Sequence record: NC_094493.1
Strand: one strand, 5' to 3'
From: a phage
DNA: 64,000 nt
Below are positions 1 through 64,000 of the stretch, in pieces. The position numbers were made by a program, and so were the translations under genes. The notes under the pieces were generated by a model. It did no database searches and was not told where the DNA came from. It saw nothing but the letters and a program-made list of their open reading frames with translations. Numbering within the stretch: the stretch's first letter is position 1; the number at the start of each line of letters is the position of its first letter.

Positions 1-136
1 ATTCAGTTTCCCAAGTCCAGTATCCTACAAAAGCCACAACAGCTACCCACATTAATATCGATTTAATCTTTGACATTCTCTCTACCTCTTTCTTAATTTG
101 TTTAATTATGGCACATCCTTTGTGCCTTGTTGCACA

Positions 137-598
137 CTACTTAAACAACAGTTCAAAATAGTGCAAAATTAACAGAAGTTGAATTACGCCTAGCACAACA
201 GCAAGTATGTTAATCTTAGAATCAAAAAACTTCTTAACTTTTACCCTAAAAGGTTCCTTAATGTCCTTTACGATCCTATCTATAGATGACCTCATATCCC
301 TGATTACCATCCTGAACATTAAAGACGGATGATCCCTCTCTGTAACGGAATCGAAAACATACTCTCTTTGATCACAAGGGCCGCCAGCTCTGCGTATTAA
401 CCTCTCCACAGAGACCTCGTACGACACACCTGTAACGTAATCATCTATGACAAGGAGTGACGGGTCTTTATCGTCCAAGGGTATCAAAGTTATCTTTCCA
501 GATTTTGTTAAAATTTCTCCTTTTTCAAGTAAGGTGTACCAATGCTCTCTGCCAAGACTGTTGAGGCACGTTTTTACATATTTAACAAACATCGTCAC
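137..598 (-). CDS. hypothetical protein with C-terminal hydrophobic helix
   Basis: 153-aa ORF; C-terminal ILAVVLGVIQLLLILHYF resembles a membrane anchor; no catalytic motif recognised. Confidence 0.4.
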   Translation of the reverse strand: MTMFVKYVKTCLNSLGREHWYTLLEKGEILTKSGKITLIPLDDKDPSLLVIDDYVTGVSYEVSVERLIRRAGGPCDQREYVFDSVTERDHPSLMFRMVIRDMRSSIDRIVKDIKEPFRVKVKKFFDSKINILAVVLGVIQLLLILHYFELLFK

Positions 599-798
599 CC
601 CTCATCGCACGTCTGATATAACCACTCTATAAAATCTTGATACCATTCGCCCTCTGAGCGCTCCGTAGGCCAATAATCTTCACCCTCTCGTGCATTAAAA
701 TCTGAGTATTCAACTTTCCACTCCTTTACCAGCTCGTGGAGAAGGTTTTCAGCCTGCTCTAAAGATTTATTTTTTGCCATTGCTGTCTCCTTTTTCAA
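595..798 (-). CDS. hypothetical small protein
   Basis: 67-aa ORF in same-strand gene run; start overlaps stop of upstream ORF. Confidence 0.3.
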   Translation of the reverse strand: MKKETAMAKNKSLEQAENLLHELVKEWKVEYSDFNAREGEDYWPTERSEGEWYQDFIEWLYQTCDEG

Positions 799-999
799 GA
801 TAGTTATACATCAGAACTGCACCACCTAAGATGGCTACCAGTAACAATACCCCAGATAGCATCTCAATAAACATGGCTTGAAACACTGGAAGGTCTCCCT
901 AAATTAACGCACCATTTTAAATACATGCTCTTTTCCCATAAAGGTGCCTGGCTAAGATCTGCGTAGAACGCAATCTCTTTAAGAACAGTATAAACAGTT

Positions 1000-1236
1000 T
1001 TAGGTGCGGTCTCCATCCCTACTCTCCTTTTTCTCCTTACGGATATTCTTGTAGTAATCAACTAGGCACATTATTACAATGAAGATAACAATAGGCCAAA
1101 AAGGTGCAGCAGTGATGATGGTGATAAAATCATCAAACTTCACCTTTCGTCTAGCTACTATGCATACACCTGTCAAGAATACCGCTGTTATAACGGCTAT
1201 TACCAGGTAACCTATTAGCACAGCATTTATACTCAT
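1000..1236 (-). CDS. small membrane protein (two predicted TM helices)
   Basis: 78 aa; hydrophobic segments AVLIGYLVIAVITAVFLTGVCIV and ITAAPFWPIVIFIVIMCLV; charged C-tail. Confidence 0.4.
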   Translation of the reverse strand: MSINAVLIGYLVIAVITAVFLTGVCIVARRKVKFDDFITIITAAPFWPIVIFIVIMCLVDYYKNIRKEKKESRDGDRT

Positions 1237-1267
1237 TAGTCCTCCCTTTTGTAGGTTAAATTATATA

Positions 1268-1801
1268 CTACAGATGGTTGCTTATGGTGTCAAGAAAATT
1301 ATCTCGTTCTTTCTCGGAGTTTTCACGGGTGTAGCTGAAAAACATATCTAGAATAACCTTATTGATATATTCCAGCTCCTCTGTGTTCAGGTACTTAGCA
1401 GGATCTACAATGACATCCCAAATATCATACAGACCACACTCATGATATCCATAACGCCACTCAATTGTCAAGCTGAGCGGCAAATCTTTACCGTCACAAA
1501 CAACCTTCCATCTACATATGTTGGTATCTGGGCGTATCTGTGCACGGTATACCTGTACAAAATCCAATTTGAATTTGAGGTATTCGTCATACAATTTAAG
1601 CACAAAGCTCTCGATTTGTGGAGACACTTTTGCAGCAAACTGTGCGTATTTGTATTTGCACTGGATGATCTTTCTGCGTTTTGCAGTTAAATTTTTTGCC
1701 GCCAGTTGTTCTTCAGTGTATCTCCACCTACGATCAACAAACGCAACAGGGTCTTTGTCCCCATAGAGGTCTTCCCAGTTAATCAGAAGCATACCTGTCA
1801 C
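1268..1801 (-). CDS. hypothetical protein
   Basis: 177-aa ORF, coupled to downstream ORF; no motif recognised. Confidence 0.4.
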   Translation of the reverse strand: MTGMLLINWEDLYGDKDPVAFVDRRWRYTEEQLAAKNLTAKRRKIIQCKYKYAQFAAKVSPQIESFVLKLYDEYLKFKLDFVQVYRAQIRPDTNICRWKVVCDGKDLPLSLTIEWRYGYHECGLYDIWDVIVDPAKYLNTEELEYINKVILDMFFSYTRENSEKERDNFLDTISNHL

Positions 1802-2031
1802 TCCTCCACAACTTCAAGGCCTTTACCGCCTCGCTCTGGCAGATTACTTAAAGATAGGTAATACATATAATCAGGAGAGATCCTGCCAGACTCTGCACCT
1901 GCAGATAGTAAATCTTTTCCCTTAACCATGACAACATTATCGTTTGCAGATAGTCGTTTTGCTTCCACAATTTTACCAACGCAGTCAACCAAGGAAGGGT
2001 ACCCTAAATCTGTAAGAAATTTAACTTTCAT
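1798..2031 (-). CDS. hypothetical small protein
   Basis: 77-aa ORF overlapping the start codon of 1268..1801. Confidence 0.3.
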   Translation of the reverse strand: MKVKFLTDLGYPSLVDCVGKIVEAKRLSANDNVVMVKGKDLLSAGAESGRISPDYMYYLSLSNLPERGGKGLEVVEE

Positions 2032-2070
2032 GCTACCTCCTACCTCTACCGTCCCTGGTAAGATAAATTA

Positions 2071-2469
2071 TTACTGAACAAAGCGCGGAGCTGGGAAGGA
2101 TAACTCTTCTAAAGAGAAGATTTCATTCCCCACAATCCATGTTGCAGGATCATCTGGGTTGACTGGATAGATAATCATCACCTCGTCAGTGTTACATACC
2201 CGCTTTTTACCTGTGGAGTCATCAGCAACCAGCATGCGCGGTTCTTCAGAAATGCACAGGTAGCCTCCTCGGCCCACTGTTCCTTCCACAGGGTCTTGCC
2301 CTTTGATCACGATGATTATCTTCTCTCCTGTGGTGATATTACCTTGCACACTCACCGTTTGACCAACTTTAGATGTGCCGAACTTGGTGGTTTCAAACAT
2401 TAAATCTCGAATTACTGTTGCATAGTCTCCAGACACTTTCTTACCTTCTTTAGTGATCTCAATCTTCAT
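2071..2469 (-). CDS. hypothetical protein
   Basis: 132-aa ORF; no motif recognised. Confidence 0.4.
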   Translation of the reverse strand: MKIEITKEGKKVSGDYATVIRDLMFETTKFGTSKVGQTVSVQGNITTGEKIIIVIKGQDPVEGTVGRGGYLCISEEPRMLVADDSTGKKRVCNTDEVMIIYPVNPDDPATWIVGNEIFSLEELSFPAPRFVQ

Positions 2470-2732
2470 ACACTGGGCTCCTTAAATGAATCTATGTAAT
2501 CAATTAAATCCCAAGCATCCCTATGACCTGTCAGAGGGTATACTTCTCCAAGAGGGATCATAGCAATAAGTCTATCAAAAACCCAATCTGGGCGCAACAT
2601 TTTATGGTGATACTCCCACTCACCTTCTACAGATTTTTTCTGAGTAATCAGGATCTCTGTGTAGTGTTTCGCCTGTCTTGAGTAAATTGAAAATGACTTG
2701 TACATAAATGACCCCCTTGTTGAGAACAACAA
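2466..2732 (-). CDS. hypothetical protein
   Basis: 88-aa ORF, 4-nt overlap with downstream ORF. Confidence 0.35.
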   Translation of the reverse strand: MLFSTRGSFMYKSFSIYSRQAKHYTEILITQKKSVEGEWEYHHKMLRPDWVFDRLIAMIPLGEVYPLTGHRDAWDLIDYIDSFKEPSV

Positions 2733-2739
2733 TACATAA

Positions 2740-3093
2740 CTACCAGGTTACTGTCAAGTAGGCAACCGTGTTATTTTTCTCTGGAGAGATGCCAACAACA
2801 TCTACCTGCAGACCTCCTGCCCTCAAATCCCCAACAATATGCGGGAAGTAATCTGAGAGATGTGAGGGTAGATTTATCGAAAATCCGCATCCCAGAAAGC
2901 CTGCTAACGCTTTATTTTGTATCTCCCCTACAATCGCATCATAAATGGAGTTAAGCTCGTCAGGGAGCGTTACAGGACGTTTTAGCGCTAACTGGTGCAA
3001 CTTGTCCTTAGCACTCATTTTCATTTCAAATCTGCCTCTGGTGGTGCCAACCACATAAATGGCGGCAAGTTTAGACGGTTTTTCTTGTCCCAT
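2740..3093 (-). CDS. hypothetical protein; 5' end overlaps methyltransferase ORF in another frame
   Basis: 117-aa ORF; first 73 nt overlap 3021..3554; internal Met (MKMSAKD) may be the real start. Confidence 0.3.
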   Translation of the reverse strand: MGQEKPSKLAAIYVVGTTRGRFEMKMSAKDKLHQLALKRPVTLPDELNSIYDAIVGEIQNKALAGFLGCGFSINLPSHLSDYFPHIVGDLRAGGLQVDVVGISPEKNNTVAYLTVTW

Positions 3094-3554
3094 ACAAAAT
3101 ATGCATATGCCTGCCCATCCGTTCTACCATTGGATTGGAATGACGGGCGCTTAGATATTGTGATCACAGTGGTAGGTGCATTATCAAGCCACCATTCAAA
3201 TCTGGCCTTGCTTTCCAGAAAATTAAGACGCAAAAGCATAATAACTACGTCGGCATCTTTCAACGCCTTGTCCACAAACTCACGAGCCAGGCTGTACGGC
3301 GGGTTGGTGATAATACAGTCAACATGGTTGTATTCTGTATTCAGATAGTCAACACCTTCTTGGATTTCTCCCCATGCAGATCCTAATGGCATACGGGAGT
3401 AGAACACACCTGAGGCACTATTCCTGCAAGGCTCTAAGTAGGTCCAGTCTTCTGGGAACGTAATAAGGTCATACAGCCCTTCTGCACACCACTCCGGTGT
3501 CACATACTCATCGTAGGCGTTACGTTGTTCATCAGGTTTTCTAGCACAAGTCAT
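3021..3554 (-). CDS. small phage Dam-like DNA N6-adenine methyltransferase (putative)
   Basis: 177 aa; motif IV DCIITNPPY; size typical of small phage Dam-type MTases; motif I not confidently located. Confidence 0.5.
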   Translation of the reverse strand: MTCARKPDEQRNAYDEYVTPEWCAEGLYDLITFPEDWTYLEPCRNSASGVFYSRMPLGSAWGEIQEGVDYLNTEYNHVDCIITNPPYSLAREFVDKALKDADVVIMLLRLNFLESKARFEWWLDNAPTTVITISKRPSFQSNGRTDGQAYAYFVWDKKNRLNLPPFMWLAPPEADLK

Positions 3555-3570
3555 GCAAATCTCCAGATCA

Positions 3571-3594
3571 TAAAAGCCCTCCGAAGAGGGCTTT
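3571..3594 (-). terminator. rho-independent terminator-like hairpin
   Basis: aagccctc-cgaa-gagggctt stem-loop followed on minus strand by TTTTAT, just downstream of 3606..4655. Confidence 0.45.
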
Positions 3595-3605
3595 AGAATT
3601 AATGT

Positions 3606-4655
3606 TTAAGCTTCTTCGACAATTCCTGCACCCAGGATTTTTTCATTGAGCTCTTTTGCTGTTTTAATGATATTGTCCATCAGACGCTTGCGGGTCTTAT
3701 CTTTCACCTTAACCTCTTCACCGCCGTTCAGAGTAGTCTTCAATTGAGACAGAATATCCTGAAGTTCAACGACAGAGAATCTCTGCAGATCTTCTGAAGT
3801 AATCTCACCCAGGGCAATTCTGACGGTCTCGCCACTTTCCATCTGCAGATTCAGGAACACAGTGTGAACATCACCTTTCGAACCACCCGCTTTTGCAGAT
3901 TCAACCGCATGAACTAACTCATCTAAAGATGTGCACTGGTGAATCTCCGGAAGACCTGCTTCACCTAACACGCCTTCTTCATCACCTTTTGCCAGAAGCT
4001 TTTTCGGTTTTTGTCCGTTCTGGATGCGTTGTATGTTGCCTTCATCCAGAATAATAGCTCCAGTGCGTGCTGCCAGCTCTTCTCCGTCCAACCACACTTC
4101 GCCACCAGCTGTGATGGATGCGATCTCATCTTCTGTTAGCACCCCACCGTAGTATTTTTCGATCAGGCGTTCAAAACGTTTTTTCCAGTAGCTGACCTGA
4201 GTATTCATGTTCACACCGTTACCATAAGTGCCACCTTGATAGTAGTGGAACATAAACTCTGTGTCCGGAGCCACAGTACGTTCTTTACAACCAAGCCATA
4301 AGATTGTTCCAGCAGAGCAGCACATCCCTTCAGCATGTGCAACAACGCTTGCCTGAGACTCTCGGAATGCCTGCAGATAAGCCATTGCAATGTGCACGCA
4401 ACCCCCAGGGCTATTGATGATCACCCGAATGCTTTCTTCCGGCTGAGCCATACGGATCGTCTGCAGACGAGACATATGATCTTGTAAGTCTTCCAAATCG
4501 TCGATATAAAGAACGTGGTCAACAACAGGTGTTGGGTAGCTGTATGTTTCCATGATACCGCCCGGCATACCAAACATTTTATTACTCATAGGTTCGAAAC
4601 CGTTCTGTTTTTCTTTCATGCCGTGTACCATGGCTCTGCGAGGTGTTAAATTCAT
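3606..4655 (-). CDS. ClpP-like serine protease with C-terminal charged/helical extension
   Basis: 349 aa; ClpP-type VIINSPGG and catalytic-Ser context GMCCSAGT; about 120 aa of charged C-terminal sequence. Confidence 0.55.
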   Translation of the reverse strand: MNLTPRRAMVHGMKEKQNGFEPMSNKMFGMPGGIMETYSYPTPVVDHVLYIDDLEDLQDHMSRLQTIRMAQPEESIRVIINSPGGCVHIAMAYLQAFRESQASVVAHAEGMCCSAGTILWLGCKERTVAPDTEFMFHYYQGGTYGNGVNMNTQVSYWKKRFERLIEKYYGGVLTEDEIASITAGGEVWLDGEELAARTGAIILDEGNIQRIQNGQKPKKLLAKGDEEGVLGEAGLPEIHQCTSLDELVHAVESAKAGGSKGDVHTVFLNLQMESGETVRIALGEITSEDLQRFSVVELQDILSQLKTTLNGGEEVKVKDKTRKRLMDNIIKTAKELNEKILGAGIVEEA

Positions 4656-4715
4656 GAGAAATCCTTAATATTGGAAGTTGAAAGCTATTTATTTAAACCT
4701 GATTCACATTTACCT

Positions 4716-5027
4716 TTATTTAGCAATCACTATGGAATACTTACGATTGTCAGAAGCATCACAACTCAATGATTGCCAGTCTACCACATACCACGTATCA
4801 TTGTCAACAATTACTTTATCGCCTGTTCTGTAGCAAGTGCTGCTTTCAATAATTCTAGACTCGATAAAGAATCTGTGTCGGCGCTCACGTAGCAACGCTA
4901 AGTTAATTATATTACCACCGCTGTCCTTGGTCCACACATTCTTGGATCCCTTATTTGCCAAAATTGTCTCTCCGTTATAGACAAACAGGCAGTATATTTT
5001 ATTCAGTTTCTCTTGTATTGTAGCCAT
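4716..5027 (-). CDS. hypothetical protein
   Basis: 103-aa ORF preceded by a consensus promoter. Confidence 0.4.
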   Translation of the reverse strand: MATIQEKLNKIYCLFVYNGETILANKGSKNVWTKDSGGNIINLALLRERRHRFFIESRIIESSTCYRTGDKVIVDNDTWYVVDWQSLSCDASDNRKYSIVIAK

Positions 5028-5055
5028 ACTGTCCTTCTCTCTGTTTTGTCCGATA

Positions 5056-5084
5056 ATAATATCTAAAGCTTACCTATTTGTCAA
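5056..5084 (-). promoter_or_regulatory. sigma70-type promoter (minus strand)
   Basis: reverse complement reads TTGACA-17nt-TATTAT upstream of ORF 4716..5027. Confidence 0.5.
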
Positions 5085-5128
5085 CAACTGTTTTAGATAT
5101 TTAAGGGTGGAATAACCACCCTTCTGTA

Positions 5129-5917
5129 TTACTCGGAAACAGGGGTCCAAATATGATTTGCACGATCCTCAATAAGATTGAGTGCGATCTGACGACCCAA
5201 CCCAGAACGAACGACATCGTCTGGACTATCAAAGCTGATCATTCCAACCTCAGGATCTGGATGACGAGTAAAGAAATCCGTCACCCATGCAAGGCCAGAT
5301 TTACCAGGGATGTCACGTTGGCTATTATCACCCATAATTACAAGGGTGGCTTGATCAGAGATCCTTGTGATAATTGACAACATTTCTTCAGGGTTAGTTT
5401 GCTGTGCCTCGTCAATCAGGACAAAGCATCGCTCATCGAAACTACGACCACGAATGCTTTCAACTTCACAAATCTCGATACGGCTGTTCTGACCGTCTCC
5501 CAGCATTGCGGCAAAAGCACCTTTGCCAACACGACGACAAATCGTGTCCATCATGCTTCGAAGATAGGGCCACAGTTTCTGCATTGCATTTCCAGGTTTA
5601 AATCCTGAAGTCTTTCCTGTCTGAACGTAAGGACGTGCAACAATAATCTTATCAATCTCGTTCTTACGCAGAAGATCACCTGCATATGCAGATGCCATGA
5701 ATGTCTTACCGGATCCAAACACACCGTTTACAATAATAATCTTACGTGACCCTAGATAATCAAGATACTTTTGCTGCTTCTTATTCATTGGTCGGAGAGC
5801 TGGAGCGGTGTGCTCTCTTTCGTCAGCAAATTTCTCAGCAGCCTTACGCAGGCGATCAGATTTGCGAGCCTCTCTAGCTTCATCACGCATGCGTTTTGTT
5901 TCTTTAGCTCGACCCAT
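5129..5917 (-). CDS. phoH: PhoH-like ATPase
   Basis: 262 aa; Walker A GVFGSGKTFMA and Walker B-like FVLIDEAQ in PhoH-type arrangement. Confidence 0.85.
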   Translation of the reverse strand: MGRAKETKRMRDEAREARKSDRLRKAAEKFADEREHTAPALRPMNKKQQKYLDYLGSRKIIIVNGVFGSGKTFMASAYAGDLLRKNEIDKIIVARPYVQTGKTSGFKPGNAMQKLWPYLRSMMDTICRRVGKGAFAAMLGDGQNSRIEICEVESIRGRSFDERCFVLIDEAQQTNPEEMLSIITRISDQATLVIMGDNSQRDIPGKSGLAWVTDFFTRHPDPEVGMISFDSPDDVVRSGLGRQIALNLIEDRANHIWTPVSE

Positions 5918-5955
5918 GTTGGGACTCCTTTCAGATTGAGATGTGCCAAGTACTT

Positions 5956-6306
5956 TTACTGCAACAGTTTTTCAATAGCCGCTTCCATGCTGCTTGCAAC
6001 AGCCTGAACTCGGATATTCATCTCTTCTTGGTGGATCAGCTCCTTAAGCTCTTTAATGGTAAATTCTTTAGAGAAACCTTCCACCATAATCTTGTGCAAG
6101 GCTTCTTGCGTGTCTACTTGCAAGAACTTTTCCAGTTTGTTGGCAGAGGCTTCTAAATCAGCCCGAATACGAGGGTCATCTGTGCGATTCAGCATTAGGC
6201 GTAAGCCATCAAGATTAGTAGAAATAGCATCTGCATGTTGAGTAACTAACCGTGGCAAAATGAGATCTACAAACTTATTAGCCAAATCGATACGTTCTTG
6301 TGTCAC
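5956..6306 (-). CDS. hypothetical protein
   Basis: 116-aa ORF; helical/charged; no motif recognised. Confidence 0.4.
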   Translation of the reverse strand: MTQERIDLANKFVDLILPRLVTQHADAISTNLDGLRLMLNRTDDPRIRADLEASANKLEKFLQVDTQEALHKIMVEGFSKEFTIKELKELIHQEEMNIRVQAVASSMEAAIEKLLQ

Positions 6307-6417
6307 TGTTGCACCCCCTCTTCATCTTCATGATGTTTCTTTTCACGCTTGTGTTTTTTCTTAAGCTCAAGCGCAATCTCTTTCTTGTACGCCTTCTTCA
6401 AGGCTTTTTTAGCCATT
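6304..6417 (-). CDS. small lysine-rich protein (below track size cut-off)
   Basis: 37 codons MAKKALKKAYKKEIALELKKKHKREKKHHEDEEGVQQ read on minus strand; ATG preceded by AGGAGGTG. Confidence 0.25.
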
Positions 6418-6445
6418 TGGCACCTCCTCTGCTTTCATTACGGCA

Positions 6446-6475
6446 ATTATAACCAACTCAACAAAGCTTTGTCAA
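6446..6475 (-). promoter_or_regulatory. sigma70-type promoter (minus strand)
   Basis: reverse complement reads TTGACA-18nt-TATAAT upstream of the small basic ORF. Confidence 0.45.
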
Positions 6476-6478
6476 CAA

Positions 6479-6952
6479 CTAGTCTACCTGAACCCAACCG
6501 CCTGATACTTTTTTAAACATTCTTTGGTTATCACTGCCTCGGAACGGTTTCTTGGTTGGTAAATCTTTTACATACTTACCGTCAATGATGATATCAGCCA
6601 GTTTAAGAACATCACTAGAGATATGGTCAAATGTGAACCCAGTATATACAAGAATAGTTTTCTTGTCACCAAATTTTTCCTTAATTTTCTCCATCAGGCT
6701 AATAATATCTGGCTCATTATAGTATGCTAAGGGTTCTCCACCCAGCAGAGAGATACCGCACACAGACGGGTTATCTAAATCTGACAAGATTTTTTGCAAG
6801 TCTTCTTCAGTAAACTCTCTCCCCTTATCTTTTGACCAAAATGCCTGATTAAAGCAACCATGGCAAGCGTGTGGGCACCCAGATACCCATAAGGCAGTTC
6901 TAATACCTGGCCCTTCGGTGTAAGATATTTCTGTGTATCCGGCAATATTCAT
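6479..6952 (-). CDS. nrdG: anaerobic ribonucleotide reductase activating protein
   Basis: 157 aa; radical-SAM CxxxCxxC (GCPHACHGC); downstream of nrdD. Confidence 0.85.
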   Translation of the reverse strand: MNIAGYTEISYTEGPGIRTALWVSGCPHACHGCFNQAFWSKDKGREFTEEDLQKILSDLDNPSVCGISLLGGEPLAYYNEPDIISLMEKIKEKFGDKKTILVYTGFTFDHISSDVLKLADIIIDGKYVKDLPTKKPFRGSDNQRMFKKVSGGWVQVD

Positions 6953-7068
6953 AGATACTCCGCATCACATTTAGGGCAATGCCAAATAAAATCGTCCAGT
7001 GCCTTGCACCAACGAAGATTGCAACGACAACCACACTTGCAAATTTTATAAATACCTGTAGACATACT
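6949..7068 (-). CDS. small Cys-rich protein (putative zinc ribbon) between nrdD and nrdG
   Basis: 38 codons MSTGIYKICKCGCRCNLRWCKALDDFIWHCPKCDAEYL; GGAGG RBS; ATGA overlap with nrdG start. Confidence 0.3.
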   Translation of the reverse strand, partial: SMSTGIYKICKCGCRCNLRWCKALDDFIWHCPKCDAEYL

Positions 7069-7128
7069 GTACCTCCTAGCTCACTGTATGTCAATAATAT
7101 GCCACATCCTTGTGGCTTTTGTCAAGTA

Positions 7129-9252
7129 TCAGCAACCACAACTTCCGTAGTGCTTAACCCGTTCTATAACTTCCGCTTGCTTACCTTTATTGTAAGGACG
7201 GGAGTTTGGACTAGACAGGTACCCGGATACACGTCTGATCACACTGATCGTTCCCTCTTCATGGTTTCCACACTCTGGGCATACGAATCCCTTAGCTGTT
7301 GCACTGAACTCACCAGAGAAACCACACTTAAGACATTTATCCACAGGCTGGTTGATACCAAAATACATAATGTGTTTATATCCGAAATCAACAAGAGCTT
7401 CCAAAGCATCTAAGTTGTTTTTCAGATTTGGTGTCTCTACGTATCCGATGTTGCCACCAGAAGAGATCATAGCAAAACCTTCCTCATACTCCCACTTATC
7501 AAAAGGAGAGCTATTGATCCATACTGGCTGATGGAAACTGTTGGTGAGATATTCATGCTCGTGCTTCAACACTTCAGGATATTCACGATCCAGACAGGTT
7601 GCAGCTTTATAGCATAGACTCTCAGAAGGGGTGCCGTACAAGCTAAACGCTAGTCTACTTTCCTTCTTGTATCGCTCACAAGCATCTCTCATGTGCTGAA
7701 GTATTCCAAGAGCTAAAGCCTTGTCACCCTCCCTGCCCAAAATCTGACAGGTTTCATACACACCAATATACCCAATACTGATGGAAGCGTACCCGTCATA
7801 GAAGAGTTTATCAATACTCTCTTCAGGATCCAGGCGAGCAAGAGCGCCTTCACACCACATGATAGGGTTCTGCCCTGCCTTTGTTCCTTTTAGACGGTTA
7901 ACCCTTACAAGGTGAGCTTCATACGCCAAATCCAGATACTCGTCAAGAACTGCAAAGAAATCAACACCTTCCGTTTTAGCTTTTGCCGCAATCATTGGTA
8001 GGTTAAGGCTAACAACGCCTAAGTTAAATCTGCCAAGGTATTTCTCCTCGCCTGTTTCCAAGTCATTATATTTGCTAAGAAAACTCCGGCAACCCATGCT
8101 CGTTACTTTACCATCTGTCGAGCCTGTCACTTTACGATTTAGTGGAACAGAAACAAAGTCAGGATAAATCCGCTCTGCAGAGCATTCCAGAGCTAATCGT
8201 TTCAAATCATAGTTAGGATCTCCAGGGTTCATGTTGACACCCTCTTCTAGGAAGAACAGCACTTTAGGGAACACAGGTGTGATACGTTCTTCACCAAGAC
8301 CCATTTTGTGGACTTTCAAGTAATTTTTGGTAATCATTCTACCAAAGACCGAGGTATCCAGTCCTAAACTTAATGTGATGAATGGAGTTTGCCCGTTGAC
8401 AGAAGTTAACGTATTGATTTGATAGAGCAAAGTCTGCATGCTGTCAAATACGTCTTTATCTGTCATTTGCATTGCAACAGTCTCAGCATCTGGCAACCAA
8501 TGTTCCTGGCAAAATTTAAGGTTCTTCTCATAGGTCGCTTCAGCATACTGTGCCAGATAATGATCAATATGGCTCATAGTCTGACCCCCATATTGAGCAC
8601 TAGCTACTGCACTAGAGATTTGGCTAAGGATTGTTGTTGCAACCCCTATTGACTTAGGCTTACTGACATGGGCGTTACCAATGTTGAATCCGTTTTCCAA
8701 CATATCTGGATAATTTACCAAACAACAGTTTGTTAACGGACTGATCAAGTAGTCAAGATCATGCACATGGATGAAGCCTCTATTGTGCTCTTCTGAGACA
8801 CGGTCTGGCAGGATCTGTGTTGATGCAAGGTGTTTGCTAAGGATGCCTGCAAGCAGGTCACGATGAGTGTGTACATGATTGGTAGGCTTATTTGCGTTTT
8901 CTTTTGTAAATTCATCACAAGTGCGATCCAAGAAGCCACTAATATCTGCAAGCAGTTTTCCACCTGCCTCTCTGTTATTATCTCTTGTCTGCCTATACTG
9001 GATGTATTCTCTGGCTGCACATTTTAAACCCATATCCATAAGAGCGTCTTCAACAAGGATATGGATATTTTTTACAGAGATCGTGCACTGGTCGGTTGGT
9101 AGATTGTTAGCAACAACTTCATTAACCGCGCAGGCGATCCGGTAAGCTTCTTCTTCAGTATGCCCAGACTCAAGTAAGGCGGACTCTGCCGCCTTGATCA
9201 CCTTAATTCCGTTATAGACCTCTTCTCTACCATCCCGTTTTACAACTTTCAC
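7129..9252 (-). CDS. nrdD: anaerobic (class III) ribonucleoside-triphosphate reductase
   Basis: 707 aa; C-terminal glycyl-radical motif RVSGYL and terminal Cys cluster. Confidence 0.9.
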   Translation of the reverse strand: MKVVKRDGREEVYNGIKVIKAAESALLESGHTEEEAYRIACAVNEVVANNLPTDQCTISVKNIHILVEDALMDMGLKCAAREYIQYRQTRDNNREAGGKLLADISGFLDRTCDEFTKENANKPTNHVHTHRDLLAGILSKHLASTQILPDRVSEEHNRGFIHVHDLDYLISPLTNCCLVNYPDMLENGFNIGNAHVSKPKSIGVATTILSQISSAVASAQYGGQTMSHIDHYLAQYAEATYEKNLKFCQEHWLPDAETVAMQMTDKDVFDSMQTLLYQINTLTSVNGQTPFITLSLGLDTSVFGRMITKNYLKVHKMGLGEERITPVFPKVLFFLEEGVNMNPGDPNYDLKRLALECSAERIYPDFVSVPLNRKVTGSTDGKVTSMGCRSFLSKYNDLETGEEKYLGRFNLGVVSLNLPMIAAKAKTEGVDFFAVLDEYLDLAYEAHLVRVNRLKGTKAGQNPIMWCEGALARLDPEESIDKLFYDGYASISIGYIGVYETCQILGREGDKALALGILQHMRDACERYKKESRLAFSLYGTPSESLCYKAATCLDREYPEVLKHEHEYLTNSFHQPVWINSSPFDKWEYEEGFAMISSGGNIGYVETPNLKNNLDALEALVDFGYKHIMYFGINQPVDKCLKCGFSGEFSATAKGFVCPECGNHEEGTISVIRRVSGYLSSPNSRPYNKGKQAEVIERVKHYGSCGC

Positions 9253-9527
9253 TTTTTCTCTCCAAAACCATTCTTAACAAAAGAGATGAAATCGTCGGCA
9301 CCGCCTATATGGACACTTTCAAGATTGCTTTCTAAGAAGATCTGCGGCAACGTTCTGGGTACGATTGGACTGCACTTCTCAATAAGCTCTTCTTTTGTGT
9401 AACCCTCGCCAAGTGTCTTATATACAAAAGGCAGACCTTTACTGACTGCAAATTCTTTTGCTCTTACACAATGTGGGCAGTTATCTTTACCGTAAATAAT
9501 AAAGAAAAAAGATTTTTCACAGCTCAT
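9249..9527 (-). CDS. glutaredoxin/thioredoxin-like redoxin
   Basis: 92 aa; CPHC redox motif near N-terminus; coupled between nrdB and nrdD. Confidence 0.7.
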   Translation of the reverse strand: MSCEKSFFFIIYGKDNCPHCVRAKEFAVSKGLPFVYKTLGEGYTKEELIEKCSPIVPRTLPQIFLESNLESVHIGGADDFISFVKNGFGEKK

Positions 9528-9530
9528 GTA

Positions 9531-10619
9531 TTAAAACTCCCAAATTTCTTCTTCAGCGTCATTAACAGTTGTGTTGACGCGGTAGTCAGTGTTCGACATT
9601 TCTTGGTTCGCCGTCTGTTGCAATGAAGGTTTCATCCACACCTGCATAAACGGTAGAGGGTCCTTTGTTGGCGGCACAAAGTCTTTGTCGATGCCGTAGT
9701 AATCATAAATCGGTGAGCAGTTATAGTCAACCCATTCTTTAAGCAACGGTGAGTTAAGACCTATAATCGCTCTTCCTTCGCTGAAAATATAGTCACTCCA
9801 ACCGTACTCTTTGGTTCGTACTTCATCAAGAATCTCTTTTAACTCCCCTTTTATCTCAAGGAAGCTTTTCTCCCATGCCGGATCATTAAGCAGGATATCA
9901 ATGATGGCAAAATCACCTTTCGAATGTAGCATTTCGTCAAGCATGATTTTTTGAACAAGCTGCGCCACCTGAACAAAAATACCCTGTTCAGCTACTGCGA
10001 AAGTGCATGCAAAACTTGCAATAAACTCAATACTTTCCAGGGCTAAAAGTGCAAAAAGCGCTCTAAGAATGCATTTCCGCACAATATCTTCTTCAACACT
10101 AGAAGGATCCAGTCGGTATTTTGCACCAATAACCTCAAGCTCTTGCATGTATTTGACAATAACGCCGGATCTGCTCAGAACGTTTTGGTTTTCCTGAATC
10201 TCTTCTATAATCTCACGGGCATTGGGGAGGCATTGTCTAACAATCTCTGAGTAAGTTAGTGCGTGAAGAACTTCAATCTCTGACTGTTTCATCAATAGAG
10301 TGAAAAGCTCACTATTGGTGATAAATGGTGAAAACAGACAAATGATAGATCTTGCCGCAACGCTATCAGCCTCCCATTGCCACATCAAGGTCTGCACCAT
10401 CACGTCATAAGTTGACTTTGAGCATGTTACAAAATCTGAAATAGATTGCGACAAATCCACTTCATCCTCTGCCCAGTCTTGTTCTTTTTGTTTTTTGTAT
10501 AGTTCAAACAGTTGTGGATATTTTTTGTTGATAGAGTCGTACATACCCATTTGCTGTCCTAGAAACAGCGGATAGTCACCAGTTTTATGAGCGGTGTTCT
10601 CAGCATTAAATACAGCCAT
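9531..10619 (-). CDS. nrdB: ribonucleotide reductase small subunit (class Ia beta)
   Basis: 362 aa helical ferritin-like protein directly downstream of nrdA; acidic C-terminal tail EEEIWEF. Confidence 0.8.
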   Translation of the reverse strand: MAVFNAENTAHKTGDYPLFLGQQMGMYDSINKKYPQLFELYKKQKEQDWAEDEVDLSQSISDFVTCSKSTYDVMVQTLMWQWEADSVAARSIICLFSPFITNSELFTLLMKQSEIEVLHALTYSEIVRQCLPNAREIIEEIQENQNVLSRSGVIVKYMQELEVIGAKYRLDPSSVEEDIVRKCILRALFALLALESIEFIASFACTFAVAEQGIFVQVAQLVQKIMLDEMLHSKGDFAIIDILLNDPAWEKSFLEIKGELKEILDEVRTKEYGWSDYIFSEGRAIIGLNSPLLKEWVDYNCSPIYDYYGIDKDFVPPTKDPLPFMQVWMKPSLQQTANQEMSNTDYRVNTTVNDAEEEIWEF

Positions 10620-10658
10620 TATTCTAACCTCTAAAATGGGGCCGAAGCCCCTTTAAAA

Positions 10659-12974
10659 TTATAGTGCACAACTTTCGCAATACTGATCTTCAACTGAACT
10701 ATCTGCAGTCAAAGGATAGTTCTTTCTGGTTTCATCTTCAGCCTGTTTCTTGGCATGAAGTTCCTCTGCCAAGGAGTCACCAGCACCAACCCTAGAGTTT
10801 AAATAATACCATGTCTTCATTCCGAATTTAGTGGCACGGATAAGGTACCCTAGCTGCTCCTTCATTGAAATTTTACCATCTTTCAACTTGGTGTAGTCTA
10901 TGTACAAATCCGCGCTGATTGCCTGACCTGTGAATTTTTGAATCACAGCATACATATCGATCATGTCGTTAGTATCAACGTCCCAAGCCGAAGTGTAATA
11001 CTCTTTCAACTCATCATAGTCAGGAACGATAAACAGCACCTGCCCTTGTGGCGACTTTTTAAAGATAATGTGCTCACGGACAGGATAGACCCCGTTAGTG
11101 GTGTTTGTTGCCAGCGAAGAGCTTTCATTAGGCATATATGCTTCAAGAACGCTATTACGTAGCCCACCATTTTCAATGATTTCTTTACGTAACCCTTCCC
11201 AATCCTGTTTAAGAGAAGGATCTTTCACCACGCTATCGACCTCTTTGTTATAGGTGTCGATTGGTAACCAACCTTCTGGATATTTTGTTTTATGCATCCA
11301 CTCGCAGACACCACGCTCTTTTGCCAACCGTAAACTTGCCTTATGCAAGCTGTAGCTGTGAAGTTCTGCAAGATCGTGAACGAGCTGTTTACTTTCAGGA
11401 GATCCGTAAGTAACCTTGTGGCTGGCAATAAAATGTGCAACATTGGTAAGGCCAACCCCGATGGATCTGCGTTTTTTAACTGTGCTTTCCATATTTTCAT
11501 ACGGATATGTCATGATTTCCATAACATTGTCAATCATAAGCACCGTATAGTATGCAACATCCTCATACTCCTCTGGAGTAACCCTCCCAGCTACAAGAGA
11601 TGACAGGAAGCACAATGCAACCTCTCCATCATCAGCATCGTACTTGAAGATATTACGCATATCTGAATAGCCTTTTGTCGGGAGGGCTATTTCTGCACAC
11701 AGGTTACTTGAATAGATCACATCTTTAAAAGGTGTATGTCTATTCATCTCATCTGTCCAGTATACATACAGCCTTCCCACCTCAGTACGCTGCGTGATCA
11801 GTTCAACAGCAAGATCTCTAGCCCGGATCCATGTTTTAGGAATACTGTCATCTTTAGCAATACGATCAACCTCTGCATCAAACTCCTCCATAGACATGGT
11901 GAAGATACCCTCATGCAGTTGAGGCGCGTGCTTATAAGAAACAAGCATCCAATCCAAATTCTTAGCCACACGGTTGATAAACGACCTATTAATACCGATG
12001 GAGTAGTCCATGGTGTTGATTCTTTTTGAAGCAACAGTCATAGGGTTTCTCAAACGGATTAGCTCATCAATCTGCGGGTCCAGTGCAAGGAATGATACTG
12101 TTGCAGAACCGCCACGTGATTGTTGTCTGTTCTCCTTAACACCAGCATCAATACCTCGATAATATGGAATCTTACCCATATGTTTAATAGTGTTACCACG
12201 AACACCATCGCCTGCAGATCTTGAGGATAAGTAGTAGCCGATACCTGCCTGGTTAACCGTCATTGTGTACGCAACTTCACGTGCCACACCAATAGATTTT
12301 GCTGTATCGTCAGCTTTTATTACACAACAAGATGCATACCCTGTCTTACCTGTGCGCAGCCCGTTTAAGTACGGTGTCGGGGCATTGATCTTTAAGTCGG
12401 ACAGATAAGTGTATAATTTTACAACATCGTTGATACGACGTTCTTTCGGCATATTCTTCATGACAGCCATTGCTATCCCCATAAACATCATCTGGGGAGA
12501 TTCAAACAGGGTGTCTTTAAGAGTATCTTTGATCCCGTATTTGTCGCGAAACTGTTTAAGGACTGCATAGCCGTAACCGAGATCTTTACTGTGGTCAATA
12601 ACAGCGTCTAAAGTGTTTAGCTCGGTAAAGCTATAACCCATATCCTCCCAATAACCTTTCTCAACCATGTCATTGTAAAATGATGGTAAGGAAGGGATCT
12701 TTGTAAACCCTCCAAAAGCCTCTTTATAGATCTGACCAATAAGAACACGACCAGCCATACGGGAATGTGCTTCGTCTTTACGGCTAACACAAGAGTCTAT
12801 AATAGCTTGGTTAACTTCTTTGGTTGTACATCCATCATACAACCGCTTGTAGGCATCCAGTGCAATATGTGACCAATTGCCGTTACCATCGTCACCGAAA
12901 ATAGCTGCCTTATTTAAACGTTCTGGATCGAATGCCACTTCACATCCGTTGCTTTTAATTACCTTGGTGATCAA
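10659..12974 (-). CDS. nrdA: ribonucleotide reductase large subunit (class Ia alpha)
   Basis: 771 aa; active-site NLCAEIALP; C-terminal redox pair CESCAL. Confidence 0.9.
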   Translation of the reverse strand: MITKVIKSNGCEVAFDPERLNKAAIFGDDGNGNWSHIALDAYKRLYDGCTTKEVNQAIIDSCVSRKDEAHSRMAGRVLIGQIYKEAFGGFTKIPSLPSFYNDMVEKGYWEDMGYSFTELNTLDAVIDHSKDLGYGYAVLKQFRDKYGIKDTLKDTLFESPQMMFMGIAMAVMKNMPKERRINDVVKLYTYLSDLKINAPTPYLNGLRTGKTGYASCCVIKADDTAKSIGVAREVAYTMTVNQAGIGYYLSSRSAGDGVRGNTIKHMGKIPYYRGIDAGVKENRQQSRGGSATVSFLALDPQIDELIRLRNPMTVASKRINTMDYSIGINRSFINRVAKNLDWMLVSYKHAPQLHEGIFTMSMEEFDAEVDRIAKDDSIPKTWIRARDLAVELITQRTEVGRLYVYWTDEMNRHTPFKDVIYSSNLCAEIALPTKGYSDMRNIFKYDADDGEVALCFLSSLVAGRVTPEEYEDVAYYTVLMIDNVMEIMTYPYENMESTVKKRRSIGVGLTNVAHFIASHKVTYGSPESKQLVHDLAELHSYSLHKASLRLAKERGVCEWMHKTKYPEGWLPIDTYNKEVDSVVKDPSLKQDWEGLRKEIIENGGLRNSVLEAYMPNESSSLATNTTNGVYPVREHIIFKKSPQGQVLFIVPDYDELKEYYTSAWDVDTNDMIDMYAVIQKFTGQAISADLYIDYTKLKDGKISMKEQLGYLIRATKFGMKTWYYLNSRVGAGDSLAEELHAKKQAEDETRKNYPLTADSSVEDQYCESCAL

Positions 12975-13279
12975 TTTGCTTCCTCCACTTCACTAACGTA
13001 TTTATCAAGGCAGGTATCAGTATCTTGCTGGATAAAAGTATCCTCTTCTACAGAGATATTTATAATTTTACCTGTATACTCGTCATAATAGACATCATCA
13101 TACATTTTAATATCGTTTGTCAGGCCATTGAACCAAAGCCAACCAACATACTCTGCCCGACTTGCAAAACCAAGATCCTTCCACTTGGAGTTATGACTCA
13201 TCTTCACCACCTTAGCTTTCAATACCGAATAATTTTTCCAGGCGATGCAGATCTTCAAAATTGAAAGGTTCATCAACAA
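12971..13279 (-). CDS. hypothetical protein
   Basis: 102-aa ORF coupled to nrdA start; real start may be internal (MSHNSKW). Confidence 0.35.
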   Translation of the reverse strand: MLMNLSILKICIAWKNYSVLKAKVVKMSHNSKWKDLGFASRAEYVGWLWFNGLTNDIKMYDDVYYDEYTGKIINISVEEDTFIQQDTDTCLDKYVSEVEEAN

Positions 13280-13712
13280 TATGAATATCTTCAGCCTTTT
13301 CAGATTGTTTTGTATACTTTCTTACATTAACACGATCCTCTACAGGGATATCATACGGGAGATCTTGAACAAGCATTGCCTCACCAGGTGCTTTATCTAC
13401 ATCTAAAATATCTACACCGTTATACATTTGTGGGTATCTAAAGTCTGCACGCATGACACCAGCAAATACATCTGCCTTTCGATAATGTGTTGGCTTATTT
13501 TTGCATCGAACGTTTTTTCCACGAAGAACATCAATACTTTTTAAATCAAACCCTACGGCAAAGAGTGCAGCTCGGAGACCGTTTCGTGTGCGAACGTTAA
13601 ACCCGGGGACGGTAGATAGAAAATCTAAAGTAACTGAAATAAATGTCTTTTTAGGAATCATAACATTACTCATATCTGTCTCCATTTCTGGCTCACCAAC
13701 AAAGTGAGCCAT
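13212..13712 (-). CDS. hypothetical protein
   Basis: 166-aa ORF; no motif recognised. Confidence 0.35.
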   Translation of the reverse strand: MAHFVGEPEMETDMSNVMIPKKTFISVTLDFLSTVPGFNVRTRNGLRAALFAVGFDLKSIDVLRGKNVRCKNKPTHYRKADVFAGVMRADFRYPQMYNGVDILDVDKAPGEAMLVQDLPYDIPVEDRVNVRKYTKQSEKAEDIHIVDEPFNFEDLHRLEKLFGIES

Positions 13713-13771
13713 TATTATAGATTATCTAATACTATTAGTCAACACAAAAGTTACCTATCGCTGTGATAGGA

Positions 13772-14755
13772 TTAACCTTTCACGAAGTGGTTATTAAGCA
13801 GTTGTCTGTGCTGAACCCACCCACAAAAGTTGGCAGACCAGAATTTACCATCACGGTCTTGATGGGTTACACCTTCCTGCCAAGTACTGATGTCTTGTGT
13901 GATTTCACATGAAGACAGGTAGTAGTTTAAACGTTCCATTGCGTTATCGTGATCCATAGGTGTTGCCTGGTGCTCGTAAGGGCTTGCATGAATACGATCC
14001 CCACCAATCAATTTTTTAGCCACACTATCTGCCTTTTCAAACGTGCTGTCAATATTTCGATAAGATACTTGTGCACAGCAACTAGCACTGATAGACAGAG
14101 CTTCTTTAGTATCGAGAATGCAGAGCTTTCCTTCTGTGTCACGTACAGCGTAGTTAAACTCTCCGTCCAAATAAACGTGCTCTACATATGGGGTGTGCCA
14201 TTGACCCGGTTTAAGGATTTCAGGAGTGCTATTCTCAAGAGCCTCCCACATACAATTAGCTAACATCTGAATCGTAGGATCCGCATCGTGCCAGCAACGG
14301 AGGTGGAAAAAATTATTCCACTCGGTGCTTGTTACAACTGTTTTCATGCGCTGGAACGGCTCCACTAAGCGGTTACATACTTGCTTATGGTAACCAGCAA
14401 GGGCGAACTTCTCTGCATGCCAAGCGGCGTTTTTTGCAGCTTCTTTCCAAAACTCTTCAGGAGTTAGCTCCATGTCAGTGTACTCTACACGGATCTTTTG
14501 ATCGTGTTCCCCACCATCTTCCATTCCTCGCTTATTTACACCGAAGCGAACTGGCATTGCCGGATTCTCCACAATCTGTTGCAGCATCTTGCCGACAGGT
14601 ACTGCACGGGAAGACATGGCGTTTCGGCTGAACACTCGGTGCGTCATAAGCTCTGAGTGAATAATTCGAGGATACTCTAGTTCAAAAGTGGTGATACGCT
14701 TACCTTTCTCGGAAATGCTGTCAGCAATAATCTTTGCAGTGCACAGTTTTAGCAT
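13772..14755 (-). CDS. thyX: ThyX-like flavin-dependent thymidylate synthase (putative)
   Basis: 327 aa; ThyX signature HR-x7-S (THRVFSRNAMSSR, cf. RHRIASYNELSGRY); nucleotide-metabolism neighbourhood. Confidence 0.6.
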   Translation of the reverse strand: MLKLCTAKIIADSISEKGKRITTFELEYPRIIHSELMTHRVFSRNAMSSRAVPVGKMLQQIVENPAMPVRFGVNKRGMEDGGEHDQKIRVEYTDMELTPEEFWKEAAKNAAWHAEKFALAGYHKQVCNRLVEPFQRMKTVVTSTEWNNFFHLRCWHDADPTIQMLANCMWEALENSTPEILKPGQWHTPYVEHVYLDGEFNYAVRDTEGKLCILDTKEALSISASCCAQVSYRNIDSTFEKADSVAKKLIGGDRIHASPYEHQATPMDHDNAMERLNYYLSSCEITQDISTWQEGVTHQDRDGKFWSANFCGWVQHRQLLNNHFVKG

Positions 14756-14955
14756 TATTTAGCTCTCCTTGTTTTAATTTTGGAAATTTCGTCTGGGTTT
14801 ATGTTGGCCTTAAATGCAAGGTATCTGTTGAACATGTCAGAGCACATATCTTGGGTGATCCTAGAGGCATACACTAGCTTACCTCCTAGATCATACACCT
14901 CTAGCCAGTCACCGTATCTGACTACAGGATCGCCACCTTTAGAACATCTGCCCAT
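14755..14955 (-). CDS. hypothetical small protein
   Basis: 66-aa ORF coupled to thyX-like gene. Confidence 0.3.
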   Translation of the reverse strand: MGRCSKGGDPVVRYGDWLEVYDLGGKLVYASRITQDMCSDMFNRYLAFKANINPDEISKIKTRRAK

Positions 14956-14956
14956 T

Positions 14957-15550
14957 TCAAATACCTTCTAAAAACTTTCCTATTTTATACCAGCTATTGG
15001 CGGTATAGTCAACACTGACCTTTAACTCCTCGAATTGCTCATAAGGCGTATCTTTTAGGATTTTAATAACTTCAGGTCGTGAAGCGAATTGGTTAAGGTA
15101 TTCATGCCTGTCGTCAATTATAACATCTACAGCCACATTTCCTTTGAAATGTGTGGCGTAGAAGCCGTGACCCTGGGTGTGATCGTCCAGATCCATAAAA
15201 TCACTGGTCCAACGCTTTAAGAACCTTGATTTAGATGCAAGGTGACCTTTCTTGCATACCGAGATAAATGCAAGCTTGTGACCACGAGCCACCAAATCTT
15301 TCATAACCTCAATAGCCCCCTCTTCAGGCTTAAGAAAGTCGTAGAGGAATGGGTCACTCCAGAAATCAAAAGGCCCTATGATGTTTTCTTTGGGGCGATC
15401 AGGCCAATACTTTGACAGATCGTAATACATCAGTCCATTAGAAGGTTTAGCGACTGTCTTACTGGCTGGACCATACAAACGCTCCAACCACTCCCACCAT
15501 GCTGTTCCTGAATCTACCAGTGTCAAATCTACATCAATTCCGATTAACAT
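14957..15550 (-). CDS. HAD-family phosphatase, likely 5'(3')-deoxyribonucleotidase
   Basis: 197 aa; N-terminal DxDxT motif (GIDVDLTLVD). Confidence 0.6.
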   Translation of the reverse strand: MLIGIDVDLTLVDSGTAWWEWLERLYGPASKTVAKPSNGLMYYDLSKYWPDRPKENIIGPFDFWSDPFLYDFLKPEEGAIEVMKDLVARGHKLAFISVCKKGHLASKSRFLKRWTSDFMDLDDHTQGHGFYATHFKGNVAVDVIIDDRHEYLNQFASRPEVIKILKDTPYEQFEELKVSVDYTANSWYKIGKFLEGI

Positions 15551-16161
15551 TCTTCTTGGGCCTCTTTAGCATCAATATACTTGCACACAATCTCCGATGC
15601 ACACTCCCAAGGTGCACCTTCAGGGTTTACAACATCGAACTCAATCCCTTTTATTCCGTTCTTTTCCAGACTTAGATAGGTTCTGGAATCATTTCCCCAG
15701 TCATATCCGACACGGTGAATACGGAACAACAACAGATCTCCACCTGTGCTGTATGCGTACTCGCTAAGGCATGCCAGCTCCTCTTTGAATCCACCATCGG
15801 AGTAAACAACAACCCCTTTACCTTTAGGGAAATCTTTCTTCAAGGATGTGACTGCGGCCTTACCGAAAGCATCTTCACCAAAGATAGGTTTAATCAGATT
15901 TTCACTACAATGGATCATCCACTCTCGCGGAGAAACATGCTTACCGTCTATCATTAAGAAAGGGCAAGGCTCTTCTTTGTAGTGGCGGTCATAAAGTGCA
16001 TTCCAGAGTTGAGGAGTTACACCAGCTGCCTTAATTGCCACGCTGAAGAGCATCTCCTTAACCTCACGATGGTGTGAGTTAGGAATAGCTTCCAACAAGA
16101 GATCTGCAATGTGATCCTTACCACTACTAGGTGGGGCGTTAAGAACAATAATATCCATCAA
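15544..16161 (-). CDS. deoxynucleoside monophosphate kinase (T4 gp1-like)
   Basis: 205 aa; N-terminal P-loop LNAPPSSGKD resembling T4 gp1 SGVKRSGKD. Confidence 0.65.
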   Translation of the reverse strand: MMDIIVLNAPPSSGKDHIADLLLEAIPNSHHREVKEMLFSVAIKAAGVTPQLWNALYDRHYKEEPCPFLMIDGKHVSPREWMIHCSENLIKPIFGEDAFGKAAVTSLKKDFPKGKGVVVYSDGGFKEELACLSEYAYSTGGDLLLFRIHRVGYDWGNDSRTYLSLEKNGIKGIEFDVVNPEGAPWECASEIVCKYIDAKEAQEEC

Positions 16162-16361
16162 AAACCTCCGTGGTATTCTTCAACTGCATCAATAATACTT
16201 TTACACTTATCTACCAGCTCGTTAGCCACTACAGCATCGTCTTCCCAAACAGCCTCTTCAATCTGATCAAGCAATGATCGCATCTTATCCATCATTTCTG
16301 GGATAAAGTTTTCTGAAAAGCTGTCTGGAACTGTTAACCTTAGTGTCATTGCGGTCTCCAA
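16158..16361 (-). CDS. hypothetical acidic small protein
   Basis: 67-aa ORF, acidic, coupled to dNMP kinase gene. Confidence 0.3.
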   Translation of the reverse strand: METAMTLRLTVPDSFSENFIPEMMDKMRSLLDQIEEAVWEDDAVVANELVDKCKSIIDAVEEYHGGF

Positions 16362-16376
16362 TCATACTATGCGTTA

Positions 16377-16835
16377 TTAGAAGTTTGTTTTTACACGTCC
16401 CTTTTCATCTACCTCATTGTTAGCTAAAAGCGTTACAAAGTCTGTGAAACGGACATGAAGAACTCTTTTCTTGTCAAGGTATCCTAAAGCCACCCCTGAA
16501 AAATTTAGCATCAAGGGGGCTAAAGAAGCTCTAGCACTGAAATGCTGTTGTTCTACTCTTCCTACACCCTTAGTGTAGGATGGGTTAAGATTGTAAGTTC
16601 TGAATCCCAGTTTTGTTGGAGCTTTAGAATTAAAAACAACTTTATAGCGTTTCTTACTCAACTTATGCTCCAGGATAAGAATTCCCTTATCACCCTTGAT
16701 AAGTTGAAAATCTGTAAAGTGCTCTTTTAAGACGAAAGGTAGTGCCAGTCCCATCGCCTGCCCTCTTTGTACCGCTGTCTCACCAAAAGCTTTCGCATCA
16801 GTGAGTTCTTTGGTCAAGTCTATGCTTTTGATCAT
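16377..16835 (-). CDS. hypothetical protein, possible PD-(D/E)xK nuclease
   Basis: 152 aa; candidate D-x9-ExK (IKGDKGILILEHK); 5' end overlaps the 3' end of the upstream methyltransferase gene by about 38 nt. Confidence 0.3.
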   Translation of the reverse strand: MIKSIDLTKELTDAKAFGETAVQRGQAMGLALPFVLKEHFTDFQLIKGDKGILILEHKLSKKRYKVVFNSKAPTKLGFRTYNLNPSYTKGVGRVEQQHFSARASLAPLMLNFSGVALGYLDKKRVLHVRFTDFVTLLANNEVDEKGRVKTNF

Positions 16836-17646
16836 ACCTGGTCTCCAAAATGTATTGTAGTTCTTTCTTGCCTATACTCTTCATTCCAGCAGTCTTACCT
16901 GCTTCTTCTTGAAAAGAAGAATAGCATTCAGCAAACACTCTGTCAACACCGTCAACTAAAGATTTTATGAAATATGTCGATTCTTCAGATTTTGGGTCAT
17001 CATCTCCCAATACTTTTCCAGCATTATACCCAACACGTCTTACACAGAAGTCGTAGTCATCTGGAGTGCTAAAAGAAAATAACTTATTCTCTCCAATCTC
17101 TACAGGATCCCTATTACACGCCTTTTTCTCCCAAATTTGGAAAACACACGGCACGTCATAAGGTTTGCCATTAAGTAAAAACGAATTCTTAGGGCACCTT
17201 TCGCTGTAGACAAGGTGCATCGACATGTCCAGTTTGTTTGCAAAAAATATTTTTTCAAATGTCCGTGGCAAGATGAAGGCTATAGCCCCTCCAAGCTCTA
17301 GCAATGATGCACAATGGTTGAAGAATTTGCAAGCTAAAGATGAATTCTTGCCAAATGGTGGGTTACCTATGAAGACATCTGCCTTGGGATGCACCTCCAA
17401 GAAGTTTGCCTGAATGCACGGTGTTGGTCCTTCAAATTCAGGATCTGGTACTAAATCGTACGACAGTATCTCTGAAAATAGTTTTGAAAAAGAACCCCTT
17501 CCAGCAGAAGGCTCAACGTATGCACAATTCCCATACTTATCTTTTACTTTACCAACAAGATATTCTGCATACTCAGGGTTTGTGTAATATTTGTCGTTGG
17601 ACTCTTTCTTACTCAAAGTGCCTCCAAAAGGAAAAGGGAGGCGCAA
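16798..17646 (-). CDS. DNA N6-adenine methyltransferase (gamma-class)
   Basis: 282 aa; motif I VEPSAGRGSF followed by motif IV FIGNPPFG. Confidence 0.7.
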   Translation of the reverse strand: MRLPFPFGGTLSKKESNDKYYTNPEYAEYLVGKVKDKYGNCAYVEPSAGRGSFSKLFSEILSYDLVPDPEFEGPTPCIQANFLEVHPKADVFIGNPPFGKNSSLACKFFNHCASLLELGGAIAFILPRTFEKIFFANKLDMSMHLVYSERCPKNSFLLNGKPYDVPCVFQIWEKKACNRDPVEIGENKLFSFSTPDDYDFCVRRVGYNAGKVLGDDDPKSEESTYFIKSLVDGVDRVFAECYSSFQEEAGKTAGMKSIGKKELQYILETRYDQKHRLDQRTH

Positions 17647-17661
17647 GCCTCCCTCTACTTG

Positions 17662-18645
17662 TTAGATTATCTGAATCAGGGTGTTTTTCATCTCTTCTCT
17701 GGTACGGATGTTGTTACGATCACGAACAACAGATCCACAACCTTCGCAGCGGTATGTTTTAAATGCACTCAGCTGAGTATACGCCAAAGCTTCTTCCTCG
17801 TGAAGGTGTTCTCCACCACAGCGTGGGCAACGAACCTTTGGCTCCTCGTCCTGGTAGTACAATGACATGTTTGGGTGCTGCTTAGCAAACGGGCGAGCCA
17901 GCAAATACAAGCCTTCCAGAGACAGGATATCACCAACATTATACTCCCGCATCTGTTTAAATGCCTCAAGATCGCCATGGACACACTTGATCCACATTTC
18001 AAATGTGTGGTCAATCAGTTTCTGTCGGGCCAGTTGGAAGTATTTGCATGCATACTCTAAAGTGTTTGCATTCAAACGGAATGCCTTCTTGATCATTTTA
18101 AGGGTGTCAACCTCTTTGTAGGGGCTTGTTGGAGGCAACCCGTGAAATGCAAATCGTTGGTTGGCCCACCCGCAGTCAAAACCTGAATTGTGGGCTACTG
18201 CGACATCGCATTTATCCAGATAATACCACAAATCCTGAATCAATTCGAGATCATTGTGAATATCCTCATCCCACATTTTGTAATCTGGAAGAGCGCAGTC
18301 AACCACACTAGGGCTGTCTAACCACTTACCTGCGAAAGTTAGCATATAGGGCATAACTTCAATACCACAGGTTTGAATGTTGGTCTTATAGTGCCCAAAG
18401 AACCAGCCGTTTGTTGGGGATGTCTCTGTATCATACACCCAAACTTTAGCACCTTTGTGCTCTTCAAGGAAGCGCTCCGTTGCTTCTCCTACAATCTCCG
18501 ACATATTCTCTTGTGCACGTTTAAGCTGTAGTCGGATCCAGCTCTCACGTGACTCACGGCCTAAAAATTCACGAGCAATTTGTCTATTAGTGTATCCTTG
18601 TTGCTTTAGTGTTAAAATTTGCTCAAGAGTTAACTTTGTCATCAT
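17662..18645 (-). CDS. DEDD-family 3'-5' exonuclease with C-terminal zinc ribbon
   Basis: 327 aa; Exo I VYDTETSP, Exo II AVAHNSGFD, Exo III YNVGDI; CPRCGG...CEGCG. Confidence 0.6.
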   Translation of the reverse strand: MMTKLTLEQILTLKQQGYTNRQIAREFLGRESRESWIRLQLKRAQENMSEIVGEATERFLEEHKGAKVWVYDTETSPTNGWFFGHYKTNIQTCGIEVMPYMLTFAGKWLDSPSVVDCALPDYKMWDEDIHNDLELIQDLWYYLDKCDVAVAHNSGFDCGWANQRFAFHGLPPTSPYKEVDTLKMIKKAFRLNANTLEYACKYFQLARQKLIDHTFEMWIKCVHGDLEAFKQMREYNVGDILSLEGLYLLARPFAKQHPNMSLYYQDEEPKVRCPRCGGEHLHEEEALAYTQLSAFKTYRCEGCGSVVRDRNNIRTREEMKNTLIQII

Positions 18646-18657
18646 CGTTAAGATTCC

Positions 18658-18879
18658 TTAGTAAAACTGAAGAATGTCTTTTAAAGCGAAGTCACGATAT
18701 TCGCCCTTGTCTACATCGAAGGCACGCATCAACCACTGCTCTTCTTTATGATACTCTGTAGAGCCAAACCATAAATTAGGCTCAGTAACGCAGCGATCTG
18801 CAACAACACCTTTCCAGTTACGGTATTTCATCCTGATCAGGACTGAGTCGCAAGGATTGAATACCTTTTTCATCCCCAT
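18658..18879 (-). CDS. hypothetical small protein
   Basis: 73-aa ORF, overlaps 3' end of 18818..19423. Confidence 0.3.
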   Translation of the reverse strand: MGMKKVFNPCDSVLIRMKYRNWKGVVADRCVTEPNLWFGSTEYHKEEQWLMRAFDVDKGEYRDFALKDILQFY

Positions 18880-19423
18880 AGAAATCTCTCTCCTCAGTTT
18901 TCTTTATAAACTCCTGCATGTAGAGCTCAATAGCCTCATGCTTGGTGCACTCTGGATTAATGACAAGATTGAGATCTGATTCTGCTCGTGCAATAATCGT
19001 AGCTTTAGAGCATCTCCTCAAGAACTTTGTCATATCATCTCTGTAGTTTTTGTGGAGCGGGAAGTCGCTGTAGTCTTTCTCCAAATAGTCAGCCATCCGG
19101 CGCAACGCCTCTGATAAACTGCAATCTGTATACTCGTTACAGTATTTCATCCAGTATTTAAGCACATACCCCTCAAAGGTATTAGTGCATTGAGACAAAA
19201 CACCCCTGCAACGACCAGTCAGATGATCATGATCTAAACAAGGCTTACGAAGTGGCTCGCACAAGATCGGATCAAGACCATCCTGCTCCTCTGACAATTC
19301 TTTTCGAAAGTTGGCTATGTCCTTAGAATCTTTTAACCACCCGTTATGAACTGGGGCTTTGACAGCTTTCTTTCTTATTTTACGCTTTGCGATAATCCCT
19401 CCAGATGAGCCCTGCCTATCCAA
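18818..19423 (-). CDS. Endonuclease VII-like junction-resolving nuclease
   Basis: 201 aa; CLDHDHLTGRCRGVLSQCTN matches Endo VII His-Me/zinc motif. Confidence 0.65.
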   Translation of the reverse strand: MDRQGSSGGIIAKRKIRKKAVKAPVHNGWLKDSKDIANFRKELSEEQDGLDPILCEPLRKPCLDHDHLTGRCRGVLSQCTNTFEGYVLKYWMKYCNEYTDCSLSEALRRMADYLEKDYSDFPLHKNYRDDMTKFLRRCSKATIIARAESDLNLVINPECTKHEAIELYMQEFIKKTEERDFYGDEKGIQSLRLSPDQDEIP

Positions 19424-20004
19424 TAAGCATCTGCGAGATCGGCCTTACCTTGTACCAAATTGATCCCGTCTAGGAACCCAGGTTCAGATACTTCGCAGGC
19501 CTTAACCATCAACTTTTTATCCATTGTAACAGGTTTCTTCACAGTATGCTCTTTACCTGTCTTTTTGTCAAGCTTTTTCTTCTCCTCAAAAGCAAGTTCT
19601 TCAGGAAGATGACTACGAGCAAACTTTTTGGCAGTTGTTGGTGTCACTGTGTGGACCTTAAACAGGCCGTCATTTTCACAATCAGCTAAGGCATCCCAAA
19701 GCATAATTTCAAGACCGTAAAACAACCCAGCCAGTTCACGTGTGGCATCCCCGCGTGATCCAAAGGAAAGCCCTTCCATAACCACGGTGTCAACGTGATG
19801 CGTGTGGATATAATATCTGACCTGTTTGCAGATCCAGTCAATACGCTCAGCAGCTGTTGCAAAAGAAACCGTCCCTGGTTTCTTCTCTTTTGCAGATGAG
19901 CTTTGAGTTCGTAACACAACCTTATGAACAGGCTTTCCATCGTCCCATACAACGCAAGCTGTGTGTGTCAACGACTGGTCTATGGATAATAGACGCTCTC
20001 TCAT
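19375..20004 (-). CDS. RNase H-fold nuclease, possibly RuvC-like resolvase
   Basis: 209 aa; LSIDQSLTHTACVV and VVMEGLSFG resemble RuvC carboxylate motifs; weak. Confidence 0.3.
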   Translation of the reverse strand: MRERLLSIDQSLTHTACVVWDDGKPVHKVVLRTQSSSAKEKKPGTVSFATAAERIDWICKQVRYYIHTHHVDTVVMEGLSFGSRGDATRELAGLFYGLEIMLWDALADCENDGLFKVHTVTPTTAKKFARSHLPEELAFEEKKKLDKKTGKEHTVKKPVTMDKKLMVKACEVSEPGFLDGINLVQGKADLADAYWIGRAHLEGLSQSVK

Positions 20005-20336
20005 GCTTCCTCATCCTCCTCTCCTTCATCAGGAGCATAAGCCTTATCTTTGAACAAGACGAGAGAGCAAAGCTTAACATCTGTTTCCACACTGGTGAAC
20101 ATGCATAACCGCTCGCCCTCAATCAACTCACAATCCTCTTTTAAAACAGCAGACCATACACGGTCATCTGCGTAATCATCTGTGTACAGGATGTATGAAA
20201 TAGTGTCATCTTCATACAACCGCCACATACCTGTGGCAACAATAAATGTATTTTTTGTTTTAATGGTCCCTGTTGTATGATCATCCTCAAAAACAGCTTC
20301 CATAATTGCATTATCTACAGAATTTTTAGTCATCAA
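20001..20336 (-). CDS. hypothetical acidic protein
   Basis: 111 aa, Asp/Glu-rich with C-terminal DEGEEDEEA. Confidence 0.35.
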   Translation of the reverse strand: MMTKNSVDNAIMEAVFEDDHTTGTIKTKNTFIVATGMWRLYEDDTISYILYTDDYADDRVWSAVLKEDCELIEGERLCMFTSVETDVKLCSLVLFKDKAYAPDEGEEDEEA

Positions 20337-21472
20337 ATTGCTCCAACATTTCTAAGAACGTTAACAAGTTTTGTTCGATCATTGAATGTTCGCTTCATAT
20401 ACAAACAGTCAAAAATTATACTCATCCACTGACCTACGGAAATTCTACGATCAATACCATTGAAGTCAGTATACTTAACAACACCTTTCGGGAACCACTT
20501 CTTGTACTGATCAATAATAGCCGCCCACATCTCCTTTGGAGTGCTGCACTGAGACAGTAGGTAGAATGCTGAGGCATCCCCGAACTTACCCTTACCGATA
20601 AGTCCTTGATACGGCTTGATGTTGTCAGCAGAGTCACCACACAGCATTTGGTATCCGAAGAACAGCATTCCGTAACCACCAACCTCTCCATTAGGCTTCA
20701 TGAAGATGTTACCCATACCGTTATCGATCAGCATAGGGGTTTCCCTTACAAAATCTCCCTTATCATTTCGCATGGGATCGAACACAAGCCCCGGTAGTGT
20801 TCTTTGGTCCTTATCAATAGAGATAATAAACTTGTTGAACTTACCTGTTTTTTGGTAGTGGTTCCAACCTTCAAATTGCTGGATAGCTAACCAGTCGTCA
20901 GCCTCGATACCGTTGATCACTTGAGCATTATACTGCTTTTGGAGATACTGTCTTGCATCTCCAAGCAGCAGTGGTCGAAGAGTATTGTTACGGTTGGCTT
21001 TATATCTTTCCGGCATTGGGAGATCTAGTCTGAAGTTACCTGTGCCTCCCAGCACCCCAACGCACCGATCTTCCGGAATACCGAGATAATTAAGGACTGC
21101 ATTAGCTTTACACTTAATTGTGTGCAAGCAGTTCTCTACAGGATCTGGGGTTTGGATATCCAAGACATCGAAATCTTCTCGTGTCCACGGAATAAACTCC
21201 TTGCCAGCCTTTTTACATGCAGCTTCACGGTTGGTATTCTCAGCTTTTAACCAACCACCAACGGTGTTCTTCTGCCGCCCCCAGAACTCTGTTCGTGTTT
21301 TAAACATCTTCTTACGTCCGGAGGCTTTGTGTGTTACCTCAATTGTCCTTTTTTCACAACTTGCTGCAGCTTGATATGCAACCTGATCGAAGTCATAATA
21401 AACTATAGCGTCAGGTTCAAGAAGATCAGCCAGACAATCTATGGACTCAATAAGCGGATATTCTCTACTCAA
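20333..21472 (-). CDS. flap endonuclease / 5'-3' exonuclease (RNase H-type)
   Basis: 379 aa; IEADD, ISIDKD and GDSADNIKPYQGLIGKG motifs of the FEN family. Confidence 0.75.
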   Translation of the reverse strand: MSREYPLIESIDCLADLLEPDAIVYYDFDQVAYQAAASCEKRTIEVTHKASGRKKMFKTRTEFWGRQKNTVGGWLKAENTNREAACKKAGKEFIPWTREDFDVLDIQTPDPVENCLHTIKCKANAVLNYLGIPEDRCVGVLGGTGNFRLDLPMPERYKANRNNTLRPLLLGDARQYLQKQYNAQVINGIEADDWLAIQQFEGWNHYQKTGKFNKFIISIDKDQRTLPGLVFDPMRNDKGDFVRETPMLIDNGMGNIFMKPNGEVGGYGMLFFGYQMLCGDSADNIKPYQGLIGKGKFGDASAFYLLSQCSTPKEMWAAIIDQYKKWFPKGVVKYTDFNGIDRRISVGQWMSIIFDCLYMKRTFNDRTKLVNVLRNVGAI

Positions 21473-21773
21473 AGACCCTCCTGTTAGTTATTCTGCAAGA
21501 TGGTTGGATGCTGTAATGGAATGCATCATCACTCTCTGCAATAAGTGACTCAACATCCCAATACTTTTCAAAAAGGAACGGATTAGACCCCCAGTGGTGG
21601 GTTATTTTCATCAAGGAGTCTGGTATCATATAACCACAGATCTTAATTACATCGCCAGGTTGAATTGTGTTTTCATGAAGGTTGCTTGCCTTCTTCAGAA
21701 TCATACCTTTATGATTCTCGTTTGCATACAACTGGACAATATCTTTATCTTCAATAATAAAAATTTTAAGCAT
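21465..21773 (-). CDS. hypothetical protein
   Basis: 102-aa ORF preceded by consensus promoter. Confidence 0.35.
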   Translation of the reverse strand: MLKIFIIEDKDIVQLYANENHKGMILKKASNLHENTIQPGDVIKICGYMIPDSLMKITHHWGSNPFLFEKYWDVESLIAESDDAFHYSIQPSCRITNRRVFE

Positions 21774-21806
21774 ATCTAGTTCTCCTAGTTTATAGATATC
21801 TGACCG

Positions 21807-21836
21807 ATAATATCAGATTAATAACACTTTTGTCAA
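21807..21836 (-). promoter_or_regulatory. sigma70-type promoter (minus strand)
   Basis: reverse complement reads TTGACA-18nt-TATTAT upstream of 21465..21773. Confidence 0.45.
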
Positions 21837-22126
21837 GACTTTTTAGTCTTTCTTGGAGAGCTTTTTGTTGATCTTTTCCTTTTGTGGTAGATTCCAAGTG
21901 CAGCGTTTTCTTGGGCGCACGTTTTAACAGTTCTCAGACAAGAACTTTCAGCTTTAGGCAGGTTTAACTCCCACCAACCAAGCCAGTAAAGTTCTGATTC
22001 AGACAACTGCTCAGATTCAGCCTTCCGATACAAGGCTTGCATACCTCTGATGATATCGTCCAGAGGTGTATCGAATACAAAAGCTGTCTTATCGAATTTC
22101 TCTTTTACAGGTTTCTTAGCCATCAA
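21833..22126 (-). CDS. hypothetical protein with basic C-tail
   Basis: 97 aa; C-terminal KRKRSTKSSPRKTKKS. Confidence 0.35.
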   Translation of the reverse strand: MMAKKPVKEKFDKTAFVFDTPLDDIIRGMQALYRKAESEQLSESELYWLGWWELNLPKAESSCLRTVKTCAQENAALGIYHKRKRSTKSSPRKTKKS

Positions 22127-22580
22127 GGTAACCCTCTATCCACGAAAAGTCAGTCTTCCATTCTGGAACTTTACTAAGCTCACGCCACTCTGCAAAGCAG
22201 TCTCGGTAATAGGCCTCTGCCATACCCTTGGTGATCTTATTCACCTTAGCTAACTGACTAACTGCCTGAGCATACTTTCCACGGATATTTGCTAACCCAG
22301 GATGCACCGATGTGTGACAATCTGGGCACAACGCTATCAGTCCGACAAGCCGGATCACTCCCTCTTCGAAAGTGTAAAGTTCATGACACTCCACTGGGTG
22401 TTTGCTGCCTTTACCGCCGCACACCTCACAGGTGTAGTTGGCTTCTCTATAGCACTTCTTGCGGATCTTATCCCACTCACTCTTCTTCACAGCGTTTCGG
22501 AGGTTATTATACCAAGCTGTTTCTGGGATCAGTTGCACAATAAGCCTGCGTTCAGACTTCATTAAACGTCCGTCTTCCAC
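22116..22580 (-). CDS. HNH/His-Me finger nuclease-like protein
   Basis: 154 aa; CEVCGG...HPVECHE...LCPDCHTSVH pattern. Confidence 0.45.
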   Translation of the reverse strand: MEDGRLMKSERRLIVQLIPETAWYNNLRNAVKKSEWDKIRKKCYREANYTCEVCGGKGSKHPVECHELYTFEEGVIRLVGLIALCPDCHTSVHPGLANIRGKYAQAVSQLAKVNKITKGMAEAYYRDCFAEWRELSKVPEWKTDFSWIEGYLDG

Positions 22581-22589
22581 GTATTCTCC

Positions 22590-22796
22590 TCACTCAAAGA
22601 AATGGGTGCGAGGACAAGATCCAGCCTCGCCTTGTTTCACAAGCTCGTAGAGCTCACCTTGACTTGTCTCATAAAGGCAAATACGTTTACCATTGTCCCG
22701 ATATACATCGACAAGATACGCTGTTTCACCTGCAAACACGACACCACAGGCCAGACATGCTGCCATGAACAAAATTGCCAACAGAAAGTCTTTCAT
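22590..22796 (-). CDS. small lipoprotein
   Basis: 68 aa; signal peptide MKDFLLAILFMAACLACGVVFAG with lipobox-like Cys; directly downstream of endolysin. Confidence 0.5.
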   Translation of the reverse strand: MKDFLLAILFMAACLACGVVFAGETAYLVDVYRDNGKRICLYETSQGELYELVKQGEAGSCPRTHFFE

Positions 22797-22859
22797 GGTT
22801 AAACCCTCCTAAACATTTTATGAGGTAACAATACCACGTCCGTGTGGTTATGTCAATGA

Positions 22860-23330
22860 TCAATCAAGGACAACACCGCCTGCCTTTTTAAACACCTCGA
22901 TCAACTTCTCAATCTTCTGTTCATGCTGACCATATCCAGCACCAGGCAACGAAGCCCAGCGGGAACGGCATTTATGGATAGCCTCGTGGATACGCCCTTC
23001 GTCAATGTCGGCGAGAGCCTTGCACTCACGGATCAGTTGCAACGCAATCTTGTCCTGACTGGCAGGGCCAAAATCTGGCAATCCTAACTGTTCCATGTAG
23101 TGTTTAGCAAACTTCTCCAAAACCTGGTAACGCCCAGCAGCGGAGGAGGTAAGTTTAGCATTTAGCTTAACGTAAACACCGGGATGCTTGCTGTAATCGC
23201 TGAACAGCTTGCCTCCGACTATGACATCGTATCCCCGATCCTTGGTAGGTTGTCTACCATTATCTGTGCCTTCCGAATATGCGATCATATCCAAGAAAGC
23301 CTTTCGTTGAACATTTTTATCAAGTTTCAT
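22860..23330 (-). CDS. endolysin, lambda R-like lytic transglycosylase
   Basis: 156 aa, near-colinear with lambda R including catalytic AYSEGTDNGRQ and C-terminal WASLPGAGYGQ. Confidence 0.9.
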   Translation of the reverse strand: MKLDKNVQRKAFLDMIAYSEGTDNGRQPTKDRGYDVIVGGKLFSDYSKHPGVYVKLNAKLTSSAAGRYQVLEKFAKHYMEQLGLPDFGPASQDKIALQLIRECKALADIDEGRIHEAIHKCRSRWASLPGAGYGQHEQKIEKLIEVFKKAGGVVLD

Positions 23331-23472
23331 TTTTCATACTCTCCAGTTCACTCATAACGAGCCCCGATCAGCACCACTGTGTGGTGTGGCTAGGTTGCAC
23401 AGTTCATACATCAGGGCATATGTAGGTGCAAATTGAAAACACTTATTCAATTGGCTACTAAACATACCTAAA

Positions 23473-24756
23473 TTATTCCAGCACCTCCCAAGTGTCTGGG
23501 TTAACATTTCGGACGCAGATACCGACAGGGAATTGGTAGTTGTTGTCTTCTGTCCTTGCTTGATATTTGAAGGTGACAAACTTGCCGATCATTTCCTGCA
23601 TTCTGTCATAGCTACGCTCCTCGTGCGTACCTTTCATCTTCATTTTAACAACAATACCTTCCTTGTCAACACAGATAAGAACACCTTCATCATTCTTATC
23701 TTTCTCAACGTCAATAACTTTCACCTCTGCGTCGTTGAACTTTTTCCATTTCAATGCTTCAGATGTTCTCTGACCGTACTCATATTTACCACAGAAGTTA
23801 CGCATAATGGTACCTTCATATCCTTCGGACATGAATATACCAACAGATTCTTCGCAATGATCAACTGTGTACGCAAGCTCTGCGTCAACAACCTTGATAT
23901 GGTCAAGCATCAGAGTGGTAACGGTATCCTCTGCATCCATAAGATCCTTGCAGCGTCCAGACTCTGTTTCGGGATCCCACCACACCTTGTCGCTAGGAAT
24001 ATCAAAAATGTGATACTCCAGATCGTAGCTACAGTACCCACCGTAACGCAAATCATCACGAACAGGCTCAACATCGACAGGAATATCTACCTTGTTGAAG
24101 TTTTTATATGTTGATAAGCCGGACTTAATTGCGGCATGACGGCGTTTTTTATCTGCCTCATAGTCTTTATCGATCTCGGCCTGAATCTCTTCCTGTGTGC
24201 GCCACCGTTTAGCAAGAGACACTATTTTCTGCAAAGGAAGACCATGAATGTATAGTTCCCCATCAAGTTGTTTAATCCCAGTGGTAGAATGGAAAGAACG
24301 AAGTTGCTCTAAAAGCTTTCCTTGAATAGGGTAGGACTTATTACCACGGGAAATAAATTTAGGCTCACCATTTTGGAAAACAACAAGCAGACGAAGGCCA
24401 TCTAACTTACGCAAGATCCAGCAAGGTAGTTTAAGTGCCTTGCCACGCTTCAGGTAGTCATGCACCAGCATGGGTAAAAGATCAACACCCTGCTCGCAAT
24501 CTTCCATGTTTTCAACATACCCCAGACGGACTTGTTTTTCCCACTTGCTGATAGCCTCAAGCTCGGCCTGTTGCTCAGCTGTAGTCTCATTGGCACGACC
24601 TACGTTCTTAGGTGTGCATACCGTCTCTTTGTACTGCAATTTACCGTCAAGCTTGCCAAACTCTACGATAACCTTTTCGCCATCAGTGAATACTTTCCAC
24701 TGTTGGTAGCTGCCATCTTTGTTCAGTGCGTACAGTGTTGTTTTGATTTGATGCAT
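23473..24756 (-). CDS. ATP-dependent DNA ligase
   Basis: 427 aa; nucleotidyltransferase motif I KLDGLR. Confidence 0.7.
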   Translation of the reverse strand: MHQIKTTLYALNKDGSYQQWKVFTDGEKVIVEFGKLDGKLQYKETVCTPKNVGRANETTAEQQAELEAISKWEKQVRLGYVENMEDCEQGVDLLPMLVHDYLKRGKALKLPCWILRKLDGLRLLVVFQNGEPKFISRGNKSYPIQGKLLEQLRSFHSTTGIKQLDGELYIHGLPLQKIVSLAKRWRTQEEIQAEIDKDYEADKKRRHAAIKSGLSTYKNFNKVDIPVDVEPVRDDLRYGGYCSYDLEYHIFDIPSDKVWWDPETESGRCKDLMDAEDTVTTLMLDHIKVVDAELAYTVDHCEESVGIFMSEGYEGTIMRNFCGKYEYGQRTSEALKWKKFNDAEVKVIDVEKDKNDEGVLICVDKEGIVVKMKMKGTHEERSYDRMQEMIGKFVTFKYQARTEDNNYQFPVGICVRNVNPDTWEVLE

Positions 24757-25025
24757 TACTCGGCCTCTTCCTTAAAAATTTTAAACATCTCTTCTTTACT
24801 CATTACCAACCAGTCTCCCATAAAGTCAACTAGCCAATCTCCCTGGTACAAGACAAGGTTACCAAAAGGCTCGACAAGCTCACACATGCGACGAAGATCT
24901 CTGGTCCGAACAGGTGACGATGTAAACACACCTGTATCAATCCACCGTTGCAGATCAGATACTGATGAAGAGCTTCCGTCAAACTGGTGGGCTTCTACAG
25001 GTTTAGCAAGATTAAATAACGGCAT
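24756..25025 (-). CDS. hypothetical protein
   Basis: 89-aa ORF coupled to ligase gene. Confidence 0.3.
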   Translation of the reverse strand: MPLFNLAKPVEAHQFDGSSSSVSDLQRWIDTGVFTSSPVRTRDLRRMCELVEPFGNLVLYQGDWLVDFMGDWLVMSKEEMFKIFKEEAE

Positions 25026-25320
25026 TGCAGTCCTCCTTCTGTAGTAGGTCTTTTATAGGATAAACAAGTAAGTGTGGATCGGAATAACGTATAGTCTTAT
25101 TCTGCCACACTATGAACTTTATTACAACCAAATTTACAATATCTTTATCACCATGTAGCCCAACACACACATTTGTCCATATTTTGTGGTTGAAGATCTT
25201 GCTATCGATGTAGATTTTAGTGTCAAACTTATCTTCCATTCTACCTATAAGTTTGATCAGCTCCTTCATCTGGTCGCCAAACACAGCATCTTTTTCAAGA
25301 TCTCTGGAATGCTTGTACAT
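25012..25320 (-). CDS. hypothetical protein
   Basis: 102-aa ORF; no motif recognised. Confidence 0.3.
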   Translation of the reverse strand: MYKHSRDLEKDAVFGDQMKELIKLIGRMEDKFDTKIYIDSKIFNHKIWTNVCVGLHGDKDIVNLVVIKFIVWQNKTIRYSDPHLLVYPIKDLLQKEDCNAVI

Positions 25321-25358
25321 AACTAACTACCTCGCTGCATACTTTCCATAATAAGTAA

Positions 25359-25376
25359 AGCCGGGATTACCCGGCT
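25359..25376 (-). terminator. terminator-like hairpin (minus strand)
   Basis: gccggg-atta-cccggc stem-loop followed on minus strand by TTTACTTATT, downstream of 25383..26096. Confidence 0.4.
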
Positions 25377-25382
25377 ATGTTG

Positions 25383-26096
25383 TCAAATATACTCTGTTAC
25401 ATCCTTGAAGCTCGAAGGCTTCATGATCTTACCTTTACTGTCAAGGAATATGATAACTTTATTACCGTTGTAGAATTCTTCCTTAGCAACAAAACCTTCA
25501 TATCGACCATCAAAGCGTCGCTCAAGATCTTTAATCTCCAACTCGATGAGTTGTTCAGCAGGCATATCTGCACTGGCACCGTGTGAATACCGTAGATGGT
25601 TGACCCGTGCAAACTTGCTGTCATTCGATTTGAGAACCTTACGCATCATCCCGCACACATCGCCGCGAAGCTGGAACAGCAAAGCTGTTGACAACTCTGC
25701 TAAGCGGTAAGCAGACGCTCTTTGCTTAGAGGTGTTTTTCGCAGCGATCAGTGTATCATAGAACTCACCAATCTTGAACTTAATACCTCGTGGATTATCA
25801 AACAGGTTTGACCACTTTTCGTGATTGTCATTAACAAGATAAGCGGCATAACTTGTGACAACATGAAGATCGCAGGCCTCTTTTAGCAAGTGATCTCCAC
25901 CATCACCTTTCTCCAGCTCTTCCAAAACTTCATTGAACTCTTCCTCAATGAAGCTAAGCTGTAATTCGAATGGTGTGTATGATTTTTTCACCTTAGCTGC
26001 CACACGGTTCCAGTTTTCCACCCAGTTGGCAGACCAAAGGTAGTTTTCAGGCTGAGACAGTTTTTCCAGGTTGTCGATCAGTTTAGTATTCAGCAT
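25383..26096 (-). CDS. hypothetical protein, possibly MazG-like pyrophosphohydrolase
   Basis: 237 aa; acidic helix FIEEEFNEVLEELEKG reminiscent of MazG EExxE metal site; weak. Confidence 0.25.
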   Translation of the reverse strand: MLNTKLIDNLEKLSQPENYLWSANWVENWNRVAAKVKKSYTPFELQLSFIEEEFNEVLEELEKGDGGDHLLKEACDLHVVTSYAAYLVNDNHEKWSNLFDNPRGIKFKIGEFYDTLIAAKNTSKQRASAYRLAELSTALLFQLRGDVCGMMRKVLKSNDSKFARVNHLRYSHGASADMPAEQLIELEIKDLERRFDGRYEGFVAKEEFYNGNKVIIFLDSKGKIMKPSSFKDVTEYI

Positions 26097-26109
26097 TAAA
26101 GGTCTCCTT

Positions 26110-26871
26110 TTAAAGTTCCATAAAGTTTTCTACAGTTTCAATAAATACTTTATCAGAGAAAGCGTCAACAGCACCGTTAAACCATACAGGGATCCCGCGA
26201 TCCTCATATTGATAAAGGTCGCTACGTGAAATGCCACTTCCATCTGCACTCTGCGAATCATACTTGTTTACAATCAGCAGTTTTGTGCCTTTACAAGTAG
26301 CAGGAAACAATTCCCAGTTAAAATTAATAACTGTGTTAGAACAACCTACCAGGATAACCATATCATTGCTTGTGAGAGATGTCAACAGGTCATACATGTC
26401 TGTATACTTAGGAGCAACCTCACCGAAGAACACTACATTGGGCTTAACCCAGGTATACTTACCTGTATCTACCTCCGTGTATCCGATATTTTTAATTACA
26501 TCATTACCTTCAGCATCTTCGTAGGTGATTTCAGGCAAATACCCGTGGACATGTAAAATATCTTCATGTTTTACACCAGCACGCTCCAGCAAATCATCTA
26601 CATTGGTGGTAAGGTTGATCACACGACCAGACCAGCGGGAATACCACTCAGCGATCCGAAGATGTGCAAGGTTAGGATCAACACTGCCCAGAGCTACACG
26701 ACGTGCATTGTAAAAGTCATGCACCTTATAGTAGTTCTTGGCAAAGGTGTGGATGTTGCACACCTCATCTATGCTGAAATTCTCCCACATTGCAGTACTA
26801 CCAGATCGGAAAGTGGGAATACCAGATTCAGCGCTCAAACCAGCACCGGAGATAATAATCAGTCGTCGCAT
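26110..26871 (-). CDS. Sir2-family NAD-dependent protein
   Basis: 253 aa; sirtuin NAD-binding GAGLSAESGIPTFR, TTNVDDL and catalytic HG; no zinc-ribbon Cys pairs seen. Confidence 0.8.
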   Translation of the reverse strand: MRRLIIISGAGLSAESGIPTFRSGSTAMWENFSIDEVCNIHTFAKNYYKVHDFYNARRVALGSVDPNLAHLRIAEWYSRWSGRVINLTTNVDDLLERAGVKHEDILHVHGYLPEITYEDAEGNDVIKNIGYTEVDTGKYTWVKPNVVFFGEVAPKYTDMYDLLTSLTSNDMVILVGCSNTVINFNWELFPATCKGTKLLIVNKYDSQSADGSGISRSDLYQYEDRGIPVWFNGAVDAFSDKVFIETVENFMEL

Positions 26872-26879
26872 AAGTGCCC

Positions 26880-27230
26880 TCAGTAGATGTTTTGTTTAAT
26901 CTCTATTCCAAACTTTTTAAACGAGTCAGCTGCAAGCATGAATTTACGAGCCGCTGATGGATTAGAAGTATGTACGAAAATCTTCACGTTGTCAACCACG
27001 GGAGGCTTACCGAATACAAATTTTTCCTCCAACATGGATAGGCAATCGTATCCTTCGAATACTTCTCCTAGGTCGTTGTCCATATGCCACTCAGAAACGC
27101 GTCTGTAGAGCTTTCCCTTATCGTTAATAAAATCCATAAACTCGGAGGAATTCTTCAGCCAAACAGCGTCTGGGAGCCCGTAATTTGACGGATCTCTTAA
27201 GTCATCTAGCCACACAATCAACTTCTTCAT
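26880..27230 (-). CDS. small alpha/beta protein with receiver/flavodoxin-like acidic motifs
   Basis: 116 aa; LIVWLDDLRDP, HMDNDLGE, IFVHTSNP; ATGA-coupled to rnlA and 9 nt upstream of the Sir2 gene. Confidence 0.35.
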   Translation of the reverse strand: MKKLIVWLDDLRDPSNYGLPDAVWLKNSSEFMDFINDKGKLYRRVSEWHMDNDLGEVFEGYDCLSMLEEKFVFGKPPVVDNVKIFVHTSNPSAARKFMLAADSFKKFGIEIKQNIY

Positions 27231-28162
27231 TGCATATAGTTCTCGTTGTGGAAATAGTAATCAAGTATCTCACGGCGTTCCTGCTCCAGGAGGCAGTTCC
27301 ACACATCCTCTGTGTAATTGCTACGAATGAAGTTTACCATGCCGTAAAACTCTTCGTCAACACGTTTAAAGATATCATCATCCCAAATCTTCCAAGCTTT
27401 ACCCCTCATTACGGCCTTCCGTGCCAGATAGTATGGAGACTTGATCTTCAGCTGCAGATCATAAGGGTAGTAAGGCTTACGAATCATATACCCTTCACCT
27501 CTTGTTTCTGCAGCTAATTCTTTTGCATAGCTGAACGGAATTTCACGCACAGTGTGAGGACGTTTTGCACCAAGGTATTTGGCAATCCCATCTAAAGCTG
27601 CTTCTGGTAGCATTATTCCAGAATCATTATATCTGCAACCTATCAAATATGCGCCATGATCTTCCTGAACAATATGCGGATCTGAAGGGTGACAAATTTC
27701 AAACATGAATGTCATGTTTTCATTGCCCATAACCTTCTTGATAAGATCTAAATTACCACATTGCTCTTGGATGGTTTCCTTTGCAAGGTTACAATATGGA
27801 GAATCAAGAGACCCGGTTGTTGAGAACAATAGTTCACCTTTATGAGATGATACCACACCGAGGAATCCGTTCTTTTTCTCTACCGCAGTAACAAGTTTAC
27901 TGTCCGGTAGGTTGGTGGAGTTTTCTCCTAAGTTGAATACTTTTGTGAAAGGCCATGCCACAACATTCCCCTCATTGCCAACAACAATACCTCGGCACTC
28001 CAGTAAACGCGGAGACAAATGCCACAGATTGTTGTAGAATACTTTTCTGGCATATTTATAGATCTTTAATCCAAGATCTGGATAATACCGACTGGTTACA
28101 AGACCTTTGTCTACTAGGTCATCTGCATTAAAATACTTCATCATACGTTCCTCATTTGTCAT
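27227..28162 (-). CDS. rnlA: RNA ligase 1 (T4 RnlA-like)
   Basis: 311 aa; RLLECRGIVV...WPFTKVFNLGEN parallels T4 Rnl1 ALECRGIMF...FFNLNEN; motif I lysine in VEKKNG. Confidence 0.8.
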   Translation of the reverse strand: MTNEERMMKYFNADDLVDKGLVTSRYYPDLGLKIYKYARKVFYNNLWHLSPRLLECRGIVVGNEGNVVAWPFTKVFNLGENSTNLPDSKLVTAVEKKNGFLGVVSSHKGELLFSTTGSLDSPYCNLAKETIQEQCGNLDLIKKVMGNENMTFMFEICHPSDPHIVQEDHGAYLIGCRYNDSGIMLPEAALDGIAKYLGAKRPHTVREIPFSYAKELAAETRGEGYMIRKPYYPYDLQLKIKSPYYLARKAVMRGKAWKIWDDDIFKRVDEEFYGMVNFIRSNYTEDVWNCLLEQERREILDYYFHNENYMQ

Positions 28163-28205
28163 TTTGTCAGTCTATCCTGCCACACAAATAACCTAGTGTC
28201 AACAC

Positions 28206-28234
28206 TTGAAATTAACAAAACAGTTAGGTATACT
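28206..28234 (+). promoter_or_regulatory. sigma70-type promoter
   Basis: TTGAAA-17nt-TATACT upstream of kinase gene. Confidence 0.45.
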
Positions 28235-28262
28235 ATCATTAAAATTAAAACGGAGGGTTGCT

Positions 28263-28673
28263 ATGTCTAAAATGCTATATATCGTGCGTGGTCTGCCAGG
28301 GTCTGGCAAATCAACACTGGCAAATGCGCTATCTTTAGAAGGTCTGTATCCACATTTTGAGAACGACATGTTCTGGTATGACGATGACGGCAATTACAAC
28401 TGGGATGCAAGTAAAGTAACACTCGCAGCAAAATGGTGCAAAGATAACGTAGAAGATATGATGCGTATGGGATACGACCGTATCGTGGTAAGTAATACGT
28501 TTACAAAAGAAAAACATGTGCAGGAATATGTTGACATGGCAATCAGTCACGGGTATAGTTATACCGTGATCGTGGTTGAAAACCGCCACGGTAATAAAAG
28601 CATTCATGATGTTCCAGACAAGGTTGTGGATCGTATGGAACGCCAGCTTAAAAACTGCATTAAACTTAAATGA
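28263..28673 (+). CDS. P-loop kinase, polynucleotide 5'-kinase-like
   Basis: 136 aa from ATG after GGAGGG; Walker A RGLPGSGKST as in T4 Pnk kinase domain GCPGSGKST. Confidence 0.65.
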   Translation: MSKMLYIVRGLPGSGKSTLANALSLEGLYPHFENDMFWYDDDGNYNWDASKVTLAAKWCKDNVEDMMRMGYDRIVVSNTFTKEKHVQEYVDMAISHGYSYTVIVVENRHGNKSIHDVPDKVVDRMERQLKNCIKLK

Positions 28674-28680
28674 GGAATGT

Positions 28681-29235
28681 ATGAAATACTTTGTAACAAG
28701 CGACACACACTTTCTCCACCAGCGGGTCATGGAGTTTGATTCATGTCAAAAACACAGATCTCAGTATGATCACAATCTTGACAGTATGAATGCGGGAATC
28801 ATCACCAAGTGGAACTCTGTTGTGTCACCTGCAGACACTGTGTTTCACTTGGGAGATATTGCGTGCACTAATGATAAGAATATCAACAAATTGCTCCCAG
28901 ATGTTCTAAATATGTTGAACGGACATATTATTCTTGTTCGTGGTAACCATGACACAAGGACGACTGTCAGAATTATGAAAGAGTTCGGTCATGAGGTTGT
29001 AGATTATTACGAGCTTCGCCACAACAAGAATTTGATCTGTATGAGCCATTACCAGTTTGCAAAGTGGAACAGAAAGCCTCACGGATCAGTCCAACTGTTC
29101 GGTCATGCTCACGGAACCACACAGCAGTTGTTTGGCAGGCAGTTTGATGTCGGTTGGGATGTGTGGGGGAGACTCTTACCATTAGAAGAGGCATACCGTA
29201 TTGCAATGAGTCTTGCTATTGACAGCGGGGAGTAA
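28681..29235 (+). CDS. calcineurin-like metallophosphatase
   Basis: 184 aa from ATG 7 nt after kinase stop with GAGGA RBS; motifs SDTHF, GDIA, GNHD, GHAH. Confidence 0.75.
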   Translation: MKYFVTSDTHFLHQRVMEFDSCQKHRSQYDHNLDSMNAGIITKWNSVVSPADTVFHLGDIACTNDKNINKLLPDVLNMLNGHIILVRGNHDTRTTVRIMKEFGHEVVDYYELRHNKNLICMSHYQFAKWNRKPHGSVQLFGHAHGTTQQLFGRQFDVGWDVWGRLLPLEEAYRIAMSLAIDSGE

Positions 29236-29282
29236 TCCCTGCTATTTTAAAGAAAATTGCCACACAAGGAGAATCAGGAGAT

Positions 29283-29633
29283 ATGAAAGATGGGGATAAG
29301 CTGCTATATCTTAAAGTCCCCCTTGAAATACTGTCTATGTCAAAAGTTTTGAATGACACAACTGGGGAGGTTGTTGTTCTTGACTTATATGACAAGATCG
29401 TATACTGCTACCTGCACAACTGGTATAAGCTTGGAGGAAATTCACGCTTCACACCCAGCACAAGGAAAATTGCAGCAGATGTTGGGATAAAGAAAACAAA
29501 AGCAGCAGCGTGCGTTAAAACTTTAGAATGTGCAGGAGTGGTTGAAATATCCACACAAGGGAGAGGTAAAAGATGTACATTTTCCAAAGTTTTGCCACCA
29601 GAAGAGGTTATTCGAATGTCAACAACTGGTTAG
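29283..29633 (+). CDS. hypothetical protein, possible HTH DNA-binding
   Basis: 116 aa; helix-turn-helix-like TRKIAADVGIKKTKAAACVKTL; immediately upstream of palindrome array. Confidence 0.3.
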   Translation: MKDGDKLLYLKVPLEILSMSKVLNDTTGEVVVLDLYDKIVYCYLHNWYKLGGNSRFTPSTRKIAADVGIKKTKAAACVKTLECAGVVEISTQGRGKRCTFSKVLPPEEVIRMSTTG

Positions 29634-29709
29634 ACCAGTAAAAACTTAAATATCTGTACTATAAGGATTCGTATGTTTTATGTTCGCTCTGGAACAGAGG
29701 TCAGTAACT

Positions 29710-29788
29710 GTCCGTGATACGGACACTACTGTCCGTCACGCGGACACATCTGCCCGTAATACGGACACTAACTGTCCGTGATACGGAC
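29710..29788. repeat. array of four 15-bp palindromes GTCCGT-N3/4-ACGGAC
   Basis: copies start near 29710, 29731, 29752, 29774 (21-22 bp spacing); followed by AT-rich tract with AGTAC...GTACT palindromes. Confidence 0.7.
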
Positions 29789-29929
29789 ACATAAAGAATA
29801 TAACTAAAATAACTAAATAATAAAAATAAAAGATCTAGTACTTATGGTACTAAGTACATATACTTAACTTATGTAGAATATACTAGATCCTAAGTACCAT
29901 GTTTTAAAATTATTACTTACTATAGGTAG

Positions 29930-30180
29930 TGTCGGCCCTTCATTGGCACTCGCCTACGAGGGGCGAGATGCCGGGCCTCCTTGGTGCACACAATAACAGA
30001 AGTGCATACATGCAGGTCTGTTAACATGTGTGGGAGCGAAGCGATAGCGCAGGCCAAAGGCCGAGCACTGATGTGGACCACCGACGAAAGCTTGCCAGCG
30101 CCGTAAGGAGTCGGTTGAGAGTCTCCCGCGCGAGCTTGGATGAAGTTTATGTGTGGAAACTGACAAGAAGGCCCCTAAAT
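29930..30180. ncRNA. candidate structured non-coding RNA (GC-rich island, strand undetermined)
   Basis: about 250 nt visibly GC-rich in AT-rich context, no credible ORF, local hairpins (ctcgcc/ggcgag; ccgac...gtcgg). Confidence 0.25.
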
Positions 30181-30292
30181 CGCTCCACAGCTATATAAAC
30201 TATACCAGGTAATGCAATCGCACCAGTTTGATAGAAAAGCTCGTTACAAAGTGATACAGTGAGTTTTTCTATAACTTGAAGAGGAGGCGGCT

Positions 30293-30871
30293 ATGGGTTC
30301 ACGCAAAGATGACCGTGAAAAGATTGCAAAACGTTATCAGAATGAAGAACAGATGGAGAAAACTTTCAAATGGAAGCCTGGTTTCCAGCGTAATCATTCT
30401 AACGCTCGTGATCGTAAGCATCCAGATAAGTGGCTAACACCGCCAAATGATGGCATGCAGGTTGGTGATGAGAAGGAGATGTCACCTGGAAAAGATGGCA
30501 ACTACATTCGCACTAAGGAAGCTGGTCCAAAGGATGACAGCTATCTTGTAGATAAGGTTCTTAATGGTATTGATGTAGATGTTGACACTGCACGAAACCT
30601 TTTTCTTGGTTGGTATCGTACAGGGTTTTTCGACATCAAGGCTATTCGTCGTGTTTGTGATATTAAAAAGTCTGCCTATGATGATGACTCCCTACATCGC
30701 ACTCTGAGACAATACTCAGAGAGATACGGTCATCCAGTTATCACTCTTGACGATATTAACGAAGTGATGTATCATGCAGAGGTTGTTGCAGGTAGATTCG
30801 GTGATGCATATCTAGATATCCTTTCTGCAAAGGATGAGGTAATGTTAAATAAGATTTACTATGAACGCTGA
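30293..30871 (+). CDS. hypothetical protein
   Basis: 192-aa ORF with GAGGAGG RBS; no motif recognised. Confidence 0.4.
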   Translation: MGSRKDDREKIAKRYQNEEQMEKTFKWKPGFQRNHSNARDRKHPDKWLTPPNDGMQVGDEKEMSPGKDGNYIRTKEAGPKDDSYLVDKVLNGIDVDVDTARNLFLGWYRTGFFDIKAIRRVCDIKKSAYDDDSLHRTLRQYSERYGHPVITLDDINEVMYHAEVVAGRFGDAYLDILSAKDEVMLNKIYYER

Positions 30872-31070
30872 GGGGTGCTTAATGAACAATCCGGTAGCAA
30901 AGAACTGTAATAAGTTCAACAAGTCTGCAATTCACACTGACAGGAAAAAGAGCTGGTCTCCTGACATTGACGAGGAGCTTGAGAGTTACTTTGAAGACAT
31001 GGTCACCAATGCAGATGAGGTTGCGATTAAAGAATACGCAGACAGGAAGGATAAGGCCGGAATCTGTTGA
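30861..31070 (+). CDS. hypothetical small protein
   Basis: 69-aa ORF overlapping stop of upstream gene. Confidence 0.3.
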   Translation: MNAEGCLMNNPVAKNCNKFNKSAIHTDRKKSWSPDIDEELESYFEDMVTNADEVAIKEYADRKDKAGIC

Positions 31071-31095
31071 CAAAAATAGTGTTACCTGATAAGAT
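31067..31095 (+). promoter_or_regulatory. sigma70-type promoter
   Basis: TTGACA-17nt-TAAGAT upstream of 31147..31389. Confidence 0.5.
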
Positions 31096-31146
31096 CTGCA
31101 ATATGATGTGATGCAATTTTAACTTACGAGGTCTACAGGTAATGCT

Positions 31147-31389
31147 ATGTTTAAGGTTAAGCTCGTTTTTCGTTCCATGAATGAGGATTATTTAGAAGAT
31201 GAAGGTGAATTTCGTGCACTGGATGATGCAATAGATTTTGCCAACGACTTAGCTTGTATGAATACAGGTTATGGGCTATGTTGTTGGGATGGTGGTGTTC
31301 AGATCGGTGATAGCAAGATCTTCTACTTCTACCCTGAGCCTGATAACAAACAAATTAAGTATGTTTTATTTATTTGTGCTTTACAATGA
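31147..31389 (+). CDS. hypothetical protein
   Basis: 80-aa ORF; acidic. Confidence 0.35.
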   Translation: MFKVKLVFRSMNEDYLEDEGEFRALDDAIDFANDLACMNTGYGLCCWDGGVQIGDSKIFYFYPEPDNKQIKYVLFICALQ

Positions 31390-31429
31390 GGTTGTTTTCG
31401 TGTATCATGATGAATATCCAATTTAAAGA

Positions 31430-31680
31430 TGAATTTGATGGCTTTATCTCTGGATGCTTTGAAACAGGGTTCGGAGAAGGCTGAGTTCCCCTTAGAGGGC
31501 TTGATAGTGCACCACACTTAAAATGGTAGGGGCAGCCAGCACATGACGATGTGACCCCAGCCAACCTGTAACAAGGTCGAGCCGAAGCGCGGGTAATAGG
31601 CCTCTGGTAACCCACTTGTTGGGTCTTGCTGGTCCAGGACGCTGGACAAGTCGCAGGGAATACCACCCTGCGGCGAACTT
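31430..31680. ncRNA. candidate structured non-coding RNA (GC-rich island, strand undetermined)
   Basis: about 250 nt GC-rich, no credible ORF; perfect small hairpins cacat-GACG-atgtg, gtccag-GACG-ctggac, caggg-aatacca-ccctg. Confidence 0.3.
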
Positions 31681-31707
31681 GACAATCAGTATTTGCTATG
31701 ATAAAAT
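31679..31707 (+). promoter_or_regulatory. sigma70-type promoter
   Basis: TTGACA-17nt-TAAAAT; GGAGG RBS and ATG at 31736 follow. Confidence 0.55.
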
Positions 31708-31735
31708 CCACCTATCACGTGATAATGGAGGAAAC

Positions 31736-32074
31736 ATGGCGGATACAACTAAAAAGCGTCGCCGTAGAGGCAGACCTCTGAAAGAGGAGTCCAACGCCAT
31801 TCAGCTAGAGAAGAACATCCTTGATATGAAGGAATCTTTTATAGCGATGGTTCCAGAAGCTCACAAAGTTTTAAGAGAGCTGATGTTGGACCCGAAAACC
31901 AAACAAAATATTCGTCAAAGCATTGCAGAGTATGTTCTTGATAAGGCAGACCGAATGCAGGAAGAATATGATGAGATGTTTGGTGAAGAGGAAGAGGTGG
32001 TAGTGGAAGAGGCTGAAAAACCAGCACCTTTTATGCCATTTACTACAGAAATACAGCCTGTTAGCAATAGCTAA
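31736..32074 (+). CDS. small DNA-binding protein with AT-hook-like motif and acidic tail
   Basis: 112 aa from ATG; N-terminal KKRRRRGRPLKEE, C-terminal EEYDEMFGEEEEVVVEE. Confidence 0.4.
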   Translation: MADTTKKRRRRGRPLKEESNAIQLEKNILDMKESFIAMVPEAHKVLRELMLDPKTKQNIRQSIAEYVLDKADRMQEEYDEMFGEEEEVVVEEAEKPAPFMPFTTEIQPVSNS

Positions 32075-32083
32075 AATATTTTC

Positions 32084-32112
32084 TTGACAAACTTTGCTTA
32101 ACAGTGTAATAT
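32084..32112 (+). promoter_or_regulatory. sigma70 consensus promoter of tRNA cluster
   Basis: TTGACA-17nt-TAATAT about 60 nt upstream of first tRNA. Confidence 0.6.
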
Positions 32113-32170
32113 TGTAAACATGGTCTCCCACCTTTTCTGGCGGCTAAGGTGTAAAAGAAAGCCACCCAGT

Positions 32171-32245
32171 GCCCTGTTAGCTTAGTGGATAAAGCAGCGG
32201 CCTTCTAAGCCGTTGACACTGGTTCGAGTCCAGTACGGGGTGCCA
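32171..32245 (+). tRNA. tRNA-Arg (anticodon TCT)
   Basis: cloverleaf drawn by hand: acceptor gccctgt/acggggt, anticodon loop cttctaa, T-loop ttcgagt, encoded CCA. Confidence 0.75.
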
Positions 32246-32249
32246 AATT

Positions 32250-32336
32250 GGGGAGTTATCCCGTAGAGGTAGCGGTGTAGACTGTAAATCTATTGTCATT
32301 GCGACTCGGGTGGTTCGACTCCACCACTCCCCACCA
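32250..32336 (+). tRNA. tRNA-Tyr (anticodon GTA), long variable arm
   Basis: acceptor ggggagt/actcccc, anticodon loop ctgtaaa, T-arm ggtgg-ttcgact-ccacc, CCA; 87 nt. Confidence 0.75.
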
Positions 32337-32450
32337 AATTTATATTTTTAGATGCATAAATAATACAGATAATGGCATTGATATTTATCGTCGTTTATAC
32401 TAGTCACTAACTGCTCGAAAATCAGTGTCATTATCAGTATAATTTATAAA

Positions 32451-32541
32451 GGAGGGTAGGGAGCAATGGTGCTCAAGCGGTCTTGAAAACCGTCCCGTTG
32501 AGGATGACTCGATGATGGTTCGATTCCATTACTCTCCGCCA
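32451..32541 (+). tRNA. tRNA-Ser (anticodon TGA), long variable arm
   Basis: acceptor ggagggt/actctcc, anticodon stem gcggt/accgt with loop cttgaaa, T-loop ttcgatt, CCA; about 91 nt. Confidence 0.7.
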
Positions 32542-32639
32542 CATTGTTGACCTTGTAATTAAGCGAAAGCCGGAAGCAGAACCGGATTATCAAATGTTAC
32601 AGTCGTCATCGCCGACTAGCAACATGGTCAACATACTGA

Positions 32640-32736
32640 GCTAGGTAAGCCCTTTGGCAAGGGCGAGGATTTTTAATCCTGAAAATAGACGAGGTAGTCG
32701 TTGAATACATAGGTGGTTCGATTCCATCACCTAGCA
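32640..32736 (+). tRNA. atypical tRNA-like gene (possible tRNA-Lys TTT variant, about 97 nt)
   Basis: acceptor gctaggt/acctagc, D-arm gccc...gggc, T-arm ggtgg-ttcgatt-ccatc; anticodon arm aggatttttaatcct ambiguous; about 30-nt extra arm; no CCA. Confidence 0.45.
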
Positions 32737-32743
32737 CCTTTTT

Positions 32744-32819
32744 GCTGATGTAGCACAATCGGTAGTGCAATTGATTTGTAATCAATAGGTTGTAGGTTCA
32801 AGTCCTGCCATCAGCACCA
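32744..32819 (+). tRNA. tRNA-Thr (anticodon TGT)
   Basis: acceptor gctgatg/catcagc, anticodon stem attga/tcaat with loop tttgtaa, T-loop ttcaagt, CCA. Confidence 0.75.
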
Positions 32820-32820
32820 A

Positions 32821-32895
32821 GGCCCTGTAGCTGGAAGGTTCAAGCAAGCGACTCATAATCGCCAGACGGTGGTTCAATTCCACCCAGGGCCACCA
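32821..32895 (+). tRNA. tRNA-Met/Ile2 (anticodon CAT), elongator-type
   Basis: acceptor ggccctg/cagggcc with paired 1-72, anticodon loop ctcataa, T-arm ggtgg-ttcaatt-ccacc, CCA. Confidence 0.7.
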
Positions 32896-32906
32896 AATAG
32901 TAAATA

Positions 32907-32983
32907 CTCCGCGTAGCTCAGCTTGGTAGAGCGCCTGATTTGGGATCAGGAGGTCGAGTGTTCGAATCACTCCGTGGAGACCA
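32907..32983 (+). tRNA. tRNA-Pro (anticodon TGG)
   Basis: acceptor ctccgcg/cgtggag, anticodon stem cctga/tcagg with loop tttggga, T-loop ttcgaat, CCA. Confidence 0.75.
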
Positions 32984-33029
32984 CTTTCAGTTATACTTTA
33001 AACATATACAAACAAAAGGAACCTTTAAA

Positions 33030-33299
33030 ATGTATACACTTAAAATTGTAGAGCGTGTAAATCCAACTCATACCGTAGATTTTCGTGACGATTTCAATCC
33101 TCTGGCTGTAAATCTTCGAGAGTCATATCATGAACTCAGCTGCGATGCAGTGGTGGTCTTTTTTGAAGACAACTCTGAAGGGGCGGTAGCTTGTGTTGTT
33201 GATAGTGAGCAGAAGTTTTATATTTACAGAGATGTAGATGCATACTTGATGAATGAAAATGCAGTTACTGTTAGAATCATCCACCGAGTGCCTCGATAA
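33030..33299 (+). CDS. hypothetical protein
   Basis: 89 aa from first ATG after tRNA-Pro (track ORF 32940 starts inside the tRNA). Confidence 0.35.
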   Translation: MYTLKIVERVNPTHTVDFRDDFNPLAVNLRESYHELSCDAVVVFFEDNSEGAVACVVDSEQKFYIYRDVDAYLMNENAVTVRIIHRVPR

Positions 33300-33353
33300 G
33301 TATTAGTCTCCTTTTAGTTAGTTTCGATCTATTTAGGTTACTCAATTTTAACC

Positions 33354-33386
33354 CGCCCCGTTAGCTGTATAGCTGCGGGGTTTTTT
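33354..33386 (+). terminator. rho-independent terminator
   Basis: ccccg...cgggg stem enclosing agctgtatagct, followed by TTTTTT. Confidence 0.5.
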
Positions 33387-33404
33387 CGTTTCTGGAGCCT
33401 TAAA

Positions 33405-33803
33405 ATGATTTCAGTTTTAACATGGCTGAGTAGGTATAGAGGGATCATAAAAGGTTTAGTTTTTGCAGCTGCGATAGGTACAGCTTATCTTGGAGCCGTG
33501 TATTGGTTTAACTCTAAGCTTAATGATGCCTACCAAGAAGGTGTGTCAGCAACAGAGTTAAAGTGGGAACGGATCCTTGATCAGCAACAAAAGCAGGCCG
33601 ACAAAATTAAAATGGGCCACGCAGAGGAGGTTAAAAACCTTGAAAAATCCCTTTCTGACCTGCAGGATAAATTAAATATGGCTGAGAAGGCAGGTAAAGA
33701 AAAGCAGATTATTTACCTCCAATCACCTGAGGGTAAGAAGTCAACACTCCCTGATCAGCTTATAGATATTTATAATGAGAGTATTAATCAGGAGGGTCGA
33801 TGA
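33405..33803 (+). CDS. i-spanin (Rz-like)
   Basis: 132 aa; N-terminal TM helix IIKGLVFAAAIGTAYLGAVYWF then charged coiled-coil region; 4-nt overlap with lipoprotein gene. Confidence 0.5.
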   Translation: MISVLTWLSRYRGIIKGLVFAAAIGTAYLGAVYWFNSKLNDAYQEGVSATELKWERILDQQQKQADKIKMGHAEEVKNLEKSLSDLQDKLNMAEKAGKEKQIIYLQSPEGKKSTLPDQLIDIYNESINQEGR

Positions 33804-34087
33804 GAGTTGCTGCACTGTTTATTGTGTGCTTGTTATTGTGTGGGTGTGCAACCAGCGTTGAGAGAGAATACAAGATTGACCCTCCAGATGTAGGAAGGTT
33901 GATTGTTAAACCCCCGGAAGGTGCCATGAAACCACCTGCTAAAGCTATACCTTTAAAGAAAGGTGCGCCAGATGCGGTGAATTCTGGCATTATGAGGGAT
34001 AATAATCTGTCTTGTAGCAATGATAGAGCTAAATTGATCATTTTGCAAGACTATATTAGAACACTGTTTCCAAAGGAGAGAGGTTAA
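33800..34087 (+). CDS. o-spanin (Rz1-like lipoprotein)
   Basis: 95 aa; signal peptide with lipobox LLLCGCAT, Pro-rich mature part. Confidence 0.55.
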   Translation: MRVAALFIVCLLLCGCATSVEREYKIDPPDVGRLIVKPPEGAMKPPAKAIPLKKGAPDAVNSGIMRDNNLSCSNDRAKLIILQDYIRTLFPKERG

Positions 34088-34830
34088 TGTCTAAGATTTA
34101 CGGACCGTGTTCTGAAAAGCAGAAGATGATCCTAGAAAACGATGCAGATATTTTGGTAATCGGCGGTGCCGCAGGGTCTGGCAAGTCGTTCCTCTTGCAG
34201 TTGATGCCGCTTAAAATTATTGATGACCCCCACAGCTCTGTGGTTATGTTCCGAAGAACAACCCCACAGTTGGAAGGTGAGGGTGGACTATGGCCTAAAG
34301 CAGTAGCTATTTATAGTGATCTGCCTGAAAACATTAAGCCAAAGTTCAGAGAGAAGGATCATAAGTTCATTTTTCCACGGTTTGATCCGAACACTGGCAA
34401 GTGGGATAGGAGCAAAAAGGGAGCTGTTGTAAAATACTGCCACATGGAGTATGTACAAGATAAGCTTAACCATCAAGGGCTTGAGTACACCATGGTTTGC
34501 TTCGATGAGGGAACGCAGTTCGAATGGGAGCAGATAGACTATCTGATGTCTCGTCTGCGATCTCAGTCAAAGTATCCATCAAGAATGGTTATCAGCTGTA
34601 ACCCAGATTCAGAACACATGCTTGCCAAACTGGTTAGATGGTGGTTGGACGATGAAGGGTATCCAGATCCGGAGAAATGCGGTAAGAAAAGATATTTTAT
34701 CCGACGCGACGGTGAATTTATCTGGGGAGACTCTAAAGAAGAGTTGATAGAGAAATACACCACGGTTAACGGACTGGGTGTGGAGATCAAGCCAAGACCG
34801 TTGTCATTCTCGTTTATAGGCGCAACCATT
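34087..34830 (+). CDS. terminase large subunit, exon 1 (ATPase domain)
   Basis: Walker A LVIGGAAGSGKSF, Walker B MVCFDEGTQ; proposed 5' splice site after T34829/34830, in-frame TGA at 34834 lies in intron. Confidence 0.8.
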
Positions 34831-35830
34831 AAATGATAGTGGCTTCGTGCAGAAATGCACGTCGAATAACTTCGTTAATTGCTGGAAAATCCGATTGCTA
34901 AACGGACAATCAGCAGCTATAATTACCCTTCCGAACCTGTAGTAGGGAGATGTTTGAAATGAAAAATTTAGGCTTTTTAGGCTACAATCATTATTGTGCT
35001 ACATACGATGGCAGAATTTACAGTCTGTATTCTAATAAATTCCTCCATCCTAATGTGCAGAAAAAGACTGGCTATGCTATGGTAACTTTGTGCGAGGACG
35101 GTAAAAAGTTCCAAGTGCTCGTTCACAGAGTGATTGCTATGACTTTTGTTGATAATGATAATCCCAGCGTGAAAACTCAAGTAAATCACCTTGATGGCAA
35201 TAAGTTGAATAACGCCGCATGGAACCTTGAGTGGACAACACCTGAGGAAAACACACATCATGCTCATGAAATGGGACTTAAAAAGGACTATGTCAATAAA
35301 TACAGGTCCCTAGATGATGCCACTGCTCTTGAAATATGTAGACTGTTAGAGCAAGGTGCAAGGGTAAAAGACATTTGTGAAATGTTTGGTGTCAATCAAC
35401 CACTTGTAAGTGGTATAAAGAATGGCTCAGTATACCCAGATATTTCTAAAGAGTTTAACTTTAGAAAAGTGCCAACCTCTAATAGGATAAGTGAGCACAA
35501 GATAATAGGTATCTGCGAGGATCTTAGTGATAGGGTTTTGTGTGTAAATAAAATAGCTAAGAAGTGGGGCGTAAGTTTTAGTGTTGTTAAAGGAATAAAA
35601 GACCGTAAGACTTACACCTATATTTCAAACAATTACGATTGGTAATGTAGTTCAACGACTATCCCGAGAGGGAGTAGGGCGCAAGCTTATGGCGCTCGAA
35701 AAGCGAAGCACCCTGAGATGGGTGGTGATATAGTCTACTCTGCATGGTAACATGCAGCGGCACGTAATGGTGCGGAGGGTGGTGTTGCGACCACCTTTGA
35801 ATATAAGGATTCGATAATCCTGTCTGCTTG
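34831..35830 (+). mobile_element. group I intron with embedded HNH homing endonuclease gene
   Basis: ordered core elements P aattgctggaaaa (about 34877), Q aatcagcagc (about 34908), R gttcaacgacta (about 35649), S gatatagtc (about 35726); GACTA/TAGTC form P7; P9 hairpins downstream; boundaries +/-3 nt. Confidence 0.8.
34959..35645 (+). CDS. HNH homing endonuclease (intron-encoded)
   Basis: 228 aa from second ATG (RBS GGGAGA); HNH motif VNHLDGNKLNNAAWNLEWTTPEENTHH; ORF sits between Q and R. Confidence 0.85.
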   Translation: MKNLGFLGYNHYCATYDGRIYSLYSNKFLHPNVQKKTGYAMVTLCEDGKKFQVLVHRVIAMTFVDNDNPSVKTQVNHLDGNKLNNAAWNLEWTTPEENTHHAHEMGLKKDYVNKYRSLDDATALEICRLLEQGARVKDICEMFGVNQPLVSGIKNGSVYPDISKEFNFRKVPTSNRISEHKIIGICEDLSDRVLCVNKIAKKWGVSFSVVKGIKDRKTYTYISNNYDW

Positions 35831-36613
35831 AGAGACAACCCAGAATACCTTGCTTTCCTCGAAGGTCTACCAGAGCTGGAAAAAGCTCAGCTTCTCCATG
35901 GTAACTGGTTTGCAAAGCCTGAGGGTGCAAACTATTTTCAAAGATCTTTCCTTCGTGATGCCGATAGAGTACCTCTTGGGTCAGTATCTTGCAGGGCATG
36001 GGATAAGGCAGGAACCGAGAGAACTTCCGGTAATAAATTTCCTGACTTTACTGCCAGTATTAAGGTAAGTAAAGATAGCGACGGCTTTTATTACCTGTCC
36101 GGTGATTATTGTCCTGAGAACGTGGATGACGGGAGGTATTCCACAGGTCTGGAAGGCAAGTTCTGTAAAAAGGCTGGTGAACGAGATGTGATCATCAGGA
36201 AACAGGCGCAGTTCGATGGTGATGATTGCATAATCGTCTTCTCTGTGGACCCAGGGCAGGCAGGTAAGAGTGAGTTCTTAACCTCCTCCAGATCCTTGCT
36301 TGCCGAAGGGTTCAGGGTTGAAGAAGACCCAATGCCTTCCAACAAGTCTAAACTGACAAGGTTCTCACCTTTTGCCAATCTTGCCCAACAAGGAATGGTG
36401 AGGATTGTAAAATCCAGTTTCCATCCTGATACTCTGGAAGCATTTCTGACTGAACTTGAAAAATTCAACGGGGAAAGATCAACATTTAACAGAAAAGACG
36501 ACTGGGCCGACTGTGTAGCTTCTGCGATTAATTTCCTAGAGAAAGAGGAGGTAGCACTTCCTTGTGTGATTCCATCAATCTCATCACCTTCTATGTTCAA
36601 GCGTTTTATCTAA
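35831..36613 (+). CDS. terminase large subunit, exon 2 (nuclease domain)
   Basis: frame open without start/RBS; LLHGNW, VDPGQAGKSE and KDDWADCV motifs of terminase RNase H-like nuclease. Confidence 0.8.
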   Translation, partial: RDNPEYLAFLEGLPELEKAQLLHGNWFAKPEGANYFQRSFLRDADRVPLGSVSCRAWDKAGTERTSGNKFPDFTASIKVSKDSDGFYYLSGDYCPENVDDGRYSTGLEGKFCKKAGERDVIIRKQAQFDGDDCIIVFSVDPGQAGKSEFLTSSRSLLAEGFRVEEDPMPSNKSKLTRFSPFANLAQQGMVRIVKSSFHPDTLEAFLTELEKFNGERSTFNRKDDWADCVASAINFLEKEEVALPCVIPSISSPSMFKRFI

Positions 36614-36616
36614 GTG

Positions 36617-36645
36617 TTGCCAATCTTAATTAGATGTGGTACAAT
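36617..36645 (+). promoter_or_regulatory. sigma70-type promoter
   Basis: TTGCCA-17nt-TACAAT between terminase stop and portal start. Confidence 0.45.
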
Positions 36646-36663
36646 AAAGTAATTGGAGATACT

Positions 36664-36690
36664 AGCCCTCTGACGAGGGCTATTTTGTTA
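36664..36690 (+). terminator. terminator/attenuator-like hairpin in portal leader
   Basis: agccctc-tgac-gagggct stem-loop followed by ATTTTGTT. Confidence 0.4.
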
Positions 36691-36713
36691 TACTGTTTTG
36701 AGGGGTAAAGCTT

Positions 36714-38270
36714 GTGTCCAAAAAGAACCGCAGGAAACACAACGCCACAGCCAAAACTGTGAATAAATCTGGGAACGCAGGCGCACCAACTCATAATGTT
36801 CGTATGAGTGAGATCGGTTCTGGCGCACTTTCCCAAATTATGGCAGAATCGCAATCTATGATGGTTGAGGAATTGCGTTGGCCTCAGCTGATTGCCACAG
36901 TGGAGACTATGAAATGTGATTCCACAGTTGCTACTGCCTTAGATACAAAATATGTTTTCATCACGAAAGCATTCAATGATTTTAAGATCCTTTATAATGT
37001 TAAAAGTGAAGACTCTAAGAAAGCTGCCGAGCTTATAGAGTATTCTTTGCGTAATTTGGCAAACCAACAAACTCTTCGAGATATTGCAAGAAGCGCAGCT
37101 ACCTTTAACGAGTATGGTTTTTCACTGTTTGAGAAAGTATACCGCAGAGAGAAAGAAGGTAAATATGCCGGGATGCTTCTTATCGATAAAATTGCATTCC
37201 GACCTCAGGCCAGCCTGTCCAGATCAGAGCCGTTTGTTTTTGATAAGAATAGCAGAACACTGACAGGTATTTATCAGTCACCTAATGCATTTCTAAACAC
37301 TCAGAATGCACGCTGGGCTGGACCTCTTGCTGCAATGCCTTCAAAAGGCTTTAATGAGCCTGAAATTTTCATCCCTGCTAAAAAGCTTATGCTCATGACC
37401 CTGTCAGGAACAGAATCTAACCCTGCAGGTGTGTCACCTATGATAGGTTGCTACAGATCTTTCCGTGAGAAAGTTCTGATTGAAAACCTTGAGGTTGTTG
37501 GCTGTTCCAAAGACCTTGGTGGTGTGCTTGAGCTGAAAATTCCTTCCAATATTTTGAACAAGGCCAGCATTGACCCGAATTCAATGGAAGGGAGAATGGT
37601 TGCAGACCTTATGCTTGACGCAGCAAACGCCCATAGTGGTGAGCAAAGTTTCTTTATACTTCCGTCTGATAGAGATAAGTCTGGTAAAGAGCTTTACTCC
37701 ATGACCCTGAAGGGGGTTGACGGTATGGGCAAGCAGTATTCCACTAAAGATTTGATTGATGCCCGTAAGAAGGCGATTCTTGACCGTTTCGGTGCTGGCT
37801 TTATTAACCTCGGTAACGATAACGTCGGATCTTTCTCTCTGTCTGAGTCAAAACAGTCTATCCATGGTCATTTTGTTCAGCGTGATATAGATATTATCAC
37901 TGAGGCCTTCAATAAAGATCTTATTCCACAGCTTCTGGCATTGAATGGTATCATCCTTGAAGATGATGATATGCCTAAACTGAAACCTGGCCTGATTGAA
38001 GAGGTGGACATGGAGAGCTTCTCCAAGTTTGTCCAGAGGATCGGTGCTGTAGGTTACTTGCCAAAAACTCCTGCAGTAATTAATAAGATTCTTGAAGTAG
38101 GTGGGTTTGATGAAAGATTTGACGAGGACATGGATCAGGAAGAGCTAATGAAGCTCTTGGGCCAGGACATCAGTAGGGCTGGCGATGGAATGGCTGCAGG
38201 ATCCACTGGCAACGGCACTTCTAAGATGTCATCAACCAGAGATAATTCCATATCCAACATGGAAAATTAA
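36714..38270 (+). CDS. portal protein (putative)
   Basis: 518 aa, GTG start; position immediately after terminase large subunit; called from size and order only. Confidence 0.55.
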   Translation: MSKKNRRKHNATAKTVNKSGNAGAPTHNVRMSEIGSGALSQIMAESQSMMVEELRWPQLIATVETMKCDSTVATALDTKYVFITKAFNDFKILYNVKSEDSKKAAELIEYSLRNLANQQTLRDIARSAATFNEYGFSLFEKVYRREKEGKYAGMLLIDKIAFRPQASLSRSEPFVFDKNSRTLTGIYQSPNAFLNTQNARWAGPLAAMPSKGFNEPEIFIPAKKLMLMTLSGTESNPAGVSPMIGCYRSFREKVLIENLEVVGCSKDLGGVLELKIPSNILNKASIDPNSMEGRMVADLMLDAANAHSGEQSFFILPSDRDKSGKELYSMTLKGVDGMGKQYSTKDLIDARKKAILDRFGAGFINLGNDNVGSFSLSESKQSIHGHFVQRDIDIITEAFNKDLIPQLLALNGIILEDDDMPKLKPGLIEEVDMESFSKFVQRIGAVGYLPKTPAVINKILEVGGFDERFDEDMDQEELMKLLGQDISRAGDGMAAGSTGNGTSKMSSTRDNSISNMEN

Positions 38271-38337
38271 AAATTATCAACACAGGGGGTTGCAAAACCT
38301 CCTTTGGCGTGATAAAATAATCCACATGGGGAATAAG

Positions 38338-38757
38338 ATGCCACAGGAAGAAATGATTTCCTACGAAATCATCTACGAACCGGACACTAAAGACGCTCAC
38401 GGTGAGTGGATGAGTAAAGACACCATCAAAAAGGCTAAAGATAATTGGGACGCAGCATACGCCGCAGGCCTAGTTTCTGAAAACCTTTTCCACTTGACCT
38501 CTACAGATGCTTTCACTATTGAAAAGACGTGGATTCAAGAAGAGTTTGATGTTGTAGTAATTGGTACTGAGCAGGTCATCAAGGCTGGCTCTTGGGTTGC
38601 TAAAGTTAAATACAATAATCCTGAATTATGGGAAGCTAAGAAGGCGGGCATTGTTGGTGGCCTAAGCATTCAGGCAACAGGTAATGTTGATGAAGAGACG
38701 GGCGAAATTACCAATGTAAATTTCGGGATCAGTGTTGTAGAAGAGGGCAATGAATAA
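38338..38757 (+). CDS. hypothetical head morphogenesis protein (possible prohead protease)
   Basis: 139 aa from ATG with GGGGA RBS; sits between portal and scaffold. Confidence 0.3.
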   Translation: MPQEEMISYEIIYEPDTKDAHGEWMSKDTIKKAKDNWDAAYAAGLVSENLFHLTSTDAFTIEKTWIQEEFDVVVIGTEQVIKAGSWVAKVKYNNPELWEAKKAGIVGGLSIQATGNVDEETGEITNVNFGISVVEEGNE

Positions 38758-39737
38758 TGTCTGAAAAAACAATCACTATTAAAGAGAAGGGTATTGCCCT
38801 GTGCCATAAGGCGCAAGGCTATAGCGCTAACAATCGGCCTGTATCTCTTTTAATGAAGAGCGATCTTAAGCCTGAGCAGTTAACAGACGATATTGTTAAG
38901 GCACTTCGCCAAGTTACTGTGGAGCTCAGTTTTGAAGAATACCTGCGTCGTTTTTTCGATATGTGGTATGACGATGCTAAGGCACTGGCTCACCTGCTTG
39001 GGTTCGAGATTGAGGAAGAAGCTTGGGCAAAAGAACACCCAGATTGGGAGTGGGCACAGGCTGATGCAGAGGCTTGTGTGCAGTGGTTAGAAGAACGTTG
39101 TGATAACGTAACCATTCACAAAGCTGCTAAAGAAGGTAAAGATTTAAGTATTGTTGACCAATACACTCTGTTGAAAACCCAACAAGTTTTTGAGCAGATG
39201 ACCGCTGATCTCTTCGATGAAGAAGGGAAACTTATTAAAGCGGCGCAGGAAACCACAGAAGAAGTTGTTACAGACGCTGTGGACAATGTTGATAAATCCG
39301 CAAATACCGAGGAGAATCCGGTGGAAGACGTAACCAAGTCTCAAGAGTACCTGGACCTGCTGAAACAGTTCGAAGAACTGAAAGCTACCAATGAAAAGGC
39401 TGAAGAAATCATCAAGGCTCAGGTAGAAGTTGAAAAAGCTAAAATGCTGGAAAAAGCTCAGGCGTTAAGCTTCACCACTGAAGAAGACCACGCATCTCTG
39501 GTCGAATTCATGCTGGATAAAGCTAACGCTCCTGTTGTTGAATTGCTGGAAAAAGCTCAAGCTCGTATTGCTGAACTGGAAGCTAAAGTTGAAAAAGCTA
39601 AAGAAGAGTTCGCAACCACCGAGCAAGGCAAAGATGGTGATGTCGTAGTAGATGACATTGCTAAATCTGCTGAAGATATTATTGCTGAAAACGTCGCTAA
39701 AGCTCTGGCTCGTGCACGTAAAGAATCTAATAAATAA
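38757..39737 (+). CDS. scaffolding protein (putative)
   Basis: 326 aa; acidic, C-terminal half of Ala/Glu/Lys coiled-coil repeats (EKAKMLEKAQA, ELEAKVEKAKEE); upstream of capsid gene. Confidence 0.55.
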   Translation: MSEKTITIKEKGIALCHKAQGYSANNRPVSLLMKSDLKPEQLTDDIVKALRQVTVELSFEEYLRRFFDMWYDDAKALAHLLGFEIEEEAWAKEHPDWEWAQADAEACVQWLEERCDNVTIHKAAKEGKDLSIVDQYTLLKTQQVFEQMTADLFDEEGKLIKAAQETTEEVVTDAVDNVDKSANTEENPVEDVTKSQEYLDLLKQFEELKATNEKAEEIIKAQVEVEKAKMLEKAQALSFTTEEDHASLVEFMLDKANAPVVELLEKAQARIAELEAKVEKAKEEFATTEQGKDGDVVVDDIAKSAEDIIAENVAKALARARKESNK

Positions 39738-39758
39738 TCTGCTTAATAGGGGAAAATA

Positions 39759-40133
39759 ATGATCACCACTCAATATTCTGATATCGTGCTCGGCAAAGTA
39801 GATGCAAGCGATGCAGGTTTCAACTTTAAAGAGATTGAAATTACCCTTACTGCTGATCACGTTGCTGGCGCAGTAGTTACCAAAACTGGCACTCTGGCTA
39901 ACAAAGATGGCACAGACACATTTGGTGTTCTGGTTGACCGTGCACTTCTGCCGGACTCTGCTGGCAAAGTTAATCTGGCAGAGCCTCTGACTGTGGGTCA
40001 GAAATACAAATTAGTCGTTGCTGTTCGTGGCGTTACTTTCGCTAAAAAACACCTGAAAGTAGCCAGCGGCGAAGCTGCACCTGCTGCAGTTCTGGAAGCT
40101 CTCGAAGCCAAAGGCAACAAAGTTCAGGAATAA
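39759..40133 (+). CDS. head decoration/accessory protein (putative)
   Basis: 124 aa with strongly host-optimal codons (ctg, cgt, ggt), directly upstream of capsid gene. Confidence 0.4.
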   Translation: MITTQYSDIVLGKVDASDAGFNFKEIEITLTADHVAGAVVTKTGTLANKDGTDTFGVLVDRALLPDSAGKVNLAEPLTVGQKYKLVVAVRGVTFAKKHLKVASGEAAPAAVLEALEAKGNKVQE

Positions 40134-40167
40134 TCCTAGATCTTTGGGAAACAAATTTTAAAGTTAT

Positions 40168-41184
40168 TTGGAGAAAATAATGCGTAAAGATGATTTTGGT
40201 ATTGTTGATTTAGGTGCTACTCTTGAACTGGTTCCGCGCCAATATCGCCTGATCACTGGTATGGATCTGTTTGAAACCCATCTCGGCACCTCAACAATCG
40301 CACAGATCGAACGTGTTGATGAAGTGGTTGGTGATATCGCCGCTCGCCGCCGTGGTGGTGAACGTAACTACGTTGATAGCGAACGTGCACAGATCAAAAA
40401 CCTGAACATCCCGTTCTTCCCGCTGGATAAGGGCATTACTGCTGCGGACGTTCAGAACTTTCGTCGCTACTTCACCCCAGATGCACCGAAAACTGTGCAA
40501 GACGTGGTTACTCGTGTAGTTCGTCGTATTCGTCTGAGCCACGAAACCCTGCGTGAAAAAGCTCTTTTTTCTGCAATTCTGGGTAAATCCTATGCACCTG
40601 GTGACAAAACTTGCCAGTATGACTATTACACGCTGTGGGGCGTTTCTCAGAAATCTATCGAAATCGATCCTAAAAATGCAGCACAGGACCCGATGGAAGT
40701 AATCGAAGATGCACGTCTGCACATTGCTCTGCAGGCTGGTGACAACGCTGGTGCTTATAACATCATCGCGCTGTGCTCTCCGAAATTCTTCTCTGCACTG
40801 GTTCATCACCCACTGGTAGAGCTGGCCTACACCTACTACAGCTCTTCTCAGGAACCGCTGCGTCGTCGTCTGGGTGCAGGTGGCGAACAAAGCATTTACC
40901 GTGTGTTTGAACACAAGGGTATGACCTTTATCGAAGATATTTCTGGCAACATTCCGGACGGTGAGGCTCGCCTGATGCCTATGGGTATCGATCAGATGTT
41001 CCAGCTGCACTTTGCCCCGGCTGACACTGTGGAAGATGCAAATACCCCAGCTCAAGAGCTGTATATGTGGTATAAACACTCTGCCTACCTGAGAGAACAG
41101 AAAATCGAATCTGAAACCTCTATGCTGGCAGTTAACACCCGTCCAGAGCTGGTTGTTAAAGCAACTCTGAAAGGTGGTGACTAA
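40168..41184 (+). CDS. major capsid protein (putative)
   Basis: 338 aa; extreme host-optimal codon bias, follows scaffold/decoration genes, ends at very strong terminator. Confidence 0.65.
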   Translation: MEKIMRKDDFGIVDLGATLELVPRQYRLITGMDLFETHLGTSTIAQIERVDEVVGDIAARRRGGERNYVDSERAQIKNLNIPFFPLDKGITAADVQNFRRYFTPDAPKTVQDVVTRVVRRIRLSHETLREKALFSAILGKSYAPGDKTCQYDYYTLWGVSQKSIEIDPKNAAQDPMEVIEDARLHIALQAGDNAGAYNIIALCSPKFFSALVHHPLVELAYTYYSSSQEPLRRRLGAGGEQSIYRVFEHKGMTFIEDISGNIPDGEARLMPMGIDQMFQLHFAPADTVEDANTPAQELYMWYKHSAYLREQKIESETSMLAVNTRPELVVKATLKGGD

Positions 41185-41208
41185 TCACTAAGGTGATTCA
41201 TCCCATAT

Positions 41209-41238
41209 GGGGAGGGGGTTCTCCCCCTCCCCTTTTTA
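41209..41238 (+). terminator. rho-independent terminator
   Basis: ggggaggggg-ttct-ccccctcccc followed by TTTTT. Confidence 0.7.
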
Positions 41239-41265
41239 TTTATTAGGGTTTAACAGGAGTGTCCC

Positions 41266-42120
41266 GTGAATAGAGTTGTATATCCAGTCGAGTATGATCC
41301 TCTATTAAGAGTTTTCAACAATCAGTTAAGTTTTTATCAATTTTTAGCACAATACAATCCAGAAATCAATGTTGGTTTATCAGCCCTGCTGCCACCAACA
41401 GAGTTCGTTATTGGAAGTGTTCACTATCCATGCAGAACGATTGTAGACTTCTTCGAGAAGATTGCAAAACACACAGGCCTGCCAATTGATACTGGTATCT
41501 CAACTATCCGTATGGGTGTTATTCTTCTGTTCTTCACAGAGAACCTTGATGAAAGCACTTTAACACTGCAAAGCGGTGATGTCAATATCACACTCACCCC
41601 GTCAGTGTTTAAAGAGGTAGATGCCGCTTTCAAAGTTTCAGTGGCAGAGGGCCATCTGTGGGACCCTGAAGGGATGCCCAAAAAAGTGACCATAAACGAT
41701 GAGCAATGCGATGTTGCTTATGCAGAAGATACCCAGACTTTCACCATTGAGTGGCCTAAGAAACGTTCTCAGGTTGTAAATCTTGGGCTGACTTCTACAG
41801 TAGCCCCAGAACCTGAACCAGAGCCGGAGCCACCTGTAGGCCCTACTGAACCTGGTGGTGGCAGTGAGGAATCACCAGGCCCGACCGCACAGGAGGGTAC
41901 GGAAGGTACTGAACAGGATCCTGAGCAGGCACAAGAATCAAGATCTTCTCACGGCGATGTTGATGCCATACTGCACCAAGCCGCAGCTCTTAACAACGAA
42001 GATGACAAAAGTGGTTCGAAAGATGCACTCCAAACCTTCGCCAAAGAGCACGGTGTTACCTTAAGTAAGGCAAAAACTTTCCAAAATATGATGAAAGATT
42101 TTGAGGCTGCACTGGCATAA
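41266..42120 (+). CDS. hypothetical structural protein with PE-repeat linker
   Basis: 284 aa, GTG start after AGGAG; APEPEPEPEPP linker. Confidence 0.35.
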   Translation: MNRVVYPVEYDPLLRVFNNQLSFYQFLAQYNPEINVGLSALLPPTEFVIGSVHYPCRTIVDFFEKIAKHTGLPIDTGISTIRMGVILLFFTENLDESTLTLQSGDVNITLTPSVFKEVDAAFKVSVAEGHLWDPEGMPKKVTINDEQCDVAYAEDTQTFTIEWPKKRSQVVNLGLTSTVAPEPEPEPEPPVGPTEPGGGSEESPGPTAQEGTEGTEQDPEQAQESRSSHGDVDAILHQAAALNNEDDKSGSKDALQTFAKEHGVTLSKAKTFQNMMKDFEAALA

Positions 42121-42182
42121 TTTTGTTAAGGCCCCTTCCAAATCAGGAATGGGGCTTTATTTTTACGAGGTATTTTCAAATG

Positions 42183-42800
42183 GCATGGTATGAAGATGAA
42201 GAGATTATCCCGTCCCCGCCTAACCATGATGGTGTAGTCGATACCCCAGAAGAACCACCAAAAGAAGATCCTGTACTTCCGGAACCTGATCCAGACCAAC
42301 CTCTTATCAATATTATGAGGTTGTTGCTCGGCAATGTTGATGAGGAAACTCTCCCTGATGAGGTAATTAAAACATTCCTTGACATGGAGAAGTTGAAACT
42401 AAATTATCCGGCAGATCCTGATAAGCTACCTCTGCTCAAGTACAATGTGCTTGTGCAACTTGTGCGGTGGCTAATGATGCAGGAAGTGTCCAGCGGTAAT
42501 GCAAGTATAACTTCCCGTCTGGAAAAAATAGGTGATGAGACCATAGAGATTCGTGGTGGATCTTCCTACGCTCAATGGAAAGATTTCCTTGATTGGCTGC
42601 TGGCACACCCAGACTATGTAGATTCTGAGCTAGATGCTTACAGCAGAATGATTATCATTGGTGGTGTTCGTGTAGATGAAGGAATTCGGGTTAAATTTAA
42701 TGAAAACAGCAACGGGCCGTTCGATGTCCAGGGTATTACACCTATCAGTGGTCTAAATAACCAACCTCCTCGCCACCCAAGACGCAAACGCAGTTTTTAA
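42183..42800 (+). CDS. hypothetical structural protein
   Basis: 206 aa from ATG with GAGG RBS; Pro/Glu-rich N-terminus. Confidence 0.35.
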   Translation, partial: AWYEDEEIIPSPPNHDGVVDTPEEPPKEDPVLPEPDPDQPLINIMRLLLGNVDEETLPDEVIKTFLDMEKLKLNYPADPDKLPLLKYNVLVQLVRWLMMQEVSSGNASITSRLEKIGDETIEIRGGSSYAQWKDFLDWLLAHPDYVDSELDAYSRMIIIGGVRVDEGIRVKFNENSNGPFDVQGITPISGLNNQPPRHPRRKRSF

Positions 42801-42806
42801 AAATTG

Positions 42807-42835
42807 TTGCTTTTGATGTATCTTTGTGGTAAAAT
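42807..42835 (+). promoter_or_regulatory. sigma70-type promoter
   Basis: TTGCTT-17nt-TAAAAT upstream of 42854. Confidence 0.45.
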
Positions 42836-42853
42836 ACATTAGTGAGGGATATA

Positions 42854-43312
42854 ATGCTAAAGGTTAAATGTCAAACAAAGTTCAACCTAAAGCGTTTAGA
42901 TCGCTTCTACAAAGAACTTGTGAGACTTGAAAGTAAAACAATAACCTACGGCTTTTATGACGAACCTCACCCGTCAGGCTTAAATATGGCAACATTGGCA
43001 GCCATTCACAACTTCGGTTGGAACGGGCTGCCTGTTCGCAATTTCATGGAGACAGCCTTTGCATTTCACAGTACTCAACTACAGACCTTGACAGAAAAAT
43101 TGTTGAGAGCTATGGCTAGAGGGTCAAGTGCAGAGGCTATTCTTAAGCAGATGGGGGACACAGGGGCCAAAGCTATCCAGTTTGTTATTGAGGCTGGGCA
43201 GTTTAGTAATCCTACTGTTAGCGAGCAGTGGGCACAAGAGAAAGGCTTCAACGAGGCTATGCGGCATTACGATGTGCTGCTTGAATCTGCAACCTTTAAG
43301 ATCGGACAGTAA
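42854..43312 (+). CDS. hypothetical head-tail joining protein
   Basis: 152 aa from ATG; position between capsid and tail genes. Confidence 0.3.
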   Translation: MLKVKCQTKFNLKRLDRFYKELVRLESKTITYGFYDEPHPSGLNMATLAAIHNFGWNGLPVRNFMETAFAFHSTQLQTLTEKLLRAMARGSSAEAILKQMGDTGAKAIQFVIEAGQFSNPTVSEQWAQEKGFNEAMRHYDVLLESATFKIGQ

Positions 43313-43327
43313 AAATAAGGGGGTTGA

Positions 43328-43753
43328 GTGGCAGCAGGTTATAAGCTGATAGGAAAGAACAGACTAATACCTCGTAAAACATTCAAAGGTCGCCACAGAG
43401 TGTATAACAAAACAGTTGGTGGCCCTTTTGCCAACGAGGGGTTAGAACTTGAGTATGAAGAGTTTGATGTCTTAGAGTGTGTTGTGCAGCCGTTGACAGG
43501 AAGGGCGGCTAAAGATTACTCCTCTCAAATAAACCCTGAAGGTGACAGACAGTACGAGGCTTTTACAGTTTACTCCTCAACCAAGTTGTATAGTCCGGAT
43601 GAAGGAACATATGCAATGGCTGATCAAATTCAACTTCCTGACATCCGTGGTGACTTGAAATGGTTTACCGTTTTAAAATGCGATGCATATGTTACCTCTG
43701 GTGGTGGGAGATATAGATTTTTTGTGGTAGAAGAGCCTGAAGGAGAAAACTAA
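43328..43753 (+). CDS. hypothetical head-tail joining protein
   Basis: 141 aa, GTG start after AAGGGGG. Confidence 0.3.
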   Translation: MAAGYKLIGKNRLIPRKTFKGRHRVYNKTVGGPFANEGLELEYEEFDVLECVVQPLTGRAAKDYSSQINPEGDRQYEAFTVYSSTKLYSPDEGTYAMADQIQLPDIRGDLKWFTVLKCDAYVTSGGGRYRFFVVEEPEGEN

Positions 43754-44304
43754 TGGAAGCTTTCGAAAAAGTTTTTTCTGATCTTGAAACAACCATTGCT
43801 AAGCTCGTCAAGGTTGCCACAGGAAGAACTGTAGTTCTGGCAGAAAGCTCTACCATACCGAAGCCGGAAGGTGAGTTTGTACTTTTACAAACCTTGGCGA
43901 TCAATCCCACCACTTGGGAAGATAATGAGTTTCAAGATGCGGAGGGTAATGCTTACGTCACCCACAGCTACACTGTTACTTATATGTTAACAGCTTATCG
44001 TGGCAGGGCATATGCTGCACTTAGCAGAGTATTGCAAGCAATAAACCTTCCAATGTTTTATGACAAGTATTTCCCTCTGGGATCGTGCTTTGCCTACTCT
44101 AACAATTCAACAATCTCATCCCAAAGAGTGCCGTTGAATAAGCAGACGTATGAAAATAGAGCCACTGTGATGCTGACATTTAACGTAAGGTTTGTTGAAA
44201 CAGACATTGGGGCTTTTGAGGATCTTCAGGGAATTAAGGCTGAAATAACCACACACTTCCCTTCACCCAATTCTGGTAAAGCGGTTACAGACAGTGGTCA
44301 GTAA
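43753..44304 (+). CDS. hypothetical tail completion protein
   Basis: 183 aa, ATGA-coupled to upstream gene, precedes sheath-sized gene. Confidence 0.3.
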   Translation: MEAFEKVFSDLETTIAKLVKVATGRTVVLAESSTIPKPEGEFVLLQTLAINPTTWEDNEFQDAEGNAYVTHSYTVTYMLTAYRGRAYAALSRVLQAINLPMFYDKYFPLGSCFAYSNNSTISSQRVPLNKQTYENRATVMLTFNVRFVETDIGAFEDLQGIKAEITTHFPSPNSGKAVTDSGQ

Positions 44305-44319
44305 TCGTTATAATTGTGT

Positions 44320-44336
44320 AGTGTAATGATTACACT
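44320..44336. promoter_or_regulatory. 17-bp perfect palindrome in sheath gene leader (operator-like)
   Basis: AGTGTAAT-g-ATTACACT just downstream of a TATAAT hexamer (44309-44314) and 40 nt upstream of 44377. Confidence 0.4.
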
Positions 44337-44376
44337 GCGTGTTTGATATCCGTGCACAGATATTAAGAGGAAACAA

Positions 44377-45753
44377 ATGCCATATTTAGATAAAGTGGTA
44401 GATGTTACAGTTAACCTCGGAACCCAGCCTATTGACACTGTAGGTTTCGAAACTCCCCTGTTCATCGCTATCCACAATAACTTTACTGAGCGAGCTCGCG
44501 TATATGCGGAGCTGGATCAGATGGTGGAAGATGGTTTCGCACAAGGCTCTGCAGCGTATGAGTTTGCAGCAAAAGCTTTTGGTGGTGTATTCCCTCCACA
44601 ATACGTTATGATCGGCAGACAGGCCAAAGAAAAGACCACTGTAGATTTTAAAGGTATTGCTGCCGCAGCTGATACCGATGTTGTAATGACTATTGCAAAA
44701 GGTGACTACAATACTGCCTTGATAGTCCCTATCTCTGGTGGAACAGGGGCAACTCAGATCGCAGAGGCAATGAAGGAAAAAATTGAGGCTGATGATAGCT
44801 TAGACGGTATCACCGTGCAGGCCGAAGAAGGTGTTATCACCATCACTGGTGATTGTACTGTTGGTTATCATACTGGTAACTATACGATCAAAAACATTGC
44901 TAATAGTGAAAAACCTTCTACCGTGATCGACAAGATCAACGCTGAGCAGGATAATTGGTACTTCCTGTGTCATGAAGACCACACGGACATTGAAGCGTGT
45001 GCTAAGTGGGCTCAGGCTAACTACAAACTGCATGTCTACTCTACTGCAGAAGATGTGACTGGTAAAGACAGCAATATTGCCACTAAACTGAAAGCTGCAA
45101 AATATGACAGTGTTGGTATGTACGACCCTCGCGCAGACAAAGACTTCCCAGAGGGCGGTATTATCGGTGCTATGGCATCCAACGATCCGTCATACGGCGA
45201 CAGCTTACACTTAAAACAGATGCCTGGTGTTCTTGCACCATCCCTGACCTTGACCCAGCGCATGGCGATTTGGGAGAACAACATTAACTTCTACAGAACA
45301 ATCAACGGTGTTGGTGCTTTCTGGGAAGGTAAGTGTGCTTCAGGTCAGTATGCAGACGCTATTCGTTTTGCACACTGGATCAAGTTCAGATCTGAAGAGT
45401 CCATGTTTGGGTACATGCATCGTCGCTCCAATATGGGTTTAAGCATGAAGATGTCTGATGATGATCTTCCGGTTATCAAGTCTGTCCTGATGAACAACCC
45501 AATCAACACTGGCATTAAGAATGGTGCGATCCTGACAGGTTTCGACGAAGACAATAATGTGTTCTACGACCCGATCATCACAGTTCCTAAACGTGCAGAA
45601 ATCCCAACCAATCAGTTGGCTGCTCGTGTTCTGGAAGGTGTGAAAGTAGAACTGGTGTATAATAACGCCCTGCACTTCGTTCGTATCCGGATCAACGTCC
45701 TTCTGGACAAAGTTGGTTCTAAATCCACCAATGCTGTTGCAATGACTGAATAA
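44377..45753 (+). CDS. tail sheath protein (putative)
   Basis: 458 aa, host-optimal codons; followed by 157-aa tube-sized ORF, then chaperone pair and tape measure. Confidence 0.5.
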   Translation: MPYLDKVVDVTVNLGTQPIDTVGFETPLFIAIHNNFTERARVYAELDQMVEDGFAQGSAAYEFAAKAFGGVFPPQYVMIGRQAKEKTTVDFKGIAAAADTDVVMTIAKGDYNTALIVPISGGTGATQIAEAMKEKIEADDSLDGITVQAEEGVITITGDCTVGYHTGNYTIKNIANSEKPSTVIDKINAEQDNWYFLCHEDHTDIEACAKWAQANYKLHVYSTAEDVTGKDSNIATKLKAAKYDSVGMYDPRADKDFPEGGIIGAMASNDPSYGDSLHLKQMPGVLAPSLTLTQRMAIWENNINFYRTINGVGAFWEGKCASGQYADAIRFAHWIKFRSEESMFGYMHRRSNMGLSMKMSDDDLPVIKSVLMNNPINTGIKNGAILTGFDEDNNVFYDPIITVPKRAEIPTNQLAARVLEGVKVELVYNNALHFVRIRINVLLDKVGSKSTNAVAMTE

Positions 45754-45763
45754 GGAAGCCTAG

Positions 45764-46237
45764 ATGGAAACTCAAATTTTAACTCCTTATGCGTATGACC
45801 CTAAAAAGGTCAAACTGTATCTGATGCAGCAGCGTGTCACTGGCTTCGCTGCTGACACCAAGATTGTTGTTTCAAGAAACGAAGACAACATTTATCCTCA
45901 CGTCGGTGTGGATGGTGAAATGTCTGCAGCTCTGTCCCGTAACCAATCTGGTGTTATGACTGTGTCTTTGCAGAACACTTCTGTATGGAACGCTTACCTT
46001 TCTGACTGGCAGAAACAGGCATCTATTACTGGCCTGGTATTCTTCCCGGTTCTGCTGGAAGGTAGCCAGGGCCCTGGTATTTCCACAATCGGTTGGATCC
46101 AGAAACAGCCTGACCTGACTTACGGAACCGAAGTAGGTCAACTGGACTGGGATATCGGTATTTTGGATGCATGGCTCAACCGTGATAACATTACTGGTGC
46201 TCTCACTGGCCTCGCAGGTCTTGCAGGTATTATCTAA
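45764..46237 (+). CDS. tail tube protein (putative)
   Basis: 157 aa directly after sheath candidate; ends at terminator. Confidence 0.5.
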   Translation: METQILTPYAYDPKKVKLYLMQQRVTGFAADTKIVVSRNEDNIYPHVGVDGEMSAALSRNQSGVMTVSLQNTSVWNAYLSDWQKQASITGLVFFPVLLEGSQGPGISTIGWIQKQPDLTYGTEVGQLDWDIGILDAWLNRDNITGALTGLAGLAGII

Positions 46238-46254
46238 GGGCACGCTTTAGCATA

Positions 46255-46280
46255 AGCCTCACCTTCGGGTGGGGCTTTTT
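46255..46280 (+). terminator. rho-independent terminator
   Basis: agcctcacc-ttcg-ggtggggct followed by TTTT. Confidence 0.65.
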
Positions 46281-46292
46281 GCTTTTATGGTT

Positions 46293-46321
46293 TTGACATG
46301 TGTGTTTGTTTTTGGTATCAT
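46293..46321 (+). promoter_or_regulatory. sigma70-type promoter
   Basis: TTGACA-17nt-TATCAT upstream of 46351. Confidence 0.5.
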
Positions 46322-46350
46322 AGGTTGTAGGAAAAGTAAAGGAGATAATC

Positions 46351-48201
46351 GTGGCTAGAAAACTAAGATCAAGCACAGAGGAGTTCATTGCTAAGGCTAG
46401 GGAAGTTCATGGGGATAAGTATTCTTACGAAAAAACTGTGTACACAGGTTGTACAAAACCTCTGATTGTAACGTGCAGCTTGCACGGTGACTTCAAAATA
46501 ACTCCGCACAAACACATCTCTGGTAAGCAAGGTTGCCCGGAGTGTGGTAAGCTGGTTCGGGCAGCGAAAAAGAATAAGGGCGCTCTGTTTGTAGAAAGAG
46601 CTAAAGCTATCCACGGGGATAAATACGACTACTCCCTTGTGAATTACAAAACTTGCAAAGATCCTGTGGAAATCATCTGTAATAAATGTGGTAAACATTT
46701 TCTGCAAACTCCTGACAACCACATTAACACCAAAAAAGGTTGCCCCGTTTGTGGTAAGGAGAGGTCAAAAGAGAAATTGGTGGCTAGAGGAAAAGAACGT
46801 AGAGGAAAACCGAATCTTAGGCACAGATCTTCAACAGAAGAGTTTTTAAAGAAAGTTTTCAATAAATTCCCTCAGAACAGGGATTTGTTTGATTACTCAC
46901 ACGTTAAGTATACAACTTGTGAGGAAAAAGTAGAGATTCATTGTAAGGTTTGTGGGTACGTTATGCATCAAAAACCTTCAGACCATCTACAAGGGAAAGG
47001 GTGTAAGCGCTGTGCTGGAATGGCTACTTCTGCGAAAAAAGTGCCAAGTTTTCAAGAGGTGGCAGAAAGAGCCAAAGCTGTACATGGCGACAAATACGAA
47101 TATTTTGAAGATTCTTATGTGAATGCCTCAACACCTATGAAAATACGTCACAAAGAGTGTGGTAACATCTTCATGCAGCGTCCGGAGTTCCATTATGGTA
47201 AAGGCCAGGGTTGTCCTCGTTGTTGCCATAATCAGTCAACTGGCGAGAAAGATGTGCTGTCATTCATTAAAGGTATATATAGTGGTGTTGTTGAAGAGAA
47301 TGCGTGGGTTTTGGAAAACTTCAAATATCCGTCTAAGAAAAAGATGGAATTGGATATTTACCTCCCAGAGTTAAAGCTTGCTGTAGAATACAATGGTGTC
47401 TTCTGGCACTCAGTTGATCGTAAAGGGAAAGGATATCATATCCAGAAGAGAAAGGCTTGTGAGCAACAAGGAATTCGCATGCTATCTATTTGGGAATGTG
47501 ACTGGCATGATTCTCGTAAAAGGCCTATCATTGAGAGATATCTTAAAAACGCTCTTGGTGTTAAAGATGAGAAGACAGTGTATGCAAGGAAGTGCACGAT
47601 AAAAGATGTGGACAATAAAACTTACCGAGATTTTATGGATAAGAACCACATTCAAGGGTATGCAACTGCTAAAGAAGTGAAGAAGGGACTTTTTACAGCC
47701 GACGGTGAACTGGTAGCCTGTATGAGTTTTAAAATACTGAAAAACAAGGATCAAAAGGTAACACCTTTCGTCATGTGGGACATGGTAAGATATGCCACAA
47801 GCTGTAACGTTCCTGGTGGACGTAGCAAGCTGTTTAAACATATCCAAAAGGAGTTTAAGATGGATCATGTTCAATCTTTTCTTGATAGAGACTACTTTAC
47901 GGGCGTGTCCTATAAAGAGGAAGATGGATGGGTTCTGGCAGAGGACGATCAGGTGTCTATCAGTTTCTGGAGTTACCGAGGGGGTAGGATGTCAAGGCAA
48001 GCGTGGTGGAAGTCTAACATTCCAGAAACATTGAAACGTCTTGGGTTGGACGAATCCTTGTATGATCCGGAGAAAACACAAGAGTGGAATGCCAAAAATG
48101 CAGGATGTCACATTTTGGAGAACAGTGGTAACTCTCGCTTCGAGTGGCACAGCGAGGAAGGTAAAAATGACCCTGTGTATTTAAACTGGTTGAAAGGTTA
48201 A
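46351..48201 (+). CDS. free-standing homing-endonuclease-like protein: four zinc-ribbon repeats plus Vsr/PD-(D/E)xK-like nuclease domain
   Basis: 616 aa, GTG after AAGGAG; four repeats of about 60 aa (HGDKY-Y...C..C..HG.F...P..H..GKGCP.CG); later ELDIYLPELKLAVEYNGVFWHS. Confidence 0.5.
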   Translation: MARKLRSSTEEFIAKAREVHGDKYSYEKTVYTGCTKPLIVTCSLHGDFKITPHKHISGKQGCPECGKLVRAAKKNKGALFVERAKAIHGDKYDYSLVNYKTCKDPVEIICNKCGKHFLQTPDNHINTKKGCPVCGKERSKEKLVARGKERRGKPNLRHRSSTEEFLKKVFNKFPQNRDLFDYSHVKYTTCEEKVEIHCKVCGYVMHQKPSDHLQGKGCKRCAGMATSAKKVPSFQEVAERAKAVHGDKYEYFEDSYVNASTPMKIRHKECGNIFMQRPEFHYGKGQGCPRCCHNQSTGEKDVLSFIKGIYSGVVEENAWVLENFKYPSKKKMELDIYLPELKLAVEYNGVFWHSVDRKGKGYHIQKRKACEQQGIRMLSIWECDWHDSRKRPIIERYLKNALGVKDEKTVYARKCTIKDVDNKTYRDFMDKNHIQGYATAKEVKKGLFTADGELVACMSFKILKNKDQKVTPFVMWDMVRYATSCNVPGGRSKLFKHIQKEFKMDHVQSFLDRDYFTGVSYKEEDGWVLAEDDQVSISFWSYRGGRMSRQAWWKSNIPETLKRLGLDESLYDPEKTQEWNAKNAGCHILENSGNSRFEWHSEEGKNDPVYLNWLKG

Positions 48202-48202
48202 A

Positions 48203-48231
48203 TTGACAATGCACCATAATCATGGTAAAAT
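48203..48231 (+). promoter_or_regulatory. sigma70 consensus promoter
   Basis: TTGACA-17nt-TAAAAT upstream of chaperone gene. Confidence 0.55.
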
Positions 48232-48274
48232 ACACAAATATGGTGCACAACATGACTAATAAGGATGCTATAAA

Positions 48275-48748
48275 ATGGCTATAAACTTTAGACCTACAAC
48301 AGAGATTGATTTAGCAGGGCACAACTTTGTGATCACCCACTGGGGACCGATGAAAGCAATGAAAAACATGCCTAAAATCGGTAAGATTGTGGCTGTCCCG
48401 CTAGGTGCTATCGGTGGATCTATTATCTCTGGTGGTCAGAATATGGCAGAGGTCCTTCCTACTGCTCTGGCTTACCTGTTCCAAGAACTTGATGATAATT
48501 CTATTGAAGAGTTATTTAAAATCTTGTTCGAAGATATTACCGTAGATGGTGTGGATAAGCTTAACCCGGATGTTGTGTTTGCAGGGCATCTGCTGGAGAT
48601 GATTAAGCTGGCAGGTAAGGTTCTGGAGGTTAACTACGGCTGTTTTTTCACACAAGACGGTTTAGGAAGCCTTCTGGAGATGTTACAGCAGATGGGTATG
48701 ATTCAGCAGGTGAACAACCTGGATCAGACTCCGGAAGAGCAGGAATAA
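48275..48748 (+). CDS. tail assembly chaperone (G-like)
   Basis: 157 aa directly upstream of tape measure; contains slippery heptamer T_TTT_TTC at 48643-48649. Confidence 0.55.
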   Translation: MAINFRPTTEIDLAGHNFVITHWGPMKAMKNMPKIGKIVAVPLGAIGGSIISGGQNMAEVLPTALAYLFQELDDNSIEELFKILFEDITVDGVDKLNPDVVFAGHLLEMIKLAGKVLEVNYGCFFTQDGLGSLLEMLQQMGMIQQVNNLDQTPEEQE

Positions 48749-49008
48749 GTAAGGTTGTTGTGAGGGCCAGTGAGTGGGCAGCCAAGAACAGTTCACTCAA
48801 CTGGTTCGACTTTCTTTGGTGCAGGGTGCTCAAGAATTTCAAAGGGGAAAATTTTGAATCGCTAAATCTTGCAGATATGGCGTATTTCCTGAAGCTCTGT
48901 GAGTATCTTGATATCGAAGAATTCCTAGATACCGTCCAAAACAGGGAAATGGAGCGGGAGCAGAAGGCTGCCGCAGCTGCTGCGAAAGCTAAGCGCAGGA
49001 GAGGATAA
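48643..49008 (+). CDS. -1 frameshift extension of tail assembly chaperone (GT-like product, C-terminal part)
   Basis: -1 frame is open from slippery site TTTTTTC (48643) to stop at 49008; track ORF 48760..49008 is its distal part. Confidence 0.45.
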   Translation, partial: FFHTRRFRKPSGDVTADGYDSAGEQPGSDSGRAGISKVVVRASEWAAKNSSLNWFDFLWCRVLKNFKGENFESLNLADMAYFLKLCEYLDIEEFLDTVQNREMEREQKAAAAAAKAKRRRG

Positions 49009-49012
49009 TCTA

Positions 49013-49048
49013 AGGGCCGGATTCCTTTTCTGGGATCTGGCCCTTTTT
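49013..49048 (+). terminator. terminator-like hairpin
   Basis: agggccggat...atctggccct imperfect stem followed by TTTTT. Confidence 0.45.
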
Positions 49049-49062
49049 ATTATGAGGAAACC

Positions 49063-51399
49063 ATGGCTACAAACAAAATAGTTGCCACAACAGTCAACAA
49101 GATTGGCTTTGAGATAGAGAACTCCTCCTACAAAAAAGCTGTAGAGAAAATTCGCAGTATTGGGAGGGAGTTCAGGAAACTGGGCGAGGATTTTAACTCA
49201 GCCAACCCCATGAGTAGATGGCAGGCGGTAGCTGTTAAAACCCAGCAGACAATGCAGAGGGTTGCCAGACAGCAATCTCAGGCAAATGCTAAACTGCACA
49301 GAGAGAGCATAGCACAGGCCAAGAAAGAGGCTGCAGTAAGGGCTGCAATAGAACGTAGGGAGAATGCGAGACGTAAACAAGCTGTAGGTAATCTTACCGC
49401 TAAAAATCCAGAAATGGCTAGGATGCGTAAGTTCTACCAGCAGCAAGCTAAAGAGGCCAAAAAGGCTGCCAAATCTGCACCAGTGTCTTACGGTGGTTAT
49501 AAGGCACCTAAGGCAAGAGTTTTGGCTAATGCCAAATCTTTCAAATATATCCCCGGTAACCCTAATATGGGTGGTGTGGCTTCCGACCCTAACCTTGTGA
49601 AAGCTCAGACAGCCGCTATGAATCGTTATCATAGACAGCTAAGAAGAGACAGTAAAGCTGGTATGGATAATAAGCTTATGTCGGATCGTGAGGCAAGGAG
49701 AACCCACCTCTACAACTCCGCGATAAGACTTTCTGCCAAGTATGGGGCCGGATTCCGTGGAAGCTTGCCAGGATACTCAGAGTTAGAGTCCAGGTTTGCT
49801 CGCGGGGAGATGAAGAAGTCAACCTTTAACGCCCACCTGTCAGCGCTGCAGTCTGGGTTTAAAAGCGCCACCAGCCAAACGCTTACACTAGGTGATGCCA
49901 TGAGAGACCTACGTAGATCTGTTATTAATGCAACAGCTGCGTATACGGCTTTTTCTGGATTTGCTGCGGTTAACAGATCCGGTCACATGATGGAGGGGGC
50001 AAGTGCTGCTCTTACTGCTGTTACTGGAGATCCAAACAAAGCCAACAGTGAGGTTGCGTTTGTCCAGCAAGAGGCTATGCGTCTTGGTTTTGATCTCAAA
50101 TCTGGTCTTCAAGGTTACGCCCAGATGTCGGTAAACGCCAAAAACCAGATGACAAATCAGGAAGTGCATGAGCTGTTTTCTGCATACTCACAGTATGCTG
50201 CTGCTTATGGTGCCGATGAGGTAAAATACCAGCGCGGTATTATGGCTATCCAACAGATGCTAGGCAAGGGACAAGTAATGTCCGAAGAACTGAAGCAACA
50301 ACTTGCTGAAGCATTGCCCGGTGCATACGAACCTTTTATCAAGGCCACCAAAGAGGCTTTTGGTCTTTCTGAACTCTCCATGGATCAGTTCATGGACATG
50401 ATGAAGAAAGGTGAGGTTAAAACAGCCAAGATCATGAAGTATGTGGCTAAGTACATGAACGAGGCATCTGCAGCTGGTTATGAAAGAATGCAGAAGTCTA
50501 ACGTGCTGGCAGAAAACAGACTGAAAACCTTTATCGAACTGACTCGTCAGAAACTGTTCACCCGTTGGTCTGACGAACTAACAGAGTTCTATTATACACT
50601 GATCCGCACTGGTGAGACTCTGCAATTTATGTGGGATGCCTCTGGTGATTTTGTTAGCGGGTTTGTGAGAGGCCTTAACTGGGTAGTTGGTGAACTGAAC
50701 AACACTATAGTCAAGATCCGCATGTTTTTCCTTGAATGGGGGATTAAATGGGGGTTCATAACAGCTAAGACGAAGGAATATTCTGAAGAGCTTCATGACA
50801 CCTTTAGCTATGCTAAATGGGCAGGGTTTGCTGCTGCCATCATGCTGGTCGTCAACGCCCTAACAAAAGGTTTTGTCATGGCATCTATGCTTGTAAAAAC
50901 CTTTAAATTCCTTAGCTCTCTAAGGGGTGCAGCTGGAGTAGCAGGTGCCGCTACTACAGAAGGATCTGGTGGTGGCGCTCCGGCAGGAAAAGGGGGAGGT
51001 GGCCTCAAGACACCTGGTGGCAAAGTTGGTCTGCTCGGTAAGCTAGGTATTATCGGTACAATACTAAGCGCCGGGGAATTATTTAATGACCGTTACAACC
51101 CACTAAGTGAAAGAAATCAGCAGCTGGATACTATCAGCGATATGATTCGCAAAGATATCATATCGGGAGGTAACGGGTTTGTTAATCCTTTGGACACCTT
51201 ACCGGGCGGGACTCTTCCGTTGCCGGGTGGCCCTGGTTTTGCTTCTCAATTAAGAACTATGGAAATGCTACCTTTAGAGATCAGTGATGGGAAAATCACG
51301 ATTTCAATAGATGAGGGTGAGTTTAACAAAATATTTGATGCAAAACTTGAGTGGGAGAACAATAAAGATATCAACTTCATGTCTACCGACCTTTGGTAA
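49063..51399 (+). CDS. tail tape measure protein
   Basis: 778 aa, longest ORF after chaperone pair; Ala/Gln/Lys-rich helical N-half, Gly-rich tract GGGAPAGKGGGGLKTPGGKVG. Confidence 0.8.
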   Translation: MATNKIVATTVNKIGFEIENSSYKKAVEKIRSIGREFRKLGEDFNSANPMSRWQAVAVKTQQTMQRVARQQSQANAKLHRESIAQAKKEAAVRAAIERRENARRKQAVGNLTAKNPEMARMRKFYQQQAKEAKKAAKSAPVSYGGYKAPKARVLANAKSFKYIPGNPNMGGVASDPNLVKAQTAAMNRYHRQLRRDSKAGMDNKLMSDREARRTHLYNSAIRLSAKYGAGFRGSLPGYSELESRFARGEMKKSTFNAHLSALQSGFKSATSQTLTLGDAMRDLRRSVINATAAYTAFSGFAAVNRSGHMMEGASAALTAVTGDPNKANSEVAFVQQEAMRLGFDLKSGLQGYAQMSVNAKNQMTNQEVHELFSAYSQYAAAYGADEVKYQRGIMAIQQMLGKGQVMSEELKQQLAEALPGAYEPFIKATKEAFGLSELSMDQFMDMMKKGEVKTAKIMKYVAKYMNEASAAGYERMQKSNVLAENRLKTFIELTRQKLFTRWSDELTEFYYTLIRTGETLQFMWDASGDFVSGFVRGLNWVVGELNNTIVKIRMFFLEWGIKWGFITAKTKEYSEELHDTFSYAKWAGFAAAIMLVVNALTKGFVMASMLVKTFKFLSSLRGAAGVAGAATTEGSGGGAPAGKGGGGLKTPGGKVGLLGKLGIIGTILSAGELFNDRYNPLSERNQQLDTISDMIRKDIISGGNGFVNPLDTLPGGTLPLPGGPGFASQLRTMEMLPLEISDGKITISIDEGEFNKIFDAKLEWENNKDINFMSTDLW

Positions 51400-51410
51400 T
51401 AAACTGTGCA

Positions 51411-51436
51411 GGGGGGCTCCGGCCCCCTTTATTTTA
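51411..51436 (+). terminator. rho-independent terminator
   Basis: gggggc-tccg-gccccc followed by TTTATTTT. Confidence 0.6.
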
Positions 51437-51442
51437 TCGGTG

Positions 51443-51471
51443 TTGTAAAAACGGCTATTTTATGATACAAT
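51443..51471 (+). promoter_or_regulatory. sigma70-type promoter
   Basis: TTGTAA-17nt-TACAAT upstream of 51505. Confidence 0.45.
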
Positions 51472-51504
51472 ATCTAGATGGTATCGGAGTGTCCTGGAGA
51501 GGTT

Positions 51505-52389
51505 ATGCCAAGCAATATAGTTGATGAAAAAGACCTGTACAAGCCTCAAGAGGTTAAATCTCCAAAGGCTGAAAAGGCAGAACAGCAAACTGAAAGCGAT
51601 GTAAAGTACACTATGTTTGTCAGCGGTCTTAACTATGGTGGTCGCAATACGGAGATGAAGGGTAAAAACTTTACTAACGATCTTGCCATCATCTTCGATC
51701 AGGTTGAGAATTACTCTTTCAAACATTCTGTTGATAAGACTGGGTTTGCGGTGGAAGATAAATCTACCCTGTCAGACCACGCTGTAATTAAAGATGGTGT
51801 ATTTTCTTTTACTGGTAGGGTAAATACATCACCACATATAATCTATGAGCAAAACTACATTGACAGGAATACTGACTCTAAAAACCCTGCAGCGTCTATG
51901 CGACCAGGCGCTGCACTGGAGGCTTTGACTGAGATCATTAATAAGCGCCAGTTGGTTTCTTTGGTTACCGAGGAGAGACTCCTTGAGAACTACATCATAA
52001 CCAGCCTTTCTGCCAACAAGTCTGTTGGTGAAGGTGCTGCGATGGTGTTTGATGTAGAACTTACAGAGTTCCGCACATTCTACTTGAACAAGGTTGTTAA
52101 TGCAACTGTATACAGCAACCCTAAGAAAGTAGGCAAGACCCAGCAAAAAGGTGCTGTCAACGACTGTAAGAATGGCAGTAACGTAGGTAACAAGAGGGAC
52201 ACAGGGGCATTTGCAGACACTGCATCCACAAATGCCGCAGAAGAGTGGCAGCCCTACAAATCTATGATGTGGACGGATGAAAACGGTGTTACTCAATCTG
52301 CTGCGGATTGGTATTATCAGGAATATGGAAGACCTTCTACCATAGTCCCATCTGAGCAGGGAAACTACAACAAAGTTAACGGAAAATAA
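51505..52389 (+). CDS. hypothetical tail/baseplate protein
   Basis: 294 aa from ATG with GGAGAGG RBS; first gene after tape measure. Confidence 0.35.
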   Translation: MPSNIVDEKDLYKPQEVKSPKAEKAEQQTESDVKYTMFVSGLNYGGRNTEMKGKNFTNDLAIIFDQVENYSFKHSVDKTGFAVEDKSTLSDHAVIKDGVFSFTGRVNTSPHIIYEQNYIDRNTDSKNPAASMRPGAALEALTEIINKRQLVSLVTEERLLENYIITSLSANKSVGEGAAMVFDVELTEFRTFYLNKVVNATVYSNPKKVGKTQQKGAVNDCKNGSNVGNKRDTGAFADTASTNAAEEWQPYKSMMWTDENGVTQSAADWYYQEYGRPSTIVPSEQGNYNKVNGK

Positions 52390-52401
52390 GGAGAGCGTGT
52401 A

Positions 52402-52782
52402 ATGGAACTTAAAGATTGGTGCATAATCACCTTTGTGTGGGACATTGACGGCTTTCCTGATCAAACCATGCGTGTTGTTTTAGACAATGAGACGTATGAA
52501 ATGCGTATGCAATGGAATGAGAGGGATGAGTCCTGGTGGTTATCTCTTGGTCCGGTAGGTGACAGCCCTTTAGTAACCAGAAAAGTAACAGCTTGTCAAG
52601 ATATTTTAGACGGACTGCATTACAGAGACGATTTACCGAAAGGTAGATTGATGGCGCTGTCGTTTAAAGACGATCAATATTGGGGCAGGGTTGGAAGATA
52701 TAACCTTGGGGCGAGATCTGAGCTACAACTTGTATACGGCACCCCGGTTGATCTTTACAAGGAACAGCAAGGGTTAGAATAA
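52402..52782 (+). CDS. hypothetical baseplate protein
   Basis: 126-aa ORF in tail module. Confidence 0.35.
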   Translation: MELKDWCIITFVWDIDGFPDQTMRVVLDNETYEMRMQWNERDESWWLSLGPVGDSPLVTRKVTACQDILDGLHYRDDLPKGRLMALSFKDDQYWGRVGRYNLGARSELQLVYGTPVDLYKEQQGLE

Positions 52783-53786
52783 TGGCAGAGTACAGACGTA
52801 GAACATGGCGATTATTGTTTGGTCGTCCTGTAGAACATGGCGGTAAATCAAAAACCAATATCCCAAAATCTGTTGAAAAGAAAGGGGAGAGTGATTCCGG
52901 AGTTTATGAAGTTAGCTCGGACACTGGTGCTGCCAATATAGAGTTTGACATACAAAAGGACAATACCAAAGAGCCAAACAAAGGTTATGTGACAGTTTAC
53001 AACCTGTCTGACGATACAGTTAACTATCTGGATATGCATCAGGCTGATGCCCTTGCAGTTATGTTTGAAGCTGGCTATGATAATGAGAACCAGTTGATAT
53101 TCTCCGGAACTGTGGAGTTTGTTGAAGACAGATGGGAAGGTCCGACCAGAAAAACTAAGTTCATCTTTGGAGATGGCACTGAGAACATCATTAAGTGCCA
53201 AAGCACAAGATCTTATCAGAAAGGCACACCTCTGAACTCTGTGCTTAATGACCTGCTGAAGGATATGAACTTGCCAAAAGGTAGGGTTGTTGGTTTTGGA
53301 AACCAGACTTTGCAATACTCTATGGCTTTCTCTGGAAACACTGCAGAGAACCTCCGCAGGTTTGCAAGGCTGACCAACTCAACATTTAGCGTTCAGGATG
53401 GGGCTTTGTATTGGACCAAGGTTGGAAAAAGGTTCAAAGACTCTGTGTTTGAAATAAGTGCAGAGTCTGGGATGCACGGATCTCCTACCCCTAAAAACCC
53501 AGAACCTGCTAAAAAACGAAAAGCTAAAGCTGCTGCCAAAGGTGGTTCGACATCTAAAAAGAAAAAGAAAAACCCGAGAGAGGATGTTGGCCTTACTGTA
53601 ACCACATGCCTTAACGGAGCTATCCTCCCAGAGTCCACTATTTATCTTAAAAGCAAGCAATATACAGGATTCTATAAGGTGATCACGGTGCATCATAAGG
53701 GCACCATAGAAGGAGGTGATTACACTACAGAGCTTGGCCTTGGGGAAACAGTGGGTGGAGTTGTTGACAAAACTGAGGAGGTATAA
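52782..53786 (+). CDS. hypothetical baseplate protein with Lys-rich segment
   Basis: 334 aa; KKRKAKAAAKGGSTSKKKKKNPRE; ATGA-coupled. Confidence 0.35.
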   Translation: MAEYRRRTWRLLFGRPVEHGGKSKTNIPKSVEKKGESDSGVYEVSSDTGAANIEFDIQKDNTKEPNKGYVTVYNLSDDTVNYLDMHQADALAVMFEAGYDNENQLIFSGTVEFVEDRWEGPTRKTKFIFGDGTENIIKCQSTRSYQKGTPLNSVLNDLLKDMNLPKGRVVGFGNQTLQYSMAFSGNTAENLRRFARLTNSTFSVQDGALYWTKVGKRFKDSVFEISAESGMHGSPTPKNPEPAKKRKAKAAAKGGSTSKKKKKNPREDVGLTVTTCLNGAILPESTIYLKSKQYTGFYKVITVHHKGTIEGGDYTTELGLGETVGGVVDKTEEV

Positions 53787-54463
53787 TGGCAATAAATAGG
53801 AAAGATGCTGCTGTAAGATCCTTTATAGAAAAAATAATGAGGGACTACCACACCAGTATCAGGGCCAGAGTTGTCAGTGTTGACTACAGTATACCTTCTG
53901 CAGCCGTGCAGCCAATAGCTGAAACTACGTTTGATGACGGAGATGTGGAGAGATACCCTCTTATCTATGACGTTCCAATTCAGGTGATGTCTGCAAACAG
54001 CGGAAAGGCAAGGTTAACACTTCCTATTAAGGCCGGAGATGTTGTAGGATTACAGTTTTCAGAGAGAAATGAAAACAATAACGACGATCAACAAACTCAC
54101 GGCCTGTTTCCCGGGTGGGCAATCACCTCTGTCCATTCAGACTCAAACGCTTTACAGATCGATCCTGATAACGTAGAGTTATGGAATGATAGGGTTTATT
54201 TTAAACTGACACCTTCTGGCGATTTTGAGCTTCAAACACCTGGTGGGACATTACGGTGCGACAGCAGCGGGGAGTTTTCTTTCACTAACGGGGCTGCCAA
54301 TTTGCGAGCTGCTGTGGATGGAAATATCAGAATGAATGGTGCCACAATAGACCCATCTGGTAGAATTATAACTGCTGCTGGTGTGGATTTGGATTCATTC
54401 TATGCAGAATATAAAGGTCATACCCACTCTTGCCCTGATGGCGAGACAAGTGGACCGCACTAA
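53786..54463 (+). CDS. baseplate central spike-like protein (putative)
   Basis: 225 aa; C-terminal GHTHSCPDG resembles HxH metal-binding spike tips. Confidence 0.4.
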   Translation: MAINRKDAAVRSFIEKIMRDYHTSIRARVVSVDYSIPSAAVQPIAETTFDDGDVERYPLIYDVPIQVMSANSGKARLTLPIKAGDVVGLQFSERNENNNDDQQTHGLFPGWAITSVHSDSNALQIDPDNVELWNDRVYFKLTPSGDFELQTPGGTLRCDSSGEFSFTNGAANLRAAVDGNIRMNGATIDPSGRIITAAGVDLDSFYAEYKGHTHSCPDGETSGPH

Positions 54464-54475
54464 TAGAGGGCTTTC

Positions 54476-55192
54476 ATGGCTACGCTTTATAGTGATATAT
54501 TGATGGACCCACAGACAGGCGATTTGGCGATAGACAAAGGTCTTGAGTTGATAGATTCAAACCAAGTAAGTCTGCGCCAGCGCTTGTGGATGAGGTTTAA
54601 TACGTGGAAGGGGAGCTGGTACTTTGACGAGTTGTTTGGCTTCCCTTATATGGACTTTCTCAGTAAGAAGGTCATGAAGACTGTTCTTGATAACAAGATC
54701 ATGGAAGTGGCAAGACAAGAGCCGGATGTGCTAAACATCATAAACTTCCAGTCTACCATGGACCGAAGATCGAGAACATACCAAGCGTTCTTTGAGGTTG
54801 TTACCAAAGAGAACGAGATTGTAAGGCTGGCTTTCGTAGGTCTTGATCAGTTCACCTACCCACAACCTGATTCTGGGACAACCTCTCTCTGTGATGATGA
54901 GGGTTGGATTAAGTGGGCTAATAAACTGTACTACCTGATCAACTTCAGATTACCTAGAACCGGAGATGCCACATGGTGGAACCAGTATGCTGGTCCTGAG
55001 ATGGAAAACCCGATCCCTGTAGGCTCTCTGTTGACTCAGGATAAAGATCTGCTGATGACTGAGGCAGAACAAACCATTAACCGCAATACCTGGACGCTTG
55101 CTCCAGATGAGCGCGAATACTCTGGTGTTATTGCTACCTCCAATGATGAGGCTATTGCCAACCAGTCTGGTCGTGCTATTGATGTTAACTAA
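54476..55192 (+). CDS. hypothetical baseplate protein
   Basis: 238-aa ORF in tail module. Confidence 0.35.
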   Translation: MATLYSDILMDPQTGDLAIDKGLELIDSNQVSLRQRLWMRFNTWKGSWYFDELFGFPYMDFLSKKVMKTVLDNKIMEVARQEPDVLNIINFQSTMDRRSRTYQAFFEVVTKENEIVRLAFVGLDQFTYPQPDSGTTSLCDDEGWIKWANKLYYLINFRLPRTGDATWWNQYAGPEMENPIPVGSLLTQDKDLLMTEAEQTINRNTWTLAPDEREYSGVIATSNDEAIANQSGRAIDVN

Positions 55193-55201
55193 GGAGAAAT
55201 C

Positions 55202-55870
55202 ATGGCTGTAGCTTATCCTACAATACCAATTCCAGATCTTGAAGATGCAGAAACAGTCCTGAGTGATGACTTCTTGGTTGTCAACCAGACTGATGGGACA
55301 AGAAAGGCTAAGATTGACGATGTTGTCAACGATCTTAGTATTACTAAGATAGTCTATTTCACAGAGGGTGGTTATCTTAAGAGCAAGAAGGACTTTGCTT
55401 ATGACCCAGAGACTAAGCGCTACTACACGTGGAACGGGGATTATCCTAAAATAATCCTCCCAGACTCCACTGTAGAGGGTGCTGGGGGCGTGTCTGCAAA
55501 TGCCTGGTCTGTTTTTGGTGAGCTTGCTGCAACTTCTTCTGGCAGAATAGTTGATTACGGATCTATCGGTGGTCAGCTTGATATGGATCTTGAAGTTGCG
55601 GATACCTTTAAGGTTCGACTAACTTCAAATACCACAATCTCTTTTGAAAATCAAACAGAAGGTCTTGAAGGGGTGGCGAGAACTATAACCGTATGCATTA
55701 CTCAGACCTCTGGCGGCAACAAAGTCTATTGGCCTGGTAATGTTAAATGGTCCTACGGAAGAGATCCTATCCTAACATTTACAGCTGGTGCAACAGATAT
55801 TTTCAAGTTGGAAACCTACGACAACGGGTTAACTTGGTACGGGGCACTGATTATCGCAGGAGCTATCTAA
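55202..55870 (+). CDS. tail fibre-related protein sharing N-terminal module with long fibre
   Basis: 222 aa; N-terminal ETVLSDDFLVVNQTDGTRKAKIDDVVNDL parallels TAVTEDDYLVVQQPDLTRRVKIGDVVHVD of 58505..62323. Confidence 0.4.
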   Translation: MAVAYPTIPIPDLEDAETVLSDDFLVVNQTDGTRKAKIDDVVNDLSITKIVYFTEGGYLKSKKDFAYDPETKRYYTWNGDYPKIILPDSTVEGAGGVSANAWSVFGELAATSSGRIVDYGSIGGQLDMDLEVADTFKVRLTSNTTISFENQTEGLEGVARTITVCITQTSGGNKVYWPGNVKWSYGRDPILTFTAGATDIFKLETYDNGLTWYGALIIAGAI

Positions 55871-55871
55871 G

Positions 55872-58469
55872 ATGCGTATTCAACATAACATTGATAACGT
55901 ATTTCAGATGATTGAGGGGCACAGGAAGTGCCTCGATAACAACACAGGTATTACCAACACCCCTACACAAAATAAGCTAGTAAACCCTGATGGTCTTATA
56001 GCTGCAGGGTGGGCAGGTAATAAGATAAATAATGATTGGGCAATGCATGAGTCCCAAGCTGTGTTGATTCTGGGATACATTGAAGCATACAGGGCATCGA
56101 AAAGCGATTTCTATCTGGATAGGGCAAAAGATGCTTGGGAAGCTTACAATAGCCATCTTCTGGGCGCATATGCAGTAGAAAGTAAAATGCAAAGATTGTC
56201 CCACTACCCTCTATCCACAGATGGGGTTCCATCACATGGTGGGTTTAAAGATGTGGTGGTGTCTTTTACCAACGGTAGAGGAAAAATCCCAGCTGGATCT
56301 CCGACATGGGGGGAATACCTGGACAAGGCATTCCAAGCGTATAAAGGTGTGTTAGGAAGAAACACTGTAGACTCTGATGTTTACGGTGGCACAGATGCTA
56401 ACCCAGATTGGACAACATCCGGATTAAATTGGTGGGTTGAGTGGTACATAGCATGGGATGGTAACCGCTATTGGGCTAACGGGAGCATAGCCGACAGTGG
56501 GCATACGTCTATAGAGTTCGGCACAATCCAATTACAAGATAAGGGTGTTACAGGAAGCCACAAGGTGACCTATTGTGTAAGATTACCTCAAGAGCAGGGT
56601 GGATCGGTGATACCTGCTGGATCCCCTGTAATTGTAAATCCTATAAACGTGGTTGCAGATAATCAGGCCCCAGAGTTGGACGGGGAAGAAATGTGGTGTG
56701 ACGCTTGTTATCAACTCTACACCTTGACAGGTGAGGAAAAGTATCACACCGCATTTAAACAGTCTTACAACAAGTTGCTTAATTTCAGTGATATAAACGC
56801 CTACGACAAACTGTTTAGGAAGACCACGTTGATTAAGGCACCGTTTACAGATGGTACTTGTCTTGTTGCAGGAACAGTTCCTGTCATGAGCAGGGACAGT
56901 GACGGATATATCAATTTTAGAATGAACGCACGCCAGCCTTGCGAAATAATTCAAAAAGGGACTACATACAAAATAGGCAGAGATGCTGAAATTGTTATGA
57001 ATTTCGGAGGAGAAGGGGTTCTGTTCCAGCCACATTTCATCCTTAATGATGGCAACAATAACAAAAAACAGTACAGGATAGGTGTTCCTTTTGGAGGGGC
57101 AGAGGTAACAGAAATAGTTGCCAAGGTTACTGATTTCGTAGAGGTGGTTGGTAAAGACGGTAATCCATATCTCTTACCTAAAGAGGAAAACATTGTCGTA
57201 AGTGGTGGCGCTAGTGTTAGTATGCAGTATGATACCGACATTTACAACCACTCTGACAACTTCACCCGTTGTAATATAGTAAGAGGTAAAGTAACTTTCA
57301 ATTTTGGAAGAGAGATTTCTTTAAACTCAGTAACTTATCGATCAGATGATGAGATGGTAAGGGTCAAATTTCTTGACAAAGACAGGTGGTTATGGTATGC
57401 TGATCTATATGCCACTAATGGACAATGGATAACAGAAACTCTTACTCTAGGAGATTTCAAACTAGATCCGACACAACCTCATCACACTGAAGAAGAGATT
57501 AAACCTTTCTTTGCTAATCCTAAGGGGCTCACCTCTGTAGATTTCAGCCTAAGCGACAGACAGATAGGTAATGGCTTGTTTGATCTGTACTGCGTAAACA
57601 CGCTGCCGCAGTTCTATATTGCAGATAGGGATGCTTATCTAATATGGTTTAGCGTATGGATGGCAAGCAAGACAGAATCAACCGCCAAGGTTGGTGATTG
57701 CTATGTCAGAAACTACAAGCAAGGCGCATACAGGCACACACCGGGTGTGTTCCCTGCCGGAAAGGTGATAGATAAGGAAAACTATCTCTTAGAGGAAAAG
57801 CCAAATTGGCCCTACCCTGGCATGCAATACCCAGCAGTATACTGCATGGGTGCAGAAAACATAGATCGCCATAGATTGTCAAATACAATAGGCTTTCTGT
57901 ATGACGCTCAAGTCTGGTATAATAATACATTTAAGACAGAGGGTCCAGTTGCCTCACGTTATGTATGGCAGAGAGGTAATGAAGGGTTGACTGGTTGGTG
58001 GGAGATGGTAGATAACTCTAAGCTCCAGTCAAGATCTTTTGTTGCTGCGTGCCGCACAATCTATGAGCTCAAGAAACATAAAGAACCTGTTGATGAAAGA
58101 TTATTCCTGTTCTGCCAGAAATGGGCATGGTTCCTCAACAGATTCCAGTCATCTCATTCAGGAAATCTGCCTACAGACTTTAACACCTCTGGGGGATATT
58201 CTTATCAAGACAGAGGGGACAGGATGTGGGTGGTAGGTGAATGGCTTGCAGGTTGCTGCTGGCTAGGTCTGTGCGGGTATTCAGAGACAATACCCCAAAT
58301 AGATATTGTTGTAGAAGCCTGTGTGAAGCTGCTGCAAAAGCACCACTTCATTAATGGGGATAATGTTTTAAACGGCTGCTGGGCAGTTTCTGATCCGGTT
58401 GGCTATCACTCTGGCGAAATCCTTCGCGGTCTGGGACTTTATGCTCAATACCGTGGATTGTACCTTTAA
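55872..58469 (+). CDS. tail fibre/spike protein (putative)
   Basis: 865 aa, Trp/Tyr/Gly-rich; between baseplate genes and long fibre gene. Confidence 0.4.
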   Translation: MRIQHNIDNVFQMIEGHRKCLDNNTGITNTPTQNKLVNPDGLIAAGWAGNKINNDWAMHESQAVLILGYIEAYRASKSDFYLDRAKDAWEAYNSHLLGAYAVESKMQRLSHYPLSTDGVPSHGGFKDVVVSFTNGRGKIPAGSPTWGEYLDKAFQAYKGVLGRNTVDSDVYGGTDANPDWTTSGLNWWVEWYIAWDGNRYWANGSIADSGHTSIEFGTIQLQDKGVTGSHKVTYCVRLPQEQGGSVIPAGSPVIVNPINVVADNQAPELDGEEMWCDACYQLYTLTGEEKYHTAFKQSYNKLLNFSDINAYDKLFRKTTLIKAPFTDGTCLVAGTVPVMSRDSDGYINFRMNARQPCEIIQKGTTYKIGRDAEIVMNFGGEGVLFQPHFILNDGNNNKKQYRIGVPFGGAEVTEIVAKVTDFVEVVGKDGNPYLLPKEENIVVSGGASVSMQYDTDIYNHSDNFTRCNIVRGKVTFNFGREISLNSVTYRSDDEMVRVKFLDKDRWLWYADLYATNGQWITETLTLGDFKLDPTQPHHTEEEIKPFFANPKGLTSVDFSLSDRQIGNGLFDLYCVNTLPQFYIADRDAYLIWFSVWMASKTESTAKVGDCYVRNYKQGAYRHTPGVFPAGKVIDKENYLLEEKPNWPYPGMQYPAVYCMGAENIDRHRLSNTIGFLYDAQVWYNNTFKTEGPVASRYVWQRGNEGLTGWWEMVDNSKLQSRSFVAACRTIYELKKHKEPVDERLFLFCQKWAWFLNRFQSSHSGNLPTDFNTSGGYSYQDRGDRMWVVGEWLAGCCWLGLCGYSETIPQIDIVVEACVKLLQKHHFINGDNVLNGCWAVSDPVGYHSGEILRGLGLYAQYRGLYL

Positions 58470-58472
58470 CAT

Positions 58473-58493
58473 AGGGGGCTGTTTGCCCCCTTT
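58473..58493 (+). terminator. weak terminator/attenuator hairpin
   Basis: agggggc-tgttt-gccccct followed by only TTT, then RBS and ATG of fibre gene. Confidence 0.4.
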
Positions 58494-58504
58494 CAGGAGA
58501 AAGA

Positions 58505-61500
58505 ATGGCTGATATTAAAGTTGTCAGAATTGAATCTCTTCCTGCCACTACCGCAGTGACAGAGGATGATTACCTGGTTGTTCAACAACCAGACCTGACT
58601 CGTCGTGTAAAAATTGGCGATGTTGTCCATGTGGATGGGACTGTTTCTCATGTAATCTCCTTTAAGGAAGGTGGTAAGTTAAACGGCCCAATGGATTTTG
58701 CCTACTTCGAAGAGGAAGACCTCTACCTGCGTTGGAAAGGCGAATTTCCACACACTGTTCCTGCACTATCTTCACCGTACTCCGATGGTGGGATTACTGA
58801 CGCTGCATGGATGGTATATACTGACCCGTCCCTAAGGGAGGAGCTGGAATCTACCATTGGCGCATCTATGATCATGACAGCCGAAGGGCAGTCTGTCCAG
58901 GATGTAATGGATGTTACTGTTCAGACAGCTAACGATGCTAAAGCCCTTGCACAGCGTGTAGATTTTGGTACAGTGCACACTGTAGGTGATGTTATCCACC
59001 TTGATAACTTTGTTGGCCCTGCAGTTATTGAAGAGGGAAGAACCACCAACTACCCTTCTGTAGCAGCTGGTGAAAAATTTCTGAACGGTGTGGTATCTCG
59101 TCGTGATACTACAACTGTTGATGGCATTTTCCGTGGCGCTACCTCCGGAGCCATGTATACCATCGCAGTAACCAACGGTGTAGCGACAACAAAAAGAATA
59201 GCACTTCGTGATGAATTTAAACGCCTAGAGGCAAACAACCCAACAAGAACAGTTATCCGTGCTGGAGATGATTTAAACACGGCAGGGTACTTGCAGCTTG
59301 ACGCAACAGGCCGTTGGGGTATGTGGAACCAACAAACAGCCTCGTGGCAACCTCTTGCTATAGAGCAAGGCGGCACAGGGGCTAGAGATGCCGCTGGAGT
59401 CCGTATCAATATCGGTGCTTTCTATAAGCAACGTGCAGCCCTTGAGCCAAATTTCAATATCAATAACTTGACTGGTAATCAGGATGGTGTATACTACCAG
59501 CCGATGACTGCTTATGCAACTGAGGCAAATGGTTACCCTGCAGGTTCTGGTGCTGGTCACCTGATTGTTTGGCAGAACAATGCTAACGGCGGTACAGGTT
59601 GTCGTCAGGAATACTATCCATTCTCTAACGTAGATGTTTGGTATTTAAGAACCTATCAGGCCAACACAAATCAGTGGACTGCATGGCAGCCGATGGTCAG
59701 ACCTCGTAACGATGATACCTTTAGAGCGCACATCGGTCTCGGGTCTAGAAACTCCCCTACCTTTGGGCACCTTTACCTGTCTCAAAGTTCTGCTGATGTT
59801 AAGTCAGCATCAGGTATTGTTAACGGGGACAAATACAGCGCTGACGGTGTCCTTGAGCATGGATATAGGATCTACTCTGAGGTAAGAAACGACAATAAGG
59901 CTTGGTTGACAATCCACCTGCACAAAGGTGCAAAAGGATCTGAAACTCATAGATATTTAGGTTTCCGCGAAGATGGCGTGTTAGACTGCCCTAAATACAT
60001 GCAGGTTGGGGATCTTACTGGTCAGCTGACAAACTGGGGTCTTGGAGAATGGATCCGTAGTTCAGGGGCAGAAAGAGGCTTCTGGGGGTCCAAGAAAGCC
60101 GCCAAGATGGTTGTCTGGGATGGTGGGATGGACGAATCCGGTAACGGCACTCTGGAATGGGGTGTTTATAACAACCGGAAGGCCAAGTGGGAACCTTTAC
60201 CTCAAGCCGCAGGTGGTACTGGGGCTACAACTTTAGCAGATGCTCAGAATCTGTTCAAAGTTCCTATAGCAGCAGGTGTGAAAGACTTCTTAACACTGCC
60301 AAGAACCGCAGGGATGGAAGATGGGAAATACTACCCGATCATCGTTAGAACAGATCCGTATTACGCCCCTTCGACAGGTACAGATATTACCATAGTCACC
60401 AGGTCTTCATCTGGAAATGACCCTATGAACTGTGCCACCCTGCAGTGTCACTATAGAACTGGCGGCTGGACGGACAGGGGAGACTCTTTCTACGGGGTAG
60501 TAAATTTCTACCAGAATGAAAAAGCACTTCTTGGGATGGTTGCTCCAGCAAGGGGTAAACAAGAGTATGTTGCTTTCTATGCAGAGGCTCGTGCTTTCCC
60601 TGTCAGCATATACGCAAGTAGAAATGTTGTCGAAGTGTTTACCAGAGAGCAAGATTACCAGGTTGGGGCTGTAACAGCCAATCAGGATGGGGTTAAGTTC
60701 GTTGCACCTCTTCAGTCAGCAGATTTGAATCTCGCTATTCTTGGAGATAACAACACCAATACCAGACCTATTGTTGACTTCAAAGGTACTTCAGGGTTCT
60801 ACACTGGCGGCGGCACACAGTGGCACTATATAGGCACTGCTGAACGCTATGCTGTGATGAGCAAAATGAATATGCCTAAAGTCGAGCTATGGGCAGACGG
60901 TATTGACTACCTTTGCCCTGGTAGTCAGACCACTCGAAAAGCACTGTTCTCTAATGCAGGGTTCCAGGCTGCGTCGGAAGGAACAGAGGATCTGATCAAC
61001 AACACCTTTACCTCTAAATGTGGTAATGGTGCAAGACTGCAAGGACAGGCAGAGTTCAGATCTACTCCAGAAGCTGCTCAAGTTATTGTTCGTGATGTTG
61101 TAGGCACAGCTCATAGATTCTACAACTTCAACAAAGATGGCACTTTCTCAGCTCCGGGCGGTTTTGTATGCCACACGGGTGCAGACTGGAACAACCAGTT
61201 TGGGCCTAACAACCCGTCAAAAATAATAGCTGGTAATGTTAACGGCCCACAAGATACCATGGTTGTAGGCGGGTTATCTGTAGGATTCTCGGGAAACTAC
61301 GCTTTCCAGATTGCTGGCAGACAAAGTAACTTATACACCAGGTCTATAGAAGGTGGTAATCACCATCCCTGGAATAAGGCTATGCAACACAGGGGTCAAG
61401 GTCTTGGTTCTTCAGACCTTAACACCTATCACGGATTGTGGGAAGGTATTTACCATCAGCCTGCAAATAATGATGCAACATATGATCGTCATTATCCCGT

Positions 61501-62323
61501 AAATGAGGCCGGAACACTTATTGTGTTGCAAAATAACGCCAATAACGGTAATGGGTGTGTTCAAGAATATATTACCTACCATGGCGATAGATTTACACGT
61601 TATGGGAATATGGTGAAACAGGTCTTCACTTGGGGCCCGTGGACCCAAACAGGTGGTAATGGTGTTAGCTTCAGATATGGAGGAACAACTCCCGAAGGGG
61701 AAATACCGACCTCAGAGTTAAAGGTATATATTTCTGGAAGCCATGTTACTAATAACGGTGGCAACATGCCTGCGAATAGCGCTCATATGCACTATTGGGG
61801 CAACGGCAGCACAGGGGATCGCCCAAACGTGTTAGAGTTTAAGGTTCTTGACGAGTCTCAAGCAAATTGGGTATGGCATTGCGGTACCTTGCCAGATAAA
61901 TCAAGATATTTTGCTGTCAACGGTACGGTAGAATGTACTACTGTTAGCCAAAGTTCCGATAGGGACCTGAAGGATAACATAGAGGTCATACCTAACGCTC
62001 TGGAAGCAATTAGAAAAATGAAAGGTTATACCTACACCTTGAAAGAGAATGGTATGCCTTATGCAGGCGTGATTGCTCAAGAGGTTATGGAAGCATTGCC
62101 AGAGGCAGTAGGATCTTTCGTAAAAAGGAAGGAAATAGAAGGTCCTACTCAAGACGGTATTCCTCTGATGACCGAGGAAAGGTTCTATAACGTTGACTAC
62201 GCAGCTGTAACAGGCTTGCTTGTCCAGGTTTGCAGGGAACAGGACGATAAAATAACCGCCCTTGAGGAGCAGGTTAAAAAATTGACAGAGGTTGTTACTG
62301 GATTGCAAGAGAAACTGAAGTAA
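58505..62323 (+). CDS. long tail fibre protein with C-terminal intramolecular chaperone (S74-type) domain
   Basis: 1272 aa; Gly-rich fibre body; C-terminal SDRDLKDNIEVIPNALEAIRKMKGYTYTL...GVIAQEVMEALPEAV. Confidence 0.7.
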   Translation: MADIKVVRIESLPATTAVTEDDYLVVQQPDLTRRVKIGDVVHVDGTVSHVISFKEGGKLNGPMDFAYFEEEDLYLRWKGEFPHTVPALSSPYSDGGITDAAWMVYTDPSLREELESTIGASMIMTAEGQSVQDVMDVTVQTANDAKALAQRVDFGTVHTVGDVIHLDNFVGPAVIEEGRTTNYPSVAAGEKFLNGVVSRRDTTTVDGIFRGATSGAMYTIAVTNGVATTKRIALRDEFKRLEANNPTRTVIRAGDDLNTAGYLQLDATGRWGMWNQQTASWQPLAIEQGGTGARDAAGVRINIGAFYKQRAALEPNFNINNLTGNQDGVYYQPMTAYATEANGYPAGSGAGHLIVWQNNANGGTGCRQEYYPFSNVDVWYLRTYQANTNQWTAWQPMVRPRNDDTFRAHIGLGSRNSPTFGHLYLSQSSADVKSASGIVNGDKYSADGVLEHGYRIYSEVRNDNKAWLTIHLHKGAKGSETHRYLGFREDGVLDCPKYMQVGDLTGQLTNWGLGEWIRSSGAERGFWGSKKAAKMVVWDGGMDESGNGTLEWGVYNNRKAKWEPLPQAAGGTGATTLADAQNLFKVPIAAGVKDFLTLPRTAGMEDGKYYPIIVRTDPYYAPSTGTDITIVTRSSSGNDPMNCATLQCHYRTGGWTDRGDSFYGVVNFYQNEKALLGMVAPARGKQEYVAFYAEARAFPVSIYASRNVVEVFTREQDYQVGAVTANQDGVKFVAPLQSADLNLAILGDNNTNTRPIVDFKGTSGFYTGGGTQWHYIGTAERYAVMSKMNMPKVELWADGIDYLCPGSQTTRKALFSNAGFQAASEGTEDLINNTFTSKCGNGARLQGQAEFRSTPEAAQVIVRDVVGTAHRFYNFNKDGTFSAPGGFVCHTGADWNNQFGPNNPSKIIAGNVNGPQDTMVVGGLSVGFSGNYAFQIAGRQSNLYTRSIEGGNHHPWNKAMQHRGQGLGSSDLNTYHGLWEGIYHQPANNDATYDRHYPVNEAGTLIVLQNNANNGNGCVQEYITYHGDRFTRYGNMVKQVFTWGPWTQTGGNGVSFRYGGTTPEGEIPTSELKVYISGSHVTNNGGNMPANSAHMHYWGNGSTGDRPNVLEFKVLDESQANWVWHCGTLPDKSRYFAVNGTVECTTVSQSSDRDLKDNIEVIPNALEAIRKMKGYTYTLKENGMPYAGVIAQEVMEALPEAVGSFVKRKEIEGPTQDGIPLMTEERFYNVDYAAVTGLLVQVCREQDDKITALEEQVKKLTEVVTGLQEKLK

Positions 62324-62330
62324 CTGTTTT

Positions 62331-62356
62331 GCCCTCGCTTCGGCGGGGGCTTTTTG
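62331..62356 (+). terminator. rho-independent terminator
   Basis: gccctcgc-ttcg-gcgggggc followed by TTTTT. Confidence 0.65.
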
Positions 62357-62362
62357 TTTGTA

Positions 62363-62391
62363 TTGCGTATTAACTCAAAATCTGGTAAAAT
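62363..62391 (+). promoter_or_regulatory. sigma70-type promoter
   Basis: TTGCGT-17nt-TAAAAT upstream of 62423. Confidence 0.45.
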
Positions 62392-62422
62392 AACTATCAT
62401 GATTGTTTAACCTGGAGGCACA

Positions 62423-63013
62423 ATGTTTTTATGGGAAAGGCCTAGATACCTTCCAGATATTAGATTGGAGCTGCTGGCAGATATTGTTACGTTTAAAAGT
62501 CCGTTTACAGGTAAAACGCAAAAAGTAACCTATGCCACACCTAACTGGAAAGGCACTTTGACGGTTTCCAATATCAGCGAGTCACAGTTGCTAGAGCTTA
62601 AGAGCTTTGTTGATCAGGTGTATAAAGATGGAAACATCTTTCTTATTAAAACTTACGGTCACTCAGTTACAGCTAATGAGCCAATCGCCCTTGGGCCTAC
62701 TGGTAACGACGATTTTTTGAAGACGGTTGGGTGGGAGCCAAACAGAGACATAGCCAGAGCTGGGGATAAAATATCTGTCAATGATGAATTGAAAGTGGTA
62801 ACAGCTCCAGTGCGTAGCGATGGTGTTGGGTCTGCTGTTATAAGCATATCTCCAAGACTTAGAAAACCTATTGCCGCAGGGGACACTATGAAGATAATAA
62901 CTCAATCCCCGAAGGGTAGGTTTCATATCAGAGATATTTATAAAATTAAGCAAAAAGTCGATGCTATGCAAAAAGGTGATAATATAGTTATCAACTTCTT
63001 TGAGGATTTCTAA
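62423..63013 (+). CDS. hypothetical tail-associated protein
   Basis: 196-aa ORF after fibre gene. Confidence 0.35.
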   Translation: MFLWERPRYLPDIRLELLADIVTFKSPFTGKTQKVTYATPNWKGTLTVSNISESQLLELKSFVDQVYKDGNIFLIKTYGHSVTANEPIALGPTGNDDFLKTVGWEPNRDIARAGDKISVNDELKVVTAPVRSDGVGSAVISISPRLRKPIAAGDTMKIITQSPKGRFHIRDIYKIKQKVDAMQKGDNIVINFFEDF

Positions 63014-63014
63014 G

Positions 63015-63566
63015 ATGATCAGAGCGCCATTAGATAATTTATTTCTTGAAAAGCTGGAGCTTGATGGTGTTGAGATCTTAATTGCTGCAAAGCTGGAGCT
63101 ACCGACAGGAACTGTCAGGGTGTGCTCAGGCACTGGTGTTGTAGTAATTGAGGGGCAACATTTTATAGGGATAGGTGGATCAGCAACGTTAACTGCTGTG
63201 TCTGAGAAAGATGCCACCAACTTCGGATCTGTGGTAGCGACATTGAACGGGTTTGATCCTAAGTATGTGGGTGATCTTCTGAAGACGGAGTATTCCGGTT
63301 GTCGTGCCACGTTGTACATTACCGCTATGGAGAATGGTCTGCCTGTCACAACTAATGGCTTGTTTGACGGCCTTATAACAGATATGGCTATTCAGACAGG
63401 GGAGAATAGTGCTTTGTCCATATCCATCTCTTCCATCTTCAATAGTTGGTTAAGAGGTTTTCCTTATCGGTACACGGAGGAAAGCCACAGCTCAAGAAAC
63501 GATAATGACAGATTTTTTAAATATGTGGATCAGGTGGCGAGCCGCCCGATCATTTGGGAGGTTTAA
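63015..63566 (+). CDS. hypothetical tail-associated protein
   Basis: 183 aa from ATG 1 nt after upstream stop. Confidence 0.35.
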   Translation: MIRAPLDNLFLEKLELDGVEILIAAKLELPTGTVRVCSGTGVVVIEGQHFIGIGGSATLTAVSEKDATNFGSVVATLNGFDPKYVGDLLKTEYSGCRATLYITAMENGLPVTTNGLFDGLITDMAIQTGENSALSISISSIFNSWLRGFPYRYTEESHSSRNDNDRFFKYVDQVASRPIIWEV

Positions 63567-63991
63567 TGAGCACACACCCTCGTTTAGTGGATTGGCAAGA
63601 AAGATTGTGGAAAGTGTTTGACGAAGAGGCCACCATACCTTTTGAATGGGGATTCCACGATTGTTGCACCTTTGCGGCTAAGTGTGTTGATGCCCAATAC
63701 GGAACAGATTTTCTTTCCAACTTCGAAGGAACGTATAAAACAGAGTTGGAAAGCAAAAGATGGTGCATGCTTCGTTTCAAAACTACACACCTGCCTACTA
63801 TTTTTGATCTCTTTATGACTCGGCTGGATACTCCTAAACAGGTTCAGCGTGGAGATATTGTCATTTTCGAAGGTCTGAACGGGCTCACCGCTGGTGTGTT
63901 CTGGAACAACCAGATTTGGGCGAAAGGTGATAAAGGGGTCTTTATGTTCGACATGAAAGATTCTATCGTTGTTGATGTCTGGAGGTATTAA
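63566..63991 (+). CDS. hypothetical protein with Cys/His pattern
   Basis: 141 aa from ATG overlapping upstream stop (TAATG); WGFHDCCTFAAKC; function unknown. Confidence 0.3.
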   Translation: MSTHPRLVDWQERLWKVFDEEATIPFEWGFHDCCTFAAKCVDAQYGTDFLSNFEGTYKTELESKRWCMLRFKTTHLPTIFDLFMTRLDTPKQVQRGDIVIFEGLNGLTAGVFWNNQIWAKGDKGVFMFDMKDSIVVDVWRY

Positions 63992-64000
63992 TGCCAATTG

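Follow-up and report, generated by a model that had tools for sequence, protein, structure and literature searches.

It is textbook biology that essential phage genes, among them that of the large terminase subunit (TerL), can harbour group I introns encoding HNH homing endonucleases. The introns of T4 td and nrdB are of the phage IA type (IA2), with a homing endonuclease ORF looped from P6; the td endonuclease, I-TevI, is of the GIY-YIG type and the T4 host genes belong to nucleotide metabolism, not to packaging. Among HNH enzymes, I-HmuI is encoded by the DNA polymerase intron of Bacillus phage SPO1 (PDB 1U3E). In terminase genes, a group I intron is cited for the large subunit of Lactobacillus phage LL-H (Mikkonen and Alatossava 1995, as cited in PMC3606486), and the TerL intron of Pectobacterium phage CB7 was found by RT-PCR to be spliced in vivo (PMC7344957). 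The closest described case is phage rV5 (V5): in GenBank DQ832317 its TerL coding sequence joins three exons and an "HNH homing endonuclease" is annotated, and a section of Kropinski et al. 2013 (PMC3606486) headed "Introns in terminase" deals with it, the inference being made by BLASTX only.

The DNA analysed here (the window, 64,000 nucleotides, NC_094493.1) comes from an rV5-like Vequintavirus infecting E. coli. Its TerL gene is interrupted at GATI|FDNP by the same element as the downstream TerL intron of rV5, which carries ORF65: the site is identical and nucleotide identity is 98.0% over the whole 993-nt query. The feature is thus real but already known, because it is annotated in the rV5 reference genome (DQ832317) and was described in 2013 (PMC3606486). 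rV5 differs in that its Walker B codons, further upstream, hold a second group I intron, 319 nt long and without an ORF; this site is empty in the window, where TerL is a two-exon gene as in phages ECML-10 and YP-6. The CB7 TerL intron shares its core motifs with the window intron, with a distantly related HNH protein (26.5% identity). We considered it as an ortholog and rejected it, its site being VD|EG in Walker B, not GATI|FDNP; since it occupies this different TerL site, the RT-PCR result supports splicing in the window only indirectly.

We propose that positions 34830-35808 are very probably a mobile phage intron of group I, IA type, within TerL. The preliminary description, made from the letters alone, had proposed a group I intron with an HNH homing endonuclease splitting this gene, and Rfam matches, covariation, splice sites, HNH homology and exact excision all bore it out.

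The interrupted terminase gene and the intron ends

The gene was divided as follows.

34087-36613, + strand: interrupted TerL gene
34087-34829, + strand: TerL exon 1 (ATPase domain; residues 1-247 and the first two bases of codon I248); Pfam Terminase_6N, E = 6.8e-17; phrog_9526/979; aligned to I29 TerL nt 1-743
34830-35808, + strand: group I intron, 979 nt, IA-type with P7.1/P7.2; ends fixed by alignment to the intron-less allele; RF00028 matches in each half
35809-36613, + strand: TerL exon 2 (codon I248 from its third base, followed by FDNPVCLRDNPEY..., nuclease domain, to the stop codon); Pfam Terminase_6C; phrog_979/9453

In-silico excision of 34830-35808 restored a TerL of 515 aa with 100% identity to that of phage I29, whose gene has no interruption, and exon 2 aligned to I29 TerL nt 744-1548 with 99.9% identity. 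Comparison with an intron-less allele, a check already suggested in the preliminary description, fixed the precise site, at 35808/35809 for the 3′ end, so that both intron ends were set by this allele independently of the ribozyme model. The intron starts after U34829, which forms a wobble with G34839 in P1, and its last nucleotide is G35808; both splice sites are therefore of the canonical group I form. The insert had initially been placed at 34831-35830, with a junction GATI/(R)DNPEY and a TerL of about 508 aa; because the 3′ splice site lies 22 nt upstream of that placing, the correct junction reads GATI|FDNPVCLRDNPEY, for a product of 515 aa. The (I/L)|xDN motif at the insertion site is conserved in an alignment of five diverged TerLs, the nepoznato row being disregarded. 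A PDB sequence search with the spliced TerL returned zero matches.

Without splicing, read-through of the N-terminal ORF (34087-34836) stops at the in-frame TGA 34834-34836, the codon where the ATPase half had been said to end. This stop, two codons into the insert, rules out an intein. On the other side, the C-terminal frame opens at 35807, just after the TAA 35804-35806 closes the same frame, and coding homology of exon 2 begins at 35809-35810, immediately 3′ of the terminal G35808 and one codon downstream of this TAA. We searched the downstream half for a translation start of its own and found neither an ATG or GTG nor a Shine-Dalgarno, the earliest candidate being TTG 35828, six codons in; the nuclease half had indeed been noted to lack start codon and ribosome-binding site.

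These ends bear on whether the insert is spliced at all or whether TerL consists of separate ATPase and nuclease polypeptides that assemble after translation. The NrdA of Aeromonas phage Aeh1 is reportedly split in this way by the mobE endonuclease gene, its halves assembling after translation. Many annotations list the two parts of TerL as genes of their own, each named "terminase large subunit", as in SophiaRose; phrog_9526 and phrog_9453 are half-length families, and an HNH insertion without splicing is reported for the nicotinamide phosphoribosyl transferase gene of CB7 (PMC7344957). However, a downstream half with its own start, as in the Aeh1 arrangement, is not what we observed: the window frame opens at the splice site itself, homology follows the terminal G directly and the first start comes six codons later with no Shine-Dalgarno. 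In addition, ORF-less intron copies of 268 nt persist and still break the TerL frame, and a complete ribozyme is kept by compensatory substitutions across subfamilies, which counts against a non-splicing insert because a maintained ribozyme would be purposeless if never spliced. We therefore consider two assembling polypeptides very improbable.

In the favoured intron model, TerL would be transcribed as a pre-mRNA in which the intron folds into a P1-P9.2 ribozyme. An exogenous guanosine would attack after U34829, held in the P1 U·G pair, and the freed 5′ exon would then attack after G35808, giving the ligated ...GGC GCA ACC AU|A UUC GAU..., the mRNA for the 515-aa TerL. The spliced junction would be expected to read ...GCAACCAU|AUUCGAUAAUCC...

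Ribozyme architecture and its conservation

The helices were mapped by hand on the RNA of the plus strand.

34826-34842, + strand: P1, exon CCAU and intron UA (34826-34831) with the internal guide UAGUGG (34837-34842); Rfam alignments, MFE fold, kept in all same-site homologs
34846-34861, + strand: P2 hairpin CGUGCA-GAAA-UGCACG; in homologs, 4/6 pairs differ in both bases
34870-34876, + strand: P3 5′ strand CUUCGUU, partner AGCGAAG at 35702-35708; 3/7 pairs compensatory
34880-34915, + strand: P4 (34880-34885 with 34910-34915; P and Q elements) around P5 (34890-34893 with 34903-34906); P4 fully (100%) paired, 3 of its pairs being compensatory and 2 of those in P5
34916-34927, + strand: P6 5′ strand GCUA (34916-34919) and P6a 5′ strand AUUACC (34922-34927), partners 35648-35651 and 35641-35646; P6a U-A becomes C-G in nepoznato
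35641-35661, + strand: region of the R element, with P6a and P6 3′ strands, J6/7 and P7 5′ strand GACUA (35657-35661); Rfam alignment, homolog mapping, covariation
35662-35697, + strand: peripheral hairpins P7.1 (35662-35673) and P7.2 (35677-35697); 4/6 pairs of P7.2 compensatory, MFE fold agrees
35702-35735, + strand: region of the S element, with P3 3′ strand (35702-35708), P8 hairpin (35709-35724), J8/7 and P7 3′ strand UAGUC (35731-35735); Rfam alignment, homolog mapping, covariation
35740-35797, + strand: P9 (35740-35757, GUAA loop), P9.1 (35760-35773) and P9.2 (35776-35797); compensatory in 5/7, 3/4 and 7/8 pairs

The P3-P8 and P4-P6 helices and the P7 pseudoknot built from P, Q, R and S were thus all located. 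The four elements stand in the order that had been proposed: P aattgctgg at 34877-34885, Q aatcagca at 34908-34915, R gttcaacgacta at 35650-35661 and S gatatagtc at 35727-35735. As suggested, GACTA (35657-35661) pairs with TAGTC (35731-35735) in P7, and the P1 U-G pairing drawn between exon ccaT and intron Gtgg (34839-34842) is exact and agrees with the Rfam alignment. Two of the three hairpins assigned to P9 were retained with compensatory changes in homologs, ctgcatg/catgcag being P9 itself and ggtggt/accacc lying within P9.2. The third, ggatt/aatcc (35807-35820), was rejected: it straddles the 3′ splice site, lies mostly in exon 2 (codons I-F-D-N-P) and is unconserved in nepoznato. The P7.1 and P7.2 hairpins sit between P7 and the P3 3′ strand; such hairpins are typical of subgroup IA. 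Likeness to the T4 and SPbeta introns would place the intron further as IA2-like.

A canonical P10 between the internal guide and exon 2 appeared weak by inspection of the sequence by eye (about 3 bp at most). The first six bases of exon 2 have their complement, UCGAAU, in J2/3 (34862-34867), and a pairing of the two could take the place of P10 in aligning the 3′ splice site, a proposal that we weigh below jointly with one on the promoter.

Covariation was assessed on 8 sequences, a small set that includes introns about 67-79% identical and in which the window, rV5, SophiaRose and RudolfGeigy rows are nearly identical: 96.4% of cells in the hand-mapped P1-P9.2 structure were paired (35-44% in slid controls), 38/78 pairs had changed on both sides, and 0/500 shuffles reached the paired or compensatory values. 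Av-05, an additional ORF-less sequence whose record breaks or inverts inside P9, was left out. P7 is invariant across the set and covariation is consequently silent on it. The fold of the core with the ORF deleted had z = -5.9, and its MFE structure reproduced P1-P6a, P7.1, P7.2, P8 and P9-P9.2.

We then considered whether the core likeness could be a coincidence, the insert being just a free-standing HNH gene and containing no ribozyme, given that the Rfam scan of the window gave no intron match at the gathering threshold of RF00028 (curated at 50 bits). In a permissive scan the two halves scored 34.8 bits (E = 6.9e-7) and 24.4 bits (E = 9e-4), below gathering because the 700-nt ORF in P6a splits the model. 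By contrast, the ORF-less allele of RudolfGeigy (locus positions 1553-1779), whose shared core is about 98% identical to the window, reached 95.6 bits (E = 5.9e-24). With this score, the covariation beating 500/500 shuffles and the fold z = -5.9, chance likeness is refuted, its probability being practically nil. A permissive scan of the whole window found no further split introns beyond 34830-35808.

RudolfGeigy (Bas52, MZ501102) has the same insertion site and the same P1-P5 and P7-P9.2 sequence as the window. Its intron measures 268 nt, with a compact 21-nt P6a hairpin where the window has a 732-nt segment holding the -10 box, the HNH ORF and the AUUACC/GGUAAU stem. Outside the rV5-like phages, the 3′ core of the window resembles the introns of Yersinia T7-like gp5, of T4 td and nrdB and of SPbeta (SPBc2) bnrdE. 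The likeness to td/nrdB is a 36-nt match, 92% identical, in J8/7-P7, whereas overall sequence similarity is low. With bnrdE, nucleotide identity is 75% over 92% of the 3′ core query, which would place both introns in one family of phage ribozyme cores by sequence, although the SPbeta host gene is that of a ribonucleotide reductase in a Gram-positive temperate phage.

The HNH ORF and its candidate promoter

Two features occupy or adjoin the P6/P6a region.

34959-35645, + strand: ORF of the HNH homing endonuclease, within the P6a loop; 228 aa with ATG 34959 as start (231 aa with ATG 34950); Pfam HNH_3, phrog_59, I-HmuI homology
34895-34923, + strand: sigma-70-like candidate promoter TTGCTA-17-TATAAT, -35 in the P5 loop and -10 in P6/P6a; 10/12 matches

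Insertion of the endonuclease ORF in the P6 region, as originally read, holds, the more exact position being the P6a loop; the ORF stop TAA (35643-35645) falls within the P6a 3′ strand. The product matched Pfam HNH_3 at 28.0 bits (cut-off 24.8), helix-turn-helix models and phrog_59 (E = 6e-51). It is of the I-HmuI type: in addition to the HNH motif scoring over the curated threshold, PDB 1U3E was matched with E = 3.1e-11, and the conserved region VHR...NHLDGNKLNN...NLEW aligns to I-HmuI. Homology covers residues 11-154, and the N-terminal sheet, the HNH core and the C-terminal helix-turn-helix architecture are common to both. The two differ in target gene and host and in length: I-HmuI has 174 aa, the window product 228-231 aa with an extra C-terminal helix-turn-helix repeat region.

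All HNH homologs begin with MKNLGF and are preceded by a GGAG Shine-Dalgarno. The HNH gene would be expressed from its own ribosome-binding site, and judged by its sequence the site at 34895-34923 is probably its promoter. At the TerL site this candidate was found in all three ORF-carrying lineages (rV5-like, Avunavirus and Phapecoctavirus), and the nepoznato intron carries TTGACA-17-TATAAT at the same position, while the ORF-less alleles are without TATAAT and lack the promoter. The count of promoter-like sites in the region was not above shuffled expectation. A hairpin hiding the HNH Shine-Dalgarno (34918-34975) was also tried, and was unsupported (fold z = -0.25).

The overlap raises the idea that the same bases may serve both RNA catalysis and, by way of a ribozyme-embedded sigma-70 promoter, an early, splicing-independent expression of HNH. 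Taken jointly with the J2/3 pairing as a substitute for P10, we regard this as a tentative proposal, on balance somewhat doubtful.

Distribution, mobility and annotation of the TerL intron

The GATI|FDNP site is uninterrupted in 95 phage records and holds an intron in 29, of which 18 carry the ORF and about 11 are ORF-less. Presence and absence were thus observed at one precise site among near-identical genomes, as in a mobile intron, and combined with presence or absence of the second intron, every combination was found among genomes >96% identical. Both TerL intron sites lie in conserved motifs, and near-identical phages show each of them with an ORF-carrying intron, with an ORF-less one or empty.

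Synonymous differences at CDS 690, 693 and 741 are common to the intron carriers and absent from ev146, in a comparison of few genomes; the exon differences that accompany the intron are clustered no further than about 55 nt from the insertion site. They are suggestive of co-conversion of flanking markers with the intron. Such a pattern would be compatible with homing: in a mixed infection, the HNH enzyme would nick or cut an intron-less TerL near GATI|FDNP, and recombinational repair would copy the intron in.

It could be argued instead that splicing continues but active mobility has been lost in this lineage, the HNH protein being inactive or having another role such as DNA packaging. The ORF is nevertheless intact in Avunavirus and Phapecoctavirus homologs, at 62-82% amino acid identity across genera, with its HNH motif aligned to I-HmuI, and all the presence/absence combinations among >96% identical genomes fit ongoing gain and loss. 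As for packaging, HNH proteins of that type form a different, stand-alone family located beside terminase genes. What speaks for an immobile element is the commonness of ORF-less alleles (about 11/29 carriers), which makes the ORF dispensable, and the packaging idea itself, raised in the CB7 paper (PMC7344957), where HNH proteins are cited as assisting packaging in some HK97-like phages (Kala et al. 2014, cited in PMC7344957). Weighing both sides, we find loss of mobility unlikely and retain the mobile intron.

In many deposited rV5-like genomes the essential TerL is called as two or three "terminase" fragments together with hypothetical proteins. The main value of the present analysis would lie in correct annotation, that is, of a single 515-aa TerL predicted to be made by splicing. 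The locus is, moreover, a clear natural example of the gain and loss of an intron and its endonuclease.

Exons and boundaries of the TerL insert

The terminase large subunit gene (TerL, 34087-36613) lies in a neighbourhood that agrees with an rV5-like genome (tRNA cluster, i-spanin/o-spanin pair, TerL, Mu-type portal). E. coli myoviruses of this type (Vequintavirus), with SophiaRose, HdK5 and rV5 (V5) among the close relatives, match the gene over its full length at 96-99% nucleotide identity.

Features in and around TerL (positions in NC_094493.1)
32171-32983, tRNA cluster of seven genes (Arg-TCT, Tyr, Ser-TGA, Thr, Met, Pro and one odd member)
33405-33803, i-spanin, overlapping o-spanin, directly upstream of TerL
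33800-34087, o-spanin, lipoprotein (lipobox LLCGC), directly upstream of TerL
34087-34836, TerL N-terminal ORF, ATPase domain (Pfam Terminase_6N, phrog_9526/979)
~34512|34513, second TerL intron site, empty here (Walker B codons, CFDEG|TQF)
34895-34923, candidate sigma-70-like promoter (TTGCTA-17-TATAAT; -35 in P5 loop, -10 in P6/P6a)
Open from 35807, TerL C-terminal nuclease half (Pfam Terminase_6C, phrog_979/9453)
36617-36645, promoter-like site after TerL (TTGCCA-17-TACAAT with TG extension)
36663-36682, intrinsic terminator, rho-independent in the rV5 annotation, upstream of the portal gene
36714-38270, portal gene

The stop codon of o-spanin and the start codon of TerL overlap (TAATG, 34085-34089). 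The odd tRNA member (32640-32738, 99 nt) carries a long insertion; its anticodon is given as '???' by ARAGORN and it scores 35.5 bits against Rfam tRNA. About 18 records named 'Campylobacter phage' (MG065635-MG065690), with C. jejuni as the stated host, share 97-99% identity with E. coli rV5-like phages over TerL; probably the host label is wrong or the samples were contaminated.

As the preliminary description had proposed, the ATPase half terminates at an in-frame TGA (34834-34836) and the nuclease half, whose open frame is preceded by TAA at 35804-35806, has no start signals: the sole candidate, TTG 35828, is without Shine-Dalgarno sequence. Comparison with an intron-less allele, also proposed there, gave exact boundaries of the insert. 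In the alignment with the uninterrupted TerL of phage I29, 34087-34829 corresponds to I29 1-743 and 35809-36613 to 744-1548, which fixes both exon ends and thus defines an insert of 979 nt (34830-35808). A shift of one base in either direction fails to reproduce the I29 sequence. The final exon base is U and the final intron base G, as group I chemistry requires. Intron excision exactly restores the TerL frame: exons joined in silico encode a 515-aa protein, 100% identical to I29 TerL, with the junction GATI|FDNPVCLRDNPEY. This corrects the junction first drawn, whose 3′ splice site lay ~22 nt too far downstream and which therefore lost seven residues (508 instead of 515 aa). The insertion point immediately precedes a motif, (I/L)|xDN...N.(D/E)Y, conserved among TerLs of 33-74% identity; homing-endonuclease targets typically sit in conserved motifs.

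A group I ribozyme within TerL

The P, Q, R and S elements, the P7 pairing and the P1 U·G pair (T34829/G34839) named in the preliminary description are all present where it placed them. Two of its three P9 hairpins were likewise found, while ggatt/aatcc was rejected: it spans the true 3′ splice site and is unconserved in Phapecoctavirus nepoznato. The covariance-model scan that it had suggested returned only tRNAs and no intron match over the whole window at the Rfam gathering threshold, because the HNH ORF splits the RF00028 model; under permissive settings RF00028 was matched twice, once per intron half (5′ half, P1-P6, 24.4 bits, E = 9e-4; 3′ half, P6-P9, 34.8 bits, E = 6.9e-7). At this same site several relatives, RudolfGeigy among them, have a 268-nt allele that lacks the ORF. 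The RudolfGeigy allele, which shares ~98% identity with the window across the common core, matched the full model with 95.6 bits (E = 5.9e-24).

On an ORF-deleted composite of the intron we mapped helices P1, P2, P3, P4, P5, P6, P6a, P7, P7.1, P7.2, P8, P9, P9.1 and P9.2. The presence of the P7.1/P7.2 hairpins places the intron in subgroup IA. The unconstrained MFE fold of the composite contained the same helices minus the P7 pseudoknot (z-score -5.9). Covariation was then examined in eight sequences: the window, rV5, SophiaRose, RudolfGeigy, Avunavirus 18-1-2 (79% identity) and nepoznato (67%), both at the same site, and related introns from another TerL site in Pseudoalteromonas phage J2-1 and Vibrio phage VpB-34. 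In this small set, where four of the eight rows are nearly identical, standard pairs filled 96.4% of cells versus 35-44% with partners slid by 1-3 columns, and both sides had changed in 38 of 78 pairs versus 3-9 in the slid controls. None of 500 shuffles reached the observed values on any measure. Compensatory changes stem from the divergent rows and touch all helices but P1, P7 and P7.1; P7, invariant across the eight rows, is uninformative.

The alternative, a non-splicing insert with the terminase made in two pieces, is unlikely, since exon 2 is without translation signals and the ribozyme, ORF-less copies included, is preserved by compensatory change. Within 34830-35808 lies a complete group I ribozyme, maintained by selection and bounded by canonical splice sites. 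The feature first described is real, and its reading correct except in where the 3′ boundary falls, in the junction and in one hairpin.

We also observed that J2/3 (UCGAAU, 34862-34867) and the opening six bases of exon 2 (AUUCGA, 35809-35814) are perfect complements. This pairing, present in the MFE fold and kept in nepoznato with a G·U, could represent a P10-like interaction, or it could be chance.

The HNH ORF and its cassette

The ORF between the TerL halves (228-231 aa; Pfam HNH_3 above cut-off, helix-turn-helix motifs; phrog_59, E = 6e-51) shows homology to I-HmuI, the HNH homing endonuclease from the intron of SPO1 (PDB 1U3E, E = 3.1e-11), and is an intact gene of this type in the P6a loop. 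The stem that closes the loop, AUUACC (34922-34927)/GGUAAU (35641-35646), contains the TAA stop in the 3′ strand and supports the earlier proposal of an ORF looped out of P6, a placement that resembles the T4 td and nrdB introns. Intact homologs occur in 18-1-2 (81.6% aa identity) and nepoznato (62.2%). As the homologs all open with MKNLGF behind a GGAG box, ATG 34959 appears a better start than ATG 34950 of the ORF list.

The candidate promoter at 34895-34923 lies ~30 nt upstream of this start. At the matching position nepoznato has a perfect consensus (TTGACA-17-TATAAT), and ORF-less alleles are without the -10 box. Since the region is no richer in promoter-like sites than shuffles are (8 versus 7.0), a promoter of the HNH gene's own embedded in the ribozyme is suggestive only. 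A hairpin masking the HNH ribosome-binding site was also looked for and found no support.

ORF-carrying and ORF-less alleles differ by more than a simple ORF deletion: a 732-nt segment (34918-35649) holding the -10 box, the Shine-Dalgarno sequence and the ORF, and closed by a stem of its own (AUUACC/GGUAAU), stands where the RudolfGeigy locus has a compact 21-nt P6a hairpin (L002:1651-1671). This exchange suggests that the endonuclease cassette moves as a unit. In the marine-phage introns the homologous HNH is flanked by the same closing stem.

Distribution, known relatives and mobility

Intron presence is polymorphic in the phage population: junction probes found 95 phage records uninterrupted and 29 with the intron, 18 of these with the HNH ORF. 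At the ~34512|34513 site an ORF-less group I intron of 319-320 nt (RF00028, 84-85 bits) is present in rV5, SophiaRose and RudolfGeigy, and an 883-nt version with an endonuclease VII-like ORF in rV5_ev146 and HdK5; the codons there are GGT ACA CAA in carriers versus the synonymous GGA ACG CAG in the window. All combinations of states at both sites were seen among genomes >96% identical. Relative to I29, synonymous exon differences are clustered in the ~55 nt before the intron (CDS 690, 693, 696, 729 and 741) and at +19; several are common to other intron carriers and absent from ev146. In these few genomes, such flanking markers would fit co-conversion.

The introns of J2-1 and IBT_VpB-34, 71-74% identical in the 3′ core, sit at TerL residues ~128-135, upstream of Walker B, and that of J2-1 encodes an HNH homolog (35% aa identity). 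Because this position differs, the family has three or more insertion sites in terminase genes. The Escherichia phage Av-05 record (KM190144) has its TerL exons on opposite strands and stops within a P9 hairpin nearly identical in both TerL introns, a pattern that looks like misassembly or inversion through common intron sequence.

The window's intron is already known, being the same element as the downstream TerL intron of rV5 (98% identical). In GenBank DQ832317, rV5 TerL is given as a join of three pieces, 'ORF64ABC', surrounding ORF65 ('HNH homing endonuclease'), and RudolfGeigy TerL is likewise a join in the BASEL collection. Kropinski et al. 2013 (PMC3606486) treat 'Introns in terminase' in a section of its own, refer to the earlier TerL intron of LL-H and credit D. 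Shub with defining the intron location. Splicing of a TerL intron in the related Certrevirus CB7 was demonstrated by RT-PCR (PMC7344957), but the site of that intron, VD|EG in Walker B, is not the window's; our literature search found no experiment on the window's intron itself. The 3′ core of the window's intron is also similar in sequence to the SPbeta bnrdE intron (75% identity, 92% query coverage), to DNA polymerase introns found in T7-like Yersinia phages and, for a short segment, to T4 td and nrdB. What is left as new is the J2/3–exon 2 six-base complementarity, maybe chance, and the possible ribozyme-embedded promoter.

In the proposed mechanism, TerL pre-mRNA would self-splice in two steps, initiated by guanosine, to yield the 515-aa protein, and the HNH protein would be translated from its own ribosome-binding site, possibly under its own promoter. 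During co-infections the enzyme would nick or cut intron-less alleles, and recombinational copying would follow.
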